In this document: positions 1-64,000 of the stretch, one piece after another
How positions within the stretch are numbered: position 1 is the first letter of the stretch
Layout of the letters: every line of letters starts with the position of its first letter
Assembly (NCBI GenBank): GCA_963805975.1
Contig: CAWDVR010000001.1
Location: 352,001 to 416,000 of the forward strand
Source of the DNA: an uncultured Acidobacteriota bacterium
GTDB taxonomy: Bacteria > Acidobacteriota > Thermoanaerobaculia > Multivoradales > SZUA-115
DNA: 64,000 nt
Reading direction: 5' to 3'
Program-made: the position numbers and the translations under genes
Notes under the pieces: model-generated
Seen by the model: only the letters and a program-made list of their open reading frames with translations
Told to the model about the DNA's origin: nothing
Database searches by the model: none

Positions 1-169
1 CGTAGAGGCGGGAGTCCTTGCCGAGCTTGGGGGCCCCGGCGAGCGCGTTGATGACGGCTTGCGGATCGGAGACGTGCACGCCCACGCAGGGCATGCAAGG
101 AGGCGCCGCGGCGAAGGCGGAAGGAGCGAGCGCTACGAGGAGGAGAGTCGCCAGGCGGAGAGGTCGCAT
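1..169 (-). CDS. Partial secreted protein (N-terminus only; runs off the window edge)
   Basis: ATG at 169 reads MRPLRLATLLLVALAPSAFAAAPPCMPCVGVHVSDP..., a typical Sec signal peptide; the frame is open to position 1. It is not in the ORF track. Confidence 0.6.
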   Translation of the reverse strand, partial: MRPLRLATLLLVALAPSAFAAAPPCMPCVGVHVSDPQAVINALAGAPKLGKDSRLY

Positions 170-199
170 AGCGGCGGAGCATATGCGCCCGTTATGGCA

Positions 200-228
200 T
201 TGTCACTCTGTGCGATGGACGCTACACT
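200..228 (+). promoter_or_regulatory. Sigma70-type promoter for the DUF4388 gene
   Basis: TTGTCA-N17-TACACT, 12 nt upstream of ATG 241. Confidence 0.55.
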
Positions 229-240
229 GCGGCTCGAACC

Positions 241-1323
241 ATGGAGTTTTCCGGCCGCCTGACGGCCTTCCCACCGGGCGATCTGCTGCAGTGGGCGCGC
301 AATGACCGCCGCACCGGCGCGCTCGTGGTGCGCCGCAGCTCGCGCGAGAAGCGCATCTCGTTCCGCGACGGTAAAGTGGTCTCCTGCCTGTCGGACGACC
401 CGGCCGAGTTCTACGGCCAGCACCTGCTGCTCAACGGCTTCGTCAGCGAGAAGGACCTGATCCGCGCCCTGACCCATTGCGGCCGCAGCGGCCAGCGCCT
501 GGGCCTGGCGCTGCAGGAGCTCGCCATCCTCACCGGCGACGCCGTCCAGCAGACGCTGCGCAGCCACATTCAAGACCTGGTCTGCGACCTCTTCCTCTGG
601 AACCGCGGTGTCTTCTACTTCGAGGCCGAGGTGCCACAGGACGAAGAGATCGGGCCGCTGCCGGTCGACACCTTGCACCTGTCCTTGGAGGGCACGCGCT
701 GGGCCGACGAGCACGAGCGCATCCGCCGCGTGTTCATTCACGACGACATCGTGCTGCGCCGCCGGCCGGAGGCGAACGGCAAGGGCATGTCGCCGCTCGA
801 GCAGTGGATCCTGGGCAAGGTCAACGACCGCCGCACGCTCGCCCAGCTCTACCGCGCCACCGGCGGCTCCTACTTCCGCTTCTTGCAGGGAGCGCTGGCG
901 CTCTGCGTGCGCGAGGTGCTCGACCTCGCCGAGGTGCCGCAGCAGCTCTCGGTGGCGACCACCCACGAGATCAACCTCTACGACCTGATGCGCGAGCAGG
1001 CGAGCGAGGAGCAGGTTCTCGCCATGCACCGCCGGACCACGGTGCCGATGGCCGCGCTCGAGAACCTGGTGCCGCTGTGGGTCGGGCCGCCGCCCGCGGC
1101 GGAGCCGGGTGCGGGCCTCGCCGCCCGCTGCGCCGGCCAGGTCCGCCTGCTGGACATCCTGCCCGAGGACGCCTCGCGCGAGCTCGACCTCCTGCTCCAG
1201 GGGCTGCGCGAAGGTCAGGTCGCGCTCCTCCCGGCTCCGCTCGACGAGCTCGAGGCCGCGGCCGAGCGCGGCGCCAGCCCCCGCTGGTGGCGCCAGCTCT
1301 TCAGCGGCGGCTCCCGGCGCTAG
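241..1323 (+). CDS. DUF4388 (PatA N-terminal-like) domain protein
   Basis: N-terminal FSGRLTAFPPGDLLQW...RRTGALVV...ISFRDGKVV and LFLWNRGVFYF match the DUF4388 pattern. Confidence 0.8.
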   Translation: MEFSGRLTAFPPGDLLQWARNDRRTGALVVRRSSREKRISFRDGKVVSCLSDDPAEFYGQHLLLNGFVSEKDLIRALTHCGRSGQRLGLALQELAILTGDAVQQTLRSHIQDLVCDLFLWNRGVFYFEAEVPQDEEIGPLPVDTLHLSLEGTRWADEHERIRRVFIHDDIVLRRRPEANGKGMSPLEQWILGKVNDRRTLAQLYRATGGSYFRFLQGALALCVREVLDLAEVPQQLSVATTHEINLYDLMREQASEEQVLAMHRRTTVPMAALENLVPLWVGPPPAAEPGAGLAARCAGQVRLLDILPEDASRELDLLLQGLREGQVALLPAPLDELEAAAERGASPRWWRQLFSGGSRR

Positions 1324-3977
1324 TCCCGCCGCAGCACGGAGGACGGCTCGGTGCCGGCCGCCTTCGCCGCCGGCAGGTAGGCGGCGAGGAGGGCCGTCAG
1401 GGCGAGGAGGGCCGCCGCCTGGAGGAAGGTCGCCGGGTCCGTGGGGCTCACCTCGAAGAGCAGCGAGGCCATGGCGCGGGTGAGGGCATAGGCGCCGGCC
1501 GCGCCGAGCACCACGCCGAGGAGGGCGAGGCGCGCCCCGCGCCCGAGCACTAGCGCCAGCACCTCGGGCCGGCTCGCGCCGAGCGCCATGCGGATGCCGA
1601 TCTCCTGCCGCCGCTCGGCCACGAAGTAGGAGGTGACACCGAAGATGCCGACCAGCGCGAGCGCCAGGGCGATCGCGGCGAAGCTGCCCAGGAGCCAGGT
1701 CTGGAAGCGCGGCTGGGCCGCCGCCTCGGCGACCAGCGCGGAGACCGGCCGGCTGCGGATGGCCGGGACGTTGGGATCGACGGCCGCGAGCTCCTTCCGC
1801 GCCAGCTCGGCCACCAGCCCGGCGTCGGCCGAGCTCCGCACCACGACGCTCACGCCCCGCGCCCAGGCGGTGAGAAAGCCGGGATCGAGCTGCTCGTAGG
1901 GCAGCAGCACCTCGGGCCGAGCGTCGGCCTCGAGCCGGCGGTGCCGGACGTCGGCGACTACGCCCACCACCCTGGCCCAGCCCTCCTCGCCGCTCGGCGA
2001 GAGGCGCTTGCCGAGCGCGTCCTCTCCCGGCCAGAAGCGGCGCGTGAAAGCCTCGTTGACCAGCGCCACGCGCTCCGCGCCCTCGCGGTCGGCGGCGGCG
2101 AGGTCCCGGCCGCGGGAGAGCGGGATGCCCATCGCCGCGAGGTAGCCGGGGGAGACGCCGCGCAGCCCGGCGACCGGCGTGTCGTCGCTGGAGCCGGGCG
2201 CGTAGCCATCTACCCGGAAGCCGTTCTCGAGATCCTGGCCGGAGAGCGGCAGGTGGGTGGTGGTGCCGACCGCCTCGAACAGCGGCTGCGAGCCCAGGCG
2301 CTCGAGGAGCTGCCGGTGGAAGGCGTGCATGGAGCCCGCCTCGGGGAAGCGCGCCGACGGCATCGCCACGTCGAAGGTCAGGGCGCTCGCGGGCCGGAAG
2401 CCCAGCTCCACGGCCTGCAGGCGGGCGAAGCTCTTGAGGGCGAGGCCGGCACCGGTCAGCAGGACCAGCGAGACCGCGAGCTCGGCGACCAGGATGGCCG
2501 CGCGCAGGCGCTCCCGCCCGGCACCCGGCGTCACGGTGCGGCCGGCGACCCCACCGCCGGCGAGCGGTGCGCCCCGCGCAGCCCGCAGCGTGGGGAGGAC
2601 GCCGAACGCCAGCGCCGCGATCAGCACGACGACGAGCGAAGCGGCGAGCACCCGCGGCTCGATCGCAGCCTGCTCGAGGCGCGGAATGTCCCGTGGCCCC
2701 AGCGCTTGCAAGGCGGCGAGCACCACCTGGGCGACGACGAGCCCCGCGGCGGCGCCCAGCCCGTAGAGCACCAGCGACTCGGTCAGGAGCTGGCGCACCA
2801 GCCGCCGCCGGCCGCCGCCGAGCGCCGCGCGCACCGCCATCTCGGACTGCCGGGCGCTCGCCCGGGTGAGCTGGAGGCTGGTCACGTTGGCACAGGCGAC
2901 CGCCAGCACGAAGGCCACCGCGCCGAGCAGCAGGAAGAGTCCCCGCCGTACGCCGCCCACCGTCTCCTCGGTGAGCGAGGCCATGCCGATGCCAGCCCCG
3001 CGGTGGCTGTCCGGGTACTCTGCGGCGAGCGCCACCGCCACCCGCTCGAGATCGGCCACCGCCTGCGTCGGCGTCACCCCGTCCCGCAGTCGTCCCACCA
3101 CTCGCAGGTAGCGCGACTGGCGGTTGATGGGAAGGTTGGCGTCGTTGGCGCCGCGCAAAGGTATCGGCACCCAGAGCTGGTAGCTCTTGTCCGGGAAGTC
3201 GAAGCCCGGCGGCATCACTCCCACCACTTCGTAGGGCTTGCCGTTGACGGTGAGCGTCCGGCCCACCACCCGCGGGTCGCGGCCGAAGCGGCGCTGCCAG
3301 AGGGCGTGGGAGAGGATCATCACCTGGTCGCGCCCGGCCTCGTTCTCCTCGCGCAGGAACGTCCGGCCGAGGAGCGGCCGGACCCGCAGCACGTCGAAGA
3401 GCTCGGCGGAGACGAGCTGGCCGATGGCGAGCTCGGCCTCGCCCTCGCCGGTGAAGGTGAAGCCGGTGCCCACGTACGCCGCCAGGTTCTCGAAAGCGCC
3501 GGTCTGGGCCTGCCAGTCCAGGAAGTCGAGGGGCGCGGCCCGCGTGCGGCCGATGTCGGCGCTGGCGTGCACCTGGAAGAGGCCCCACAGCCGGTCGGCC
3601 TCGGGGTAGGGGAGCGGGCGCAGGATCACGGCGTCCACCACGCTCACCACCGCGGTGTTGGCGCCGATGCCGAGCGCCAGGGTGAGCACCGCGGCGGCCG
3701 TGAAGCCCGGGTTCTTGGCCAGGGTGCGCAGCCCGTGGCGGGCGTCCTGGAGCAGGGTCTCGAGGAAGGCCAGGGTGTCCGCGTCGCGGGTGCGCTCGCG
3801 CAGCGCGAGCGGGTTGCCGAGCGCGAGCCGCGCTTGGCGCTTCGCTTCGGCGGCGTCCATTCCCCGGCTCTCCAGTTGCTCGGCGCGCAGCTCGAGGTGG
3901 CCTGCCAGCTCTTCGTCGATCTCGCTCGCCAGCCGGGAGCGCTGCAAGAGATTACCCAAGCGGTGGAGCCAGGCCAT
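1320..3977 (-). CDS. ABC transporter permease, ADOP family (duplicated MacB/FtsX domains, permease-prefix domain)
   Basis: EIDEELAGHLE...ARLALGN prefix; KNPGFTAAAVLTLALGIGANTA; two FtsX repeats (EMAVRAALGG, EIGIRMALGA); lies directly downstream of padR. Confidence 0.92.
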   Translation of the reverse strand: MAWLHRLGNLLQRSRLASEIDEELAGHLELRAEQLESRGMDAAEAKRQARLALGNPLALRERTRDADTLAFLETLLQDARHGLRTLAKNPGFTAAAVLTLALGIGANTAVVSVVDAVILRPLPYPEADRLWGLFQVHASADIGRTRAAPLDFLDWQAQTGAFENLAAYVGTGFTFTGEGEAELAIGQLVSAELFDVLRVRPLLGRTFLREENEAGRDQVMILSHALWQRRFGRDPRVVGRTLTVNGKPYEVVGVMPPGFDFPDKSYQLWVPIPLRGANDANLPINRQSRYLRVVGRLRDGVTPTQAVADLERVAVALAAEYPDSHRGAGIGMASLTEETVGGVRRGLFLLLGAVAFVLAVACANVTSLQLTRASARQSEMAVRAALGGGRRRLVRQLLTESLVLYGLGAAAGLVVAQVVLAALQALGPRDIPRLEQAAIEPRVLAASLVVVLIAALAFGVLPTLRAARGAPLAGGGVAGRTVTPGAGRERLRAAILVAELAVSLVLLTGAGLALKSFARLQAVELGFRPASALTFDVAMPSARFPEAGSMHAFHRQLLERLGSQPLFEAVGTTTHLPLSGQDLENGFRVDGYAPGSSDDTPVAGLRGVSPGYLAAMGIPLSRGRDLAAADREGAERVALVNEAFTRRFWPGEDALGKRLSPSGEEGWARVVGVVADVRHRRLEADARPEVLLPYEQLDPGFLTAWARGVSVVVRSSADAGLVAELARKELAAVDPNVPAIRSRPVSALVAEAAAQPRFQTWLLGSFAAIALALALVGIFGVTSYFVAERRQEIGIRMALGASRPEVLALVLGRGARLALLGVVLGAAGAYALTRAMASLLFEVSPTDPATFLQAAALLALTALLAAYLPAAKAAGTEPSSVLRRD

Positions 3978-3990
3978 CGGTCACCTCTCT

Positions 3991-4323
3991 CTACGCCAGT
4001 TGCAGCACCGCCGCGACGCCGCGCGCGAGGCGGTCCCAGCGCTCCTGCTCGGCCGCGAGCTGCTTGTGCCCCCGGTCGGTGAGGCCGTAGACGCGGGCGC
4101 GCCGGCCGTTCTCGGACGCCTTCCACTCGGCGGCGAGCAATCCGGCCTGCTCCAGGCGGTGGAGGGCGGGGTAGAGCGAGCCTTCCTCCACCCGCAGCAG
4201 CTCGCCGGAGCCTTCCTGGATTCGCGAAGCGATGCCGAAGCCGTGCAGCGGACCGCGGCTCAGGGTGGAGAGCACCAGCAGGTCGAGAGTTCCTTGCAGC
4301 ACGGCGCCCGGACGGCTCTTCAT
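3991..4323 (-). CDS. PadR family transcriptional regulator (acidobacterial type)
   Basis: LQGTLDLLVL...PLHGFGIA...VEEGSLYPALHRLE...SENGRRARVYGLT. Confidence 0.93.
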   Translation of the reverse strand: MKSRPGAVLQGTLDLLVLSTLSRGPLHGFGIASRIQEGSGELLRVEEGSLYPALHRLEQAGLLAAEWKASENGRRARVYGLTDRGHKQLAAEQERWDRLARGVAAVLQLA

Positions 4324-4328
4324 CGTTT

Positions 4329-4374
4329 CCCCTAGACGACTAGGGTACAGCGCCGAGGCCTAGATGTCTAGGGG
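4329..4374. promoter_or_regulatory. Twin palindromes CCTAG-N4-CTAGG, probable PadR autoregulatory operators
   Basis: CCTAGacgaCTAGG (4331-4344) and CCTAGatgtCTAGG (4359-4372), immediately upstream of the padR start. Confidence 0.65.
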
Positions 4375-4388
4375 AGAGGCGAGAACCG

Positions 4389-5543
4389 TCAGTATGGGTT
4401 GCGGCCGAACAGGAACTCGATGCCGAGGCCGATCATCGCGGAGCCGTCGCGCGGCTTGTCGCGCTCTTTCCGCGGCCAGGTGTAGCCCACGATCAGCTCG
4501 CCGAAGAGGAACGGCTTGCCCGCCGGCCGGCGGTAGATGGCACGCGCGCCGTACTCGCGCATCCTGATCTCGGCGTCGGTCGAGCCGCGGGCGAACCACT
4601 CGGCGGCGATGGCGCGCTCTCTGTGCAGGTTGCGGTAGAGCAGGAACGCCTCGCGCCAGGCCAGGCCCTCGGTCGATTCCGTCATCGTGCCGACGCTGCC
4701 CCAGCGGAAGACCAGGTTGCGCTTCAGCACGCGGTCGTAGTCCGCGCTGCTGGTGAAGCCGAAGCCCTCGCGGTTCTCCCAGAAGGCGGTCTCGCGAAAG
4801 CGCCACACTGCGTTCTCGCCGATGAAGATGTTGCGCCGGTAGCGGCCCTGCGCGAAGACCTCGGGCGCGCTCTTGAGCTTGCCGCCGACCCGGAAGTCCA
4901 CCTTCGATTGCCACTTGCCGGGCGGGGAGTAACCGAGGCCGGCGAGCCACCGCTCCTGGCTCTCGAGGCCGAAGATCGAGGAGCGGATGGCGAAGCCTTC
5001 CTGGCGGTCGGAGACGAACTCCTCCTCGTCGTCGCGGCCCAGGAAGAGGTTGACGCGGCGCTCGAGGTTGGGCAGGTCGTAGCGCAGGCGGAGCCGGGCG
5101 CTGGGGTCGAGCCCTTCGAACTCGGTGTAGAGGCCCGAGAGCTCGACCCGCCCGGAGACCGCGCGGGCGTTCTCGACGTCCGGCTCGCCGCCGAAGAGGC
5201 CGTCGAACCAGAGCGTGGCGCCGCAGAAGGTCGCTTCGAGGAGCCGGCGGGTGTCGTCGAGAAAAGCGCCTTCGTCCGGCTGGCGGCAGAGGTCGCGGAG
5301 TCGCGGGCGGGCGATCTCGGGTGGGGAGCTGGCAGGGGCCTTCGTTGCCACCGGCTCGCCGGGCATTGCCGGGTCCGTGACCCCTGCCTCGGGGGCCGCC
5401 GCCTCGGGAGACACCTTCTCGGCCGCGGGAACCGCGCCTGGCTGGGTCTCAGGCCGCGAGCGCCCGGCGCACCCGACCGCCACCAGCCCCAGTACCAGGG
5501 CTCCGACCAGCGCACCGAGGCGCCGGGCTGATGTGGGATGCAT
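4389..5543 (-). CDS. Hypothetical lipoprotein with a probable outer-membrane beta-barrel region
   Basis: Start MHPTS; lipobox LVAVGC; Pro/Ala linker; aromatic-rich alternating strands ending IGLGIEFLF. Confidence 0.65.
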   Translation of the reverse strand: MHPTSARRLGALVGALVLGLVAVGCAGRSRPETQPGAVPAAEKVSPEAAAPEAGVTDPAMPGEPVATKAPASSPPEIARPRLRDLCRQPDEGAFLDDTRRLLEATFCGATLWFDGLFGGEPDVENARAVSGRVELSGLYTEFEGLDPSARLRLRYDLPNLERRVNLFLGRDDEEEFVSDRQEGFAIRSSIFGLESQERWLAGLGYSPPGKWQSKVDFRVGGKLKSAPEVFAQGRYRRNIFIGENAVWRFRETAFWENREGFGFTSSADYDRVLKRNLVFRWGSVGTMTESTEGLAWREAFLLYRNLHRERAIAAEWFARGSTDAEIRMREYGARAIYRRPAGKPFLFGELIVGYTWPRKERDKPRDGSAMIGLGIEFLFGRNPY

Positions 5544-5675
5544 GGCGCGTATCGTACGAGATTTCCCGTACCGATACACGCCATGCCGGAAAGAGGGGCT
5601 ACCAGCGCACGCGTACGGCCGCGGCGGCGTTGCGGCCGGGGGAGCTGTAGCGGTCCTTGACCGCGGTCCGGATTG

Positions 5676-6866
5676 TCAAGAAGCCGGGCGCCAGGGCTCG
5701 CCGCCGGAGAACCCCTCGTAGGAATGCCGGTACTCGAGGCTCGCCGGCACTTGGCGCAGGCGCTGGCCGTCCAGGGCGCCGCCGCGCGCCACGCCGTCGA
5801 AGCCGAAGCGGGAGCCCGAGTGCGAGTCCATGAGCACATCTTCCGTGGGATCGAGCGCCAGCACCAGCTCGCGATCGCCGAGCCGCCGGTCCCAGGCGCG
5901 GTAGGAGATGCCGTCGGCGCGCAGGTGGATGGCCAGAGGCAGCCCGCGGATCGTGTCCTGGAGCAGCCGGTCGCGGGCCAGCACCGACCACGGGTAGCTG
6001 CGCGCCTCGCCGCCTTCCTTCACCCCGACCACCCACTGCCAGGCGGGGCCACGGGCCGGGTCCTCGCGCTTGGCATCGAAGCCGTCGAAGCCGAACATCC
6101 GATAGCCCTCGGCAAAGGCCGGGTCCGGCTGCAGCACCAGGCTGTCGGGATGCAGGGCCAGCCACTCGCCGAGCGTCATCTGGTCGGCCAGCAGCTCCGG
6201 CAGCCGCTCCCTGAAGAGCGGGCCGACGATCGACTTGCCGTTCGCCTGGTACCACCAGGTGCCGGTCTCGCGGTCCTCGTAGACCGAGTTGTAGCGGTAG
6301 GCGCCCACCAGGTCGAAATGGAGCCAGCGGCTGCCGGCCCACGGCTTGAACACCTTGCCGGTGCGGCACATCGTGCAGTAGGTCACCCAGACCGGCTCGC
6401 CGCCGAGCGTGTCCTCTACCCGGTGGTGGTAGGCGAGGAGGCGGATGGGGTAGGCCCGGGCCTCGCCGCCGCGGGCAATTCCCAGCACCAGGGTCGAAGG
6501 TGGCAGCTCCGGGCTCGTCCCCTGGGCGAAGCGCACCGTCTCGGCCGGCCGGAACCAGGCCGCGGGGGCCATTTTGACTTGGGCCACCCAGAGCACCCCC
6601 GCGGCCAGCGCGACGCCCAGCACGGCCGCGACCTTGCGCCAGGCCCTCAGGGACGAGCGCAGCATCAGCAGCAGGCCGGCGAGGAGGAGGGCGCCGCCGC
6701 CGATCTCGGTCCAGGGCCGCAGGCGCTCGAGGTGCCAGGCAAAGGCGGCGGAGTCGAGCCGCTGCGAGCCGGGAAAGGGTTGGAAGAGGTAGGCCGCCAG
6801 GGCGGTCGGCAGGACGACCAGCAAGAGGCCCGTCCAGTAGACGAAGCGGGTGCGGCGTGCGCTCAC
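5676..6866 (-). CDS. DUF3179 domain membrane protein
   Basis: GTG start 6866; three N-terminal TM segments; EARAYPIRLLAYHHRVED, VTYCTMCRTG (CxxC), DRETGTWWYQANG, WLALHPDS. Confidence 0.8.
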   Translation of the reverse strand: MSARRTRFVYWTGLLLVVLPTALAAYLFQPFPGSQRLDSAAFAWHLERLRPWTEIGGGALLLAGLLLMLRSSLRAWRKVAAVLGVALAAGVLWVAQVKMAPAAWFRPAETVRFAQGTSPELPPSTLVLGIARGGEARAYPIRLLAYHHRVEDTLGGEPVWVTYCTMCRTGKVFKPWAGSRWLHFDLVGAYRYNSVYEDRETGTWWYQANGKSIVGPLFRERLPELLADQMTLGEWLALHPDSLVLQPDPAFAEGYRMFGFDGFDAKREDPARGPAWQWVVGVKEGGEARSYPWSVLARDRLLQDTIRGLPLAIHLRADGISYRAWDRRLGDRELVLALDPTEDVLMDSHSGSRFGFDGVARGGALDGQRLRQVPASLEYRHSYEGFSGGEPWRPAS

Positions 6867-7011
6867 AGCAGAGGCTCCACGGGTTCGAGGGGGATGAAGA
6901 TCGAGGAGTGTGACACAGCACCAGCCCCACGATCGAAGAGCTTCGTGCCCAGGCCGGTTTTCGCTGCCGACACTCCGCTGCCGATAGAATCGGCGCCTTC
7001 TCGGCGCTGAC

Positions 7012-10000
7012 ATGGCTGCATTCGTTCCCTCTGGCAAGCGGCAACTCGGCCGGATCGTGGGGTGGCTGGGTCTCTTCGCCCTCGCTCCCTGCGTCGTTGT
7101 CGGCCAGCCGGCCGAGCGCGGCTTTCCTCTGCTCCAGACCTACTCCTTCGCGGTCGAGCCGAGCGCGCCGGAGAGCTTCGACGTCGCCCAGGACTCGCGC
7201 GGGCTGCTCTACGTGGGGAACCTGTCGGGCATCCTGATCTACGACGGCCACTGGTGGCATCGGCTCTCCAACCGCAACGGCTCGGCGGCGTTCGCGCTGG
7301 CCAGCGACGGGGGCGGGCGGGTGGCGGTGGGCGGGGTCGACGAGCTGGGTTACGTGAGCGTCGGCGCCGGTGGTGCGCTGGGCTACCACTCGCTCACCGC
7401 GCGGCTGCCGGAGAGCGAGCGCGAGCTCGGCGAAGTGCGGGCCGTGCAGCCGACAGCCGAGGGCTTCGTGTTCGTGGCCGAGCGCCGCGTCCTCACCTGG
7501 GATGGCAGCGCGCTCACCCCGGTGGCGGAGCTGGCGGCGGGCAGCGCGCCGGCCGCCGCCCACCGCGTCGGGGACGAGGTCTACGTGTGGGTGCCCGATG
7601 GGCTGAAGCGCCTGGCCGGCCGGAGTCTCGAGCCGGTCGCGGGCGGCGAGCAGTTTCGCGGCCGGAGGGTGGCGCTGATGCTGCCGGCCGAGGGCGGTGC
7701 CCTCCTCGGCGTCGAAGGAGAGGGGCTGTATCTGTTCTCCGGCGGGCGCGCCGTGCCCTTCGCGCCGGAGGCCTCGCGGTGGGCGGTGGCCAAGCGCCTG
7801 ACCCGCGGCCGCCGGCTGCCGGACGGCCGGTATGCGTTCGCCTCGGTCCACGGCGGCCTGCTGCTGCTGCACGCGGACGGCACGGTCGATCAGGTGATCG
7901 ACACCGCCGTGGGTCTGGCGGACGACTTCGTCACCGGCCTGACGGTCGATCGCGAGGGTTCGCTCTGGCTGTCGCTCCACAACGGCCTGGCGCGGCTCGA
8001 GGTGAGCTCGCCGCTGTCGGTGATCGACGGGCGTGCCGGGCTCAAGGGCTCTCCCATGCACGTCACCCGGCACCAGGGCCATCTGTGGATCGCCACCTCG
8101 GCCGGCGTCTTCACCACCCAGGGCGTGCGCGCGGACCCGGCCGGGCCGCTGCACGTGCGGCCGGTGCGCGGCTTGCCCGCCGCCCCGGCGTGGAGCCTGC
8201 TGTCGCTGGGGCACGTGCTGGCGGTGGGCACCTCGGCCGGGGTCTACCTGGTGGGCGAGAGCGGCGTGCGCCCGGTGCCCGGTACCGAGGCGACCAAGGC
8301 CTACCTGCTGGCCTTCTCCCAGGGCGAGTCGCACCGGGTGTGGGTGGGGATGCGCGAGGGCCTGGGCGTGCTGCTCCATGAGCAGGGCGAGTGGAGGTGG
8401 GGAGGTCAGGTCGCGGGAGTGCCGCGCTACGTGCGGTCGCTGGTCGAAAGGGAGAAGGGCGTGCTCTGGTGCGGCACCACTTTCGATGGCCTGGCCCGCG
8501 TGGAGGTGGCCTCCGACGACCTCCCGGCGCGGCGCGCGCGGGTGACGGTCAAGCCCGGCAGGGGCGACGGCGGCGTCGAGACGGGCATCTTCCAGGTGGG
8601 CGATCACATCCTCGGCATCTGGGGCGACCGCGTGCTGCTGCTCGACGAGACCACCGGCGCGCTGGCCGAGAACCCCTCGCTGGTGGCGCTCAACGACCGC
8701 GGTCAGGTCTTCAACGGGGCGCAGGACGCCGCCGGCAACGTCTGGCTCAACACCAAGCCGCCCACCGTTGCCGTGGACCGCGGGGCCGGCCGCGGCATCG
8801 AGGCCCGCTCGCTGGTCTCGGTGGTGGCGCGGGACATCCAGCAGATCATCGCCGAGCCGGACGGGGTGGTCTGGCTGGCGACCGAGCGCGGCCTCTTCCG
8901 CCACGCCGGCACCTTCCACGGCGAGCCCGCCGTGCCGCCGGCGCCCCGGGTGCGGCGGGTCACGCTGGCGGGTGGTGCGCTGCCGGTCACCAGCAGCGGG
9001 CCGGTGCTGCCGCCCGACTCCCGCCGCCTGCGCATCGAGCTCGGGCCGGTCTCGTACCGGCCGGGCCTCGCCTACCAGACCCGCCTCGACCCGCTGGACG
9101 GCGATTGGGGAGAGGCCACGGCCGAGCCCTTCGTCGAGATCGGCCGCCTCCCCGCCGGCGCCTACACCCTCCGGGCGCGCACCCGAGGGCCGAACGGCGA
9201 GCTGGGGCCGGAGACGGAATGGCCGTTTCGCGTGCAGCCGCCCTGGTACGGCACGCCGTGGGCGATCGCGCTGTGGGCGGCGCTGGGGCTGGTGGTGGTC
9301 GGCGGCTACACCCGGCTGCGCAGCCACACCCTGCGCCAGCGCGCGGGGGAGCTCGAGAGCCGGGTGGCCGAGCAGACCCTGGAGCTGCGCCGGGCCGTCG
9401 ACGAGCTGTCGCGCGCCCAGGGCGAGGTGGTAGAGAAGAACCGGCTGCTCGAGGTGGCGAACGAGCGCCTGGAGGAGCTCTCGCTCCACGACGATCTCAC
9501 CGCCATCTTCAACCGCCGCCGGCTGCAGCAGGCCCTGGACGAGGAGTGGAACCGCGCCCGCCGCCAGCGGTCGCCGCTCGCCTTCGTGCTCCTCGACCTC
9601 GACCATTTCAAGCGCCTCAACGACAGCCGCGGCCACCGCGAAGGAGACCAGGCGCTGCGCGCCGTGGCCCACCATCTAGCGGAGCACGCGCGGCGCACCG
9701 GCGACCTGGCGGCGCGCTTCGGGGGCGAGGAGTTCGCGCTCCTGCTGCCGGGGAGCGACATCCAGGGTGCGCTGCGGGTGGCCGAGGAGCTGCGCGCCGG
9801 CATCGAGGCCCTGGGCCTGCCGCACCCGGAAGCGCCCGGCGGCCGGCTCACCGCGAGCCTCGGCGTCGCGGCCCTCACACCGGGCCCCGAGGACCGGCCC
9901 GAGACGCTGATCGAGGCCGCGGACGCGGCCCTCTACCGCGCCAAGACCGAAGGCCGGAACCGGGTGCGGGCGGCCGGCTGGCGCAGGAGGGCGGCGGCAG

Positions 10001-10203
10001 CACGGCGATGCCGTCCGTGGTCGCCGTCTGGGGCTCGAGCGTGGCGAGCGGGCCCAGGCGGCCGAGCTGGGGCCAGAGCCAGGCCACGAGACCCACCACG
10101 GCGAGCGCTCCCACCCCGCCGCCCACCACCGAGAGCACTGGGCCCACCAGGGCGGCGGTGGCACCGCTCTCGAAGCCGCCGAGCTCGTTCGAGAAGCCGA
10201 TGA
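7012..10203 (+). CDS. Diguanylate cyclase with periplasmic beta-propeller/Y_Y_Y sensor (true end probably about 9981)
   Basis: Signal peptide, propeller repeats, LPAGAYTLRAR...VQPPWY, TM helix, coiled coil; DDLTAIFNRR, DLDHFKRLNDSRGH, RFGGEEF, ALYRAKTEGRN. Confidence 0.9.
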   Translation: MAAFVPSGKRQLGRIVGWLGLFALAPCVVVGQPAERGFPLLQTYSFAVEPSAPESFDVAQDSRGLLYVGNLSGILIYDGHWWHRLSNRNGSAAFALASDGGGRVAVGGVDELGYVSVGAGGALGYHSLTARLPESERELGEVRAVQPTAEGFVFVAERRVLTWDGSALTPVAELAAGSAPAAAHRVGDEVYVWVPDGLKRLAGRSLEPVAGGEQFRGRRVALMLPAEGGALLGVEGEGLYLFSGGRAVPFAPEASRWAVAKRLTRGRRLPDGRYAFASVHGGLLLLHADGTVDQVIDTAVGLADDFVTGLTVDREGSLWLSLHNGLARLEVSSPLSVIDGRAGLKGSPMHVTRHQGHLWIATSAGVFTTQGVRADPAGPLHVRPVRGLPAAPAWSLLSLGHVLAVGTSAGVYLVGESGVRPVPGTEATKAYLLAFSQGESHRVWVGMREGLGVLLHEQGEWRWGGQVAGVPRYVRSLVEREKGVLWCGTTFDGLARVEVASDDLPARRARVTVKPGRGDGGVETGIFQVGDHILGIWGDRVLLLDETTGALAENPSLVALNDRGQVFNGAQDAAGNVWLNTKPPTVAVDRGAGRGIEARSLVSVVARDIQQIIAEPDGVVWLATERGLFRHAGTFHGEPAVPPAPRVRRVTLAGGALPVTSSGPVLPPDSRRLRIELGPVSYRPGLAYQTRLDPLDGDWGEATAEPFVEIGRLPAGAYTLRARTRGPNGELGPETEWPFRVQPPWYGTPWAIALWAALGLVVVGGYTRLRSHTLRQRAGELESRVAEQTLELRRAVDELSRAQGEVVEKNRLLEVANERLEELSLHDDLTAIFNRRRLQQALDEEWNRARRQRSPLAFVLLDLDHFKRLNDSRGHREGDQALRAVAHHLAEHARRTGDLAARFGGEEFALLLPGSDIQGALRVAEELRAGIEALGLPHPEAPGGRLTASLGVAALTPGPEDRPETLIEAADAALYRAKTEGRNRVRAAGWRRRAAAARRCRPWSPSGARAWRAGPGGRAGARARPRDPPRRALPPRRPPPRALGPPGRRWHRSRSRRARSRSR

Positions 10204-11248
10204 ACACGTAGTGGACGGCCGACACCCGGCCCCGCAGGTGGTTGGGGGTCAGGAGCTGCTCGAGCGTCCAGCGGATGACGACGCTCACCTGGTCGAAGAC
10301 CCCCACCAGGAACAGGCAGACGAGCGACAGCGGCAGCGAGCGCGAGAGCCCGAAGCCGATGGTGGCGAGGCCGAAGCCGGCCACCGTCACCAGCAGCACG
10401 CGCCCCGGCCGCCGCCAGGGCTTGAGCCGCGTGAGGGCGAGGGCCATGGTGAGAGCGCCCAGCGACGGCGCGGCGCGCAGCCAGCCGAGGCCCACCGGGC
10501 CGACGCCCAGGATGTCCTTGGCGAAGATCGGCAGCAGGGCCACGGCGCCGCCCAGGAGCACCGCGAAGAGGTCGAGCGTGATCGCGGCCAGAAAGACCGG
10601 GTTGTGGCGGATGAAGGCGAAGCCCGCGAACAGGTCGGCCCTGGCGAGCTCCCGGCCTTCGGGCCTGGGCTTGCGGGCGGGCAGCGTGGCGAGCGCCGCG
10701 ACGAAGACGGCCTGGGTCGCCGCGGCCGCCAGGTAGGCCACGGTGGCGCCACCAGAGGCGGCGATCAACCAGCCGCCGAGCGCCGGTCCGGTGATCAGCG
10801 CGATCTCGAAGCAGGAGGCGAGCCAGGCGTTGACCGACAGGAACTGCTCCGGCTTGAGCAGCTCGGGCAGCAGCGCGGCGGTGGCCGGCGCCGCGAACGC
10901 GCGGGCCGTGCCCACCAGCACGAGCAGGGCATAGATCGCCGCCACCGGCGCCCCGAAGTGCGACACCGCCGCGAGCCCCAGCGCGGCGGCGACGAAGAGC
11001 GCCTGCGCCGCGATGGCGACGTTGCGGCGGGAGAAGCGGTCTGCGACGTTGCCCGCCGGCACCATCAGCAGCAGCACCGGCGCGATCTCGAAGGCGCCCA
11101 CCAGGCCCAGCGACCAGGCGCTGCCGGTGCGCTCGTAGAGCTGCCAGCCGACGGTGACGGAGAGGATCTGCGCGCCGAGCACCGCGGCCGTGCGCCCCAG
11201 CGCGAAGGCGGCGACGCCCGGAATGCGCCAGGCCTCCGCCGGCCGCAT
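9875..11248 (-). CDS. MFS transporter (EntS/DHA3-like); alternative TTG start 11302; true end probably about 9978
   Basis: VGWQLYERTGSAWSLGLVG, GNVADRFSRR motif A, LDLFAVLLGGAVALLPIFAKDIL, LRGRVSAV...SNELGGFESG. Confidence 0.88.
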   Translation of the reverse strand: MRPAEAWRIPGVAAFALGRTAAVLGAQILSVTVGWQLYERTGSAWSLGLVGAFEIAPVLLLMVPAGNVADRFSRRNVAIAAQALFVAAALGLAAVSHFGAPVAAIYALLVLVGTARAFAAPATAALLPELLKPEQFLSVNAWLASCFEIALITGPALGGWLIAASGGATVAYLAAAATQAVFVAALATLPARKPRPEGRELARADLFAGFAFIRHNPVFLAAITLDLFAVLLGGAVALLPIFAKDILGVGPVGLGWLRAAPSLGALTMALALTRLKPWRRPGRVLLVTVAGFGLATIGFGLSRSLPLSLVCLFLVGVFDQVSVVIRWTLEQLLTPNHLRGRVSAVHYVFIGFSNELGGFESGATAALVGPVLSVVGGGVGALAVVGLVAWLWPQLGRLGPLATLEPQTATTDGIAVLPPPSCASRPPAPGSGLRSWRGRGPRPRPRSASRAGPRGPV

Positions 11249-11310
11249 GGTGCCGCCGGCACCCGCCCGCGGGTCCTTCCCTTGTTGCGGACCGGGATCC
11301 AACGTGGTCT

Positions 11311-11790
11311 CTAGAGCGCCGCCAGCACGGCCTCGGCGCCGGAGACGGTCACCCCCGGCGCGGGCTCGACGCCCAGGTAGCGCACCACGCCGTCCTCGAG
11401 CACCATGGCGTAGCGCCGCGAGCGGTGGCCCATGCCGGCCCGGGCGAGGTCGAAGTCCAGACCCACGGCGCGCGCCAGCTCGCCGTTGCCGTCGGCCAGC
11501 ATGGTCACGTGACCGGCGGCGTTGGTGGCCTTGGACCAGGCCCCCAGCACGTGGACGTCGTTGACCGCCGTGCAGGCCAGGAGGTCCACGCCCTTCGCTT
11601 TGAAATCGTCGGCATGGACCAGGAAGCCCGGCAGGTGGTCGTCCGAGCAGGTGGGCGTGAAGGCACCGGGCACGGCGAAGAGCACCACTTTCTTGCCGGC
11701 GAAGAGCTCGCCGGTGTCGACGGGCTGAATCCCGTCCGCGGTCTTGGTCTGCACCTTGATGCTGGGGAACTTTTCTCCGACTGCGATCAT
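11311..11790 (-). CDS. Peroxiredoxin (Prx5/Redoxin family)
   Basis: GKKVVLFAVPGAFTPTCS, MLADGNG, RSRRYAM. Confidence 0.93.
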   Translation of the reverse strand: MIAVGEKFPSIKVQTKTADGIQPVDTGELFAGKKVVLFAVPGAFTPTCSDDHLPGFLVHADDFKAKGVDLLACTAVNDVHVLGAWSKATNAAGHVTMLADGNGELARAVGLDFDLARAGMGHRSRRYAMVLEDGVVRYLGVEPAPGVTVSGAEAVLAAL

Positions 11791-11882
11791 GGAAAGGCCC
11801 TCGGGGTTGATTCGGCTTCGGGTTGGATGCAAGGAGGAAACGGCGGCTGCGAGGCGGGGTGGATCTTACCGCTATCGACCCA

Positions 11883-13196
11883 CTAGCGCTCGAACCCTGC
11901 CGCGGCGGCCGCCGCCACCGCCTTCGCCAGCAGCTCGTTGCCGCGCCGGCCGAGGTGGCAGCAGGTGTCCTCGTAGAGCGGCTCCGGGGTCGCCGCGAAG
12001 ATCTGCGTCAGATCGTGGAAGGCCACGCCCTGCCGCGCCAGGCCGGCGCCCGCTTCCCGCAAGCGCGGATAGCCGGCCGCGACCGCGCCGCGGTAGGGAT
12101 GGTCGGCGAGGAATGCCACGCGGCGTTCCTCCTCGCCCATGGGCTTGGCGCCCTCGTCGTACTGGTTGGGCTGCAGGAAATGCAGGTACTCGATGCCCTC
12201 GCCCCGGCAGAGGAGGTGCATCTGCCACGAGGAGCGCGCCCACACCCGCGCCAGGTCTAGGTAGAGATCATCGGCTGAAGGATACGAGCGGCCAGGGCCG
12301 CGGGCGGCGTAGCCGAGCTGCGTGGGGTCGTAGGTCGCGAGCGCCTGCTCGGCGACCTCGAGCCGGCGCGCCAGGGCGCCGTCGAGCGCTTTCCACAGCA
12401 GTCCGGCGGTGAAGCTCGAGCGCCACGGGCGGCGCGAGAAGCCGGCGGCCCGCTCCTGGCGCGCGCGGCGGCGGTGGGCCCGCTCGCCCAAGAGCTCCAC
12501 CAGCCGCGGGTCGAGCTCCGCCACGCGCGCGAACCAGCTCTGGGGGAAGAAGGGGAAGACGCCGCGCGGCACCAGGTCGGCGGCCGGCAGGGCCACGTCG
12601 TTGAAGCCGTCGAGGTTGAGGACGAGGTCGAAGTGGGCGCCCAGGACCAGGAAGTAGTTGAGCGTCGCGAGCTGCTGCGGCTGCTTGTAGCCGAAGGCGG
12701 CCAGGTTGAGGACGGCGATGCGGCGGCCGGCGAAACGCGGCAGCCGGGAGAGCTCGCCGGCGAGCAGCTCGCGGTGCTGGCCGGCGAGGATGTTCGCCAC
12801 CGAGCCGCCGACCACCGCCACCAGCAGCTTGTCCGGCGCGGCCTCCTGGAAGAGCGGCTCCACGTTGAGCGGGAAGCCGTGCTCGATCGCCTGGGGGTCG
12901 AACCCCCGCTTCGCCGCGGGATGCCGGTCGGCGTCCATCACGAAGCCGAGGAAAGGGTGCAGCGCCTGCTCGTCGCGGTGGCGGCGTGGAAAGGGGAGCG
13001 CGTCGAGGTTCGGTGCGGCGGCCTCCACAGAGCCCTGGGCGCGGACCGCCGTGCGCTCGCGTTCCAGGTCGCCCCAGGAGACCAGGCTGCCGGCGCGCAG
13101 GGAGAGAGCGGTGAAGGAGATCAGCTCGCAGGCCGCGAGGACCAGGACGGCGAGAAGGGCGGTGAAGAGGAGACGGCGGGGCGCTGACGCACGCAT
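11883..13196 (-). CDS. Membrane-anchored SGNH/GDSL-like hypothetical protein
   Basis: N-terminal TM; [39 protein letters not shown]. Confidence 0.6.
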
Positions 13197-13290
13197 GATG
13201 GATTCTGATCCCCCCGGTGCGGGAACCGGGCGGCCGGTGGAGGCGGACGGCCGGACCTGTGCCGGCCGTCCTGAACCGGATCCTCGTGGT

Positions 13291-14334
<1,044 letters not shown>

Positions 14335-14539
14335 TCGAGTGGCTCCTGAGAACGTTCTGCGCCGCGGCTGGCCGGTATTGTACCTGCCCGCGCGGCGGTT
14401 TCGACAGATAATATGCGCCCGGTTTCCGCCTGCCCGAGGAGGCGGTGCACCGGGGCGCGCTCTAGCAACGGAATGGGGGGATCGTGAGCCGGGAACGCAG
14501 TCCACGGCCTGCCGCGACAGCGGTCGGTAAGGAGTCTCG

Positions 14540-15505
14540 ATGGTAACGGAGCCGCGTGCGGAGGGTCAAGCCGGCCTGGCGCCGCTCGCCGAGCGGCTGC
14601 GGGCCGCGAAGGGCCTCGCCGTCAAGCCCGCCGAGCCCCTCTCCCGCTACACCACCTTCAAGATCGGCGGCCCGGCCGAGCTGCTCGTCGAGGTGGAGTC
14701 GGAGCGCGCGCTCGCCCTCCTGCTCGCGGCGGTGCGCGCAGAGGGCGCGCCCTTCCACCTCCTCGGCCTGGGCTCGAACGTGCTCTTCCCGGACGCCGGC
14801 ATGGCCGGCGTGGTGGCGCGGCTGGGCAAGGGCTTCAAGCGCGTGTCGTTCGGCCGGGCGAGTGTCACCGCCGGGGCGGCCCTCGCGCTCCCCACCCTCG
14901 CCCGCCAGAGCGCGCGCCGGGGCCTCTCGGGCCTCGAGCCGCTCTGCGGCTTTCCTTCCACGGTGGGCGGCGCGGTGTGGATGAACGCCGGCTGCTACGG
15001 CACCGAGATCAAGGACGTGCTGCTCTCCGCCTGGCTGGTGGAGCGCGACGGCACGCGGCGCCGCATCGGCGTCCCGGAGCTGGGCGCCGGCTACCGCTCG
15101 ACTGCGCTCCAGGGCACCGATGCGATCGTCACCCGTGCCAGCTTCCGGCTCGAGCCGGCGGATGCTGCGGCCTGCACCGCGCGCATCGAGGAGCTGAACG
15201 CCAAGCGCTGGGCGAGCCTGCCCTACGGGGTGGGCAACGCGGGCTCGATCTTCAAGAACCCGCCGGGCGACTTTGCCGGGCGGCTGATCGAGGCCTGCGG
15301 CCTCAAGGGCCGGGAGCGCGGCCGGGCGGCGATCAGCCCCAAGCACGCCAACGTGATCGTCAACCTGGGCGGCGCCACGGCCGAGGACGTGCTCTGCCTG
15401 ATGCTCGAGGCGCGCCGGGCGGTCGCCGCGCGGTTCGGGACCACGCTCAAGCCGGAGGTGATCCTGCCGGGAGAGCTGGGAGAGAGGTGGCGAGCCGAGG
15501 AGTGA
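14540..15505 (+). CDS. murB: UDP-N-acetylmuramate dehydrogenase
   Basis: [43 protein letters not shown]; AAGGAG RBS. Confidence 0.96.
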
Positions 15506-15511
15506 TCGCCG

Positions 15512-16108
15512 TCACCCGGCCGGCCGCTGCCAGATCGAGGTCACGGTGTTGATCTTGACGCTCTGGTGAGCGAGCGGCCAGGAGGGGGGCACGCCCCACT
15601 CCGCGAGCGGCAGCCAGTTGGTGTCGTCCACCAGCAGGTAGCCGCCGGGCTTCAGCTTGGCGAGCGCCGCGCCGACGCACGCCTGACGGTAGTGGCCGTC
15701 GACCTCAATGAAGTCGAAGTGGGCATCGGGGAACTCGCCGACGAAGGCGACGTAGCGCGGCATCGGGTCGTAGACCGGCCGCGTGGGCTCCTCCGGCGGG
15801 TGGTCGAGCGGGACCACGCGCACGTCGACGTTCCCGATCCCCTGCCGGCTGAGCTGGCCGCGGAGCAGCTCGAGCCAGGTCGGGTCGTGCTCGACTGTCA
15901 CCAGGTGACCGAGGCGTTTCGCGAACCACTGCGTGCTCCGTCCGCTGCCCCATTCGAGACCGGCCCCGTGCCGGGGCAGATGGGCGTCGAGAAAGCGGAT
16001 GGCGCCGGGCGCCAGGAAGGGCTCGTCGCGGTGCGCGCGCTCGTAGAAGAAGTACCAGACCCGGCGCAGGAAGCTCACCGGGTGTCGCGCCCAGTGACCG
16101 ACATTCAC
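15512..16108 (-). CDS. Class I SAM-dependent methyltransferase
   Basis: GTG start overlaps the upstream stop (GTGA); [34 protein letters not shown]. Confidence 0.8.
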
Positions 16109-17433
16109 GGCGCGGGCCGCCCCGGCGACTTGTAGACCACGCCTTCCTTCATCACGAAGTCCACCGCCTGGAGCACCGAGACGTCCGCCAGCGGGTCGCT
16201 CGGCACGGCGACGAGGTCCGCCCACTTGCCGGGCGAGACGCTGCCCAGCTCGTCCTCGCGGCGCAGCAGCTTGGCGGCCTCGACGGTCGCCGCCTGGATC
16301 GCCTGCATCGGCGTCATCCCCGCCTCCACCATGTAGGCGAACTCCTTGGCGTTCTCGCCGTGCGGCGCCACGCCCTGATCGGTGCCGAAGGCGATCTTCA
16401 CTCCGGCCTTGAGCGCGCGGGCGAACATCGCCTTCATCTGCGGCCCGATCGCCGCCGCCTTCGGACGCACGATCTCCGGGTAGAAGCCCTCGACCTTGGC
16501 CTGCTCGCCGACGTAGCGGCCGGCGGAGAGCGTCGGCACGAGATAGGTGCCGTGCTCGACCATCAGGCGGATCACCTCGTCGTCCATCAGCGTGCCGTGC
16601 TCGATCGAGTCCACCCCGGCGCGTACCGCGCGCTTCATGCCCTCGGCGCCGTGCGCGTGCGCGGCGACCGTGAAGTCGTAGTCGCGCGCCGTGGTCACGA
16701 TGGCGCGGATCTCCTCTTCGGTGAACTGCGGGTTCTGCGGGCTCTTGGCGAGCGACAGCACGCCGCCGGTGGCGGTGATCTTGATCAGGTCCGCGCCTTC
16801 CTTGTAGCGCTGGCGGACGGCCTTCGCCGCCTCCAGCGGGCCGTTGACCACGCCGTCCTTCGGTCCCGGGTCCCCCCGCAGGTCCTGAGCCCAGCCGTTG
16901 GTGGGGTCGGCGTGGCCGCCGGTGGTGCCGATGCCCTTGCCGGCGGTGAAGATGCGCGGCCCCTCGACGAAGCCGCGGCGGATGGCGTCGCGGAGGGAGG
17001 CGGTCACGCCGTCCGAGTCCCCCAGGTTGCGCACCGTGGTGAAGCCGGCGAGGAGCGTCTTTTTGCCGTCGTACACGGCGCGCAGCGCCACGTCGGCCGG
17101 GTTGAGCGTGAAGCGCTCGATGTAGGACTGCGGCGAGGACTCGCCGCCGAGATGGACGTGCATGTCGATGAAGCCCGGCAGCACCACGTGGTCCTTGAGA
17201 TCGATCACGTTTTCGCCGGCCGCCGGCGCCTGGTAGCCCTCGACCACGGCCGCGATGCGCGGCCCGTCGAGCACCACGGTGACGCCCTTGCGCGGCGTTG
17301 CCGCCAGGCCGTCGATCAGCGTGCCGGCGTGGACCAGCGTGCGCGGCGCGGCCCCGGCAGCCGACGCTGGGGCCACCGGTGCCAGGGAGCAGGCGAGGGC
17401 GAGGGCGAGCAGTTTCGACAGGGGGCGTGGCAT
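16105..17433 (-). CDS. Secreted amidohydrolase family protein (prolidase/Xaa-Pro dipeptidase-like)
   Basis: Signal peptide; [36 protein letters not shown]. Confidence 0.9.
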
Positions 17434-17507
17434 GAGGCCTCCGAGGGGTGAAGTTCGAGCAGGTCGGGCGGGCAGCCTAGCATGCGCCCGAGAGCCCGCA
17501 CACGGCC

Positions 17508-19448
17508 TCAGGGCGGGGCCTCGGCCCCTCTGTCCGGCGTGATGCGGAACGCCACCACGGGCAGGGGACGGGCGCCGCCCTCGAAGACCTGGGTGACGCC
17601 GGGCCGGCTTCCGAAGTCGGCGACCTGCTGCCTCTTCGCCCGCCCCCAGCGCTCCGGAGGATGGATGATGACGTGGCTCACGCCGAGCGAGCGGAGGACC
17701 TCGAGCGTCTCGTCGTCGGGAATGGGGAAGCAGCAGCGGCCGAGGAGCGCGTAGTAGGTGGGTGGGATGAAGCCGCTGTAGCCGTTGATCAGCGGCTTGT
17801 GGTGGAACGTCTGGCGGTACATGTAGCTGATGTCCGGGAGCACTTCGCCAGCCGGCAGCTCGAGCACGGCGGTCACGTCCGGCTGGCGGCCGAGCCACTG
17901 GTAGACGGGCTCCAGCCCGGCCTCGTCCGGCACCGGGTTCCAGGCCATGGCGCGCGGCACGAGCTCGCCGCCGATCGCGACCAGCAGCAGACCCGTCACC
18001 ACGGCGCCGTGCCGTCCTGGCCAACGCCGCGCCAGCCGGTCCAGGGCGAGAGCCGCCAGCCAGGCGACGGCCAGCGACACGAAGACGTAGAAGCGGGCCG
18101 GCACCCGCATGCGGTCGAGGCCCGGCAGCACCTCGGCCATGGGCACGAAGACGATCGGGAAGCTGAAGAGGAAGCTGATCCCGCCGGCGGCGAGGAGGCC
18201 GCGCTCCCAGCCGCCGCGGCTCAGGGTCCAGGCCGGCCAGCGGCCCGTCCACCTGCGCGAGAGCCCCAGCCACGCGAGCAGGGCCACGCCCAAAAGCAGC
18301 GCCGGCCGCCGGTAGCCGTGCAGGCCGACCGAGGCCCGGAACAGCGTCAGCCGCTCGAGGTTTCGCAGCGTGTGCAGCTCGCCGAGCAGCCAGGCGAGCG
18401 CGGCGACGGTGAGGAGCACCGCGAGCAGGAGGCGCCGGCGGGAGGAGAGCGGAACGGCCGATTGCCGCTCCCGCTCGCGCCACAGCCCCGCCAGGCCCAT
18501 CACGGCGAGCAGGGTGGGCAGGAAGCCGGCGAAGAGCGTGTTCTCCGGCCGTTGGAGCGACCAGAGAGTGTCGCCGAAGTACCAGTTGCTGATCCCCGGC
18601 ATGAAGTAGCTCACGGCCGAGGCCCCCCAGTGCCGCCACTCGCTCATGCCGCGCTCGAGGTCGAGGCCCGTGGGCACCGTGTAGGGATAGAAGACCGCCG
18701 CCAGCAACAGAATGCAGCCGAGGGCCACCGGCGCGAGAACGGCCAGCGAGCGGCGCGAGAAGAGCTCGGACCGCAGCTCGCGGGCGCGCACGGCGAGGAT
18801 CGCCGCCATCGGCAGATGGATCATGTACGCGAGGTAGTTGCCGCCGCTCAGGTGCAGCGCGTAGAAGAGGAGGAACAGCACCGCCTTCTTGCCGGTGCGC
18901 TCGGCGAGCAGCCGGTCCCAGAACCAGAGCACCAGCGGCACCCACTGCGCGAGGAGGATCTGCAGGTGGCTGCGCTGGTCCATCCGGAACGGGGAGAAGG
19001 CGAAGATCAGCCCGCCGGCAAACGCCGCGGCCCGGCCCAGCCCGCACTGGCGGAGAACCCAGAACGTGGCGAGCCCCGAGAGCACGAACGAGGACAGAAA
19101 GAGGAAGTTGTAGGCCGCGACGGCGTTCGGCACCAGGGCGGTGAAGAGCGCGACGAAGGCCGAGGGCCCCAGCAGGTGGTCCGAGAGAGTGATCGTGCGC
19201 TCTAGAGGGAAGAAGAACGGCGCGCTCCAGTAGTCCGGCAGCCCCGCCGCCCACTGCCCGGCCCCCCACTTGAGGATCGAGAGGTTGAACAGCGGGTCGC
19301 CCAGGTCGGGAGCGATGGCCGAGGAGAGATCGCCCCAGCCGGGCCGCAGGCAGAGAAGCGTGAACGCGAGGTAGAGGAGCGCGGCGAGCCCGAGGCCGAG
19401 CACGCTCCGCGCGGGTGAGGATCTCGGTGCGGAGGAAGGCGAGCTCAA
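17508..19448 (-). CDS. Multi-pass membrane protein, GT-C/YfhO-like
   Basis: [18 protein letters not shown]...[39 protein letters not shown]. Confidence 0.65.
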
Positions 19449-19551
19449 GGGACGGTTGGGTGCGAGCCAGGCTGATTCGACATTCCAGCCTAGGGGGCCG
19501 ATAAGAGTCTGTCAAGCTCTGCGGCGCGCTCGCGCTAAGCTCGGCAGCCTG

Positions 19552-20844
19552 ATGCCCGGTCTCCGCCAGCGGGTCGGCCAGTGGGTGGTCGCGGGCACCG
19601 AGCGCCTGCTGCGCTGGGGGCTCGCCGGGCGGCTGGACGCCGCACCGCGGCCACCGGCGGTCGCCGGCCTCGAGGCGCGCACGGACGAGCTCAACGCCGC
19701 GGCGGAACGCTACTTTGCAGGACGCACCGACCGCGAGTACCAGCTCGGCAAGCCCTTCACCGACCCTCTCGAGCTGCCGCAGTACCTGTTCAACGCGGGC
19801 ACGCTCCTGCACTGGCTGCGGGCAGGCCCGGGGGACACGGTGGCCGAGATCGGGGCCGGCGCCTGCTGGCTCTCCCACTTTCTCAACCTCTACGGCTGCC
19901 GTACGTTGGCGATCGACGTCTCGGAGACCGCGCTCGCTCTCGGCCGCGAGCGCTTCGAGCGCGACCCGCGGACGCGCCGGGAGCTAGATCCCGCCTTCCT
20001 CACCTACGACGGCCACCGGCTGCCGATCGACGACGGCGGCTGCGACCGCATCGTCCTCCACGACGCTTTCCACCACCTGCCCAACGCCCGCGAGCTGCTC
20101 TCCGAGATGGCGCGGGTGCTGAAGCCCGGCGGCATCGTCGCCATGTCCGAGCCCGGGCGTTTCCACTCGCAGAGCGACAGCGCCAGGGCCGAGGTGGCGG
20201 AGACCGGCGTGTTGGAGAACGACGTGGTGGTGGAAGAGCTGGCCGCGGAAGCCCTGGCGCGCGGCTTCACCCGTGCCACGGTGGTGCCGCTCGCCTTGCG
20301 CACGCCGTTCGAGATCGAGGCGCAGCGTTTCCCGGCCTTCCTCCGTGGCGAGCGGATGATCGAGCACTGGCGGGCCGTGACCGCGGAGCTCCTGGCCCAC
20401 CACTACCTGCTGCTCTACAAGGGCGAGCCGCGTCCCACCACCCGCCGGCCGGGGCGGCTGGAGGCCGCCCTGCGCTTTCTCTCTCCACTGCCGGCCGAGA
20501 TCGCCGCCGGCGGGCGCGTCGCGGTGAGGCTCGAAGCCTGGAACCAGGGGGACACGCGCTGGCTCGCGAGTACCACCGGGCAGGCCGGCTGGACCCGGCT
20601 GGGCATCCACCTCGAGGCCCTCGACGCGCCCGCGCAGTCGGACTTCGACTGGCAGCGCGCCGATCTGCCGGCCGACCTCGAGCCCGGCGAGCGCACCGAG
20701 CTGGCCTTCGAGCTGGCGCCCTTGCCGGGACCGGGCCGCTACCGGCTGGTCTTCGACCTGGTGGCCGAGCACGTCACCTGGTTCGCCGAGCGCGGCTCGC
20801 GCCCGCTCTCGGCCGAGATCACGGTGCGCACACCAGAGGGCTGA
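19552..20844 (+). CDS. SAM-dependent methyltransferase with C-terminal Ig-like domain
   Basis: EIGAGACW motif I, AFHHLPN...RVLKPGG; C-terminal NQGDTRW...LEPGE...[11 protein letters not shown]. Confidence 0.8.
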
Positions 20845-20889
20845 GCGGCGGCCTGCCTGCCGGGGCGCTGCGATATGCTCCCCCGCCGT

Positions 20890-21594
20890 ATGCCGAAGCT
20901 GTCGGTGGTCATCCCCGTCTACAACGAGCGGGAGACGGTGACGCAGTTGCTCGAGCGCGTCGCCGCGGCGGCGTTGCCGGACGGTCTCGAGCGCGAGATC
21001 GTGGTGGTCGACGACGGCTCGCAGGACGGCACGCGCGAGGTGCTGCGGGGAGTCGCCGAGTCCGGGCGGCTGCCGATCCGCTACTTCGAGCAGCCGGTCA
21101 ACCAGGGCAAGGGCGCGGCCATCCGCCGCGGCTTCGCCGAGGCCACCGGCGACTTCCTGCTCATCCAGGACGCGGACCTCGAGTACGACCCCCGGGACTA
21201 CCCGGTGCTGCTGGCGCCGATCCTCGCCGGCGAGGCCGACGTGGTCTTCGGCTCGCGCTTCCTGGGCGGGCCGCATCGCGTGCTCTTCTTCTGGCACTAC
21301 GTGGGCAACCGCTTTCTGACCACGCTCTCCAACATGATGACCGACCTCAATCTCTCGGACATGGAGACCTGCTACAAGGTCTTCCGCCGCGAGGTCCTGG
21401 AAGGCGTGGCGCTCAAGTCCAACCGCTTCGGCATCGAGCCCGAGCTCACCGCCAAGTTCGCCAAGCGCCGGGCACGGATCTACGAGGTGCCGATCTCCTA
21501 CCGGGGACGCACCTACGCCGAGGGCAAGAAGATCGGCTGGAAGGACGGCTTCTCGGCGATCTGGGCCATCCTGCGCTTCAACCTCTTCGGGTAG
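20890..21594 (+). CDS. GT2 glycosyltransferase (DPM1/polyprenol-phosphate glycosyltransferase-like)
   Basis: [51 protein letters not shown]. Confidence 0.93.
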
Positions 21595-21642
21595 GAGCAT
21601 GGCTCTCAACTCTTCGCGGGTGGGCTCCGTAGAACCATCGGC

Positions 21643-22605
21643 ATGACGACCTCCACCCTCGAAGCGCCGGCCATCGCCTTTGCCGCGGCACCCATCCGGC
21701 GCCTCGAGGAGCAGATCGGCCGCGTGGTGCGCGGCAAGCCGGAGGTGATCCGGCTGGCGGTGATCGCGCTCCTCGCCGAGGGGCACGTGCTGGTGGAGGA
21801 CGTGCCCGGGGTCGGCAAGACCACCCTCGCCCAGGCCCTCGCCCGCTCGCTGGGCCTCGCCTTCCAGCGCATCCAGTTCACCAGCGATCTCCTGCCCTCG
21901 GACATCATCGGCGTCTCGGTCTACAAGCAGGACGCGCAGGTCTTCGAGTTCATACCGGGCCCGATCTTCGCCGGCGTGGTGCTGGCGGACGAGATCAACC
22001 GCGCCACGCCCAAGACGCAGTCGGCGCTCCTCGAAGCGATGAGCGAGGGCAAGGTCTCGGTGGAGCGCAAGCGCTACAGCCTGCCGCGGCCCTTCCTGGT
22101 GCTCGCCACGCAGAACCCGCTCGAGTACCAGGGCACCTATCCGCTGCCCGAGTCGCAGCTCGACCGCTTCCTGATGTCGCTGCGCGTCGGCTACCCGCCG
22201 GCGGCCGAGGAGCGGGCGCTGCTCCTCTCCGGCGGCGTCGAGGAGATCCTCGCCGGGCTCACGGCCGTGGTCAGCCGCGACGAGCTGCTGGCGCTCCAGA
22301 GCGAGGCGCGGCGCATCCGGGTGGCGGAGAAGCTCGCCGACTACATCCTGGAGCTGGCCAACGCCACGCGCCACGGCGGCGACTTCCTGCTCGGGGTGTC
22401 GACCCGCGGCGCGCAGGGCCTCTTTCGCGCGGCCCAGGCGCTCGCTCTCTGCGAGGGCCGCGAGTACGCGGTGCCCGACGACGTGCAGCGCCTGGCGGCG
22501 CCGGTCTGGGCGCACCGTGTGGTGCTGCGCCGCGGCGCCTCCGACCTCGACGCCAACCGCCGCGCCCTGGAGCGCCTGCTGGCCGCGACTCCGGTGCCGC
22601 TATAG
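21643..22605 (+). CDS. MoxR family AAA+ ATPase
   Basis: EDVPGVGKTT, RIQFTSDLLPSD, LADEINRATPKTQSALLEAM, ATQNP, LPESQLDRF. Confidence 0.95.
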   Translation: MTTSTLEAPAIAFAAAPIRRLEEQIGRVVRGKPEVIRLAVIALLAEGHVLVEDVPGVGKTTLAQALARSLGLAFQRIQFTSDLLPSDIIGVSVYKQDAQVFEFIPGPIFAGVVLADEINRATPKTQSALLEAMSEGKVSVERKRYSLPRPFLVLATQNPLEYQGTYPLPESQLDRFLMSLRVGYPPAAEERALLLSGGVEEILAGLTAVVSRDELLALQSEARRIRVAEKLADYILELANATRHGGDFLLGVSTRGAQGLFRAAQALALCEGREYAVPDDVQRLAAPVWAHRVVLRRGASDLDANRRALERLLAATPVPL

Positions 22606-22611
22606 GAGCGC

Positions 22612-23634
22612 TTGACCACTCCGCGCGCCGCCCGCGCCGTGCCCGAGGGCATCCGCATCACCAAGGTCGGGCTCTGGTACATCCTCTTCACACTGCTCGT
22701 CGCCATCGCCGCCACCAACACCGGCAACAACGCCCTCTACCTGGTGTGGTCGGCGATGCTGGGCGTGCTGGTGGTCTCCGGCGTGGTGTCGCGCCAGAAC
22801 GTGCGGCGGCTGGCGGTCTCGCTCGAGCCGCCGGCCGAGGTGTTCGCCAGCCGTCCGTTCGGCCTGCGCCTCCGGGTCACCAACTGCGGGCGGTTCTGGC
22901 CGCGCTGGTTCCTGCTGGTCTCCGTGCTGCGCGACGGCCAGCCGTGGCTGGTGCCCTACCTCGCCTGCGGTGCCGCCGGGCGCGGTGACCTCGAGGTCTC
23001 GATCCCGCGTCGCGGCATCCATCCCCTGGGCGCCGTCCACGTGGCGAGCCTGTTTCCGTTCGGCCTCTTCCGCAAGGGCTCGCGCTACGCCACGGACCTC
23101 GAGCTGCTGGTCTTCCCCGAGATCTTCGCCGCCGCCTCGGCGGCGGCGCCGGAGCAGGGCGACCTGGGCAGCCGGCCGCACCGCCGCCGCGGCTGGGGGC
23201 ACGACCTCCATGCCCTGCGCAGCTTCCGCCCCGGGGACGACCCGCGCGGCATCCACTGGAAGCAGACGGCCAAGACCGGCGGCCTGGTGTTCACCGAGCG
23301 CGAGGCGGAGGAGAACCGGCGGCTCGCCATCCTCTTCGACAACGGGGTGGGCGAGCTCGGCGATCCGGCGCGTGCCGAGCGCTTCGAGCGGCTGGTCTCC
23401 GAGGCGGCCACCGCGGCCCTCGATTTCCTGGGCCGCGGCTTCGAGGTCGAGCTGATCACCCGCGGCGAGACCTGCGCGTTCGGCAGCGGGCCACGCCAGC
23501 GTCGGGCGGTGCTCGAGGCGCTGGCCCTGGTCGGGGGGGCGCCGCGGCAGGCGACGCCGCTCGCGAGCTCGGATCCGCGCGCCGCGACGCTGCGCCTGGC
23601 GCTCGAGCCCTCCGGCCGCACGGAGGCGGCGTGA
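22612..23634 (+). CDS. DUF58 domain protein
   Basis: AATNTGNN, FPFGLF, LRSFRPGDDPRGIHWKQTAK; follows moxR. Confidence 0.9.
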   Translation: MTTPRAARAVPEGIRITKVGLWYILFTLLVAIAATNTGNNALYLVWSAMLGVLVVSGVVSRQNVRRLAVSLEPPAEVFASRPFGLRLRVTNCGRFWPRWFLLVSVLRDGQPWLVPYLACGAAGRGDLEVSIPRRGIHPLGAVHVASLFPFGLFRKGSRYATDLELLVFPEIFAAASAAAPEQGDLGSRPHRRRGWGHDLHALRSFRPGDDPRGIHWKQTAKTGGLVFTEREAEENRRLAILFDNGVGELGDPARAERFERLVSEAATAALDFLGRGFEVELITRGETCAFGSGPRQRRAVLEALALVGGAPRQATPLASSDPRAATLRLALEPSGRTEAA

Positions 23635-25754
23635 GCTTCGGCCGCCAGAAGAGAATGCTGGTGGGCTTCCTCGCCCTGCTGGCGCCGCTGCCCCTGCCTT
23701 TCAACGACATCGTCTCCTGGCCGCTCTTCGGCGCCTACGCCCTCGCGGTCGGGCTCTTTCTGCGGCGGGCGGCGGCGGGCAGCGAGCGCTGGCTGCCGGC
23801 CTGGGGGATGAATCTCCTGGGCCTCGCCTATCTGCCGTTCTTCGCCCTCGACGTGCTGCAGCTCGCCTCCGGGGGGCTGGTCGGCCCGGTGGTGCACCTG
23901 CTCCTCTTCACCGTCGCCGCCAAGCTCTACGCCATGCACCGCGAACGCGACAAGTGGCAGACGCTGATGGCGATCTTCTTCCTCTTTCTCGCGGCGATGG
24001 CGACCAGCGTCCATCCGTTGGTGGTGGTCTACCTGGTGGCCTTCCTCGCCGGCGCGCTGCTCCTCTTCGTGCGCTTCGCCTTGCTCCACATCCTGGCGAG
24101 CTACGGCTTCCGGGACCCGGCCGCCGCCCTGGTGCCGCTCGGCCGCTTCCTCACCCTGGCCTGCCTGGCAGTGATGGTGACCTCGGTGCCCTTCTTCCTC
24201 TTCCTGCCGCGCATCAAGGCCCCGTACCTGGTGGCGCAGGGGGCGGGGGTCGGAGCGATGGCCGAGACCGTGGCCTTCACGGACGAGGTCACCCTCGACT
24301 CGATCGGCCGGGCGCGCGAGAACCCCGAGGTGGTGATGCGCCTCTCCTACGAGCACACGCCGGCCGATCCCGACCTACGCTTCAAGGCCGGGGCGCACGA
24401 CGTCTTTCGGTCCGGCGTCTGGCAGCGCACGGGCGGGGCGGGGGAGCCGCTGGCGCGCCGGCCGGGCGAGGACTTCTTCCGGCTGGGCGAGGCGCCGGTC
24501 GAGAACCGCGTCGCGGTCTGGCTGCGCCCGCAGGTGGCCAACCGCCTGGTGCTGCCGGTGGCCACGGCGCAGCTCGTGATCGACGCCTTCATGGTGGTGC
24601 CCACCCGCTGGGGCACGGTCGAGCTTCCGCAGCCCAAGAGCAACGTGGTGCAGTTCGAGGTCGGGCTGGCGGCCGAGCCGGTGCTCTTCGCGGCCGAGCC
24701 GGGTCTCCCCGGCGGCGGTGCGGACCGGGGAGGCGCGGCCGGGAGCCTGGACCTCGGGGCCGTCACCCCCGAGATCACCCGGCTGGCGGCGAGCGTCATG
24801 GGCGAGGGGAGCGACCGCGCCCGCACCGAGGCGCTGGAGCGCCATCTCGCCCAGGGCTACGCCTACAGCCTCGATTTCCTCGGCCGCACCGGCCGCGACC
24901 CAATCGCCGATTTCCTGTTCAAGTACAAGACCGGCGACTGCACCTACTTCGCGTCGGCCATGGTGCTGATGCTGCGCTCGCAGGGCATCCCGGCGCGGCT
25001 CGCCACCGGCTACCTGGGCGGCGAGTACAACCCGCTCGAGGGCTACTACATCGTCAGGCAATGGAACGCTCACGCCTGGGTGGAGGTTTACCTGGCGGGC
25101 GAGGGCTGGCGGGTCTTCGATCCCACGCCGGCGTCCGGCCGTCCGGGCCGCAGCCGCTCGGGGCTCCTGGCGGCGCTCGGCCAAGCCTACGACTACCTCG
25201 TCTTCCGCTGGGACCGCTACGTCATCACCTACGGCTTCGCGGACCAGCTCCGGATCCTGTTCGAGGTCCGTGACCTCTGGTCGCGCTTCTGGAACGAGCT
25301 CGGCGGCTCCGGCCGGCGGCAGCGGGCGGCTGAGGAAGAGCTGGCCGCGGGGCCGAGCGGCGCTGCCGCGGAACCCGAGCAGGATGCGGAGCCGCTGTGG
25401 CCCTGGCTGGCGGTGCCGGGGCTGGCGCTGGCCGCGGCCGGCCTCGCCCTGGCACTGCGCCGCCGCTCGCTCACCGCCACCGATGCCTACCGGCGCCTGC
25501 GCTCGGAGCTCGGCCGCCGCGGCCTGCCCACGTCCGCCGCGGCAGGCCCGCTGGCGCTCGGTGCCGCCGCCCGTGCCGCCGATCCCCGGCTCGCCGCTCC
25601 GGCCGGCCGCATCGTGGCCCTCTATCTGGACGAGAGCTTCGGCGAGCGGTCGATCTCCGACGCGGAGAGCTCCGAGCTCCGCCAGGCGCTCGCCGCCGTC
25701 CGCGAGCTCGGCCGCCGCCAGCCGAAGACGAGCCCACGTAAGGCCGCCGCCTGA
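23631..25754 (+). CDS. Transglutaminase TgpA-like protein (DUF3488 + transglutaminase domain)
   Basis: N-terminal TM block; GDCTYFASAM, GIPARLATGY, AHAWVEVY, FDPTP catalytic triad. Confidence 0.9.
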   Translation: MSFGRQKRMLVGFLALLAPLPLPFNDIVSWPLFGAYALAVGLFLRRAAAGSERWLPAWGMNLLGLAYLPFFALDVLQLASGGLVGPVVHLLLFTVAAKLYAMHRERDKWQTLMAIFFLFLAAMATSVHPLVVVYLVAFLAGALLLFVRFALLHILASYGFRDPAAALVPLGRFLTLACLAVMVTSVPFFLFLPRIKAPYLVAQGAGVGAMAETVAFTDEVTLDSIGRARENPEVVMRLSYEHTPADPDLRFKAGAHDVFRSGVWQRTGGAGEPLARRPGEDFFRLGEAPVENRVAVWLRPQVANRLVLPVATAQLVIDAFMVVPTRWGTVELPQPKSNVVQFEVGLAAEPVLFAAEPGLPGGGADRGGAAGSLDLGAVTPEITRLAASVMGEGSDRARTEALERHLAQGYAYSLDFLGRTGRDPIADFLFKYKTGDCTYFASAMVLMLRSQGIPARLATGYLGGEYNPLEGYYIVRQWNAHAWVEVYLAGEGWRVFDPTPASGRPGRSRSGLLAALGQAYDYLVFRWDRYVITYGFADQLRILFEVRDLWSRFWNELGGSGRRQRAAEEELAAGPSGAAAEPEQDAEPLWPWLAVPGLALAAAGLALALRRRSLTATDAYRRLRSELGRRGLPTSAAAGPLALGAAARAADPRLAAPAGRIVALYLDESFGERSISDAESSELRQALAAVRELGRRQPKTSPRKAAA

Positions 25755-26629
25755 TTCTCCGTCTCACCGGCCCGCCTTCCCTCCACCCGCACCAGCATCG
25801 CGAGCACCACACTCTCGACCTCCTGCGGGCGCCGCCAGGGCAGCAGGTGGCCGGCGCCGGGCAGGCGCCGGACCTCGGCCTGGGGGAGCACGCGGGCCAG
25901 GAAGTCGGCATTGGCCACCGGCACCAGCCCGTCCTGCTCGCCGTGGAGCACCTGGACCGGAACCCGGATCGAAGCCCAGAGAGGCAGCATCGCCTGGAGC
26001 TCGGCTCGAAGCGGCAGGATCTCGAGGTTGCTGGTCCGCAATTCGGGGGAGATCAGCCGGCCGACCCAGCGCCAGGCCGCCAGGTGGTTGTACCAGCGCA
26101 GCTTCTCGAACTCGGGGTCGGCGGGAGAGGAGACGAAGACCAAGCCGGCGACGAGCTCCGGATAGTCCATCGCCAGCCTGGCGATGACCAGCCCGCCGAG
26201 GGAATGGCCGACCAGGATGGCCGGCTGGGGCAGGATGGCGAGGAGAGGCGCGATCCGCGCCGCCTGCGCTGCGAGCGAAGGCTCGGCCCGGCCGGCGTCG
26301 GTGCCGCCGAACCCCGGCCGATCGACGGACACCAGCCAGGCTCGCGACGCGAGGTCCGGGTCGACGAGGAACTCGTGAAACGAGTCCCACGAGCCCGGGG
26401 AGCCGTGCACGAAGACCACCGGCACCTTACCGGGGTCTCCGCTCGTGACGTAGTGGAGCGGCCCGGCGGGCGTCGGGAAGATGGAGTCGGTGAGCGGTAT
26501 CTCGAGTGGGGGGATGGCAGCGGGCACGATCTCGGTCTTGGTCGCCACGGGTGGAAGGCAGCCCGCCGCCAGGATCAGGAGCCCTGCCCACGCGGTCCGG
26601 GGATGCAGGTCGAGGAAAGGGCGCATCAT
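25622..26629 (-). CDS. Alpha/beta hydrolase lipoprotein (C-terminus possibly extended by a frameshift)
   Basis: Lipobox LAAGC; VHGSPG, VDRPGFG, GHSLG, HGEQD, GAGH. Confidence 0.85.
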   Translation of the reverse strand: MMRPFLDLHPRTAWAGLLILAAGCLPPVATKTEIVPAAIPPLEIPLTDSIFPTPAGPLHYVTSGDPGKVPVVFVHGSPGSWDSFHEFLVDPDLASRAWLVSVDRPGFGGTDAGRAEPSLAAQAARIAPLLAILPQPAILVGHSLGGLVIARLAMDYPELVAGLVFVSSPADPEFEKLRWYNHLAAWRWVGRLISPELRTSNLEILPLRAELQAMLPLWASIRVPVQVLHGEQDGLVPVANADFLARVLPQAEVRRLPGAGHLLPWRRPQEVESVVLAMLVRVEGRRAGETENQAAALRGLVFGWRRPSSRTAASAWRSSELSASEIDRSPKLSSR

Positions 26630-26673
26630 GAGGGCAACCGCGAGCCTGGCAGCCTGGGCTAGGCTTGCGGCCC

Positions 26674-27495
26674 ATGCGTGTCGCCCTCGCTCAGCTCGCC
26701 ACCTCGCCGGACCGTCTGGCGAACCTCGATCGCGCCCTCGGCTCGATGCGCCGGGCCAAGGCGGAGGGCGCGGACCTGATCGCCTTCCCCGAGCTCGCCG
26801 TCGATCGCTTCTTCCCGCAGCGGCCCGGCGACGCTTCGGCGCGCGACCTGGCGGAGCCCATCCCCGGGCCCACGACCGAGCGGGTGGCCGCCCTGGCGCG
26901 TGAGCTCGAGCTGGTCACGGTGTTCAACCTCTACGAGCGGGACGGCGAGGGCCGCCGCTTCGACAGCTCGCCGGTCTTCGACGCGGACGGCAGCCTGGCC
27001 GGCGTCGCGCGCATGGTGCACATCACCGACTACGAGCACTTCCACGAGCAGGACTACTACCATCCCGGTGACCGTGGCGCGCCGGTGTTCTCGACTCGCG
27101 CCGGGAGGGTGGGCGTCGCCATCTGCTACGACCGCCACTTTCCGGAATACATGCGCGCGCTCGGCCTCGGAGGAGCGGAGGTCGTCGTCATTCCTCAGGC
27201 CGGCACGCTCGGCGAGTGGCCGGAGGGCATGTACGAGGCCGAGGTACGCACCGCCGCCTTTCAGAACGGCTACTTCGCGGCTCTCGCCAACCGCGTTGGC
27301 CGCGAAGAGGCACTCCACTTCGCAGGCGAGTCGTTCGTGGTCGATCCGGAGGGCCGGGTGCTCGCCCGCGGCAAGAGCGGCGACGAGGATCTGGTGCTCG
27401 CCGACCTCGACCTCGCCGCCGTCGCCGGCTCCACGGCGCGGCGCCTGTTCTGGCAGCACCGCCGGCCGGAGCTGTACCGCAACTGGTTTGCCTGA
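26674..27495 (+). CDS. Carbon-nitrogen hydrolase (nitrilase superfamily; N-carbamoylputrescine amidase-like)
   Basis: AFPEL, ICYDRHFPE, NRVGRE, FAGESFVVDPEG, RRPELY. Confidence 0.88.
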   Translation: MRVALAQLATSPDRLANLDRALGSMRRAKAEGADLIAFPELAVDRFFPQRPGDASARDLAEPIPGPTTERVAALARELELVTVFNLYERDGEGRRFDSSPVFDADGSLAGVARMVHITDYEHFHEQDYYHPGDRGAPVFSTRAGRVGVAICYDRHFPEYMRALGLGGAEVVVIPQAGTLGEWPEGMYEAEVRTAAFQNGYFAALANRVGREEALHFAGESFVVDPEGRVLARGKSGDEDLVLADLDLAAVAGSTARRLFWQHRRPELYRNWFA

Positions 27496-27500
27496 AGCCT

Positions 27501-27770
27501 TCAATACTCCACGAACTCGTCGTCCGGGTAGCAGTACAGCCAGCGCTCGCCGGGCTCCGCCGAGGCGATCACCGGATGGCCGCTCGCCCGCGCGTGCCGG
27601 CTGGCGTGCTGGTTGGGTGAGCTGTCGCAGCAGCGCGTCGTGCCGCACTCCTGACAGGTGCGCAAATGGAGCCACTGCGCGCCGGTCTTCACGCACTCTT
27701 CGCACACCCGGTGCGCGGCGAGCTTGGGGGTCTCGATCGAAGCGATGTGAAGGCACGTCGAGGCGGGCAT
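27501..27770 (-). CDS. UBP-type zinc finger protein
   Basis: CEEC...WLHLRTCQECG...CCDSSPNQHASRH...EPGERWLYCYPD; GGAGAGGAG RBS. Confidence 0.9.
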   Translation of the reverse strand: MPASTCLHIASIETPKLAAHRVCEECVKTGAQWLHLRTCQECGTTRCCDSSPNQHASRHARASGHPVIASAEPGERWLYCYPDDEFVEY

Positions 27771-27798
27771 CGTCGTCTCCTCTCCTCCTGGCCGAGCT

Positions 27799-29076
27799 CT
27801 ACCCCGCGGCCAGCCGCAGCACTCGGACCGTCTCCTCGACCGCCTTCGGCCAGGAGAACTCCGCCGCGCGTCTTCGGCCTTTCTCGCGCAGCTCGGACGC
27901 CAGCGCGGGATCCGAGAGCACGCGCTCGAGCGCCGTGGCCCAGGCCTCGGCATCGCCGGGCGGTGCGTAGAGGGCGGCGTCGCCGGCGATCTCGCGCAGC
28001 ACCGGGAGGTCGCTCGCCACCAGCGGCGCGCCGAGGGCCAGGGCTTCGAGCGCCGGCAGGCCGAAGCCCTCGTAGAGGCTGGGGAGCACGGCCACGGCGG
28101 CGCCGCGCATCAAGACAACCAGCTCCTCGACCGGCAGGTAGCCCCGCTGATCGAGCCATCCTTCCTCGCTCGCCGCCGCCACGTGACGCCGGATCTCGGC
28201 CGTGTTCCAGCCGTACTGGCCGCAGAGCACCAGGCGCGCGGGCACCCGCTGCCGGAGCCGGCGCCAGGCTTCGATGAGCAGCACCAGGTTCTTGCGCGGC
28301 TCGAGCGTGCCGACGAAGAGGCCGTAGCGGCCCGGCCCGGCGGGTGCTGGAGCCACGGCCGCATCCCGTTCACTTCCCTGGCCGGGGCCATGGTGGACCG
28401 CGTGCACGCGGGCGCCGTCGAAGTGCCCGGCGGCGACGATCTCGCGGCGCACCGCCGCGCTGGGGGTGATGATCCGCTGGGCGGTGAGGAAGGTGCCGGC
28501 CAGGCGCTCGGCGAGCGCTTGGCGGCTGTCCGGCCGCACCGCCCACGGCACTCGCTCGATCGCGAGGTCGTGGACCGTCGCCACCAGGGCGCCGCGCGCC
28601 AGCCGGAAGTGTGGGGGAGCGAGGTAGTTGGGAGCGAAGAGCACCCGGTTGCCGTCCGCCGCCACCAGCAGCGGCGAGAGGCGATGGAGCCAGCGCGCGC
28701 GGCGCGCGGCGCCCAAGGCCAGCGCCGGTGGGTGGGGGTATTGCACCAGATCGAGGGCCGGGCCCACCGGCAGCTCGATCACGGGCTTCGGACCCTGCGG
28801 GTCGTCGATCAGCGACGGCCCGTAGAGCCGCAGGCGGAGGTCGTCGCGCGCAGCCGCGTGGCTGAGGAGCTGGTAGACGTACCAGCCGATGCCGGCGAGC
28901 GGCTCGTAGAGGCTCGCGATGTCGACGGCCACGGCGAGGCGCCCGCACTCCCGGGCCTCGCGGCGCCGGCGCCACGCCGCGCGCGCCAGCTCGCCGAGCC
29001 AGCCCAGCGTGGCTCGCCAGCGGCGCGCGGAGAGCCAGCCCCGCGGGCGCGAGAGGATCCGCAAAGTCTCGGTCAT
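27799..29076 (-). CDS. GT4 glycosyltransferase
   Basis: GIGWY, TVHDL, VGTLEPRKN, PSLYEGFGLPALEA, FSW. Confidence 0.92.
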   Translation of the reverse strand: MTETLRILSRPRGWLSARRWRATLGWLGELARAAWRRRREARECGRLAVAVDIASLYEPLAGIGWYVYQLLSHAAARDDLRLRLYGPSLIDDPQGPKPVIELPVGPALDLVQYPHPPALALGAARRARWLHRLSPLLVAADGNRVLFAPNYLAPPHFRLARGALVATVHDLAIERVPWAVRPDSRQALAERLAGTFLTAQRIITPSAAVRREIVAAGHFDGARVHAVHHGPGQGSERDAAVAPAPAGPGRYGLFVGTLEPRKNLVLLIEAWRRLRQRVPARLVLCGQYGWNTAEIRRHVAAASEEGWLDQRGYLPVEELVVLMRGAAVAVLPSLYEGFGLPALEALALGAPLVASDLPVLREIAGDAALYAPPGDAEAWATALERVLSDPALASELREKGRRRAAEFSWPKAVEETVRVLRLAAG

Positions 29077-29151
29077 GAAAGGGAGCTCCGGCCGGCGATC
29101 ATAGCGAAGCGCGGCTAAGATACGCCTCCAATCCGATCGCCCCCGGCATCG

Positions 29152-30891
29152 ATGTCCCGCCCGACACTCCTCGCCCTCTGCCTCGCCCTCGGGCTCTCGG
29201 GCCTCGCCCTGTCGCTGCCCGGTCTCACGGGAGGCGGGCTGCCGCGCGGTGAAGAGGCCACCCATCGCCTGGCGGCCGAGAGCCTGCTCGCCGAGCGCGA
29301 CCTGGTGTTCGACCATCGCGACCTCGAGCGCGGCTATCGGGCCTGGCCGTCGGGGCCGCGGGGTATCGCCCTCCTTTCACCGGACGGGGGCGAGAGCTTC
29401 CGTTTCGCGGTGCCGATCGCGGCCAGTCTCGCGGCGCTGCCGTTCGTCGCCTGGGCCGGGGCGTACGGCTGGCTGGTCGCCAACGGCCTGCTCTTCGCCC
29501 TGGCTTTCGGCGCCGCTTGGCGTTGGGGCAATCGCTCCTCGCCGCTATTTCTCGCCGGTTTTTTCTGCGCTTCGGCGGTCCTGGGGCACGTGTTCCGGTT
29601 CGGGCCCGAGGCGTTCCGCTTCGCGGCCGTGGTGCTGGCCCTGGTCGCCTGGCAAACGCTGCGGGAAGGCCGCGAGAACGGCAGCCGGCGCCACCTGGTG
29701 ATCTGGGCGGCGGCGGGAGGGCTGGTGGCCGCGGCCGGCACCCACGCGCCGCTCGATCTGCTGGCCGCGCTCCCTGTCGCCGTGGATCTCGCCTGGGCTC
29801 GGCGCGGAAAGCCGCTGGCGGCGTTTCTCGTCGGCAGCTTGGCCGCGCTCGGCGGCCTGCTCGCCGCCCAGCACCATCTGCTCGGCACCGCCTGGCCCTC
29901 AGCGGGCGCCGAGGTGTGCCGGTTCTACGACGCTTTCCCCATCGAGGGGCCGGCAGACCTGTGGAGCCAGACCCTGCCGGAAGGCGCGGGGGCGGGGGCC
30001 GCGAGCGGAGCTCTCCGGGCCGGTGTCGTGAGCTTCTGGGTCGGCCGCACCACCGGGCTCCTCGCCTTCTTTCCGTTCGCCCTGGTGGCGCTCGCCGGGA
30101 GCGTGGGGCGGGGATGGGAGCGCCCGCGAATCCTGCTCCTGGTCGCGGTCCTGCTCGGCTGCGGCGCCCTGGTCCTCGCCGGAGGCGCGCGGCCCACGGG
30201 GCTGGGCGATCCCCGGTTCGCGGGGCTCTACCCGCTCCTGCTCTTCCTGCCCGGGAGGATCGGCAACCCACTGACGCTCGCGGGCCTCGCCGCCGCCGGG
30301 CTGTGGACCGCGCCGGCGGTCCTGGCCTCGTGGCTCGCCGTCCCTGCCACCGTTCCTGCGCCGGCATTCGCTCGCCTGCCGCTGGAGCTGCCTTTGCTGA
30401 CCGGCAACCGGCCGGGCCGCCCGGAGGGTGCGGGTCTGCCCGGCTACAGCGCCCGCGTGTGGGGCGAAGCCGTGTGGCTGCTGCCGGCCGATGAGTTCTT
30501 CGCCGGCGAGCGCAACCCGCGGGGGGTGTGGATGCGCGGCGCCTCGGCGGCGGAGGTGATCGTGGTCAGCCCGAGGCCGCTCGCGGCATTGGCTTTCACC
30601 GCCGTCTCGCTCGCCGCGGACAACGAGCTCCTGGTCGACGGCGGCGCCGGCACCGTTCGGGTGGTGTTCGACAGCCCCGGCAAGCGCGCCGGTACGCCGA
30701 TCGAGCTGCCGCTGGCCGCTTTGACCCGGGATCTCGGCGGTTTCTTTCCCAGCGAGACCTACTACCGGCTGCGGATGCGGGCGAGCGGCGGCCTGGTGCC
30801 GGCGCGGCGCGACGCTTCGGCGAGCGACCCGCGCTACCTCGGCGTCTTCCTCGAGCCGGCCTTTCTCGACAGCGCTGGGCAAGGGCGCTAG
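29152..30891 (+). CDS. Multi-pass membrane protein, possibly GT-C-like
   Basis: RGEEAT...AESLLAERDL after the first TM; many TM segments; VGRTTGLLAFFPF; soluble C-terminal domain. Confidence 0.55.
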   Translation: MSRPTLLALCLALGLSGLALSLPGLTGGGLPRGEEATHRLAAESLLAERDLVFDHRDLERGYRAWPSGPRGIALLSPDGGESFRFAVPIAASLAALPFVAWAGAYGWLVANGLLFALAFGAAWRWGNRSSPLFLAGFFCASAVLGHVFRFGPEAFRFAAVVLALVAWQTLREGRENGSRRHLVIWAAAGGLVAAAGTHAPLDLLAALPVAVDLAWARRGKPLAAFLVGSLAALGGLLAAQHHLLGTAWPSAGAEVCRFYDAFPIEGPADLWSQTLPEGAGAGAASGALRAGVVSFWVGRTTGLLAFFPFALVALAGSVGRGWERPRILLLVAVLLGCGALVLAGGARPTGLGDPRFAGLYPLLLFLPGRIGNPLTLAGLAAAGLWTAPAVLASWLAVPATVPAPAFARLPLELPLLTGNRPGRPEGAGLPGYSARVWGEAVWLLPADEFFAGERNPRGVWMRGASAAEVIVVSPRPLAALAFTAVSLAADNELLVDGGAGTVRVVFDSPGKRAGTPIELPLAALTRDLGGFFPSETYYRLRMRASGGLVPARRDASASDPRYLGVFLEPAFLDSAGQGR

Positions 30892-30913
30892 GCTGCGGCG
30901 GCCGCCAGGTCTC

Positions 30914-31384
30914 ATGCCGATGACCGACCCCGAAGAGCAGCCCGACCCCGAACGCGAGCGGGTGGCCGCCGTGCTCGAGGCCCTCGAGGCCGGTGTGCGG
31001 CAACGCCGCGCCGAGCGCGCCACGGCCGGCGCCGACGACGGCGCGGCGCGGGCGCGGCTGCTCGAGGCGCGCCGCCTCGAGCACGTGCGCGAGCCGCTCC
31101 CGGTGTCGCCGCGGCCGGTGGTCGGCCGGCTGCTGGTGCTGGCCCGCAAGACGGCATACCACCTCTTCTTCAAGTGGCACGCGCGCGGCACCACCGAGCA
31201 GCAGAACGCCTTCAACCAGGCGACGCTAGCCCTGGTCGAGGACCTGCTCGCCGCCGACGAGGCCAAGGCCCGCGAGCTCGCCCGCCTGCGCCGCCGGGTG
31301 GACGAGCTGGAGCAACGCCTGGCGGAGGCCGGGCCCACCTCGGGCGATGCGGCCGGCGCTCCACGCGGTGATCTGACCTCGTGA
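30914..31384 (+). CDS. Small coiled-coil protein in a glycosyltransferase operon
   Basis: SPRPVVGRLL...QQNAFNQA followed by a coiled coil; coupled (GTGA) to the next GT4. Confidence 0.65.
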   Translation: MPMTDPEEQPDPERERVAAVLEALEAGVRQRRAERATAGADDGAARARLLEARRLEHVREPLPVSPRPVVGRLLVLARKTAYHLFFKWHARGTTEQQNAFNQATLALVEDLLAADEAKARELARLRRRVDELEQRLAEAGPTSGDAAGAPRGDLTS

Positions 31385-32430
31385 AGCGCGTCGTCATCGC
31401 CACCACCCAGGTGCCCTTCGCGCGCGGCGGCGCCGAGCTCCTGGTCGAGTCGCTCGGCAGCGAGCTCTCGGGCCGTGGCTTCGCCGTCGAGGTGGTGCAG
31501 CTCCCGTTCAGCTGGACGCGCCGCCTCGACGTGCTGAAGAGCGCCCTCGCCTGGCGCATGCTCGATCTGCGCACCCTGGTCGGCGAGCCCATCGATCTGG
31601 TGATCGCCACCCGCTTCCCGGCCTACCTGATCCGCCACCCGAAGAAGGTGGTGTGGCTGATCCATCAGTTCCGGCAGGTCTACGAGCTCCAGGGCACGCC
31701 CTACAGCGAGTACCAGGACACGGCCGAGGACCGGCGCACCGCCGCCATGGTGCGCGCCATGGATGCGCGGGCGCTCTCCGAGGCGCGGGGCCTGTTCTCG
31801 ATCTCGCGCAACACGGCGGCGCGCCTGGCGCGCTTCAACGGCCTGGAAGCCCATCCGCTCTACCCGCCGCCCAAGCTCGGTGGGGCGCTGCGCTCCGGCC
31901 GCTACGGCGACTACGTGTTCACCGCCGGCCGGCTGGATCGCATGAAGCGCTTCGACCTGCTGCTCGAAGCGCTGGCCCAGACCGCGAGCGGCACGCGGGC
32001 GGTGATCGCCGGCCACGGCCCGGAGGCGGAGCGCCTGGAGGAGATGGCGGCGCGGCTGGGGCTCGCCGAGCGCGTGGTCTTCGCCGGCTTCGTGGACGAC
32101 GCGCGGCTGGTGGACCTCTACGCCGGCGCCCTCGCCGTCTTCTACGCGCCCTACGACGAGGACTATGGCTACGTGACGGTGGAGGCCATGAAGGCGGCCA
32201 AGCCGGTGCTCACCACCGCGGACTCCGGCGGGGTGCTCGAGCTGGTGGAGGACGGGGTCAACGGCTTCGTGGCGCCGGCCGGCTCGACGCGGCGGCTGGC
32301 CAGGGCGATCGACGCCCTGGCCGCCGACCGGGAGCTCGCCGCGCGGCTCGGGGAAGCAGGCCGCCGCCGGGTGGAGGGGATCGGCTGGGACGAGGTGATC
32401 GACGCCCTCACCGGGAGCCTGGCGCCGTGA
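31381..32430 (+). CDS. GT4 glycosyltransferase
   Basis: QVPFARGGAE, GRLDRMKR, PYDEDYGYVTVEAM, DGVNG. Confidence 0.92.
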   Translation: MKRVVIATTQVPFARGGAELLVESLGSELSGRGFAVEVVQLPFSWTRRLDVLKSALAWRMLDLRTLVGEPIDLVIATRFPAYLIRHPKKVVWLIHQFRQVYELQGTPYSEYQDTAEDRRTAAMVRAMDARALSEARGLFSISRNTAARLARFNGLEAHPLYPPPKLGGALRSGRYGDYVFTAGRLDRMKRFDLLLEALAQTASGTRAVIAGHGPEAERLEEMAARLGLAERVVFAGFVDDARLVDLYAGALAVFYAPYDEDYGYVTVEAMKAAKPVLTTADSGGVLELVEDGVNGFVAPAGSTRRLARAIDALAADRELAARLGEAGRRRVEGIGWDEVIDALTGSLAP

Positions 32431-33824
32431 GCGAGAGTCGACGCCTGCGGGTCGCCTGGGCCACCCCGTGGCCTCCGCAGCGCTCGGGGATCGCGGACTA
32501 CAGCGCCGAGCTGGTGCCGGCCGTGGCAGCCCACCTGGACGTCGAGCTGTTCGTGGACGACCGCCTGGCGGCCGAGCTGGCCAAGGGCCAGCCACCGCCG
32601 GTGCCCGTCCACCCGCTGGCAGAGCTGCCGCGCCGGGCCCGCGCCGGCGCCTACGACGTGACCCTCTACCACCTCGGCAACGACCAGCGCTTCCACGGCG
32701 CGATCTACCGCCTGCTCGCCGAGGTGCCTGGCGTGGTGGTGCTGCACGAGCACGTGCTGCACCACCTCGTCCGCGGGCTCACCGCGGGCCGCGGCGGCTC
32801 GGCCGCCTATCTCGAGGAGCTGCGCTACGCCTACGGTGCCACCGGGGAGGCCCTGGGCCGGCGCACGGTGGAGAGCGGCGTGCCGGTCGATCCCTGGGCC
32901 TACCCGCTCTTCGAGCGCGTGGTGGACCGCTCCCGGGGCCTGATCGTCCACAGCGAGGCCACGCGCCGGCGGGTCCTGGCGAGCCGGCCCGATGCACGGG
33001 CGGTGGTGGTGCCGCACCACCTCTCGCTCGACGCGCTGCCGAGCGACACCGACCGGCGCACGGCACGGGCGGCCCTGGATCTCGCGGAGGATGCCTTCAC
33101 CGTCGCCTCCTTCGGCTTCATGACCCCGGAGAAGCGGCTCGGCGTGGCTCTGCGGGCGTTTGCCCGCCTGCGTCGCTCGCGGCCGGATGCGGTGTTCCTG
33201 GTCGCGGGGGAGATCGCGTCCGGTCTCGAGCTCTCCCGGGAGGTGGCGGCAGCCGGTGACGGCGTGCGCCTGCTCGGCCGGGTGGAGCTGCCGCGGTTCC
33301 TGGCGGCGATGCAGGCCTGCGACGTGGCGGTCAACCTGCGCCACCCCACCGGGGGGGAGACCTCGGGGACGGTGATCCGCCTGCTGGGCCTGGGCAAGGC
33401 GGTGGTGGTCAGCCGCCAGGGCTCGTTCGACGAGATCCCGGACGGCTGTTGCGTCAAGATCGAGACCGATGAAGCCGAGGAGGACCTCCTGACCGCCGCT
33501 CTCGAGCGCTTGGCCACGGACCCCGAGCTGCGGCGAGACCTGGGCGAGAGCGCCCGCCGGCACATGGCCGCGCACCACACTCTCGAGGGCTCGGCCGCGG
33601 CCTATGGCGGGGTGCTGCGGCGCGCGGTGGAGGAGGGTTGGCAGCCCTATCGCCCGGTGCCGCCGCTGGCGCCTTTCCCCGGCCACGACCTGCTCTCCGC
33701 ACTCGTGGCCGAGCTCGCGGCCGACGTGGCGGACCTCCAGCTCGGCGAGGCGGAGACCGACGCCCTGACGGCGATCGCCGAGCAGGTGGTGGACCTCGGT
33801 CTCGACCGGGTGGCCGCGCCTTGA
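32427..33824 (+). CDS. GT4 glycosyltransferase
   Basis: GTG start overlaps the previous stop; PWPPQRSGIADYS, YHLGN, FGFMTPEKR, NLRHPTGGETSG. Confidence 0.88.
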   Translation: MSESRRLRVAWATPWPPQRSGIADYSAELVPAVAAHLDVELFVDDRLAAELAKGQPPPVPVHPLAELPRRARAGAYDVTLYHLGNDQRFHGAIYRLLAEVPGVVVLHEHVLHHLVRGLTAGRGGSAAYLEELRYAYGATGEALGRRTVESGVPVDPWAYPLFERVVDRSRGLIVHSEATRRRVLASRPDARAVVVPHHLSLDALPSDTDRRTARAALDLAEDAFTVASFGFMTPEKRLGVALRAFARLRRSRPDAVFLVAGEIASGLELSREVAAAGDGVRLLGRVELPRFLAAMQACDVAVNLRHPTGGETSGTVIRLLGLGKAVVVSRQGSFDEIPDGCCVKIETDEAEEDLLTAALERLATDPELRRDLGESARRHMAAHHTLEGSAAAYGGVLRRAVEEGWQPYRPVPPLAPFPGHDLLSALVAELAADVADLQLGEAETDALTAIAEQVVDLGLDRVAAP

Positions 33825-35170
33825 GCCGCCGCGGGAGGGTCTTGCGCCTGGCGCTGGGCGTGGCGCTCCTCATTGCCACGGTCGCGCACTACCTCTTCTG
33901 GTACGCCCCCCGCGAACGGGCCGCCTCGCCCAGGCCGGGCGATGCTCCCGAGCGCCTGCTGCTCGCGGAGAGCTACGACGCCGCGCTCTGGCTGGCCTAC
34001 CCGCACCAGAACCTCGGGGCGCTCGCCGGGGCCGTGGAGGAGCCGGCCGCGCTGGCCATGGCGGCGGCGCGGCTCGCCGGTGTCGCAGAGCCGCGGCTCT
34101 TCTCCTTCGGCCCGTTCGCTGCGCCGCCGGCCCGCGAGCTCACCCTGGCCTCCGACCTGGACGGCGGGCGCTTCTCGATCGCGGCGCGGGTCTATCCCAC
34201 GGTCGCGGTGCTCGCCCGCCTGGCGGGCACGCTCGCCGGCAACCCCTGGCTCGCCGGCGGGGAGCTGGAGGAGGGAGGCCGCAGGCTGCGCGTGGCCTGG
34301 GACGGCACGCTCTGGACGGTGACCGCGGCCACCACCGCCCTTCCGGCCGTCGCCGAAGAGCCGCCCGGCAGGTCCGCGGGCGAAGCCCCGGCCCTCGCCG
34401 TGCTGCGCCTGGGCCGCTCCGCCCGCGGCGTGCCGGCGGGGACCTACGGCCTGCGACGGGCGGGCCCCGGTTTCGTGCTCGCCGCCGCCGGTCGCGAGAC
34501 GCCGGTGCTCGAGCTGGAGCTGGCCGGCACCGATGCGGTGGCGGTGGCCTTCAAGTCCGGCGGCCTGCCGGGCGAGGCCGAGGAGCCGGAAGCCGTCGAG
34601 CCCGCGCCGCCCGCCCGGCCGGACCTGCCGCCGGATCTGGTGCTCGATCGCGAGCGCCGGCCGGAGCCCGAGCCCGAACCGGCGCCTCCATCCCAGCCAG
34701 AGGGAGACCGCGCCGGCCTGCTCTTCGACAGCCGGCGGGCCCTGGTGCCGCGCGTCGCGGTGCTCTTCGAGCCCGGCCACAAGCGCTGGAAGCTCCCGGC
34801 CGAGGGCTTGCTGAAGATCGCCGGTGAGCGCTTTCCCGAGGGCGAGGCCGGCGGCTGGGGCCTGGTGGCGATCGACGACTACGCCTACGAGCGCGCGGCG
34901 CCGCTCGCCCCCCGCCTCGCCGGTCTGCGCGACGGCCGGCTGGCCATGGGCCTGTGGTTCCGGCCCGCGGGCACCCGGCCAATCGTCTCCCAGATCGCCG
35001 AGGTGGTCGCCAAAGTGCCGCTCCTCAACCGCAGGGAGTCCCGGCGCTGGCAGGACATGGCGCTCCTGCTCGAAGCCCTGGAGCGCTTCGACAGGGTGGT
35101 GGTGGAGGTGGGCCGGGACGAAGGCGAGGCGCGGATCGTGCTCGCGGGGGCCCCACTGGCCCCGAATTGA
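33821..35170 (+). CDS. Hypothetical membrane-anchored protein
   Basis: TTG start coupled (TTGA) to the GT4 stop; N-terminal TM (LALGVALLIATVAHYLFWY); Pro/Glu-rich linker. Confidence 0.6.
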   Translation: MSRRGRVLRLALGVALLIATVAHYLFWYAPRERAASPRPGDAPERLLLAESYDAALWLAYPHQNLGALAGAVEEPAALAMAAARLAGVAEPRLFSFGPFAAPPARELTLASDLDGGRFSIAARVYPTVAVLARLAGTLAGNPWLAGGELEEGGRRLRVAWDGTLWTVTAATTALPAVAEEPPGRSAGEAPALAVLRLGRSARGVPAGTYGLRRAGPGFVLAAAGRETPVLELELAGTDAVAVAFKSGGLPGEAEEPEAVEPAPPARPDLPPDLVLDRERRPEPEPEPAPPSQPEGDRAGLLFDSRRALVPRVAVLFEPGHKRWKLPAEGLLKIAGERFPEGEAGGWGLVAIDDYAYERAAPLAPRLAGLRDGRLAMGLWFRPAGTRPIVSQIAEVVAKVPLLNRRESRRWQDMALLLEALERFDRVVVEVGRDEGEARIVLAGAPLAPN

Positions 35171-35195
35171 CACTCAGGGCCTCATCGCGTAGCCT
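35167..35195 (+). promoter_or_regulatory. Sigma70 promoter of the yceD-rpmF-plsX-fab operon
   Basis: TTGACA-N17-TAGCCT. Confidence 0.7.
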
Positions 35196-35236
35196 TCGCG
35201 GGCTCTGGCAGGGCTGTGCTCAAGCGGGCTCTTTTT

Positions 35237-35779
35237 ATGAAAATCCGGCTCGATCAGATCCACGACGAGCCCTTCACTTGGCGCGAGAGCTCGAGGTTGC
35301 CGGTCGAAGTGCTGGACCGGCCCGAGTTGGTGGCCTTGTCCGAGATCGACTGCCAAGGCCGTGTTCAGCGTCTCGAGTCGGGCCAGGGCCCCGAGAGCTT
35401 CCTGCTCACGGTGCGGCTCGATTATCGCCAGACCCTGAATTGCGACCGCTGCCTGGCGCCGATCGAGCAACCGGTCGCCGCCGACCTGGATCTGATGATC
35501 GAAACCGCTCCCATTTCCCGGCACCAGGCCGAGGAAGTGGAGCTTGGAGAAGACGACCTCGGTGTGCTCCACGTCGAAGGTGACGTGCTCGACACCGAAC
35601 CCCTGATCGCCGAGCAGGTGCAGCTCAACATCCCGATGAAACCCCTCTGCCGCCCCGACTGCCAAGGCCTCTGCGCACACTGCGGCGCGGAGCTCAACCA
35701 GGGTCCCTGCGGCTGCAAGCAGGAGACGATGGACCCGCGCTGGGAAGCGCTCAAGGCGCTCACCCAACGCGAGCCCTGA
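35237..35779 (+). CDS. yceD: YceD/DUF177 family protein
   Basis: CDRCL, PMKPLCRPDCQGLCAHCG...DPRWEALK; upstream of rpmF. Confidence 0.92.
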   Translation: MKIRLDQIHDEPFTWRESSRLPVEVLDRPELVALSEIDCQGRVQRLESGQGPESFLLTVRLDYRQTLNCDRCLAPIEQPVAADLDLMIETAPISRHQAEEVELGEDDLGVLHVEGDVLDTEPLIAEQVQLNIPMKPLCRPDCQGLCAHCGAELNQGPCGCKQETMDPRWEALKALTQREP

Positions 35780-35860
35780 TCTCCCGCCCGCCCTGTCCCG
35801 ACGACGCACCTTTTCGAGCCCCATCCGTTCTAGCCCCATCAGTCCTAGAGGATAGATCCC

Positions 35861-36046
35861 ATGCCGAACCCCAAGCGACGCCACTCCAAGGCCCGCCGCG
35901 ACCGCCGGCGCGCCCATGACGCCCTGCCGCAGCCGGCCAAGTCCGTGTGTGCGAACTGCGGCGAGACCAAGCTTCCGCACCGCGCCTGTCCTTCCTGCGG
36001 CGAGTACCGCGGCCGCGCGGTGACCGAGGGCCGCGAGACGCTTTGA
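35861..36046 (+). CDS. rpmF: 50S ribosomal protein L32
   Basis: [19 protein letters not shown]...CANCG...PHRACPSCG. Confidence 0.97.
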
Positions 36047-36081
36047 TCCCGAGGCGGCCGTCCCGCCTGCCGCTAGCCAAG

Positions 36082-37119
36082 ATGAGGATTGCCATCGATG
36101 CGATGGGAGGCGACTTCGCGCCCCGCGAGGTCGTCGCCGGCGCCTTTCGTGCCGCCCGGCGCGAGGGGGTGGAGCTCACCCTGGTGGGCGACGGTACGGT
36201 GATCGAGCGCGAGCTGGCGCGCCTCGGGCGCTCCAGGAACGCCATCGAGGTGGTCCATGCCGACGAGGTGGTGGGCATGGACGAGCCGGCGATCACCCCG
36301 ATCCGCAAGAAGCGCCGCTCGTCGATCCGCGTTGCCGCCGAGCTGGTGCGCGAGGGCCGTGCCGCGGCCATGCTCTCGGCGGGCAACACCGGCGCCGCCG
36401 TCATCGCCGCCAAGATGGTGGTCGGCACGCTGCCCGGAGTGGATCGCCCGGCCCTGGCGGCGGTGTTCCCCAACCGCAAGGGCCACACCGTGCTGCTGGA
36501 CGTGGGCGCCAATGTGGACAGCAAGCTCGAGCACCTGCGGCAGTTCGCGGTCATGGGCCACCTCTACGCGCAGGAGATCGTCGCCACCCCGGCGCCGCGC
36601 ATCGGTCTCCTGTCGATCGGCGAGGAGGCCTCGAAGGGCACGGACTTCACCCGCCAGGTGTTCCGCACGCTCGAGGAGACGGGCCTCAACTTCGTCGGCA
36701 ACGTCGAGGGGCGGGACCTCTTCGAGGGCACGGTGGACGTGGTGGTCTGCGACGGCTTCGTGGGCAACGTGGTCTTGAAGGCAGCGGAGTCGCTCGCCAC
36801 GCTGCTCTCGGGCATGACGCGGGAGGAGCTCGGCAAGTCCTGGCGCACCCGCCTGGGCGGCCTCCTCGCCAAGCCGGCTTTCGACCGCATCCGCCAGCGC
36901 ACGGACTACCGCGAGTACGGGGCGGCCCCCCTCCTGGGGGTGAACGGCGGCTGCTTCATCGCCCACGGTCGCTCGAACGCGCGGGCGATCGAGAGCGCCA
37001 TCCGCCGCGCCGTGGAGTTCTGCGCCGCGGATTTGCACCACAAGATCGCCGACCGCCTGGCGCAGCTCCATCGCGAAGAGGAGCGGCTGCTGGCCGAGGC
37101 CGTGGGAGCCGGACGGTGA
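36082..37119 (+). CDS. plsX: Phosphate acyltransferase PlsX
   Basis: IAIDAMGGD, SAGNTGA, GVDRPAL, LDVGAN, CDGFVGN, GAAPLLG, AHGRS. Confidence 0.97.
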   Translation: MRIAIDAMGGDFAPREVVAGAFRAARREGVELTLVGDGTVIERELARLGRSRNAIEVVHADEVVGMDEPAITPIRKKRRSSIRVAAELVREGRAAAMLSAGNTGAAVIAAKMVVGTLPGVDRPALAAVFPNRKGHTVLLDVGANVDSKLEHLRQFAVMGHLYAQEIVATPAPRIGLLSIGEEASKGTDFTRQVFRTLEETGLNFVGNVEGRDLFEGTVDVVVCDGFVGNVVLKAAESLATLLSGMTREELGKSWRTRLGGLLAKPAFDRIRQRTDYREYGAAPLLGVNGGCFIAHGRSNARAIESAIRRAVEFCAADLHHKIADRLAQLHREEERLLAEAVGAGR

Positions 37120-37202
37120 TGAGCGAGAGGGCCTCGGCGCTCGTCCGGCGCATGGCCGAAGGGGTCGAGGGCCTGACCATCGAGAAGCCGGAGGATCGCT
37201 AA
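37119..37202 (+). pseudogene. 27-aa mini-ORF, probable internally deleted fabD remnant
   Basis: MSERASALVRRMAEGVEGLTIEKPEDR*; the start overlaps the plsX stop (TGATG) and the stop overlaps the fabG start (TAATG). It occupies the fabD position and its tail resembles FabD C-termini. Confidence 0.6.
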
Positions 37203-37945
37203 TGTTCCGACTGGACGGCAAGACGGCGCTCGTCACCGGCGCCTCGCAGGGCATCGGCGAAGAGGTGGCCCGGACGCTCGCCGGTCAGGGCGCCAAGGTG
37301 GTGCTCGCGGCGAGAAACGTCGACAAGCTGACCGCGCTCGCCGAGGAGATCGCCGCCGGCGGCGGCACCGCCCTCGCCTGGCCGCTGGACCTCGCTCAGC
37401 CCGAGGCGATCGCCGCCGCGCTCGACGGGCTGCCGGCCGAGCTCGCCGAGATCGATATCCTGATCAACAACGCCGGCATCACGTCGGACAGCCTGCTGGC
37501 CCGCATGGACCTCGACTCCTGGCGCCGCGTGCTCGACACCAACCTCACCGGCGCCTTCGCCGTCACCCGCGCCCTGGTGCGCGGCATGATGAAACGCCGC
37601 GGCGGGCGCATCATCTCGGTGTCCTCGGTGGTGGGCCTGATGGGCAATGTCGGGCAGGCCAACTACGCGGCCTCGAAAGCCGGCCTGATCGGCTTCTCGA
37701 AGTCGCTCGCCCGCGAGCTGGGAGGCCGGGCGATCACGGTCAACGTGGTGGCGCCGGGCTACGTCGAGACGGCGATGACCGCCAACCTGCCGGAGTCCGC
37801 GGTCAAGGCGCTCTCCGAGTCCATCGTGCTGCGGCGCCTGGGCTCGGCGCGGGACGTGGCCGCAGCGGTGCTCTACCTGGCGAGCGACGAGGCCGCCTAC
37901 GTCACCGGCCAGGTGCTCAATGTCTCCGGCGGGCTCTACATCTAG
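37202..37945 (+). CDS. fabG: 3-oxoacyl-ACP reductase
   Basis: TGASQGIG, NNAGI, SSVVG...GQANYAASK, VAPG, YVTGQ. Confidence 0.96.
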   Translation: MFRLDGKTALVTGASQGIGEEVARTLAGQGAKVVLAARNVDKLTALAEEIAAGGGTALAWPLDLAQPEAIAAALDGLPAELAEIDILINNAGITSDSLLARMDLDSWRRVLDTNLTGAFAVTRALVRGMMKRRGGRIISVSSVVGLMGNVGQANYAASKAGLIGFSKSLARELGGRAITVNVVAPGYVETAMTANLPESAVKALSESIVLRRLGSARDVAAAVLYLASDEAAYVTGQVLNVSGGLYI

Positions 37946-38054
37946 CACCCATTAGCGACCAGCCTGATTCTTAGAACCCCATTAGACTCGCCTCCGGCCT
38001 TTGTGCTAGAACCGGGGGCCGTCGCGAACGAAACTGCGAAGGAGGGGAAGGACA

Positions 38055-38297
38055 ATGCCTGTTGCGGACAAGGTCAAGGGAATTATCGTCGAGCAGCTCG
38101 GCGTGGATGAGGACGAGGTGAAGATGGAGGCCAGCTTCACGGACGACCTGGGCGCCGATTCGCTCGACATCGTGGAGCTGGTGATGGCGTTCGAGGAGGA
38201 GTTCGGCATCGAGATCCCGGACGAGGACGCGGAGAAGATCTCCAACGTCCGGGACGCCGTCGCCTACATCGAGCAGCACGCCGAAGGCGACAACTAG
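38055..38297 (+). CDS. acpP: Acyl carrier protein
   Basis: [21 protein letters not shown]. Confidence 0.98.
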
Positions 38298-38309
38298 CCC
38301 AGCACGAGA

Positions 38310-39542
<1,233 letters not shown>

Positions 39543-39546
39543 GGCC

Positions 39547-39677
39547 GGAGCCCTCACCCTAACCCTCTCCCGCACGCGGGAGAGGGGACCGGAGGAAGAG
39601 GATCTCGTTCGGCGGCGGGGCAGGTCCGGCCCCCTCGCCCCGCGTGAGCGGGGAGAGGGCTGGGGTGAGGGGCTCTC
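39547..39677. repeat. REP-like composite inverted repeat (CCCTCACCC-type), copy 1
   Basis: CCCTCACCCTAACCCTCTCCC-GCACGC-GGGAGAGGG with an inverted second arm; lies between the convergent fabF and S9 peptidase genes. Confidence 0.8.
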
Positions 39678-41918
39678 CTACTTCAGCCACCGATCGAAGA
39701 AGTCCGTCATCGCGCGGTAGAAGTGCTGCTCGGCCTTGCCGCGCAGGCCGTGCTTCTGGCGGGGCAGGATCAGTTCCTCGAACAGCACGCCCGCGTCGAT
39801 GAAGGCCTGGCTCATCGCCAGCGTGTTCTGCGGGTGGACGTTGTCGTCCGCCGTGCCGTGAACCAGGAGCAGGCGGTCCGTGAGGCGCGCCGCATAGGTC
39901 ACCGGCGAAGCGACCTCGTAGCCGCGCGCGTTGTCCTGCGGCGTGTCGAGATAGCGCTCCGTCCAGATCGAGTCGTAGAGCTTCCAGTCGGTCACCGGCG
40001 CGCCCGCCACCGCCGCCTTCCAGACCCCCGGCTTCTGCAGCACCGCCTGGAGCGTGTTGGTGCCGCCTCCCGACCACCCCCAGAGGCCGATGCGGCTCGC
40101 GTCCACGTAGCCGAGCGTCTTCAGGTACTCGACGCCGGCCAGTTGCGCGTCCAGGTTCCAGTTGCCGAAGTTGCGGTGCACCTTGTCCTCGCCACCCTTG
40201 CCGAAAAAGCCGGTGGTGAGGTTGTCGACCGACAGCACCACATAGCCGCGCTGGGCCATCATGCGGTGCCAGGCGTCACGGCCGCGGCTGTCCCAGCGCC
40301 TGGTCACCACCTGCGAGGCGGGGCCGCCGTAGTGATACATGATCGCCGGGTACTTTTTCTTGGGATCGAAGCCGGGTGGCCTGAGGATGCGCGCCGGCAG
40401 CTTGTTGCCCTCGAGGCTCCAGATCGCCTGGAATTCGAAGCGCGGCAGGGTCTTGGGGTCGAAGGACGGCGGTGGGCCGGTCGGCAGCTCCATCACCGCC
40501 TTGCCGATGATCTCCATCAGGCGGCGCTGTGGGGGCTCGTCCGCGGTCGAGACCGTGTGCACCCAGTGTTGGGCGCCGGGAGCGATCAGGGCCTCGTTCC
40601 AGCCCTCGGCCTGGGTCAAGGCCTGCGCCGGCCCGCCGTCGAGCGCCACGCGGTAGACCATGCGGCTGGCGGCGCCCATGCCGGAGCCGGAGAAGGTGGT
40701 GTAGTAGACCTTGCCCGCCGCCTCGTCCACGGCCTCGACCGAGGTCACGGCCTGGAGGCCCACGGTCAGCTCCCGCACCAGCTTGCCGTCACCGCCGTAG
40801 AGAAAGAGCTGCCGCCAGCCGGTGCGCTCCGAGGACCAGAGGAACCGGCCGTCCGAGAGGAACCGCCCGTCGGTGGTGAGGTTGACCCAGGTCTTGGCTT
40901 CCTCGGTGAAGAAGGGCGCGCACTTGCCCGTCGTGGCCTCGCAGCGCACCAGATCGAGCCGGGTCTGGCCGCGGTTCAGCCGCTCGACGACCAGCGCGTC
41001 GCTCGCCGGCGCCCAGTGGACGCGGGCGAGGTAGTCCTCGGGCGCGCCGCCGGTCGAGAGCCAAGTCGTCTTGCCCTTGGCGAGATCGAGCACGCCGATC
41101 CGCACCTTGGGGTTGGGCTGGCCCGCCTTGGGGTACTTCTGCCATTCGACGGTGGGGTAGGTGGGCAGGAAATCGACCAGCGGGTAGGAGGGAACCGGGG
41201 TCTCGTCGAACTGGTAGTAGGCGATCCTCTTGCCGTCCGGGCTCCACCAGTAGCTCTCGGGGCTGCGGTTCCAGATCTCTTCCCAGTAGACCCAGTCCGT
41301 CTTGCCGTTGAGGGTGACGTTCGCCTTGCCCCCCTGGGTGAGCGCCTTCTCGCGCCGGGTCGCGAGATCCAGGCGGTAGAGGTCGAACCCGCGCACGAAG
41401 GCGATCGCGCCGCCGTCCGGAGAGAAGCTCGCGAGCTCCTCGGTCTCCGGGGTGGTGGTCAGGCGCACGAGCTCGCCGGCGGCCGAATCGGCGGGCAGGC
41501 GCTGCAGGAACAGGTCGCCGCCCGACTCGACGAGCACCGCATCGCCCCGCGGCGAGAACCGGTAGCTGTCGATCGAGGCCTTCTCTCCCTCCTTGGCGGG
41601 CAAGGTGCGCGCTTCGAGAGCTGTCCCGGCGCGCCGGCTCGCCACCTCCAACAACCACAGGATCTCGCCGCCGGCCGCGTCGGGCAACAAATAGCCGAGG
41701 CGCTTGCCGTCCGTGCTCCAGGCGATCTGTTTCGGCCAGGCGCCGGGCCGGGACTCGGAGAAGATCTGCTCGAAGGTGAGCACCGGGGCCGCTGCCGGGG
41801 GATCTGCCGGCCTTGGAGGCGGGGGAGTCGCGGTGTCGGCTTGCGGCGAACCGGCCAGTCGGATGGCACCACCGGCGAGCAGGAGGAAGGCGAGGATCGG
41901 GCGAAAGGTCGGGCGCAT
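39678..41918 (-). CDS. S9B family dipeptidyl peptidase IV
   Basis: Signal peptide; DWVYWEE, WWSPDG, YPKAG, YGGP, GWSGGG, HGTADDNVH. Confidence 0.93.
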   Translation of the reverse strand: MRPTFRPILAFLLLAGGAIRLAGSPQADTATPPPPRPADPPAAAPVLTFEQIFSESRPGAWPKQIAWSTDGKRLGYLLPDAAGGEILWLLEVASRRAGTALEARTLPAKEGEKASIDSYRFSPRGDAVLVESGGDLFLQRLPADSAAGELVRLTTTPETEELASFSPDGGAIAFVRGFDLYRLDLATRREKALTQGGKANVTLNGKTDWVYWEEIWNRSPESYWWSPDGKRIAYYQFDETPVPSYPLVDFLPTYPTVEWQKYPKAGQPNPKVRIGVLDLAKGKTTWLSTGGAPEDYLARVHWAPASDALVVERLNRGQTRLDLVRCEATTGKCAPFFTEEAKTWVNLTTDGRFLSDGRFLWSSERTGWRQLFLYGGDGKLVRELTVGLQAVTSVEAVDEAAGKVYYTTFSGSGMGAASRMVYRVALDGGPAQALTQAEGWNEALIAPGAQHWVHTVSTADEPPQRRLMEIIGKAVMELPTGPPPSFDPKTLPRFEFQAIWSLEGNKLPARILRPPGFDPKKKYPAIMYHYGGPASQVVTRRWDSRGRDAWHRMMAQRGYVVLSVDNLTTGFFGKGGEDKVHRNFGNWNLDAQLAGVEYLKTLGYVDASRIGLWGWSGGGTNTLQAVLQKPGVWKAAVAGAPVTDWKLYDSIWTERYLDTPQDNARGYEVASPVTYAARLTDRLLLVHGTADDNVHPQNTLAMSQAFIDAGVLFEELILPRQKHGLRGKAEQHFYRAMTDFFDRWLK

Positions 41919-42009
41919 GCGGGTCCTCCGAGCCGCGGGTGGAGAAGCCCGCCCCGGGCGAGCGCAAGTCTACCCCGGCTGAAACCGGCGCCCCTTCGAA
42001 TCGGGGCGT

Positions 42010-42036
42010 TGAAACTTCGGGGCGGGGCGCGGCGTA
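42010..42036 (+). promoter_or_regulatory. ECF sigma-type promoter
   Basis: TGAAAC-N17-CGTA upstream of the DUF4097 gene. Confidence 0.5.
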
Positions 42037-42096
42037 GTGCGGCCTGACCGGCACGCTTTCCACGGTGGCCGCTCCAATCCACGACGGAGGATGACC

Positions 42097-43308
42097 ATGA
42101 ACCAAGCTTCCGCACGAACTTCCCGCCCCCAGTGGCTGCCGGCACTCCTGGCGGTGGCCTGCCTCGCCCTCTCCCTTCCGGCCTTCGGCACCGATCAAAG
42201 AAACCTCAGCAAGAGCTTTCCGCTGCCCGCGAGCGGTGCGTTGCGCATCGCCAACCTGGCCGGCCACGTGGAGCTCCTGCCCGGCGGCAAGGAGGTGAAG
42301 GTCGAGGCCACCGTCTTCGCCGACGGCAAGAGCGCCGCTCAAACCCGCGAGCTGCTGGACGGCATGGAATGGGTGGAGACCCGCGACCAGAAGGGCAACG
42401 CGGAATGGGCGCTCTCCTACCCGGTGGACGACTTCCGAGGCTTCGCCTACCCGCAGCCCGGCCGCTCGGGGAGCGAGCCCAGCTTCTGGGAATCGCTCTT
42501 CGCCGGCCTGGACCTCGGCTCGCAGAGCAACGGCTATCTCCTGGGCAAGCGGGTGGCGGTCTACGGCAGCTCCGGGCCCTCGGTGCCGGTGCTCTACGCG
42601 GACCTCAAGATCACGCTCCCGGCACGCGCCAAGCTCGTGGTACGCAATCTGGTGGGCGCGGTCAAGGGCGGGACGCTCGAGGGCGACCTCACGGTCGACA
42701 CCGGCTCGGGCGGGGTGGCGATGGACGGCTTCTCTGGCACTCTCAACGTCGACACCGGCTCGGGCAACGTCAAGCTCGGCAGCGTGCGCGGCGAGACCCG
42801 GGTGGACACCGGCTCGGGCGACATCGATATCCGGGAGCTGATCGGCAACGGCTCGCTCGACACGGGCTCCGGCGACGTCGAGGTCTCGAAGGTCGCGGCC
42901 GGCAAGCTCGACGTGGACACCGGCTCGGGCAACATCCTGGTGGCGAACGGCTCGGTGGCGACCCTCTCCGGCGACACCGGCTCGGGGGACATCGAGGTGC
43001 GCGGCGTGGAGGTGGAGACCTTCGAGGGCGACACCGGCTCGGGCAACGTGACGCTGGTGAGCTCGCTCGCCGAGGCGCGCGAGATCCGGATCGACACCGG
43101 CTCGGGCGACGTCGAGATCCTGGGCGGACCCGCGGCCTCGTTCGATCTCGAGGCGTCGCAGGGCTCGGGCGACCTCAACTGCCGCTATGCGGACGCGACG
43201 CTACGCAAGCGCGGGCACGAGGTGGTGGGCGCCGAGCGGGGCGACCGCAAGACGCGCATCGTGGTCGAGACCGGCAGCGGCGACTGCACCATCGCCCCGC
43301 AGGCGTAG
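42097..43308 (+). CDS. DUF4097 family beta-strand repeat secreted protein
   Basis: GGAGG RBS; signal peptide; eight DTGSG repeats plus two variants. Confidence 0.85.
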   Translation: MNQASARTSRPQWLPALLAVACLALSLPAFGTDQRNLSKSFPLPASGALRIANLAGHVELLPGGKEVKVEATVFADGKSAAQTRELLDGMEWVETRDQKGNAEWALSYPVDDFRGFAYPQPGRSGSEPSFWESLFAGLDLGSQSNGYLLGKRVAVYGSSGPSVPVLYADLKITLPARAKLVVRNLVGAVKGGTLEGDLTVDTGSGGVAMDGFSGTLNVDTGSGNVKLGSVRGETRVDTGSGDIDIRELIGNGSLDTGSGDVEVSKVAAGKLDVDTGSGNILVANGSVATLSGDTGSGDIEVRGVEVETFEGDTGSGNVTLVSSLAEAREIRIDTGSGDVEILGGPAASFDLEASQGSGDLNCRYADATLRKRGHEVVGAERGDRKTRIVVETGSGDCTIAPQA

Positions 43309-43311
43309 GCC

Positions 43312-45003
43312 TCACATCTTCCCGTACGCCGGGCCGCCGCCGCCCTCGGGCGGCACCCAGGTGATGATCTCGTACGGGTCCATGATGTCGCAGGTCTTGC
43401 AGTGCACGCAGTTGCTGGCGTTGATCTGCAGGCGCCGGCCGGCCGGCGCCGCGGCGTCGTCCACCATCTCGTAGACGTTGGCCGGGCAGAAGCGCTGGCA
43501 GGGGTTGGCGAACTCCGCGGCGCAGCGCGTGACGCAGATCGAGGTGTCCGCCACGTGCAGGTGGACCGGCTGGTTCTCGTCGTGCGCGGTGCCCGAGTTG
43601 TAGACGTCCGAGAGCTTGTCGAAGGTCAGCACCCGATCGACTGGCACCGGCGGGAGCGGCTCGTTCCGGCGGCCGGCGGCGGTGTCGAGCGGCACCATCC
43701 GCGCGTGGCCGGGAGCGTTGCCCAGCCGGTTCTTGAAACCCCAGCCGCGACCTCCCGTCACCAGCCCGATGCCCGCCTGGAACATTCCGGCCGGCACCCC
43801 GTGCTCGAATGCCTGATGGAAGTTGCGCACCGGCCAGAGCTCGTCGTAGATCCAGCTCCCGCGCACCTTGGCGTCGAAACGCGCCAGCGCCTCGGCGTCG
43901 AGCCGGCCGGCGGTCAGGCCCTCGAAGATCGTCTCCGCGGCCAGCATGCCGGACTTGATCGCCAGGTGAACGCCCTTGAGGCGCTGGCTGTTGAGGAACC
44001 CGCCGGAGTCGCCGGCGAGGAGGAAGCCGTCGCCCGAGAGCTTCGGCATCGCCCACCAGCCGCCCTCGGGGATCGCCTTGGCGCCGTAGTTGACCATGGT
44101 GCCGCCGGCGAGCAGCCGCTCGACCGCGGGATGGGTCTTGAAGCGCTGGAACTCGGTGTGCGGGTCGAACCAGGGGTTCTGGTAGTCGAGCCCGGCCACC
44201 AGGCCGATGATCACCTGGTCATCCTTCATGCCATAGATGAAGCCCCCGCCGAAGTAGGCGAGGCCCAGCGGGAAGCCCATGGTGTGGATCACCAGGCCAG
44301 GCTCGACGCGTCCCGCCGGCACTTCCCAGATCTCCTTGACGCCGATGGCGTAGACCTGGGGGTTTCTGCCCTCGGTCAAGCCGAGGCGGCCCTCGAGCTG
44401 CTTGGCGATCGTGCCGCGGCAGCCCTCGGTGAGTACCGTGCAGCGCGTCCGGATGTCGATGCCGGGCTCGAAGTTCGCCTTGGGCCGGCCGTCGTGGCCC
44501 ACCCCGCGGTCGCCGGTGCGCACGCCGGCCACCCGGCCGCCGTCTAGGAGCGCCTCGGTGGCCGGGAACTCGGTGAAGACGTCCACCCCCAGGGCCTCGA
44601 CCTTGCCCGCCATCCACTTGCAGATCCGGCCGAGCGAGGCCACGAACTTGCCCTTGTTGACCAGCGGCGGCGGGATGGGGAGGGACACCGACCTGTTCCG
44701 GCCCAGAAACAGGAGCTTCTCTGCCGACACCTCGGCCTCGAACGGGGCCTCGCGCCAGTCCTCGGGGAAGAGCTCCTGCAGGCCCCGCGGATCGATCACG
44801 GCGCCGGAGAGGATGTGGCTCCCCACCTCCTTGCCCTTCTCCAGCACGCCGATCGAAGCCTCGACCGGCGCCGCGCCCGGCGGCAGGCTCTGATTGTGGT
44901 CGCGGAGCAGGCGGGCCAGGTGGTAGGCGCCGGCCAGACCGGATGGACCGGCACCGACGAAGAGCACGTCGATGTCGAGGGTCTCGCGTTCGATGTCGCT
45001 CAT
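43312..45003 (-). CDS. Electron transfer flavoprotein-ubiquinone oxidoreductase
   Basis: VGAGPSG, HILSGA, GAKAIPEGG, KGVHLAIKSG, CQRFCPANVYE, NCVHCKTC, EGGGGPAY. Confidence 0.95.
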   Translation of the reverse strand: MSDIERETLDIDVLFVGAGPSGLAGAYHLARLLRDHNQSLPPGAAPVEASIGVLEKGKEVGSHILSGAVIDPRGLQELFPEDWREAPFEAEVSAEKLLFLGRNRSVSLPIPPPLVNKGKFVASLGRICKWMAGKVEALGVDVFTEFPATEALLDGGRVAGVRTGDRGVGHDGRPKANFEPGIDIRTRCTVLTEGCRGTIAKQLEGRLGLTEGRNPQVYAIGVKEIWEVPAGRVEPGLVIHTMGFPLGLAYFGGGFIYGMKDDQVIIGLVAGLDYQNPWFDPHTEFQRFKTHPAVERLLAGGTMVNYGAKAIPEGGWWAMPKLSGDGFLLAGDSGGFLNSQRLKGVHLAIKSGMLAAETIFEGLTAGRLDAEALARFDAKVRGSWIYDELWPVRNFHQAFEHGVPAGMFQAGIGLVTGGRGWGFKNRLGNAPGHARMVPLDTAAGRRNEPLPPVPVDRVLTFDKLSDVYNSGTAHDENQPVHLHVADTSICVTRCAAEFANPCQRFCPANVYEMVDDAAAPAGRRLQINASNCVHCKTCDIMDPYEIITWVPPEGGGGPAYGKM

Positions 45004-45166
45004 CGGGGTCGAGGCTCCGCTGGGGGTCGGATCGCGATCGTAACGTCTTTTGATCGGCACCGCCCAATGGAAGAAGCGGCCTGGAGGCTCCGAGCCGGAG
45101 TCTGCTTGGTGTAGCATGAGCCCATCGCCATAACATTCGAGACTATCGACCTGGAGGAGGTTTTCC

Positions 45167-46261
45167 ATGATCCGAGCGAACGGTAACCATTCGAACCGAG
45201 CGTGGGGCTCGACCCTGGCCAAGGCGGTGGCCGCGGTCGCCCTGGCGGCCTGCGCTCTCGCCCCCAGCACCGCCGAGGCGCAGCCTTTCGGCGCCTTTCT
45301 CACCCTCAACGGCCCTGCCCAGCACGGCTACATCCGTGTGCCGCACAGCGCCGCCCTCAACCCGGCCGCCATCACCATCGAGGCCTGGGTGAACTTCGGC
45401 GCCCCCGGCGGCGGCGAGGACTGCCGCTCGATCATCGGCAAGAACTATCTTCAGGCCTGGTGGGTGGGCCGCTGCAACGGGCAGATCCGTGCCTACTTCC
45501 GGGGCGGCAGCTCGGCCCGTACCGGGGGCGTGATCCCCTCGAACCAGACCACGCACATCGCGGTGACCTTCGACGGCGTGCGGCAGAAGCACTACATCAA
45601 CGGCGAGCTGGTCCTCGACCAGCCCGCGGGCGGCGCGGCCGGGGTGAGCGGCTCCGAGGTGCGCATCGGCAGCGACGTCTCCTGGCAGTTCACGCCCAAC
45701 GGCTCGATCGACGAGGTCCGGCTGTGGAACGTGGCCCGCACCCTGGAGCAGATCCGCAGCACGATCAACGTCACCGTGGGAGCCACGCCGGGGCTGGTGG
45801 CGCGCTGGGGCCTGAACGGCAACGCCCAGGACTCGATCGGACCGCACGACGGCACAGTGCAGGGCGTGGGGGCCGCCTTCCTCTCCTTCCCGGTGACCCT
45901 GGTGCCCTGCACGCGGACCGCGACCGCGCACTGCTTCTTCGACCGCTTCGCGGTCACCGCCAAGTTCCGCACCGGCGCGCCGGGCACGGCGGAGGGCACG
46001 GCCCAGACGGTGAACGTGGCCAACTCGGGCTCCGGGCTCTTCTGGTTCTTCAATGATCAGAACTGGGAGATCCAGGCCAAGGCGATCAACGGCTGCGGCT
46101 TGAACAACCGCTGGTGGTTCTTCAGCGCCGCCACCACCAACGTCTTCTATCGCCTGGAAGTCCTGGACCGTCACGCCGGCGCCAACAAGATCTACTTCAA
46201 CTATCAGGGCCCGCCGGCCCCGGCGGTGACCGACACCAACGCCTTCGCCACCTGCCCCTGA
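45167..46261 (+). CDS. Secreted LamG/concanavalin-like protein with a Cys/Trp-rich C-terminal domain
   Basis: GGAGG RBS; signal peptide; ITIEAWV, HIAVTFDG...YINGE, GSIDEVRLWN; C-terminal FWFF...NGCGLNNRWWFF...AFATCP. Confidence 0.82.
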   Translation: MIRANGNHSNRAWGSTLAKAVAAVALAACALAPSTAEAQPFGAFLTLNGPAQHGYIRVPHSAALNPAAITIEAWVNFGAPGGGEDCRSIIGKNYLQAWWVGRCNGQIRAYFRGGSSARTGGVIPSNQTTHIAVTFDGVRQKHYINGELVLDQPAGGAAGVSGSEVRIGSDVSWQFTPNGSIDEVRLWNVARTLEQIRSTINVTVGATPGLVARWGLNGNAQDSIGPHDGTVQGVGAAFLSFPVTLVPCTRTATAHCFFDRFAVTAKFRTGAPGTAEGTAQTVNVANSGSGLFWFFNDQNWEIQAKAINGCGLNNRWWFFSAATTNVFYRLEVLDRHAGANKIYFNYQGPPAPAVTDTNAFATCP

Positions 46262-46294
46262 AGCGCCCCCGCGGCGCAGTTCGCTTCCCGAGAG

Positions 46295-46324
46295 AGCGGC
46301 CCTGAACCGGGCCGCTTTTTTCTT
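46295..46324 (+). terminator. Rho-independent terminator
   Basis: AGCGGCCC-tgaacc-GGGCCGCT followed by a T-run. Confidence 0.8.
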
Positions 46325-46338
46325 GCCCGCAGGACAAT

Positions 46339-46364
46339 GAAAACTCGCGCCTGTCTCCTACGTA
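46339..46364 (+). promoter_or_regulatory. ECF sigma-type promoter
   Basis: GAAAAC-N16-CGTA upstream of the DUF2911 gene. Confidence 0.45.
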
Positions 46365-46400
46365 TGTAGGCGTCAGACCTTTCGACCGAGGAGGTAGTTC

Positions 46401-47552
46401 ATGAGAACCTTGATGCGGAGATGGAGCTGGACCCTGGCGGCGCTGTGGCTGGCATCCTCGCCGGCCGGCGCGCAGACTGCGAGCCTCACCCTGCCGCCGA
46501 GCGGCGACAACCAGCGCTCGGTGGTGAGCCAGTCCATCGGCCCGGTGACGGTGACCATCGCCTACAACAGCCCGGACGTGCACAGCCCGACCGGCGAGGA
46601 CCGCACCGGCAAGGTCTGGGGGACGCTGGTGCCCTATGGCATGGCGAACCTCGGCTTCGGCACCTGCGGCGACCAGTGCCCGTGGCGGGGTGGAGCCAAC
46701 GAGAACACCGTGTTCTCGGTCTCCCACGACGTCAAGATCCAGGGTCAGGCCCTGCCCGCCGGCTCCTATGGCCTGCATTTCATTCCCGGCGCCGAGAAGT
46801 GGACGGTGATCTTCTCGAAGAACTCGAGCTCCTGGGGCAGCTTCTTCTACGACGCCAAGGAGGATGCGCTCCGGGTCGAGACCAAGCCCGAGGCGAGCGA
46901 GTTCCACGAGTGGCTGACCTACGAGTTCACGGACCGCCAGCCGGCCCAGGCCACGGTGGCCCTCGAGTGGGAGAAGCTGCGGGTGCCGTTCACGGTGACG
47001 GTGGGCAACGTGCAGGAGATCTACCTGGCGAAGATCCGTCAAGAGCTGCGCACCAGCCCGGGCTTCACGTGGCAGAACTGGGTGGGGGCGGCGCAGTACT
47101 GCCTGCAGAACAACATCAACCTGGAGGAGGCGGTGCGCTGGGCGCGCCACGCCACCGACCCCACGCAGATCGGCCAGGAGAACTTCACCACCCTGGCTAC
47201 CCTGGCGCAGGCACTGGCCGCCGCCGGCCAGACGGAGGAGGCGGCCAAGACGCTGGACCGTGCTCTCAACCACCGCACCGCCGGCCCGATCGACATCCAC
47301 CTCGCCGGCCGTCAGCTCCTGGGCCAGAAGAAGGCGGCCGAGGCGATGAAGGTGTTCGAGCTCAACGCCAGGCGTTACCCCGGCGAGTGGCCGACCGAGG
47401 TCGGGCTGATGCGCGGCCACGCCGCGCTGGGCCACAACAAGGAGGCGATCGACCACGCGAAGAAGGCGCTCGCCCAGGCGCCGGACGAGCTCAACCGCAC
47501 CAATCTCCAAGGCATTCTCAAGCAGCTCGAAGAGGGCAAGCCGATCGGATGA
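46401..47552 (+). CDS. DUF2911 domain protein with TPR repeats, secreted
   Basis: GAGGAGG RBS; VSQSIG...IAYNSP, WGTLVPYG, WRGGANE, LPAGSYGL; C-terminal TPR helices. Confidence 0.88.
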   Translation: MRTLMRRWSWTLAALWLASSPAGAQTASLTLPPSGDNQRSVVSQSIGPVTVTIAYNSPDVHSPTGEDRTGKVWGTLVPYGMANLGFGTCGDQCPWRGGANENTVFSVSHDVKIQGQALPAGSYGLHFIPGAEKWTVIFSKNSSSWGSFFYDAKEDALRVETKPEASEFHEWLTYEFTDRQPAQATVALEWEKLRVPFTVTVGNVQEIYLAKIRQELRTSPGFTWQNWVGAAQYCLQNNINLEEAVRWARHATDPTQIGQENFTTLATLAQALAAAGQTEEAAKTLDRALNHRTAGPIDIHLAGRQLLGQKKAAEAMKVFELNARRYPGEWPTEVGLMRGHAALGHNKEAIDHAKKALAQAPDELNRTNLQGILKQLEEGKPIG

Positions 47553-48017
47553 TCGATCGTCTCGCCGAGCCTGCTCCGCGACGTGGCAGATCGACCGCGG
47601 AGCAGGCTCGGCGCTCTAGGTCGAGCCCTCGCCGTCCGCGCCCCAGACTCCCACCTGATCGGGATCACCGAAGACCGTCGAGCCGTAGAGCGACACCGTG
47701 CGCTCGCCGCCGGGCGTCTGTGCCTCGGCGGCCGCGATGTTGATGCGCAGCGGCTTGCCTTCGTAGTAGCCCGTCCACTGCAGCGTGCACCAGCTGACAG
47801 GCTCGCGTCGCGAGGCTCGGCCAGCATGAGAGGCATCGCTCTCGTCGGCGCGGCTCGCCCCGCTCGCCAGGAGGCAAGCTGCGAGCAGCGTCGCGAAACA
47901 GACTTGTGGAGCGATGCCGGATTCTAGCGCTTGTCCCTCGCCGGTCCTGGCACCGCACCAGACTTTGCGACCGCCCCGTCCGCGGTGGGCGTGGGCGCTT
48001 GAGAAAGGATGCACGAA

Positions 48018-48374
48018 ATGCAGAAGGCGCAGCAGAGTTGGTGGCTCGTGCTCGGGGTTGCCATCGCGGCTCTCATCGCTCTGCCCGGTGCAGCGCAAGA
48101 AGCGAAGCCCACGTCCGACGAACTGGCTGCCTGCGCGGCGGCCCAGCTTCCAGCCCTCCAGACCGAGGGCGAGAGCGTGACCTCGATCGAAGCGGCTCTG
48201 GGGCTCGAGGCGCCGGCCGCCCAGCCACTGACCGGCCCGCCGGGCTCCTGTCCGAAGCCCACCTGTGACGCCCGCGTGCACTGCCTCTACCTGAGCTGTC
48301 CGCCGGGCTTCATCGCGGTCTGCAACGGCGGCCTCGGCGCTGGCTGCGAAGGCACCTGCGGCTGCCGGAACTAG
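48018..48374 (+). CDS. Small secreted pre-pro peptide with a C-terminal 8-Cys domain
   Basis: AAAGGA RBS 8 nt before ATG 48018; signal peptide; acidic pro-region; C-x4-C-x5-C-x4-C-x7-C-x7-C-x3-C-x-C; double stop TAGTAG. Confidence 0.75.
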   Translation: MQKAQQSWWLVLGVAIAALIALPGAAQEAKPTSDELAACAAAQLPALQTEGESVTSIEAALGLEAPAAQPLTGPPGSCPKPTCDARVHCLYLSCPPGFIAVCNGGLGAGCEGTCGCRN

Positions 48375-48394
48375 TAGCAAGGGAGGCAAGGAAG

Positions 48395-48434
48395 CGAGCC
48401 AGCCGCCCCCTCGTGGTGACGGGCGGCTGGCTCG
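48395..48434. terminator. 14-bp-stem hairpin between convergent genes
   Basis: CGAGCCAGCCGCCC ... GGGCGGCTGGCTCG; no clear U-tract. Confidence 0.5.
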
Positions 48435-48552
48435 TCGTGCGTCAGCGGGCGGAGGTGGGCTCCGCGGGCGAAGAGCACCGCGGGCGGCCGATCTCGATCA
48501 GCCGGAGGCATAGCTCGCGAGCCGGCCTCCGGGCCGTTCCTGCAAGTCGGGT

Positions 48553-49899
48553 CTAAAAGCCGTCGTCCCAGATCTTCTTCCACCACGGCTCGTCGGGCTG
48601 CGGCGAGGGGCCGCCGCCGAGCTTCATCTTGCGGCGGATCTCGTTGACGTCCCAGCCGGTGAGCGAGGCGAGGTTCTTCGCCTCCTGCTCGAAGCGCTCT
48701 GGCAGCTCGCGCCGGTAGCGCTCGGCCTCCGGGCAGCGGTCGCCGCCCTCCCAGGCGTGGCGCAGCACGTAGCGGCCCTGGAAGTTCTCGCGGTCCGAGG
48801 TCTGCTGGAAGACCAGGTCCTCGGGGAAGTGGGCGCCGTCGTAGCGCAGGTGGAGGCGGGTGAGGAAGACGTCGACCGCGCCGCCGCCGGGGACGGGCTG
48901 CAAGCGCCGCGGCCCGCCTTCATCCAGCCAGAAGACGCCGAGCTCCGAGAGCTCGTCGCGCGACAGCGGGTCGGCCGCGCAGGGGTCGCACCAGGCCATG
49001 TCCCAGGCGTACTCGAGGAACACCGCCTCGCGGTTCTCGCGCTCCACCTGGCGGGTGAAGGCGTCCTTGTAGAAGCGCGCGAAGTCGTCTTTGACGAACA
49101 CCGGGAGCTCGGTGCCGGTGGGTAGCCGCACGGTGCGGTAGTTGGTGGTCTCGACGCGGCCCTTGCGGGTCAGGGCGTAGACGAAGAGCTCTTGCGGGCC
49201 GTCCGCGTTCACCATGCCGAGGCGGATCGGCAGCATGAACTTCGGGCTCTCGTAGGCCACCTGCAGCGGCCGCAGGTAGGTGAAGCCGAGCTTGTTCTGC
49301 TCGCGCAGGTTGACCTTGGCGACGAAGAAGCGCATGCCCTGCTTCAGGTAGCTGCCGAGCACCGCCTCGGCGCCGGCCGGCAGGCCGTAGCCGTTCTCTT
49401 TGAGCCACAGGGTGAGGCCCTGGCTCTCCTTGGCGGAGAGGATCAGGATGTCGTACTCGCCCACCGTGTACGAGGCCTCGATGGTCACCCCGCGGGACTT
49501 GGCGGCCTCTTGCATGGACATGGGCGCGGCCACGCCGCCGGCGACGCCGCCCATGCGGTCCATCTCGTAGCGCCGCCGGTCGCAGGGGTTGTCGTCGAAG
49601 TACTCGACGAGGCGCGGCGCGGAGTAGGCGTCCAGGTGGTCGAGCAGGGCCTTGTTCGCAATGTGGATCTGGCCGCGCTCGATGAAGGTCGGCACCGGGA
49701 TCACCACCGCGAACTCTTCGAGGTCGCCGCGGAAATCGTTGCTCATGGTGAGCACCGTGCGGTCGCCGTCGCGCACCATCGCCACCTGCGAGGCGCGGTT
49801 GAAGATCTTGGCGTCGCCCCGCGCCACGTAGAAGCCGCAGAAGGCGTGGGCCGGCGAGGCGAGGAGGGCGAGGGCGACGAGGACGGCGAGGCGCTGCAT
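48553..49899 (-). CDS. DUF2330 domain secreted protein (own start, in frame with the upstream RnfD-like ORF)
   Basis: AGGAG RBS then MQRLAVLVALALLASPAHA|FCGFYV; SAPRLVEYFD, FMLPIRLG, EYAWDMAWCDPC, LTRLH, NFQGRY. Confidence 0.88.
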   Translation of the reverse strand: MQRLAVLVALALLASPAHAFCGFYVARGDAKIFNRASQVAMVRDGDRTVLTMSNDFRGDLEEFAVVIPVPTFIERGQIHIANKALLDHLDAYSAPRLVEYFDDNPCDRRRYEMDRMGGVAGGVAAPMSMQEAAKSRGVTIEASYTVGEYDILILSAKESQGLTLWLKENGYGLPAGAEAVLGSYLKQGMRFFVAKVNLREQNKLGFTYLRPLQVAYESPKFMLPIRLGMVNADGPQELFVYALTRKGRVETTNYRTVRLPTGTELPVFVKDDFARFYKDAFTRQVERENREAVFLEYAWDMAWCDPCAADPLSRDELSELGVFWLDEGGPRRLQPVPGGGAVDVFLTRLHLRYDGAHFPEDLVFQQTSDRENFQGRYVLRHAWEGGDRCPEAERYRRELPERFEQEAKNLASLTGWDVNEIRRKMKLGGGPSPQPDEPWWKKIWDDGF

Positions 49900-50787
49900 G
49901 GAGGTCTCCTTTCGAAACATTGCGCTCCCGCCGGCTGCCCGACCTGCCGCCGGCCGTGCCCAGGCATATTTCTCGCCGGGCAGCAGGCGGTCGAGGAGCG
50001 GCACCAGGAGGCTCGCGGCGGCGAGCGAGAACAGCAGGCCGTTGGGGCGGAAGAGCTTGAACTGTACGTACCAGGCGCCCGCGGCCACCAGCGCCGCGAA
50101 GACGATGCGGCCGGCGCGGGAGTCGGGGGTGGTCTTGGGGTCGGAGATCATGAAGAAGGCGAAGAGCAGCAGGGCGCCGCTCTGCATCTGGTGGAGCGGG
50201 ATCTCGAGCGGGTCGCCCAGGCGCAGGGCGCGGCTCACGAGGATGGCGGCGTGGAAGGCGAGGAAGGCGGCGGTCACGTCCCAGCGCGCGGCGCGCTGCA
50301 CCACCAGCCCGCCCAGGCAGGCCATCAGGAAGGCGAAGAAGGCGACCGCTCCCCACTGGCCTGGCGACACCCAGGCCGAGCCGGTGGTGAGCACCACGGC
50401 CACCAGGGCGAGGTTGGTGGGGTTGAAGACGTGCTTGCCGCGCACCCGCAGCACGAACTTGCTGCCAATGGCGATCACCGCCGCCAGCGCCGCCACGGCC
50501 AGCGACTCGGTGCGCAGCAGCAGGCAGAGGGAGAGCGCGGAGATGAGCGCGCTCTTGGGCTCGAAGCCGGTGCCGGTGAGGAATCGGCCACCGAGCCATT
50601 GCACCGCGAGCGCGGTCGCCAGCAGGACGGCGATCTGGGGCAGGCCGACGTCGAAGTGCAGCATGAGCTTGCCGTAGACCAGCAGGCAGGAGAGGACCGC
50701 GATCTGGTAGAAGCGCGGATCGAGGGGGCGTGCCTGGGCTCGCGCTGGACTTGCTGGAACGTTGTGGGTGAAGGTGATCTCTGCCAT
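48553..50787 (-). CDS. Orphan NqrB/RnfD-family membrane protein reading through in frame into DUF2330
   Basis: GAGGAGG RBS, ATG 50787; DPRFYQI, SALISALSL, SKFVLR..GKHVFNPTN, FFMISDPKTTP; no stop before DUF2330. Confidence 0.8.
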   Translation of the reverse strand: MAEITFTHNVPASPARAQARPLDPRFYQIAVLSCLLVYGKLMLHFDVGLPQIAVLLATALAVQWLGGRFLTGTGFEPKSALISALSLCLLLRTESLAVAALAAVIAIGSKFVLRVRGKHVFNPTNLALVAVVLTTGSAWVSPGQWGAVAFFAFLMACLGGLVVQRAARWDVTAAFLAFHAAILVSRALRLGDPLEIPLHQMQSGALLLFAFFMISDPKTTPDSRAGRIVFAALVAAGAWYVQFKLFRPNGLLFSLAAASLLVPLLDRLLPGEKYAWARPAAGRAAGGSAMFRKETSMQRLAVLVALALLASPAHAFCGFYVARGDAKIFNRASQVAMVRDGDRTVLTMSNDFRGDLEEFAVVIPVPTFIERGQIHIANKALLDHLDAYSAPRLVEYFDDNPCDRRRYEMDRMGGVAGGVAAPMSMQEAAKSRGVTIEASYTVGEYDILILSAKESQGLTLWLKENGYGLPAGAEAVLGSYLKQGMRFFVAKVNLREQNKLGFTYLRPLQVAYESPKFMLPIRLGMVNADGPQELFVYALTRKGRVETTNYRTVRLPTGTELPVFVKDDFARFYKDAFTRQVERENREAVFLEYAWDMAWCDPCAADPLSRDELSELGVFWLDEGGPRRLQPVPGGGAVDVFLTRLHLRYDGAHFPEDLVFQQTSDRENFQGRYVLRHAWEGGDRCPEAERYRRELPERFEQEAKNLASLTGWDVNEIRRKMKLGGGPSPQPDEPWWKKIWDDGF

Positions 50788-50901
50788 GCCGTTCGCCTCC
50801 TCGATCCGTGCTCCGTTAGACACCGGCGAGTGGGGACAGGAAACCGGCCCCCCCCGCGAACTCGAAGAGAGGGGCCCGGTGTTAGAGTCCGACCGCATCC
50901 T

Positions 50902-52359
50902 ATGCCTCCGTTCACCCGCCGCCAGTTGTTGCAGGGAGCCCTCGCCCAGTCCGCGCTGTGGTCGGTCGCCGGTTGCGCCTCGCCAGGGTCGAGAGCGCCG
51001 ATCGTGGTGCCCGCCGCCGCGGAGCCGGTGGCGGAGCCCGAGCCGCCGGCGCCGAAGCCGAGTGTGCTCTTCCTGGCGATCGACGATCTCAACGACTGGG
51101 CCGGCTGCCTGGGCGGCTACCCGGGCATCTCCACGCCGGCCATCGACCGCCTGGCCGGCCAGGGGCGCCTTTTCAGCCACGCCTATTGCAGCGCACCGGC
51201 CTGCGACCCCTCGCGCTCCTCGCTCTTGACCGGCCTCGCTCCCTGGACCCTGGGCATCTACGACAACACGGTGGACTTCCGCACCGCTCATCCCGACGTG
51301 CTGACCCTGCCGCAGTACCTCGCCCTCCACGGCTACCGCACGGTGGGGGGAGGGAAGATCTTCCACAACAACTTCCCCGACGTGCGCTCCTGGCAGGAGC
51401 ACTTTCCCACCCCCTCGGCGCCACCGCCCGCGGGCCGGCCCCTGAACCGCCTGCTCACCCCCCACGAGTTCCGCCAGGCCAAGGGCCTCGACCGGCTGCT
51501 CGACTGGGGGCCGGTCGACGTGCCGCCGGAGGAGACCTCGGACGGCCAGCTCGCGACCTGGGCCGAGGAGCGGCTGGCGCGGGACGAAGCGGAAGGCGAC
51601 GACCGCCCGCTGTTCTTCGCCGTGGGCTTCGCCCGGCCGCACCTGCCGTGGTACGTGCCGCGCCAGTACTTCGACGCCTACCCGCTCGCCGAGGTGCGGC
51701 TGCCGGAGGTGCTGGCCGGCGACCTCGACGACGTGCCCGAGATCGCGCGCCAGCTCGCCGGCGGCGAGACGCTGACCGCCATCTACGACCCCGAGGTGGC
51801 GCGGCGGGCGGTGCAGGCCTACCTCGCGGCCGCGACCTTCGTCGACGAGCAGGTCGGCCGCGTGCTCGCGGCCTGGGAGGCGAGCCGCCACGCGGCCCAT
51901 GGACTGGTGGTGCTGTGGAGCGACCACGGCTTCCACCTGGGCGAGAAGGGGCATTGGCGCAAGACCACGCTCTGGGAAGAGGCGAACCACGTGCCGCTGA
52001 TCATTCGCGGCGCTGCCGTGACCCGGCCCGGCACGCCCTGCCGGCGGCCGGCGAGCCTGCTCGACCTCTATCCCACTCTGGTCGAGCTCTGCGGCCTGCC
52101 GCCGCACCCGGACCTCGAGGGCGTGAGCCTGGCCCCGTGGCTGGCCGACCCGACGGCGCCGCGCGAGCGGCCGGCGGTGACGGCGCTGGTACCCGGCAGC
52201 TTCGCGGCCCGCGACGAGCGCTTCCGCTACATCCGCTACGGCGACGGCTCCGAGGAGCTGTACGACCACGAGGCCGATCCTCACGAGTGGACCAACGTGG
52301 CGGCGCGGCGCGACCTGGGTCCGGTCAAGCAGGGCCTGGCGCGCTTCCTGCCGGAATAG
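50902..52359 (+). CDS. Cys-type sulfatase (choline/iduronate-2-sulfatase-like), Tat lipoprotein
   Basis: TRRQLL Tat motif, VAGC lipobox; IDDLND, CDPSRSSLLTG, GKIFH, RPHLP, WSDHG. Confidence 0.9.
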   Translation: MPPFTRRQLLQGALAQSALWSVAGCASPGSRAPIVVPAAAEPVAEPEPPAPKPSVLFLAIDDLNDWAGCLGGYPGISTPAIDRLAGQGRLFSHAYCSAPACDPSRSSLLTGLAPWTLGIYDNTVDFRTAHPDVLTLPQYLALHGYRTVGGGKIFHNNFPDVRSWQEHFPTPSAPPPAGRPLNRLLTPHEFRQAKGLDRLLDWGPVDVPPEETSDGQLATWAEERLARDEAEGDDRPLFFAVGFARPHLPWYVPRQYFDAYPLAEVRLPEVLAGDLDDVPEIARQLAGGETLTAIYDPEVARRAVQAYLAAATFVDEQVGRVLAAWEASRHAAHGLVVLWSDHGFHLGEKGHWRKTTLWEEANHVPLIIRGAAVTRPGTPCRRPASLLDLYPTLVELCGLPPHPDLEGVSLAPWLADPTAPRERPAVTALVPGSFAARDERFRYIRYGDGSEELYDHEADPHEWTNVAARRDLGPVKQGLARFLPE

Positions 52360-52372
52360 CGAGCCGGCCGCC

Positions 52373-53824
52373 ATGCTCGAGAGCCGGTTGCACCTCGCGA
52401 TCACGGCGAGCCTGGCGCCCCTTCTGGTGTTGAGCCTCGGCGCCTGCGCGCCCGAGCCCGCGCGCCGGCCGAACCTGCTGCTGGTGTCGATCGACACGCT
52501 GCGCGCCGACCACCTGGGCTGCTACGGTGCCGAGCGCCCCACCTCACCGCGCCTCGATCGCTTCGCCGAGAGCGCGGTGCGCTTCGAGCACGCCTACGCG
52601 CCGGCGCCGTGGACCCTGCCCTCGCACGCCGCTCTCCTGACGGGCGTCCATCCCTACCGGCTCGGCCTGCGCGACGCCGCCGGCACCCTGCCGTCCGACG
52701 TGCCCACGCTCGCCGAGCGCCTCTCCCGGTCCGGGTACCAGACGGCGGCGATCGTCGACTCCTGGCCGGGCGGCTACGTGGGCGCCGAGCGCGGCTTCGG
52801 CCGCGGCTTTGGCGAGTACGTCCATCACCCCTCGCTCGGAAGACCGCTCCGCGACGACGTGGCGGTGACCGTGGAGCGCGCCGAGGCCTGGCTCGCGCGC
52901 CGCGACCGCGCGCGGCCGTTCTTCCTCTTCCTGCATACCAAGTCGGTGCACGCGGCGCCGGGCGCGACCCCGTGCCACGACCGGCGTTGCTTCCCCTACG
53001 ACAAGCCCGATCCCTACCGCTTCCGCTTCCTCCCCGAGGCGGAGGCCACGGCGCGCTGGCGGTCGCCCGAGCTGGGCAAGGGCCAGGGCTACCTGTGGGC
53101 GCTCAACCGCGAGATCCTCGCCGGCCGGCTCGACCCCGGCGCCGTGCCGCGAGAGGAGATCGCGCAGCTCGAGGCGCTCTACGACGCCGGCATCGCCTAC
53201 CTGGACGAGCACCTGGGCCTTTTTCTCGAGCGGGCCGAGGAATCGGGGCAGCTCGACGACACGGCGATCGTCCTCACCTCGGACCACGGCGAGGCCTTCG
53301 GCGAGCACGGCCTCTTCATGCACCAGCAGGTCTATGAGGAGCTGCTGCGGGTGCCGCTCCTGGTGCGGCTTCCGGGCGGCGGGCCGGGGTGGGTCGAGGG
53401 CCGGCGGGTGGCGCTCGAAGACGTGGCCGCGACCCTGGCGGGGCTCGCCGGGCTCGCGGACCCGGGCGCCATGACCGGCCGGCCGCTACCGCTCGACGGC
53501 TCCGCGGCCGGTACCAGCGCCGAGCAGCCGTTCCTCGGCTACTACCTCTTCGGCCCGCGCTTCGACTACCGCGCCTTCGCGGTGCGGCAGGGAGATCTGA
53601 AGCTCGTGGCACAGGCGACGCGGCCGGAGGGGGAGCTCGCGCACGAGCTCTACGACCTGGCGGCGGACCCCGGCGAGCGCTCGCCGCTCCCGGCCGGCGA
53701 TCCCCGCCACGCGGAGCTCGCAGCGCTCCTCGACCGCCTGCTCCGCCAGCCGCCCGTGGGCACGCCGGGGCGGCCGGCCGAGGCCGGTCATGGTGCGGTC
53801 GAGGCGCTCTCGTACATCGAGTGA
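52373..53824 (+). CDS. Sulfatase-like hydrolase lipoprotein (Thr at the formylglycine position)
   Basis: LGAC lipobox; IDTLRADHL, WTLPSHAALLTG, TSDHGE, ELYDLAADPGE. Confidence 0.85.
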   Translation: MLESRLHLAITASLAPLLVLSLGACAPEPARRPNLLLVSIDTLRADHLGCYGAERPTSPRLDRFAESAVRFEHAYAPAPWTLPSHAALLTGVHPYRLGLRDAAGTLPSDVPTLAERLSRSGYQTAAIVDSWPGGYVGAERGFGRGFGEYVHHPSLGRPLRDDVAVTVERAEAWLARRDRARPFFLFLHTKSVHAAPGATPCHDRRCFPYDKPDPYRFRFLPEAEATARWRSPELGKGQGYLWALNREILAGRLDPGAVPREEIAQLEALYDAGIAYLDEHLGLFLERAEESGQLDDTAIVLTSDHGEAFGEHGLFMHQQVYEELLRVPLLVRLPGGGPGWVEGRRVALEDVAATLAGLAGLADPGAMTGRPLPLDGSAAGTSAEQPFLGYYLFGPRFDYRAFAVRQGDLKLVAQATRPEGELAHELYDLAADPGERSPLPAGDPRHAELAALLDRLLRQPPVGTPGRPAEAGHGAVEALSYIE

Positions 53825-53834
53825 CGGCTCAGGA

Positions 53835-53968
53835 CCCCTCACCCCGACCCTCTCCCCGCTGACGCGGGGCGAGGGCGCCACCACCCCATGCCGAGAGGGC
53901 GACCGCCGGTCGCCCCTACAGCTCTGGTCCCCTCTCCCCGCTTGCGGGGAGAGGGCTAGGGTGAGGGG
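53835..53968. repeat. REP-like composite inverted repeat, copy 2, with a nested GTAG-type palindrome
   Basis: Arms nearly identical to 39547-39677 in inverted order; internal GTAGGGGCGACCGGCGGTCGCCCT on the minus strand (53896-53919). Confidence 0.8.
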
Positions 53969-55296
53969 CCGATCACAGTGCTCGGCCGCATCTCGTCCAC
54001 GAAGAAGAACCCGTCGTAGACCCGCGGCCAGTCGACCGTCTGCGGCTCGTAGAAGTAGGCGCCGGCGGTCTGGGGCTGGCGCAGCCAGTGCTCCGCGGGC
54101 AGGGACTTGAGATCCAGGAACAGGTAGGGCCTGCCGAGGCCATGCAGCAGATCCTCGAGCGAGCCGGGCTGCGGCGTGGGCAGGACCTCCGGGGGCTCCT
54201 TGGCCGGGTCGGAGCCGGTGTAGAAGATCGAGCCGTGGTGGGCGAGGAAGGCCAGGGTGTAGAGGCCGTCGCCCAGCTCGCGCTTCAGGAAACGGCCGGC
54301 CGGCCCTCCGAAGGCACGGCCGCCCGCCCCCGCCGGAAACGAGAGGTCCATGCCCAGGTGGTAGTTGTGGGCCCACACGATCACCTTGCGGCCGGCGAGC
54401 GGGCCGCGGAGCCACCACAGCAGGTTCTCGGCCATCGCCGTGTCGCGGGAGTAGCCGTCGGCATTGCCCTGGTTCGCGTCCCCCGGCAGGGCGCGATCCA
54501 TGGCGAGGAAGCTCACCAGGCTCTGGCGCGCCCAGCCCACCTCGTGCGGCGGATAGATCCGCTCGAGCTCCGCCCGGCGCGCATCGAGGGTGGCGATCAG
54601 CCGCCGCGGCAGCTCGCGGTTCCAGTTGCGCACGCCGGGCTTGGCGTAGTAGTCGGCCGGCAGCAGGCCGCTCGACATCGCCGCGAGGTCGGCGCGCTCG
54701 GCGCTCGAGATCAGCCCGCGGTCGAGGCGGTCGAAGAACGAGGTGACGAAGCGCGGGAAGCCCTCGCGCCGGCCGGCATCGGTCGACACCCGGGAGTCGA
54801 AGCCCACGGTGGCGATCGGCCGCATCGTGGCCCGGGTCGCCCGCACGTAGGCGAGCGTGGGCTCGACCTCGCGGCTCTTGGACCAGATGCCGTAGAGGCA
54901 GAGCGCGGCGGCCTCGGCCAGTGGCCGGTCGCCGCGCAGGGCGGCGTCGAAGTCCCGGCAGTCGAAGAAGCCGGCCTCCCAGGCCAGCACGTCGAAGCCC
55001 AGGCGCTGGTGCAGGAAGCGGATCAGCCGCGCCTTGGCGAGAAAGGTCGAGCCCTCGCCGTGCGTGCCTTCGCCGAGCTGCACCACCCGCGCGCCGCCGA
55101 TCGCCCGGGCGATCGGCTCGAGATCGGCGAAGTCCTCGTCCTCGGGATCGAGCGAGCGGATCGGTGCCGCGTGGTCACGCAGCCAGGCGGCGTGCTCGGC
55201 GTTGTCGGGCGGGGGAGCGCCGGCGGGCGGCTGGGCGATCGCCGCCGTCGCCGTGAGAGCGGCCAGGAGAAACACCTCGACCGCCGTTCGCCCCAC
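53956..55296 (-). CDS. Erythromycin esterase family protein, secreted
   Basis: Probable GTG start; signal peptide; LGEGTHG, LGFDVLAWE, RDTAMAENL, IVWAHNYH. Confidence 0.85.
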   Translation of the reverse strand: MGRTAVEVFLLAALTATAAIAQPPAGAPPPDNAEHAAWLRDHAAPIRSLDPEDEDFADLEPIARAIGGARVVQLGEGTHGEGSTFLAKARLIRFLHQRLGFDVLAWEAGFFDCRDFDAALRGDRPLAEAAALCLYGIWSKSREVEPTLAYVRATRATMRPIATVGFDSRVSTDAGRREGFPRFVTSFFDRLDRGLISSAERADLAAMSSGLLPADYYAKPGVRNWNRELPRRLIATLDARRAELERIYPPHEVGWARQSLVSFLAMDRALPGDANQGNADGYSRDTAMAENLLWWLRGPLAGRKVIVWAHNYHLGMDLSFPAGAGGRAFGGPAGRFLKRELGDGLYTLAFLAHHGSIFYTGSDPAKEPPEVLPTPQPGSLEDLLHGLGRPYLFLDLKSLPAEHWLRQPQTAGAYFYEPQTVDWPRVYDGFFFVDEMRPSTVIGPSP

Positions 55297-55301
55297 GGCT
55301 C

Positions 55302-56447
55302 CTAGCCCCGCTTGGCGCCCGCGCCTTCGAGAGACATCTTCAGACTGAAGAACTGGAGCAGCTCTTTGACCTGCACGATACCCACCAGGCGCTCGCCCTC
55401 GGCGACCAGCAGGAGCCCGGTCCGGCCGTGGTTCATGCGATGGAGCGCCTCGAGCGCGTCGGCGTCCGGCGCCACCGTGTTGGCGCCGCTCTGGCGCTCG
55501 GCGATCGAGCCCACGGTCTGCCGGTCCCACTCGTCGCGCGGCAGGGCCTTCACGTGCTGCGGCGTCACGTAGCCCACCAGGCGGTCGCCGTCGACCACCG
55601 GAAAGAGCGGGTGCTGATGGCGGTAGATGAACTCCTCGACCAGCTCCTTGACCGAGATCGCCCGCGGCACGGCCACCGGATCGGTCTTCATGAAGCGCGA
55701 CACGGGCTGGCCGGCCAGCGTGCGCACCAGGAGCACCTGCCGGTAGGACATCTGCGCCGCGGTGCGCAGCAGGAGGCCGCCCAGGAAGAGGGCCAGCCCG
55801 AGCGAGAACGAGCCCGAGAGCTGCACCACGACGCCCAGCACCAGGATCGCGGTGCCGCCGAGCGAGCCCAGGGTGGTGGCGGTCTCGGTGGCCGCCACCA
55901 GGTCCCCCTTGAGGCGCCACAGCACGGCGACCAGCGCCCTGCCGCCGTCGAGCGGGAAGGCCGGCAGGAGGTTGACGACGCCGAGCGTGAGATTGGCGAC
56001 GGCGAGATAGCCGAGCGGACCGGTGGCGGCAACCTGCCAGCCCGAGGTGACGCCCCAGATCCACGCCAGGCCGAGGCCGCCGGAGAGGAAGAGGCTCGCG
56101 GCGGGCCCGGCGGCGGCGGTCGCGAGCTCTGCCTCGGGGCTGCCTACGTCGAAGGCGGTCTCGAACGAGTCGCCGATCACGAAGAGCCCGATGCCGTGCG
56201 GCTCGCGGCCGAAGTGGCGCGCCACCAGCGCATGGCCCAGCTTGTGGATCAGCACCGAGAGGCCGAGACCGAGCGCCACCGCGCCGCCCATCGCCCACGA
56301 GGCGGCAGGCAGCAGCTCCGGGTAGTGCGTGGGAAAGACCCAGGAGGCGAAGGAGAAGGCGACCGCGACCGTGAGCACCATCCACGGCAGGTCCGTCGCC
56401 ACGGCGAAACCGAGAAGGGTGAACAGTTGGAAGCGGTGGGTCGTCAT
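55302..56447 (-). CDS. Site-2 protease (M50) family protein with CBS pair; HExxH altered to HKLGH
   Basis: SVLIHKLGH, AAAGPAAS, NLLPAFPLDGGR; two C-terminal CBS domains. Confidence 0.85.
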   Translation of the reverse strand: MTTHRFQLFTLLGFAVATDLPWMVLTVAVAFSFASWVFPTHYPELLPAASWAMGGAVALGLGLSVLIHKLGHALVARHFGREPHGIGLFVIGDSFETAFDVGSPEAELATAAAGPAASLFLSGGLGLAWIWGVTSGWQVAATGPLGYLAVANLTLGVVNLLPAFPLDGGRALVAVLWRLKGDLVAATETATTLGSLGGTAILVLGVVVQLSGSFSLGLALFLGGLLLRTAAQMSYRQVLLVRTLAGQPVSRFMKTDPVAVPRAISVKELVEEFIYRHQHPLFPVVDGDRLVGYVTPQHVKALPRDEWDRQTVGSIAERQSGANTVAPDADALEALHRMNHGRTGLLLVAEGERLVGIVQVKELLQFFSLKMSLEGAGAKRG

Positions 56448-56552
56448 GAGGGCTCGAGAATCGGAGACAGTCTACTGATTTCGCCCGCATCGTGCCGTGG
56501 CTCGCGAATCGGTAGACTCTCACCGCTTCTTGGCCCCGGTGTCTGTGCCCGC

Positions 56553-57503
56553 ATGCCGAGCCCTCAACTGCCGCTGATCCTCGCCGCGCTGCGCGTCCGG
56601 AGCGCCACGCGAGAAAGGCTCTCCGTCGCCGATTCGCGCGCCGCGTTCGAGAACCTGGCCCGTGTCTGCCCGGTGGCGCCGGACGTCGCCGTCGAGCCGA
56701 TGACAGCCGGGGGCGTGCCGGTCGAGTGGCTGACCCCTCCCGGCGTCGACCGGGCGCGCGCTCTCCTCTTCCTGCACGGCGGCGCCTACGTGATGGGCTC
56801 GCTCTCGACCCACCGGGACCTCGCGTCCCGCTTGGCGCGCGCGGCCGGCGCGAGGGCGCTCACCGTGGGCTACCGGCTGGCGCCGGAGCACCGCTTCCCC
56901 GCCGCGCTCGACGACGCGCTCGCCGCCTACCGCTGGCTGCTTGCCGAAGGCTTCGAGCCGCGGCACATCGCCGTCGCCGGCGACTCGGCCGGAGGCGGGC
57001 TGGCCCTGGCGATGCTCGTGGCCTTGCGTGATCGGGGGCTTCCCCTGCCGGCAGCCTTCGCCGGCCTCTCGGTCAACGTCGATCTCGAGGGCACGGGCGA
57101 ATCCATGGACACGAGGGCCGCGAACGATCCCGTGATCCAGCGCCGCTTCCTGCTCGAGACCGCGCGCCACTACCTGGGCGACCACGATCGCCGCGACCCG
57201 CTCGCCTCACCGCTCTACGCCGATCTTGCGGGCCTGCCGCCGATGCTCCTCCAGGTGGGGAGCCTCGAGACCCTTCTCGACGATTCGACCCGCCTCGCCG
57301 AGCGCGCCCGCGCCGCCGGAGTCGAGGCACGGCTCGAGGTCTGGGAGGACATGTTCCACGGCTGGCAGCTCTACGCCAAGATGCTGCCCGAGGGCCGCGC
57401 CGCGATCGAGCAGGTGGGGGAGTTCGTGCGGGAGACTTGCGCTGTCAGCTATTCCGACTTGGCCTCGTACCCCGGTCGCTTCGTCGGGTCCGGCCAGCAG
57501 TAG
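56553..57503 (+). CDS. Alpha/beta hydrolase, HSL-family esterase
   Basis: LHGGAY, YRLAPEHRFP, GDSAGG, SPLYADLAGLPP, MFHGW. Confidence 0.92.
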   Translation: MPSPQLPLILAALRVRSATRERLSVADSRAAFENLARVCPVAPDVAVEPMTAGGVPVEWLTPPGVDRARALLFLHGGAYVMGSLSTHRDLASRLARAAGARALTVGYRLAPEHRFPAALDDALAAYRWLLAEGFEPRHIAVAGDSAGGGLALAMLVALRDRGLPLPAAFAGLSVNVDLEGTGESMDTRAANDPVIQRRFLLETARHYLGDHDRRDPLASPLYADLAGLPPMLLQVGSLETLLDDSTRLAERARAAGVEARLEVWEDMFHGWQLYAKMLPEGRAAIEQVGEFVRETCAVSYSDLASYPGRFVGSGQQ

Positions 57504-58180
57504 AGGTCGCGGCGGCGCTCGAGGTCCTCGCTCAGGGCGCGCTTGAAGCCGCGCTCGCCGACCGCGGCGAGGAGGGCCGCGCGATAGGTGGGGATGTCGA
57601 TCGACTCCAGGCGCAGGCGGATGGTGCGGAAGAGGTGGGGGAAGCGCTCGCCCGGCGCCTGCACGTGGTGGAGGCCGCCACTGTAGGCGAGGAGCAAGCG
57701 GCCGCTCGGGGTCGCCTCGACCATGTCGGCGATGCCGCCGCGCACGGTCATCGGCTTGCCGTTCTTGTCCAGACCGTTGAGCCGCATCATCCGCCCCTCG
57801 GGCGCCATCACCACCAGCGAGCGCTCGTCGGCGATCTTCTCCATCACCTCTTTCCAGGTGTGGTCGCGCTCGCGGCTGATCGGCACCACGTGCCGGGCGA
57901 TGAAGCGGAAGAAGAGCCCAACGAGCGGGCGCTCGATGGTCACGTCGGCCACCGGCACCACGCCGTGGCGGGCGATCTGCCACAGGAACCGGGGCGGCGG
58001 GCTGCCGGCCCACAACCATTCGAAGAGGCTGGTGTGGTTGAGGATGGCGGCGATCCGGAGGTCTCGCCAGGGATCGCCGGCCGGCACCTCTCCCACCCAG
58101 GCGATGTCGTGCCGCCAGAAGGTGCGGCTCAGCGCCTTGATGGCCAGGAGCAGGCAGAAAACGAGGATGGAGCGCAGCAT
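57449..58180 (-). CDS. PlsC-like glycerol-acyltransferase family protein
   Basis: NHTSLFE (HX4E), APEGR, RGG. Confidence 0.7.
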   Translation of the reverse strand: MLRSILVFCLLLAIKALSRTFWRHDIAWVGEVPAGDPWRDLRIAAILNHTSLFEWLWAGSPPPRFLWQIARHGVVPVADVTIERPLVGLFFRFIARHVVPISRERDHTWKEVMEKIADERSLVVMAPEGRMMRLNGLDKNGKPMTVRGGIADMVEATPSGRLLLAYSGGLHHVQAPGERFPHLFRTIRLRLESIDIPTYRAALLAAVGERGFKRALSEDLERRRDLYCWPDPTKRPGYEAKSE

Positions 58181-58250
58181 GGGGAGCGGCCAATCTTACG
58201 ACAGGCTTCGTCTCATAGGCGGGCTCGTTCCGCGGTAGGATCGCCGCGCC

Positions 58251-59132
58251 ATGACCAGCCCCACCGCTCCGCCGACCCCGCGGCCGGCGGTCTCCGCCAT
58301 CGTCACCACCTTCAACGAGGAGCGCAACATCGGCGCCTGCGTCGAGTCGCTCCTGTGGTGCGACGAGATCTTCGTCGTCGACTCCTTCTCGACCGACGGC
58401 ACGGCGGCGGTGGTGGCCCGCTACCCGAAGGTCAACTTCGTGCAGCGCACCTACTTCGGCTCGGCGTCGCAGAAGAACTGGGCGATGGACCAGGTGCAGC
58501 ACGACTGGATCCTGATCTTCGACGCCGACGAGCGCTGCACGCCGGCGTTGCAGAGCGAGATCGAGGCCCTGCTGGCGAGCGGTCCCAAGCACGACGCCTA
58601 CACCATCCACCGCCGCGTCTTCCTGATGGACAAGGTGATCCGCTTCTCCGGCTGGCAGCGCGACCGCGTGGTCCGCCTGGTGAGGAAGGGCACGGCCCGC
58701 TACCCGAACCGCCGCGTGCACGCCGACATGCAGACCCAGGGGCCGGCGCCGGTGCTGCGCAACTCCATGGACCACCACATGGCGGAGTCCATGGACGAGT
58801 ACATCCCGCGGATCATGAAGTACGGCTACTGGGGTGCCGCCCAGGCCTGGCGGGAGGGCAAGACCGCCGGCGTGACCGAGGTGCTCGGCCGCTCGGTGTG
58901 GCGCTTCTTCCGCACCTACGTCTTCCAGCTCGGCGTGCTGGACGGCATGCACGGCCTGGTCTTCTGCATGCTCCAGGCCTTCGGCACCTACGTGAAGTGG
59001 TCGACCCTCTGGGGCTGGCGGGTCAACGAGAAGCGCGGCCTGCTGCCGAAGCTGCCGCCGTTCGACCACGACGAAGAGGTGTGGAAGGGGCTCGAAGAGC
59101 TGTCCACCCCGGCGATGCCACAACAGGAGTGA
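58251..59132 (+). CDS. GT2 glycosyltransferase (KdtX/WaaE-like)
   Basis: TFNEE, VDSFSTDGT, QKNWA, DADE, GVLDGMHG. Confidence 0.9.
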   Translation: MTSPTAPPTPRPAVSAIVTTFNEERNIGACVESLLWCDEIFVVDSFSTDGTAAVVARYPKVNFVQRTYFGSASQKNWAMDQVQHDWILIFDADERCTPALQSEIEALLASGPKHDAYTIHRRVFLMDKVIRFSGWQRDRVVRLVRKGTARYPNRRVHADMQTQGPAPVLRNSMDHHMAESMDEYIPRIMKYGYWGAAQAWREGKTAGVTEVLGRSVWRFFRTYVFQLGVLDGMHGLVFCMLQAFGTYVKWSTLWGWRVNEKRGLLPKLPPFDHDEEVWKGLEELSTPAMPQQE

Positions 59133-59258
59133 GGACGCCGGGCGCGCGGCGTGCGCTCTTGTTCCTCGAGCTCCATTGTCTTGAAGAATAGCCATTTGTG
59201 GGGATAGGCTCCCCGGGGCCGCGGCGTGGTGCCGCGGCTCTCGGAAGGGAGGGGAGCC

Positions 59259-61001
59259 ATGGCTGCCGCAGTCCACGAAGATCGCAGGATCGACACCCGC
59301 ATGCCGCTCACCGGCGGTGGAGATCTCTCCGCCGATCGCACCCTGTCATTTTCTGAGCTCTTCGATGTCCACGCCTACGGCGCGGTGGGAGACGGCACGA
59401 CCGACGACCAGCCGGCGATCCAGGCGGCGATCGACGCCCTGAAGGCCGCCGGCCGCGGCATCCTGTGGTTCCACGCCGGCCGCACTTATCGGCACGACCT
59501 CGAGCTGGTGTTCGATGACATGCACGGCTTCGTGATCGTGGGCAATCGCGCCCGCACGCTCAATGGGGACGCGCCGCCGCTGCCGCCGCCGGGGCAGCCG
59601 CTCTTTCTCACTCAGGCGTGCCTGCGGTTTCGCGCCTGCAGCAACTTCACCATCACCGACCTGGTGGTGGACGGCAACCGGGCCGAACGCATGGGCCCCA
59701 GCCCGCCGACCAACGCCACCGGGCCGAACAGCATCGTGCTGCAGCAGTGCTCGGAGTTCAGCCTGTGCGGCGTGAGCTCGAACAATGCGGTGGGCGACGG
59801 CTACTACCTGCGGGCGCAGACGCCCGCGGACCCCGGCACCTACACCCGCAACGGCCAGTTCGTGGGCTGCTCCGCCGAGGGCTGCTTCCGCGACGGCCTG
59901 ACGATGATCAACGCTGTCGACATCCAGGTCCTGGGTGGCACCTTCAGCCGCCAGAGCGGGACCAACCCGCAGACCGGCATCCAGCTCGAGCCCAACGCCA
60001 ACTCGGCGGACCCCGGAGTCGAGCGCATCACCATCCAGGGGGCGTCTTTCTTCGACAACGCGGGCCGCGGGGTGGGGGTGGCGGCGCGGGTGCGCCACGT
60101 GACGATCACCGGCTGCACCTTCAGCCGCTGCGATCGCGCCGCGGTGGTGCTGCGCGGAGCGCAGGTAGCGGTCGAGGGCTGTACCTTCGAGGACTTCGGT
60201 GACGCGGACTCGGCGATCCTCGACGTCGCCGGCCCGGACCAGGCGACGATCGCCGGCAACCTGTTGCGGCGCATCACCGCCGCGCTGCCGGCGATCCGGG
60301 TCAGCGCGCAGTCCACACGCGTGGTGGTGGCGAACAACAACCTTTACGACGTGGCGCGGGCCGGGATCGACTCCTTCGCGCCCGGGACGCTGATCACCGG
60401 CAACCGGCTGGAGAAGGTGGGTGGCGTGGGCATCGAGCTGCGCGGCGCGAACTCGGTGGTGTCGAGCAACGTGATCGTCGGCGCCGCGAGCTTCGCCGTC
60501 CACCTCTCCGCGCCCAATGCCCGCGTGCTCGGCAACGTGGTGCTGGACACCGCGCGCAGCGGAGCCGGCGGTGACATCCAGGCCGAGGCGCCCGCGACCG
60601 GCGCCTCTATCGACCACAACACCATCGTGATCGCGACCCCCGATGCCGCGCGGAGCGCCATCTACTGCTTCGCCGATCCGGCCTCGGTGGTCGGCAACCG
60701 GGTGCTCGGCTTCAGCCCGGCGCTCGCCATCCGTTTCGCCTCCGGGCACACGGACGCGGCGAACGACCTCCCCTCCCCACGTTTCGCCAACTCGGGGGCG
60801 GTGGACGGGCTGGAGATCCACCGCTTCCGCCTCGGCGGCGCGGTGCACTTCGCCGCGGCCGCCGCGCCCACGAGCGGCACCTGGGCGCGGGGGGACCTGG
60901 TGTTCAACACCCAGCCGACGCCCGGCGGCTTCGTGGGCTGGGTGTGCACGAGCGCCGGGACGCCGGGGGCGTGGAGCATCTTCGGCTCGATCTCTCCCTA
61001 G
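59259..61001 (+). CDS. Right-handed parallel beta-helix protein, tailspike/pectate-lyase-3-like
   Basis: GGGAG RBS; YGAVGDGTTDDQPAIQAAID; many GN/NN beta-helix rungs; C-terminal PTSGTWARGD...GWVC..AGTPG. Confidence 0.8.
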   Translation: MAAAVHEDRRIDTRMPLTGGGDLSADRTLSFSELFDVHAYGAVGDGTTDDQPAIQAAIDALKAAGRGILWFHAGRTYRHDLELVFDDMHGFVIVGNRARTLNGDAPPLPPPGQPLFLTQACLRFRACSNFTITDLVVDGNRAERMGPSPPTNATGPNSIVLQQCSEFSLCGVSSNNAVGDGYYLRAQTPADPGTYTRNGQFVGCSAEGCFRDGLTMINAVDIQVLGGTFSRQSGTNPQTGIQLEPNANSADPGVERITIQGASFFDNAGRGVGVAARVRHVTITGCTFSRCDRAAVVLRGAQVAVEGCTFEDFGDADSAILDVAGPDQATIAGNLLRRITAALPAIRVSAQSTRVVVANNNLYDVARAGIDSFAPGTLITGNRLEKVGGVGIELRGANSVVSSNVIVGAASFAVHLSAPNARVLGNVVLDTARSGAGGDIQAEAPATGASIDHNTIVIATPDAARSAIYCFADPASVVGNRVLGFSPALAIRFASGHTDAANDLPSPRFANSGAVDGLEIHRFRLGGAVHFAAAAAPTSGTWARGDLVFNTQPTPGGFVGWVCTSAGTPGAWSIFGSISP

Positions 61002-62932
61002 CGCGGCGTGAGGGTGAGCCGGAAGAGGAAGTCCAGATCGGTCCGCCGGTTGAACGTCACGCCGCCGTCGGTCGAGACGTAGGAGAGGCCGGCGATCGGC
61101 GCCTGGGCAGAAACGCCGATCAGCGGCGGCAGGCCGCTGACCCCCGGGAAGGGTGTCGAGGTCGGCAGCCGCAGCACGAGGAACACGTCCTCGATGTCGC
61201 CGTGGCGGATCTTGCGCAGCAGCTCGCTGCCAAGCAGGCGCGGCGCGGAGAAGAAGAAGGGCGCGAAATCGGCGTCCTGACCGACGAAGCCGACGGTGCG
61301 GCGCAGCGGGTGGGCGAGGTCGATCGTTGCCGTCGAGCCGCTCACCACGCGGCCCGCGGCGAGCATCGCCTCGGAGAAGACGGGCACCACGGACCAGTTC
61401 ACCGTCCTGGTCAGGAACTCCGCCGCCTGCACGTCGATGCCGTCACCCGCGTCGGCCGCCAGCAGCTCGGCGCCCGGGATGCGCACCGCGTAGTAGGTGC
61501 CGGCAGCGGCACCGGTGAAGACGAAGCCGCTCAGGGCATTGAAGTGGGCGAGGTCGAGCTGCAGGTTGGTGACGACGTCTACACCGTTCAGCGTCACGCC
61601 CGGCACCGCGGGCACCGGGGTTGCCAGGCCCGGTGCCCGCTCGACCGACGCATCGAGCGGGAAGCCGAAGGCCTCCTCGTGAAAGTCGTGCTGGCCGAAG
61701 AAGTCGCCGATCTCCTCGTTGAGGCCGATCGCCCCCGCCGGGACCGGCAGCCCGTCCACGGCTTCGATGCGCAGCCGGTAGAGGCCCAGGGGCAGAGGCA
61801 GCTCGTAGACGCCGTCGCGGATGTTGAAGGCCTCGTCGACCACGAAGAGCTCCCCGGTCAGGGGATCGACCGAGACCCGGCTGTGGCCCGAGAAAGCCGC
61901 GGCGGCGAGTCGGCCGGTCACCAGGTTCTCGGCCACCACGCTGGCGCCGGCCACGGGAAAGCCGGTCTCGCCGTCCGTCACCGCGCCGCGCAGGCGGCCA
62001 TAGACGTGGCTGAAGCGCAGGTCGCCGGGCTGGAGCGCCGCGGGACCGCTCGCCGCCGTGCCCTCGGGATAGTGCAGCGACAGAGTGGCGACGTCGTCCT
62101 CGCCCAGGGAGCGGTTGCCGAGCTCGTCGGCGGGGTCGCCGGTGTCGACGAACGGAAACATCGTGGTTCCGGTGCCGTCGCTCGCCGAGAGCTGGTTGTC
62201 CACGGTGTGTGAAAGGCCGGCGGCATGGCCGTACTCGTGCACCGCCACGGCCAGGAGGTCCACCGAGGCGGGGTTGGTGTCCACCGCGGCGTTGCCGGTG
62301 GTGAAGCGGTAGTCGCCGGTGTTGAACTGCACGTCGGCGTCGAGCATGGTGCCGGCCGGATAGCTGCCCGCGGGCAGCTCGAGATCGCCGTCACCATCCG
62401 CGTCGCCGCAGGTGGCGATCGAGCCCGAGACATCGGGATCGCCGTCCTCGTCCAGGTCGGCACCGGGAGAGAGGATGGAGTCCTCGACCAGCACCGTGCT
62501 CGAGGCCAAGGCGATGATCTCGAAGTCGTCGGAGGTACGAAAGGTCAGCTCGTTGACGAAGTCGAAGCCGACGAGCCCCGCGTTGCCGGTCGTACCGTCG
62601 AGGGCGAAGGCGAGGTAGGAAGTCTTGATCTGGGTCCAGCCGGCGAAGGCCTCGGTCAGCACCGGCGCCGCGGCCGCGAGGGAGAGGAACGGCGCGCCGA
62701 GCGGGTTGGGGATCGGGTCCTGGGTGTTGTTGAGCCGGAAGCGAACCGGGATGCAGCGCGCATCCCAGCGGATCGGCTCGAGGTCGCCGATGATCTGGCC
62801 CGGTATCGGAGACGGGCGCTGGCCCGTGACGTCGACGACTTTCAGGAAGCCGCCGCCGCGGGCGGGCGGAGCGAGCGCGGTGAACGCCACCACGAGGGTG
62901 GCGGCGAGGGACCAGTTTCGGGAGTGGCTCAT
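60998..62932 (-). CDS. Secreted matrixin-like (metzincin) metalloprotease
   Basis: Signal peptide; HEYGHAAGLSH, Met-turn TMFP; DxDxDG loops; carboxypeptidase-regulatory-like domain. Confidence 0.85.
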   Translation of the reverse strand: MSHSRNWSLAATLVVAFTALAPPARGGGFLKVVDVTGQRPSPIPGQIIGDLEPIRWDARCIPVRFRLNNTQDPIPNPLGAPFLSLAAAAPVLTEAFAGWTQIKTSYLAFALDGTTGNAGLVGFDFVNELTFRTSDDFEIIALASSTVLVEDSILSPGADLDEDGDPDVSGSIATCGDADGDGDLELPAGSYPAGTMLDADVQFNTGDYRFTTGNAAVDTNPASVDLLAVAVHEYGHAAGLSHTVDNQLSASDGTGTTMFPFVDTGDPADELGNRSLGEDDVATLSLHYPEGTAASGPAALQPGDLRFSHVYGRLRGAVTDGETGFPVAGASVVAENLVTGRLAAAAFSGHSRVSVDPLTGELFVVDEAFNIRDGVYELPLPLGLYRLRIEAVDGLPVPAGAIGLNEEIGDFFGQHDFHEEAFGFPLDASVERAPGLATPVPAVPGVTLNGVDVVTNLQLDLAHFNALSGFVFTGAAAGTYYAVRIPGAELLAADAGDGIDVQAAEFLTRTVNWSVVPVFSEAMLAAGRVVSGSTATIDLAHPLRRTVGFVGQDADFAPFFFSAPRLLGSELLRKIRHGDIEDVFLVLRLPTSTPFPGVSGLPPLIGVSAQAPIAGLSYVSTDGGVTFNRRTDLDFLFRLTLTPR

Positions 62933-63507
62933 CGCGCCACCTCGCTCGCGGCCCGCGCCAGGCCGGCCGCGATCTCGCTCTTGAGCGCCGCGAGCCCGAC
63001 CGACTCGGCGGTGCCGCGCACCGCGCGGCCGGCGGCGTCGACGAGCGTCAGCTCGCGCAGGTCGCGGCTGCCGAGCTCACCCGCGGGACCGTCGGTGATC
63101 GCGAACAGGCCCTGGCTGAAGCCGACCAGGACATGCAGGCCGCCGAGCTCCGTCGAAGGGCGCAGGAAGAGAAGCGCCTCCTGGCCGGCGAAGAGCTGCG
63201 GCGCGCCGGCGTAGAGCACCTGCACCGGCGGCCGGTGCGCGAGGTCGATGCCGCCGGGGACGGCCACGGTCAGGGACGCGGCCGGCTCGCCCTTCAAGGT
63301 CTCTTCGACCTCGAAGGTGGCGAGCGTGACGAGCGTGCGCCCCACCCATCGCGCCCGGGTGGCGACGCAGCGGCCGGTGACGATGCGCTCGGAGCGCGCC
63401 GTGAGCTCGGGAGTCGAGACCAGGCGGGCGGTCGTGGCCTGGAGGGCCTCCGGGCCCGGGCCCAGGGCGACGCCTAACAGAAGCAACCTGCAAACAATTT
63501 TCCTCAT
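62929..63507 (-). CDS. Secreted hypothetical protein coupled to the matrixin gene
   Basis: GGGAGG RBS; signal peptide; ELTARSERIVTG...VEETLKG...VPGG...GAPQLFAGQEALLFL...GFSQG; ATGA overlap with the protease start. Confidence 0.75.
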   Translation of the reverse strand: MRKIVCRLLLLGVALGPGPEALQATTARLVSTPELTARSERIVTGRCVATRARWVGRTLVTLATFEVEETLKGEPAASLTVAVPGGIDLAHRPPVQVLYAGAPQLFAGQEALLFLRPSTELGGLHVLVGFSQGLFAITDGPAGELGSRDLRELTLVDAAGRAVRGTAESVGLAALKSEIAAGLARAASEVAR

Positions 63508-63664
63508 GCATCCTCCCGCAAAGTAGAGAAAGATAGGAGCATCCGGTCGAGACCGGCTCTTGAAGCCAGGTGCCGAGGGTGCTACAGGCTTAGGTGCCGA
63601 TGCGGTGGGGCGGGAAGGACACGCCGAGGCGAAAACCGGCGCTTCTACGGCGGGCGGGCGGTCC

Positions 63665-63859
63665 CTAGCTCTTGGGCATGGCGAGCCACAGAATGATGTA
63701 GACCAGGATCCCCGGAAAAGCGACAGAGAGGATCGAGAGCACAACGTAGAGGACGCGGACCAGAGTGGAACTCCAGCCCAGCCATTCGGCGAGACCGCCG
63801 CAGACGCCGGCGATCACGCGGTCGCTGGTGGAACGGTGGAGGCGGGTCGAGGTCGTCAT
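63665..63859 (-). CDS. PspC domain protein
   Basis: LHRSTSDRVIAGVCGGLAE...VRVLY...YIILWLAMP. Confidence 0.93.
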   Translation of the reverse strand: MTTSTRLHRSTSDRVIAGVCGGLAEWLGWSSTLVRVLYVVLSILSVAFPGILVYIILWLAMPKS

Positions 63860-63909
63860 GGCATTCTCTTTCCGGCGGCGGGCCGCCTTTCTCGCGTCAC
63901 TCTACGCCC

Positions 63910-63936
63910 TACGCCGCACGTGCGGGGAATGTTCCC
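63910..63936 (-). promoter_or_regulatory. ECF sigma-type promoter
   Basis: GGGAAC-N17-CGTA on the minus strand, upstream of the PspC gene. Confidence 0.5.
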
Positions 63937-64000
63937 GGCACCGCGCCTTCGCGCACGAAGACGAACTCCTGGCGGCCGTTGCGCAGCAGGAAGGTGCCGT

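Follow-up and report, generated by a model that had tools for sequence, protein, structure and literature searches.

A recent in-frame fabD deletion in an acidobacterial genome, and polyketide synthase acyltransferases as candidate replacements for FabD in its order

FabD is usually treated as an essential step of bacterial fatty acid synthesis, and the operon described here holds in its place a frame of only 27 codons. What is this short frame, and where might the malonyl-ACP come from? The window (the whole stretch of 64,000 nucleotides that was analysed; coordinates without a prefix are positions in it) belongs to the genome called G000 here, and G001 is a fabD-bearing relative. On its plus strand lie yceD of the DUF177 family (35216..35779; Pfam PF02620, E 6.5e-32), a 61-codon ORF named rpmF (ribosomal protein L32; 35861..36046) because its position fits the E. 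coli order yceD-rpmF-plsX, plsX (36082..37119; PF02504, E 7.7e-113), the 27-codon fabD remnant (37119..37202), in which both FabD termini are fused in frame, fabG (37202..37945; PF00106/PF13561, 87% identity to G001 FabG), acpP (38055..38297; PF00550, 95% identity to G001), and fabF (38310..39542; PF00109/PF02801, 92% identity to G001). This is the E. coli operon order minus fabH and fabD, both of which are missing between plsX and fabG. As the first-pass annotation had described, a single mini-ORF, with the translation MSERASALVRRMAEGVEGLTIEKPEDR, fills the whole plsX-fabG gap. The plsX stop TGA (37117-37119) overlaps its ATG (37119-37121) in a TGATG, its own stop TAA (37200-37202) overlaps the fabG ATG at 37202 in a TAATG, and the fabG Shine-Dalgarno sequence GGAGG (37190..37194) lies inside the kept fabD tail, 7 nt ahead of the ATG. 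A promoter and terminator scan of the locus found nothing. At the far end of the operon, fabF and a dipeptidyl peptidase gene are separated in G001 by an additional gene of about 900 codons (L207:6322-9039), and the window has no such gene at 39542-39678.

We compared the mini-ORF with P0003, the closest intact FabD found (315 aa); the nearest FabD homologues that carry a name are assigned to Thermoanaerobaculia. The mini-ORF consists of the first six FabD codons and the last 22, with Ser6 common to both, and P0003 has the identical residue at 4 of the 6 head positions and 18 of the 22 tail positions; 288 of the 315 codons are missing, all catalytic residues among them. This similarity exceeds chance. 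When the 22-residue tail was compared with every stop-to-stop peptide of ≥40 aa in the genome, the next best site matched it at 11 positions, and tblastn of G001 FabD against the whole G000 genome matched the gap (71% over 21 aa, E value = 0.014). PlsX was searched in 41 genomes and the loci were taken for the best 30; a FabD start lay downstream of plsX in all 29 relatives' loci (27 directly after plsX and 2 after fabH), 3 of these fabD loci being cut by a locus or contig end. The remnant thus has what defines a deletion scar, namely both FabD termini at a syntenic site and kin with intact fabD, and the FabD termini of relatives do align to it. It resembles the FabD (TIGR00128) of the yceD-rpmF-plsX-fabH-fabD-fabG-acpP-fabF operon in its position, its head and tail residues, and its inherited overlaps, but it has no match to that family or to any Pfam family, and its 27 aa do not make a functional FabD, which has about 300 aa with the GHSxG serine, Arg117, and His201. 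The annotation had proposed that an in-frame deletion fused the FabD start to its tail, and we regard it as virtually certain that a real fabD deletion left these 84 bases as its scar. Such a scar is, as such, an ordinary kind of thing. The probable deletion junction lies at 37133..37136, placed from the P0003 termini and from the point where the match to a second data set (run X2, below) ends, and the join is probably the short stretch around a Ser codon present in both the head (Ala-Ser) and the tail (Leu-Ser).

The annotation had left room for an assembly artefact, and six sequencing runs were aligned to the window. In run X1, whose plsX is about 98% identical, a 436-letter contig crosses the short gap in one piece over window positions 37020-37224 (208 letters for 205, with 7 substitutions and 7 gap letters); the adjoining plsX contig differs from the window at 22 of 955 letters. 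Run X2 comes from a relative of about 96% identity (53 of 1195 letters differ) and has 872 letters between 37124 and 37133, which is the size of an intact fabD; its contig and the source contig of P0003 both have 1312 letters. Runs X3, X4, X5, and X8 had no contig across the junction and are no evidence of absence, and a scan of JGI metagenomes returned only distant PlsX (≤71% identity). The source reads of G000 were not among the runs (best word share of any run, 0.34), and the assembly has frameshift-like splits; nevertheless, the independent X1 contig also holds the short gap, and a mis-join would not make the four amino acid changes that separate the remnant from P0003. We therefore consider the chance that the deletion is an artefact of the G000 assembly to be negligible. 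The deletion is recent. Judging by its listed indels, the X1 junction appears to differ from that of the window, keeping tail-side codons that the window lost and losing head-side codons that the window keeps; this difference implies either two deletions or one deletion trimmed twice.

Could the remnant be actively kept? The annotation had regarded it as a translational-coupling bridge, at which ribosomes leaving plsX re-initiate and reach the fabG start, with selection holding the frame; a variant has selection acting against an N-terminally extended FabG. The stop/start overlaps at both ends fit this idea, as does the X1 junction, which differs from that of the window and has a 15-base stretch in a shifted frame while its listed indels still sum to +3. 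However, the X1 overlap was read from listed differences only (two of the 7 substitutions are unlisted), and a frame kept in two different junctions is mild evidence, since it is expected about 1 time in 9 by chance without selection. No stop codon interrupts the fabG frame anywhere in the gap; a frame-shifted deletion would therefore extend FabG, and avoiding such an extension explains the kept frame as well as coupling does. Furthermore, X2 aligns gap-free on both sides, which indicates that the overlaps and the Shine-Dalgarno sequence predate the deletion and were inherited from the intact operon. fabG has a well-spaced Shine-Dalgarno sequence of its own, the RNA over the gap is no better folded than its shuffles (z = −0.95) and shows no unusual structure needing unwinding, and four relatives join plsX to fabG without any remnant. 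Among the listed X2 differences, the only ones used for this comparison, 0 of 3 in the remnant fall at third codon positions vs 16 of 21 in plsX (Fisher P value = 0.028, or 0.010 when the Arg/Leu change of P0003 is added). Judged by these codon positions, the remnant peptide is under relaxed selection and drifting, not conserved. The overlaps and the ribosome-binding site that the annotation had noted are thus present, but they surround a drifting peptide that other lineages do without, and a bridge held by selection seems to us possible but doubtful. In our reading, the retained piece is mainly what a deletion can leave while sparing the fabG ribosome-binding site.

The absence of fabH, which had been treated as part of the same event, proved to be older: 27 of 29 relatives' loci also have no fabH at this site, so its absence from the operon is ancestral and a joint loss of fabH with fabD is ruled out. 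As a FabH alternative, we found an unlinked KAS III of 356 aa at G000 C3:625355, which keeps Cys-His-Asn, passes NCBIfam NF006829 (323.8 vs 249), and misses TIGR00747 (279.5 vs 292.1), a cut-off passed by only 21 of 41 genomes; its orthologue is present in G001. AccA, AccD, and FabZ are present in G000, AccB/AccC were identified by motif, FabI has 46% identity to E. coli, and lpxD-fabZ-lpxA was read from the predicted gene order; no other type II gene that we looked for was missing. For the phosphopantetheinyl transferase, PF01648 gave one match in G000 and one in G001. fabD itself was found nowhere else in the G000 assembly (96.35% complete, 6 unclosed contigs): PF00698, a FabD profile, and E. 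coli FabD all returned the same four matches, each inside an open frame of 1961-14225 aa encoding a polyketide synthase (PKS) or a hybrid with a nonribosomal peptide synthetase (NRPS-PKS). A fabD relocated within the assembly can thus be rejected, and the malonyl-ACP supply must come from elsewhere, as the annotation had anticipated. Two other candidates were dropped as well. MadB/YiiD_C occurs in 0 of 5 genomes, and a FabK/NMO-like gene does not track the loss of fabD, being present in 23 of 32 genomes irrespective of whether they have fabD.

One way to live without fabD would be to abandon de novo synthesis. In Staphylococcus aureus, fabD truncation mutants bypass type II synthesis and depend on outside fatty acids (PMC5059476). 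The two cases are alike in that fabD loss is survivable; they differ in that G000 keeps its acetyl-CoA carboxylase and lipid A genes. PlsY was not found in G000, which would suit such a dependence, but it was likewise not found in the fabD-bearing G001. G000 keeps AccABCD, FabZ, FabI, FabG, FabF, and lpxD/lpxA, and AccA, AccD, and FabZ are kept in four older fabD-less lineages. Lipid A, moreover, requires 3-hydroxyacyl-ACP. We consider dependence on outside fatty acids highly unlikely.

Those four lineages came from a survey of the order, in which 274 of 300 genomes passed the TIGR00128 cut-off. We inspected the plsX loci of the 26 low scorers: 15 had a broken or cut fabD, 6 ended before the site, and 1 had no plsX match. 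In the other four, G048, G049, G060, and G066 (assemblies 90-96% complete, in 70-890 contigs), plsX is joined to fabG with no remnant and no fabD-level match elsewhere; AccA, AccD, and FabZ are kept in all four. Mapping the loss on a quick tree of 36 PlsX proteins required 5 changes for the five fabD-less genomes, and starred branches forced 3 of these. On this tree, fabD would have been lost separately at least three times and probably five. In a distant metagenome contig (L199:3001-4753; PlsX 44% identical), fabG also directly follows plsX, and the locus has no fabD.

Two of the four relatives carry an acyltransferase (AT) as a gene of its own. G048 has a 436-aa AT-only gene (L204:8712-10019) between pyruvate dehydrogenase genes and htpG (neighbours named from a reading of their G000 matches), and G066 has an AT-only gene of about 400 aa (L211:390-1592) after an amidohydrolase-like gene. 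A database search added ten further proteins, which are 412-450 aa long and end equally short (P0122-P0129, P0133, P0143). A quick tree built from 81 AT domains placed these 12 stand-alone ATs and one embedded AT of G060 (L202:8836-14565, G060:C54) in a single clade (SH-aLRT, 98). When a profile of the 12 was run over the 300 genomes, with 5 candidates scored per genome, the G060 AT, which is outside the profile, scored 703.5 bits and the next 647.6; among the 150 listed of 475 matches, the only open frames of <600 aa were the G048 and G066 genes, both of which are in the profile. Of the 12 residues that are diagnostic for the stand-alone clade, the G060 AT has 10, and it is possibly an intermediate stage; G060 has 2 AT matches, with no stand-alone AT among them. 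G049 has a PfaA-type protein (L212:8163-11123, G049:C266) scoring 944 bits on a contig-cut protein, against a TIGR02813 cut-off of 1010. A 3094-aa frame with several FabA-like domains on G049:C243 (L082) makes up, together with this protein, a Pfa-like synthase.

The stand-alone ATs also differ from the others at the surface that would meet the carrier protein. FabD residues R287 and K189/R190 contact AcpP, at an interface that tolerates mutation (bioRxiv 10.1101/2020.05.15.098798). The column equivalent to R287 holds Arg in 12 of 12 stand-alone ATs vs 24 of 69 other ATs, and a basic residue stands near K189/R190 in 12 of 12, where 53 of 69 others have Gly (with an alignment gap there); these very sequences, which are related, also served to choose the diagnostic columns, and neither these residue contrasts and the counts of diagnostic residues nor the third-position contrast in the remnant are independent tests. 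We predict that the G048/G066-type stand-alone ATs are FabD replacements with AcpP as their partner. PKS ATs are common in the order (134 of 300 genomes matched the AT profile at E ≤ 1e-135), so that their co-occurrence with fabD loss is weak evidence alone. Scanning GTDB contigs by motif yielded 45 loci and no further stand-alone AT, and a class sample, itself without a demonstrated positive control, gave 0 of 401 at E ≤ 1e-190. Like the stand-alone ATs of trans-AT PKSs, the G048 and G066 proteins are free-standing and would act in trans. Unlike them, they originate from cis-AT modules and have retained the linker between KS and AT (their closest solved structures are ZmaA and CurL), and their genes adjoin housekeeping genes rather than PKS clusters, with the fatty acid AcpP as the predicted partner.

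A precedent exists for an embedded domain doing the work of FabD. The malonyl transacylase domain of PfaA is a FabD bypass in Photobacterium profundum SS9 and E. coli: fabD of P. profundum can be deleted but is synthetically lethal with pfaA, and Pfa synthases rescue fabD loss in E. coli, with the same predicted for other such synthases (PMC8174602). The likeness to the present genomes is that fabD is gone, type II synthesis continues, and a megasynthase-embedded AT is the proposed malonyl-AcpP donor; G049 has PfaA. The differences are that the known case is a laboratory deletion or suppressor, whereas here the loss is natural and repeated, and that the known donor is a polyunsaturated fatty acid synthase, whereas the candidates in G000 are modular or PksE-like ATs known from sequence. 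PfaA was not found in G000 (best candidate, 514.8 bits vs the TIGR02813 cut-off of 1010), which places G000 outside the PfaA-bypass class; we propose, by analogy, that it works like that bypass without being a member.

In G000, we hold it somewhat probable that an AT embedded in a PKS replaces FabD. All of its candidate donor ATs sit in secondary-metabolite clusters, and none falls inside the stand-alone clade. The ATs on C2, C5, and C3 have GHSxG, the Arg117 equivalent, and HAFH, i.e., intact malonyl-type catalytic motifs; that on C1 is atypical, with GYSLG and no HAFH. The C2, C3, and C5 genes are shared with the fabD-bearing G001 and hence predate the loss of fabD. The C2 protein (G000:C2:210322-216057) is a KS-AT-KR-DH-ACP synthase whose AT falls in the sister group of the stand-alone clade with modest support (84-87). 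Its Ser/Arg/His and HAFH are intact, Lys and Arg stand at the 279 and 286 columns, Gln stands at the 287 column, and Gly lies near 189/190. It has 4 of the 12 diagnostic residues, compared with 10 of 12 in the G060 AT. Adaptation relative to its G001 orthologue was looked for and not seen, as both have 4 of 12. In our reading, the loss of fabD in G000 would be too recent for AT adaptation to show. The PksE-like synthase on C3, with a layout like that of PfaA, was demoted as first-choice donor, its AT having Glu, Asp, and Gly at the 279, 286, and 287 columns. We name the C2 protein as the best candidate donor, ahead of the C5 NRPS-PKS and the C3 synthase, but only tentatively, this being the step of which we are least sure.

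The C5 protein could have become a donor in another way. In G000, it stops after its AT, and the ACP opens a second ORF, whereas the G001 protein is continuous; if the frame break (near G000:C5:230480-230560, i.e., L374 near 4480-4560) were real, it would free a C-terminal KS-AT to act on AcpP. It lies near a short G run, however, a typical site of long-read error, and the assembly has other splits; the C5 AT has 0 of 12 diagnostic residues, and the search for a close relative for comparison found none (best, 56%). The break is probably a sequencing error, and a freed C5 domain is a very unlikely donor.

It is also unlikely, in our judgement, that malonyl-ACP arises without any AT domain, whether because AcpP malonylates itself, because a ketosynthase has transacylase side activity, or because an unrelated enzyme does the work. 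Self-acylation of ACPs is known from other systems, which speaks for such a route. The reported, uncharacterised suppressors of E. coli fabD89 do so too (PMC8174602). But AcpP has 95% and FabF 92% identity to its counterpart in the fabD-bearing G001, each of the four other fabD-less genomes has an AT of PKS or Pfa type, in three cases from a single clade, and YiiD_C/MadB was absent from the genomes searched for it.

The main rival to an embedded PKS AT is a gene in the unassembled part of G000, either a fabD, relocated or acquired, or a stand-alone AT of the G048/G066 type, with the remnant as the scar of a redundant copy. The contigs are unclosed and the assembly incomplete, at 5.36 Mb vs about 6.2 Mb for G001; two fabD-less relatives carry their stand-alone AT at an unlinked site, and no G000 AT shows the residues of the stand-alone clade. 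On the other hand, the assembly has tRNAs for every one of the 20 amino acids, all other type II genes sought lie within the assembly, and the G060 AT, embedded and with the clade signature, suggests that an embedded solution exists. We give this rival a minor but appreciable probability.

For an embedded PKS AT as the replacement in G000, the sequence of events might be as follows. PKS genes already present in the genus would have made fabD dispensable. fabD would then have been deleted, the deletion stopping just short of the start codon and of the fabG ribosome-binding site, so that fabG would still be translated and the remnant peptide would have no function of its own. The AT domain of one PKS would load malonyl onto free AcpP in trans, and fatty acids would still be made. 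Across the order, we suggest, in what we judge an evenly balanced proposal, that fabD was lost repeatedly because ATs of secondary-metabolite PKSs were recruited into core fatty acid synthesis, the genomes representing successive stages. G000 would be the first, with a fresh in-frame scar and an unmodified embedded AT; G060 would be the second, with an embedded AT that gained FabD-like basic residues at its AcpP-binding surface; and G048 and G066 would be the third, with the AT cut free as a separate housekeeping gene.

What makes these genomes notable is that fabD was lost repeatedly in nature and that a clade of PKS-derived ATs accompanies the loss. In a literature search that covered mostly papers outside subscription, we found no description of fabD being lost repeatedly in nature, nor of a PKS-derived replacement that stands alone. 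If the proposal is true, these genomes offer natural examples, with named residues, of a PKS AT changing its carrier specificity; a secondary-metabolite cluster would be essential in this organism and would show a route from a dispensable biosynthetic cluster to an essential one.

Several further features of these genomes were observed. PlsY (PF02660) was not found in G000, G001, or G066, although plsX is kept, and is present in G048 and G060. The atypical C1 AT of G000 belongs to an NRPS-PKS encoded in one frame of about 14,200 aa (G000:C1:1088363-1131025) and possibly uses another substrate or is inactive. On C3, a DUF1702 gene, the PksE-like iterative PKS, and a thioesterase lie together (G000:C3:326310-336438; L375:2310-12435) and are shared with G001; we take this set to resemble an enediyne core cassette. 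Finally, C2 holds two pairs resembling a type II KS and chain-length factor (1155293-1158050 and 524050-526441), with no AT adjoining; one pair has an ACP and a halogenase-like neighbour, and both would need a malonyl donor.

Follow-up and report, generated by a model that had tools for sequence, protein, structure and literature searches.

A candidate disulfide-rich miniprotein and its same-layout precursors in an uncultured Acidobacteriota bacterium

Introduction

Disulfide-rich miniproteins make up a major class of drug leads and scaffolds; to our knowledge, nearly all that have been described come from animals, plants and fungi. Several architectures recur among them. The inhibitor cystine knot is a threaded knot with disulfides I-IV, II-V and III-VI, the WAP four-disulfide core contains an adjacent Cys5-Cys6 pair (CC), and the precursors of conotoxins and other venom peptides combine a signal peptide and an acidic pro-region with interchangeable Cys frameworks, of which there are many per genome. 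In the portion of the literature available to us, cis-defensins are defined by the CSH motif, in which a CxxxC on a helix is linked to a CxC (PMC5116183), and a 2024 survey lists 74 bacterial defensins, one of them acidobacterial, and reports that the activity of xanthusin-1 is not conferred by a gamma-core (PMC11561630, in part). A free Cys in a pro-region has a described role in bovine pancreatic trypsin inhibitor (BPTI), whose folding it speeds (Weissman and Kim 1992, as cited in the accessible part of PMC549202).

Here we describe a small gene in a stretch of 64,000 nucleotides (hereafter the window) from an uncultured Acidobacteriota bacterium (assembly GCA_963805975.1, contig CAWDVR010000001.1, positions 352,001 to 416,000). 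An earlier reading of the window, referred to below as the original prediction, had described the product as a secreted pre-pro peptide with a defensin- or knottin-like mature domain of eight cysteines. We compared the gene with its homologues, with other precursors of the same genome (G000) and lineage, and with the described miniprotein classes.

Results

The open reading frame at 48018-48374 (+) is an intact, stand-alone gene that encodes a 118-aa protein (P0002). Its GC3 is 0.83, and its codon score is the best among the six frames (+0.07 bits/codon, against -0.20 to -1.09). The excess of RBS-filtered ORFs over a reversed genome (see below) and the existence of homologues that retain all eight core Cys mark it as more than a chance ORF. 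The gene has its own RBS, as had been claimed, which we confirmed as AAAGGA at 48004-48009 (+), 8 nt before the ATG; a second in-frame ATG at 48009 overlaps this RBS. The three parts of the precursor named in the original prediction, namely a Sec signal, an acidic pro-region with one Cys and an eight-Cys core, were confirmed, and the quoted signal and core match the translated sequence exactly. The predicted Sec signal peptide (residues 1-25, 48018-48092, +) consists of a 15-residue hydrophobic stretch followed by Pro-Gly-Ala-Ala, with a helix at residues 7-20 in the AlphaFold model and, by rule, a probable cleavage site after Ala25. The acidic Ala/Glu/Pro spacer that follows (residues 26-75, 48093-48242, +; net charge about -6) is a putative pro-region, is predicted to be disordered and ends in a hydrophobic patch and Pro-x-Pro. 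It carries a lone Cys39 (48132-48134, +) in an Ala-Cys context also seen repeatedly in other, unrelated precursors from this lineage. The remaining cysteines, at residues 78, 83, 89, 94, 102, 110, 114 and 116, lie in the core (48243-48371, +; net charge +1), where they form the framework C-x4-C-x5-C-x4-C-x7-C-x7-C-x3-C-x-C.

The gene ends with the double stop TAG TAG (48372-48377, +), and a GC-rich hairpin at 48394-48436 separates it from the convergent DUF2330 gene. Both elements had been noted before and were found again: the hairpin has perfect 14-bp arms (48395-48408/48421-48434) and a fold z of -2.57, equalled by 2 of 200 shuffles. It lacks a U-tract, a terminator scan returned nothing, and a whole-genome check showed it to be single copy; it is likely to be an mRNA 3'-end stabiliser or a terminator. 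The neighbours of the gene encode a DUF2911-TPR protein (upstream, same strand), a LamG protein, ETF-QO, DUF4097, DUF2330, an RnfD-like protein and two sulfatases. Among the eight neighbouring ORFs scanned there was no RiPP enzyme and no peptide transporter, in agreement with the original prediction. Immediately past the DUF2911-TPR gene, an 18-bp perfect inverted repeat (47563-47613) probably separates that gene transcriptionally from the peptide gene. An open frame at 47616-47900 (-), which runs divergently from the peptide gene, shows a gene-like GC3 of 0.83 and a signal-like stretch; it has no clear start codon and no match in a Pfam search, and it is possibly a small or decaying gene.

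A one-sequence search with P0002 returned no match except itself. A genome search detected an intact homologue in a genome of the same genus (G001) and a relic in G002, and a three-row profile run against 1.84 billion representatives gave nine matches at E<=0.001, which were the query, seven true members and one long low-complexity protein that we excluded from the family. The GenBank records that match the family come from Thermoanaerobaculia. When the search was iterated, the family was found in 16 of 300 genomes of one order of this class, representing 6 of its 12 families; the iteration converged on the same 16 genomes, with an E gap from 4e-17 to 1e-6. No match was obtained in 400 other genomes sampled from the phylum, with 12 candidates scored per genome. 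The set analysed here comprises 30 sequences, three further matches having been left out as duplicates of genome members. No significant match to the family was found in Pfam, NCBIfam, PDB or fold libraries, and the literature listings searched yielded no prior report of the family or of the precursor repertoire described below. The claim of an undescribed family is supported by 30 sequences with eight invariant cysteines.

In alignments of 25 and 26 members, the eight Cys and Gly112 are invariant, and the core follows the pattern C-x3-7-C-x5-C-x4-10-C-x6-10-C-x6-8-C-x3-C-x1-2-C, in which the Cys3-Cys4 loop ranges from 4 to 10 residues. Cys2 is followed by Asn, Asp or Thr in all 26 cores, and Cys3 is preceded by Asp in 21 of them. 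The mean charge is -5 for spacers and -1.9 for cores; 28 of the 30 cores are at or below zero and none reaches +3. In 8 of 9 pairs the cores are more alike than the spacers in sequence identity, and a 95%-identical relative shows six residue differences, none of them within the core (p = 0.07). Crude estimates of core dN/dS (0.4-1.0) are neither clearly purifying nor decisive. The spacer Cys is missing from 20 of 30 members and is thus dispensable, while a ninth core Cys is present in 9 of 30, six of which have no spacer Cys. Other features are scattered over the 26 cores, including a terminal CC (3), a GxC gamma-core-like motif (16) and His (17), the position of which is not conserved. No fixed spacer cleavage motif was found in the precursors compared. 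A Pro-x-Pro lies no more than 16 residues from the core in 10 of 26 members (4.6 expected) and 13 of 30 (6.2 expected), and near the core in 6 of 22 precursors of the window's genome (4.4 expected).

The G001 orthologue is situated at the same DUF2330 locus, and the G297 locus has a DUF2911 neighbour. The orthologue and the DUF2330 gene of G001 are separated by a pair of genes for a multiheme cytochrome and an MtrB/PioB porin (L029:5687-8919). The G002 relic (L002:1501-1617, -) retains only a core, 72% identical to that of P0002, and has lost the start, the signal, Cys1 and Cys4; it is adjoined by an intact, unrelated gene for a signal peptide and a Cys-rich region (L002:725-1087, -). The patchy distribution and this decayed copy indicate that the gene is easily lost.

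AlphaFold gave a pLDDT of 74.7 for the core alone (three alignment rows); for the whole precursor (25 rows) it was 83-94 over residues 81-118, falling to about 45-51 in the spacer. In the model, the core starts with a short strand at 82-83, continues with a helical turn at 86-89 and has a beta-hairpin (99-103/112-117), with no core helix longer than four residues. The structural check proposed with the original prediction thus returned a confident beta-hairpin core, and neither a defensin helix nor a significant fold match. At the weakest level, the library matches are small disulfide peptides, namely tachystatin B (Foldseek, weak, E 4.2), tau-theraphotoxin-Hs1a (profile, weak, E 0.37), BmP02 and actinomycesin.

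For family tests we used the defensin regex and the antistasin and WAP spacing rules, which matched 0, 1 and 0 of the 26 cores, respectively. A cis-defensin (CS-alpha-beta) identity was rejected, as no core has a CxxxC upstream of the CxC or fits the regex and the model shows only the helix at 86-89. An antistasin-type inhibitor was rejected because the fixed C-x3-C reactive loop is absent (1 of 26 fits the pattern), and PF02822 had no match at the P0002 gene. The WAP core was likewise discarded, with an internal CC in 0 of 26 and no Pfam match among 25 members, as was a cationic antimicrobial peptide, with a net charge of at least +3 in 0 of 30; cationic antimicrobial action of P0002 is unlikely. 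The label "defensin" is not supported for cores that have no CxxxC and no helix and are neutral to anionic, nor is a canonical knottin spacing or that of antistasin and WAP.

The original prediction had also suggested scanning the genome for small signal-peptide ORFs ending in C-x-C, and scanning uncovered a large lineage-wide repertoire. We filtered ORFs of up to 200 aa by RBS, hydrophobic N-terminus and a Cys threshold, with the reversed genome as control. With at least four Cys, 44 ORFs passed in the genome (some of them shadow frames) and 2 in the reversed genome; with at least six, the numbers were 29 and 1. By eye, the layout of signal, spacer and core was recognised in 15 genes of G000 besides P0002, one of which came from outside this filter, or about 16 in total. 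These 15 genes have other frameworks and are located at C1:799511; C2:184702, 308598, 532969 and 834596; C3:476479, 647262, 878245 and 889204; C4:525765; C5:386776, 431568 and 521408; and C6:222608 and 223153, the last two forming a tandem pair. A second tier was taken from profile matches, all 31 except the relic, with two antisense frames dropped, and all 30 of those fetched were same-layout precursors with other frameworks.

The pooled precursors (71 sequences) fell into 38 core clusters (BLAST E 1e-5), and the number of core Cys is even in 57 of the 71. One lone spacer Cys was present in 30 of the 71 (18 of 38 clusters); in the equivalent residues of long exported proteins the figure was 39 of 335. 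The second tier was picked by a profile that included spacers, and our definition in part precludes spacers with two Cys. This Cys often stands in a Pro/Ala-Ala-Cys context, and 26 of the 30 precursors that carry it have an even core. Besides a role in folding, dimerisation or tethering are alternative uses for it. Judged from sequence, P0002 appears to be one item in a venom-style library of dozens of precursors in this little-studied lineage, in which a common signal and spacer layout is joined to unrelated cores.

To distinguish disulfides from metal ligands, we compared Cys parity in a crude set of gene and signal predictions of our own (4210 genes, of which 433 were called exported), following a rationale given in the consulted part of PMC7678975. 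For proteins with 3-12 Cys, the exported set contained 87 even and 58 odd counts, versus 329 and 429 in the cytoplasmic set (Fisher p = 2.7e-4), and the even bias of exported proteins was also seen at 1-12 Cys (p = 0.005). Because of this bias and the confident AlphaFold hairpin core, disulfides are favoured over metal, in line with the original prediction, and we consider it quite likely that the eight core Cys form disulfides. As for the oxidative machinery, G000 contains two DsbA-like genes (C4:232270 and C4:467895) and DsbD. Neither DsbB nor VKOR turned up in this genome, which is 96% complete, when it was searched with Pfam or locally with homologues taken from the order, where they are rare (8 and 7 of 61 genomes, respectively). 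It is possible that G000 and its order have a disulfide-oxidising route of a novel type. The DsbA-like gene at C4:467895-468894 (L044:5896-6895), whose product is membrane-anchored (CPAC), lies 70 bp upstream of and on the same strand as a gene for an 86-aa peptide with a signal and 10 Cys, for which it is a candidate dedicated folding catalyst.

Under the alternative that P0002 is a periplasmic metal-binding or thiol-buffering peptide, the eight Cys would ligate Zn, Cu or other soft metals in the style of metallothioneins. The missing DsbB and VKOR would suit this reading, as would the anionic cores, the C-terminal CxC, and the terminal CC, ninth Cys and His found in some members. It is opposed by the parity bias and the ordered hairpin model, by the shifting His position, and by neighbours among which, as far as scanned, no metal-transport or sensor gene recurs. 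Moreover, the 38 frameworks with their mostly even counts fit disulfides better, and a signal peptide argues against a classical cytoplasmic metallothionein. We regard metal binding as unlikely.

We then surveyed the context of 15 homologous loci, taking 5 kb on either side or as much as the contig offered. The 71 of 102 called ORFs that were scanned include no recurrent gene for an enzyme, a transporter or immunity. In 4 of the 15 loci the peptide gene adjoins a membrane Ser/Thr kinase with a TPR ectodomain, paired with an ECF sigma factor in G001 and with an FHA-sigma54 activator in G583, G546 and G365. Four members from family f7 of the order have a common sigma54 promoter, which is absent from 12 of 16 loci; the window's gene is among these 12 and has no kinase module nearby. 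Of the 92 genomes in family f7, six have the kinase orthologue and six the peptide, with four having both (p = 8e-5, kinship ignored). These observations could suggest a cell-to-cell signal, with the peptide acting as ligand of the kinase and inducing its own gene through the ECF sigma factor or the sigma54 activator. However, modules with the same kinase (67-75% identical) head other cargo, which in G574 is another kind of Cys-rich precursor and in G581 an unrelated exported protein of 371 aa, and at a second site of G550 a kinase/FHA-sigma54 module also heads other cargo, so that the peptide is better read as an output of the module than as its ligand. Since, in addition, only two independent lineages show the association and the window's gene does not, we regard a signalling role as unlikely.

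More generally, loci L033, L034, L036, L087, L088 and L089 show a divergent module that pairs a receptor kinase-TPR with an FHA-sigma54 activator. Its sigma54 promoter is conserved, and its swappable cargo includes the P0002 family, a lone-spacer-Cys precursor, the 371-aa exported protein (no Pfam match) and a 56-aa ORF. Within G000, the repertoire shows no clear enrichment close to such regulators (5 of 27, compared with 10.6% for random sites). According to the part of PMC13147305 available to us, the defence of Xanthomonas against amoebae is driven by a kinase-ECF pair; this is an analogy for the P0002 loci and not evidence about them.

Antimicrobial action in the manner of a defensin, by membrane disruption or lipid II binding, would agree with the prepro layout, the small hairpin core, the gamma-core-like motif and the existence of bacterial defensins, including the acidobacterial one in the surveyed list (PMC11561630, in part). 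Yet the cores have neither the CS-alpha-beta signature nor cationic charge, the model shows no core helix of more than four residues, no immunity or transporter gene recurs, and in the same source a gamma-core gave no xanthusin-1 activity; we find this mode of action improbable. A non-lytic antibiotic that binds a target is counted under the reading preferred below. A RiPP precursor modified in trans by bufferin-like MNIO or radical SAM chemistry on its Cys, as a leader-like spacer common to unrelated cores might suggest, is very improbable given the Sec signal, the even Cys counts, the absence of an MNIO (PF05114) from G000 in a search that detects the Caulobacter control, and the lack of a recurring maturase beside 16 loci, where the lone radical SAM neighbour is of the CofH/MqnC type. 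Equally remote is the reading that the gene is neutral or decaying and does nothing at present, for which the G002 relic, a dN/dS not clearly below 1 and the patchy presence (16 of 300) could be cited, but against which stand the intact RBS, signal, cysteines and hairpin, the G001 orthologue at the same locus and a framework invariant across six families of the order.

Discussion

In our preferred reading, to which we assign a probability of roughly one half (0.5), P0002 is a secreted, disulfide-locked miniprotein that acts as a protein-binding effector, an inhibitor or antagonist, and not by lysing membranes. The 118-residue precursor would be exported via Sec, its core oxidised to four disulfides and its spacer removed by a general protease, releasing a miniprotein of about 43 residues. 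This product would bind an external protein target, presumably through the variable Cys3-Cys4 loop and the aromatic face of the hairpin. Where present, Cys39 may act as a built-in thiol-disulfide shuffler during folding. Strand positions and analogy lead us to guess the pairing 78-110, 83-102, 89-114 and 94-116. Several findings count against an effector, namely the ninth Cys in some members, the dN/dS of 0.4-1.0, the lack of a fixed cleavage motif, the dispensable spacer Cys, the lack of a sigma54 promoter and a nearby kinase at the window's gene, a repertoire not clearly enriched near regulators, the patchy distribution, the decayed G002 copy, and the missing DsbB and VKOR, which leave the oxidising route unexplained.

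On a wider view, which we offer tentatively and hold to be doubtful, the order might possess a venom-like arsenal of exported prepropeptides, a dozen or more per genome, with unrelated disulfide frameworks directed at proteins of predators, prey or competitors. Their folding would be aided by a built-in pro-region Cys, their oxidation would need neither DsbB nor VKOR, and P0002 would be one of its founding members. If true, dozens of unclassified frameworks in one lineage of bacteria would open a new supply of scaffolds and would provide a handle on the interactions of uncultured Acidobacteriota with their neighbours. Two puzzles are raised, namely the recurring lone Cys of the pro-region and a disulfide-type bias where DsbB and VKOR were not found. 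The weight of the finding lies in the repertoire, the lone Cys and these missing enzymes more than in the P0002 gene alone. P0002 itself appears to found a family new to the catalogues, one that would work like the disulfide-rich miniproteins of eukaryotes.

Compared with the cis-defensins xanthusin-1, actifensin and acidobacteresin-1, as presented in the accessible parts of PMC11561630 and PMC5116183, the family has in common a signal peptide, a small Cys-rich core, a C-terminal CxC on a (predicted) beta-hairpin and stand-alone genes in Gram-negative bacteria. It differs in having no CxxxC helix, another eight-Cys spacing with a Cys3-Cys4 loop of 4-10 residues, a neutral to anionic core and a long acidic spacer with an optional lone Cys. 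The resemblance to antistasin consists in the C-Px-G ... GC-x3-C-x-C ending and that to WAP proteins in the eight Cys, whereas the residue after Cys3 is not conserved and there is no internal CC. With inhibitor cystine knot peptides (squash inhibitors, spider toxins, tachystatin B) it shares a C-x5-C loop, present in 26 of 26 cores and mostly ending in Asp-Cys, and a small predicted triple-stranded sheet in which the strands 82-83, 99-103 and 112-117 form a strand-turn-hairpin; it differs in having eight Cys and no adjacent CC among the first six Cys of the core, and its matches to tachystatin B and tau-theraphotoxin-Hs1a are of the weakest level.

The lone Cys recalls the BPTI precursor, in which one free pro-region Cys likewise precedes a mature domain with an even number of Cys, a likeness drawn from sequence alone; unlike that of BPTI, the spacer Cys here is optional and recurs across unrelated frameworks. 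Compared by layout alone, the P0002-type genes resemble conotoxin and other venom precursors in their order of parts, their swappable Cys frameworks and their number per genome. They differ from conotoxin precursors in being bacterial, in showing no sequence homology to them, in having no dibasic cleavage site, and in showing, for close pairs, stronger conservation of the core than of the spacer.
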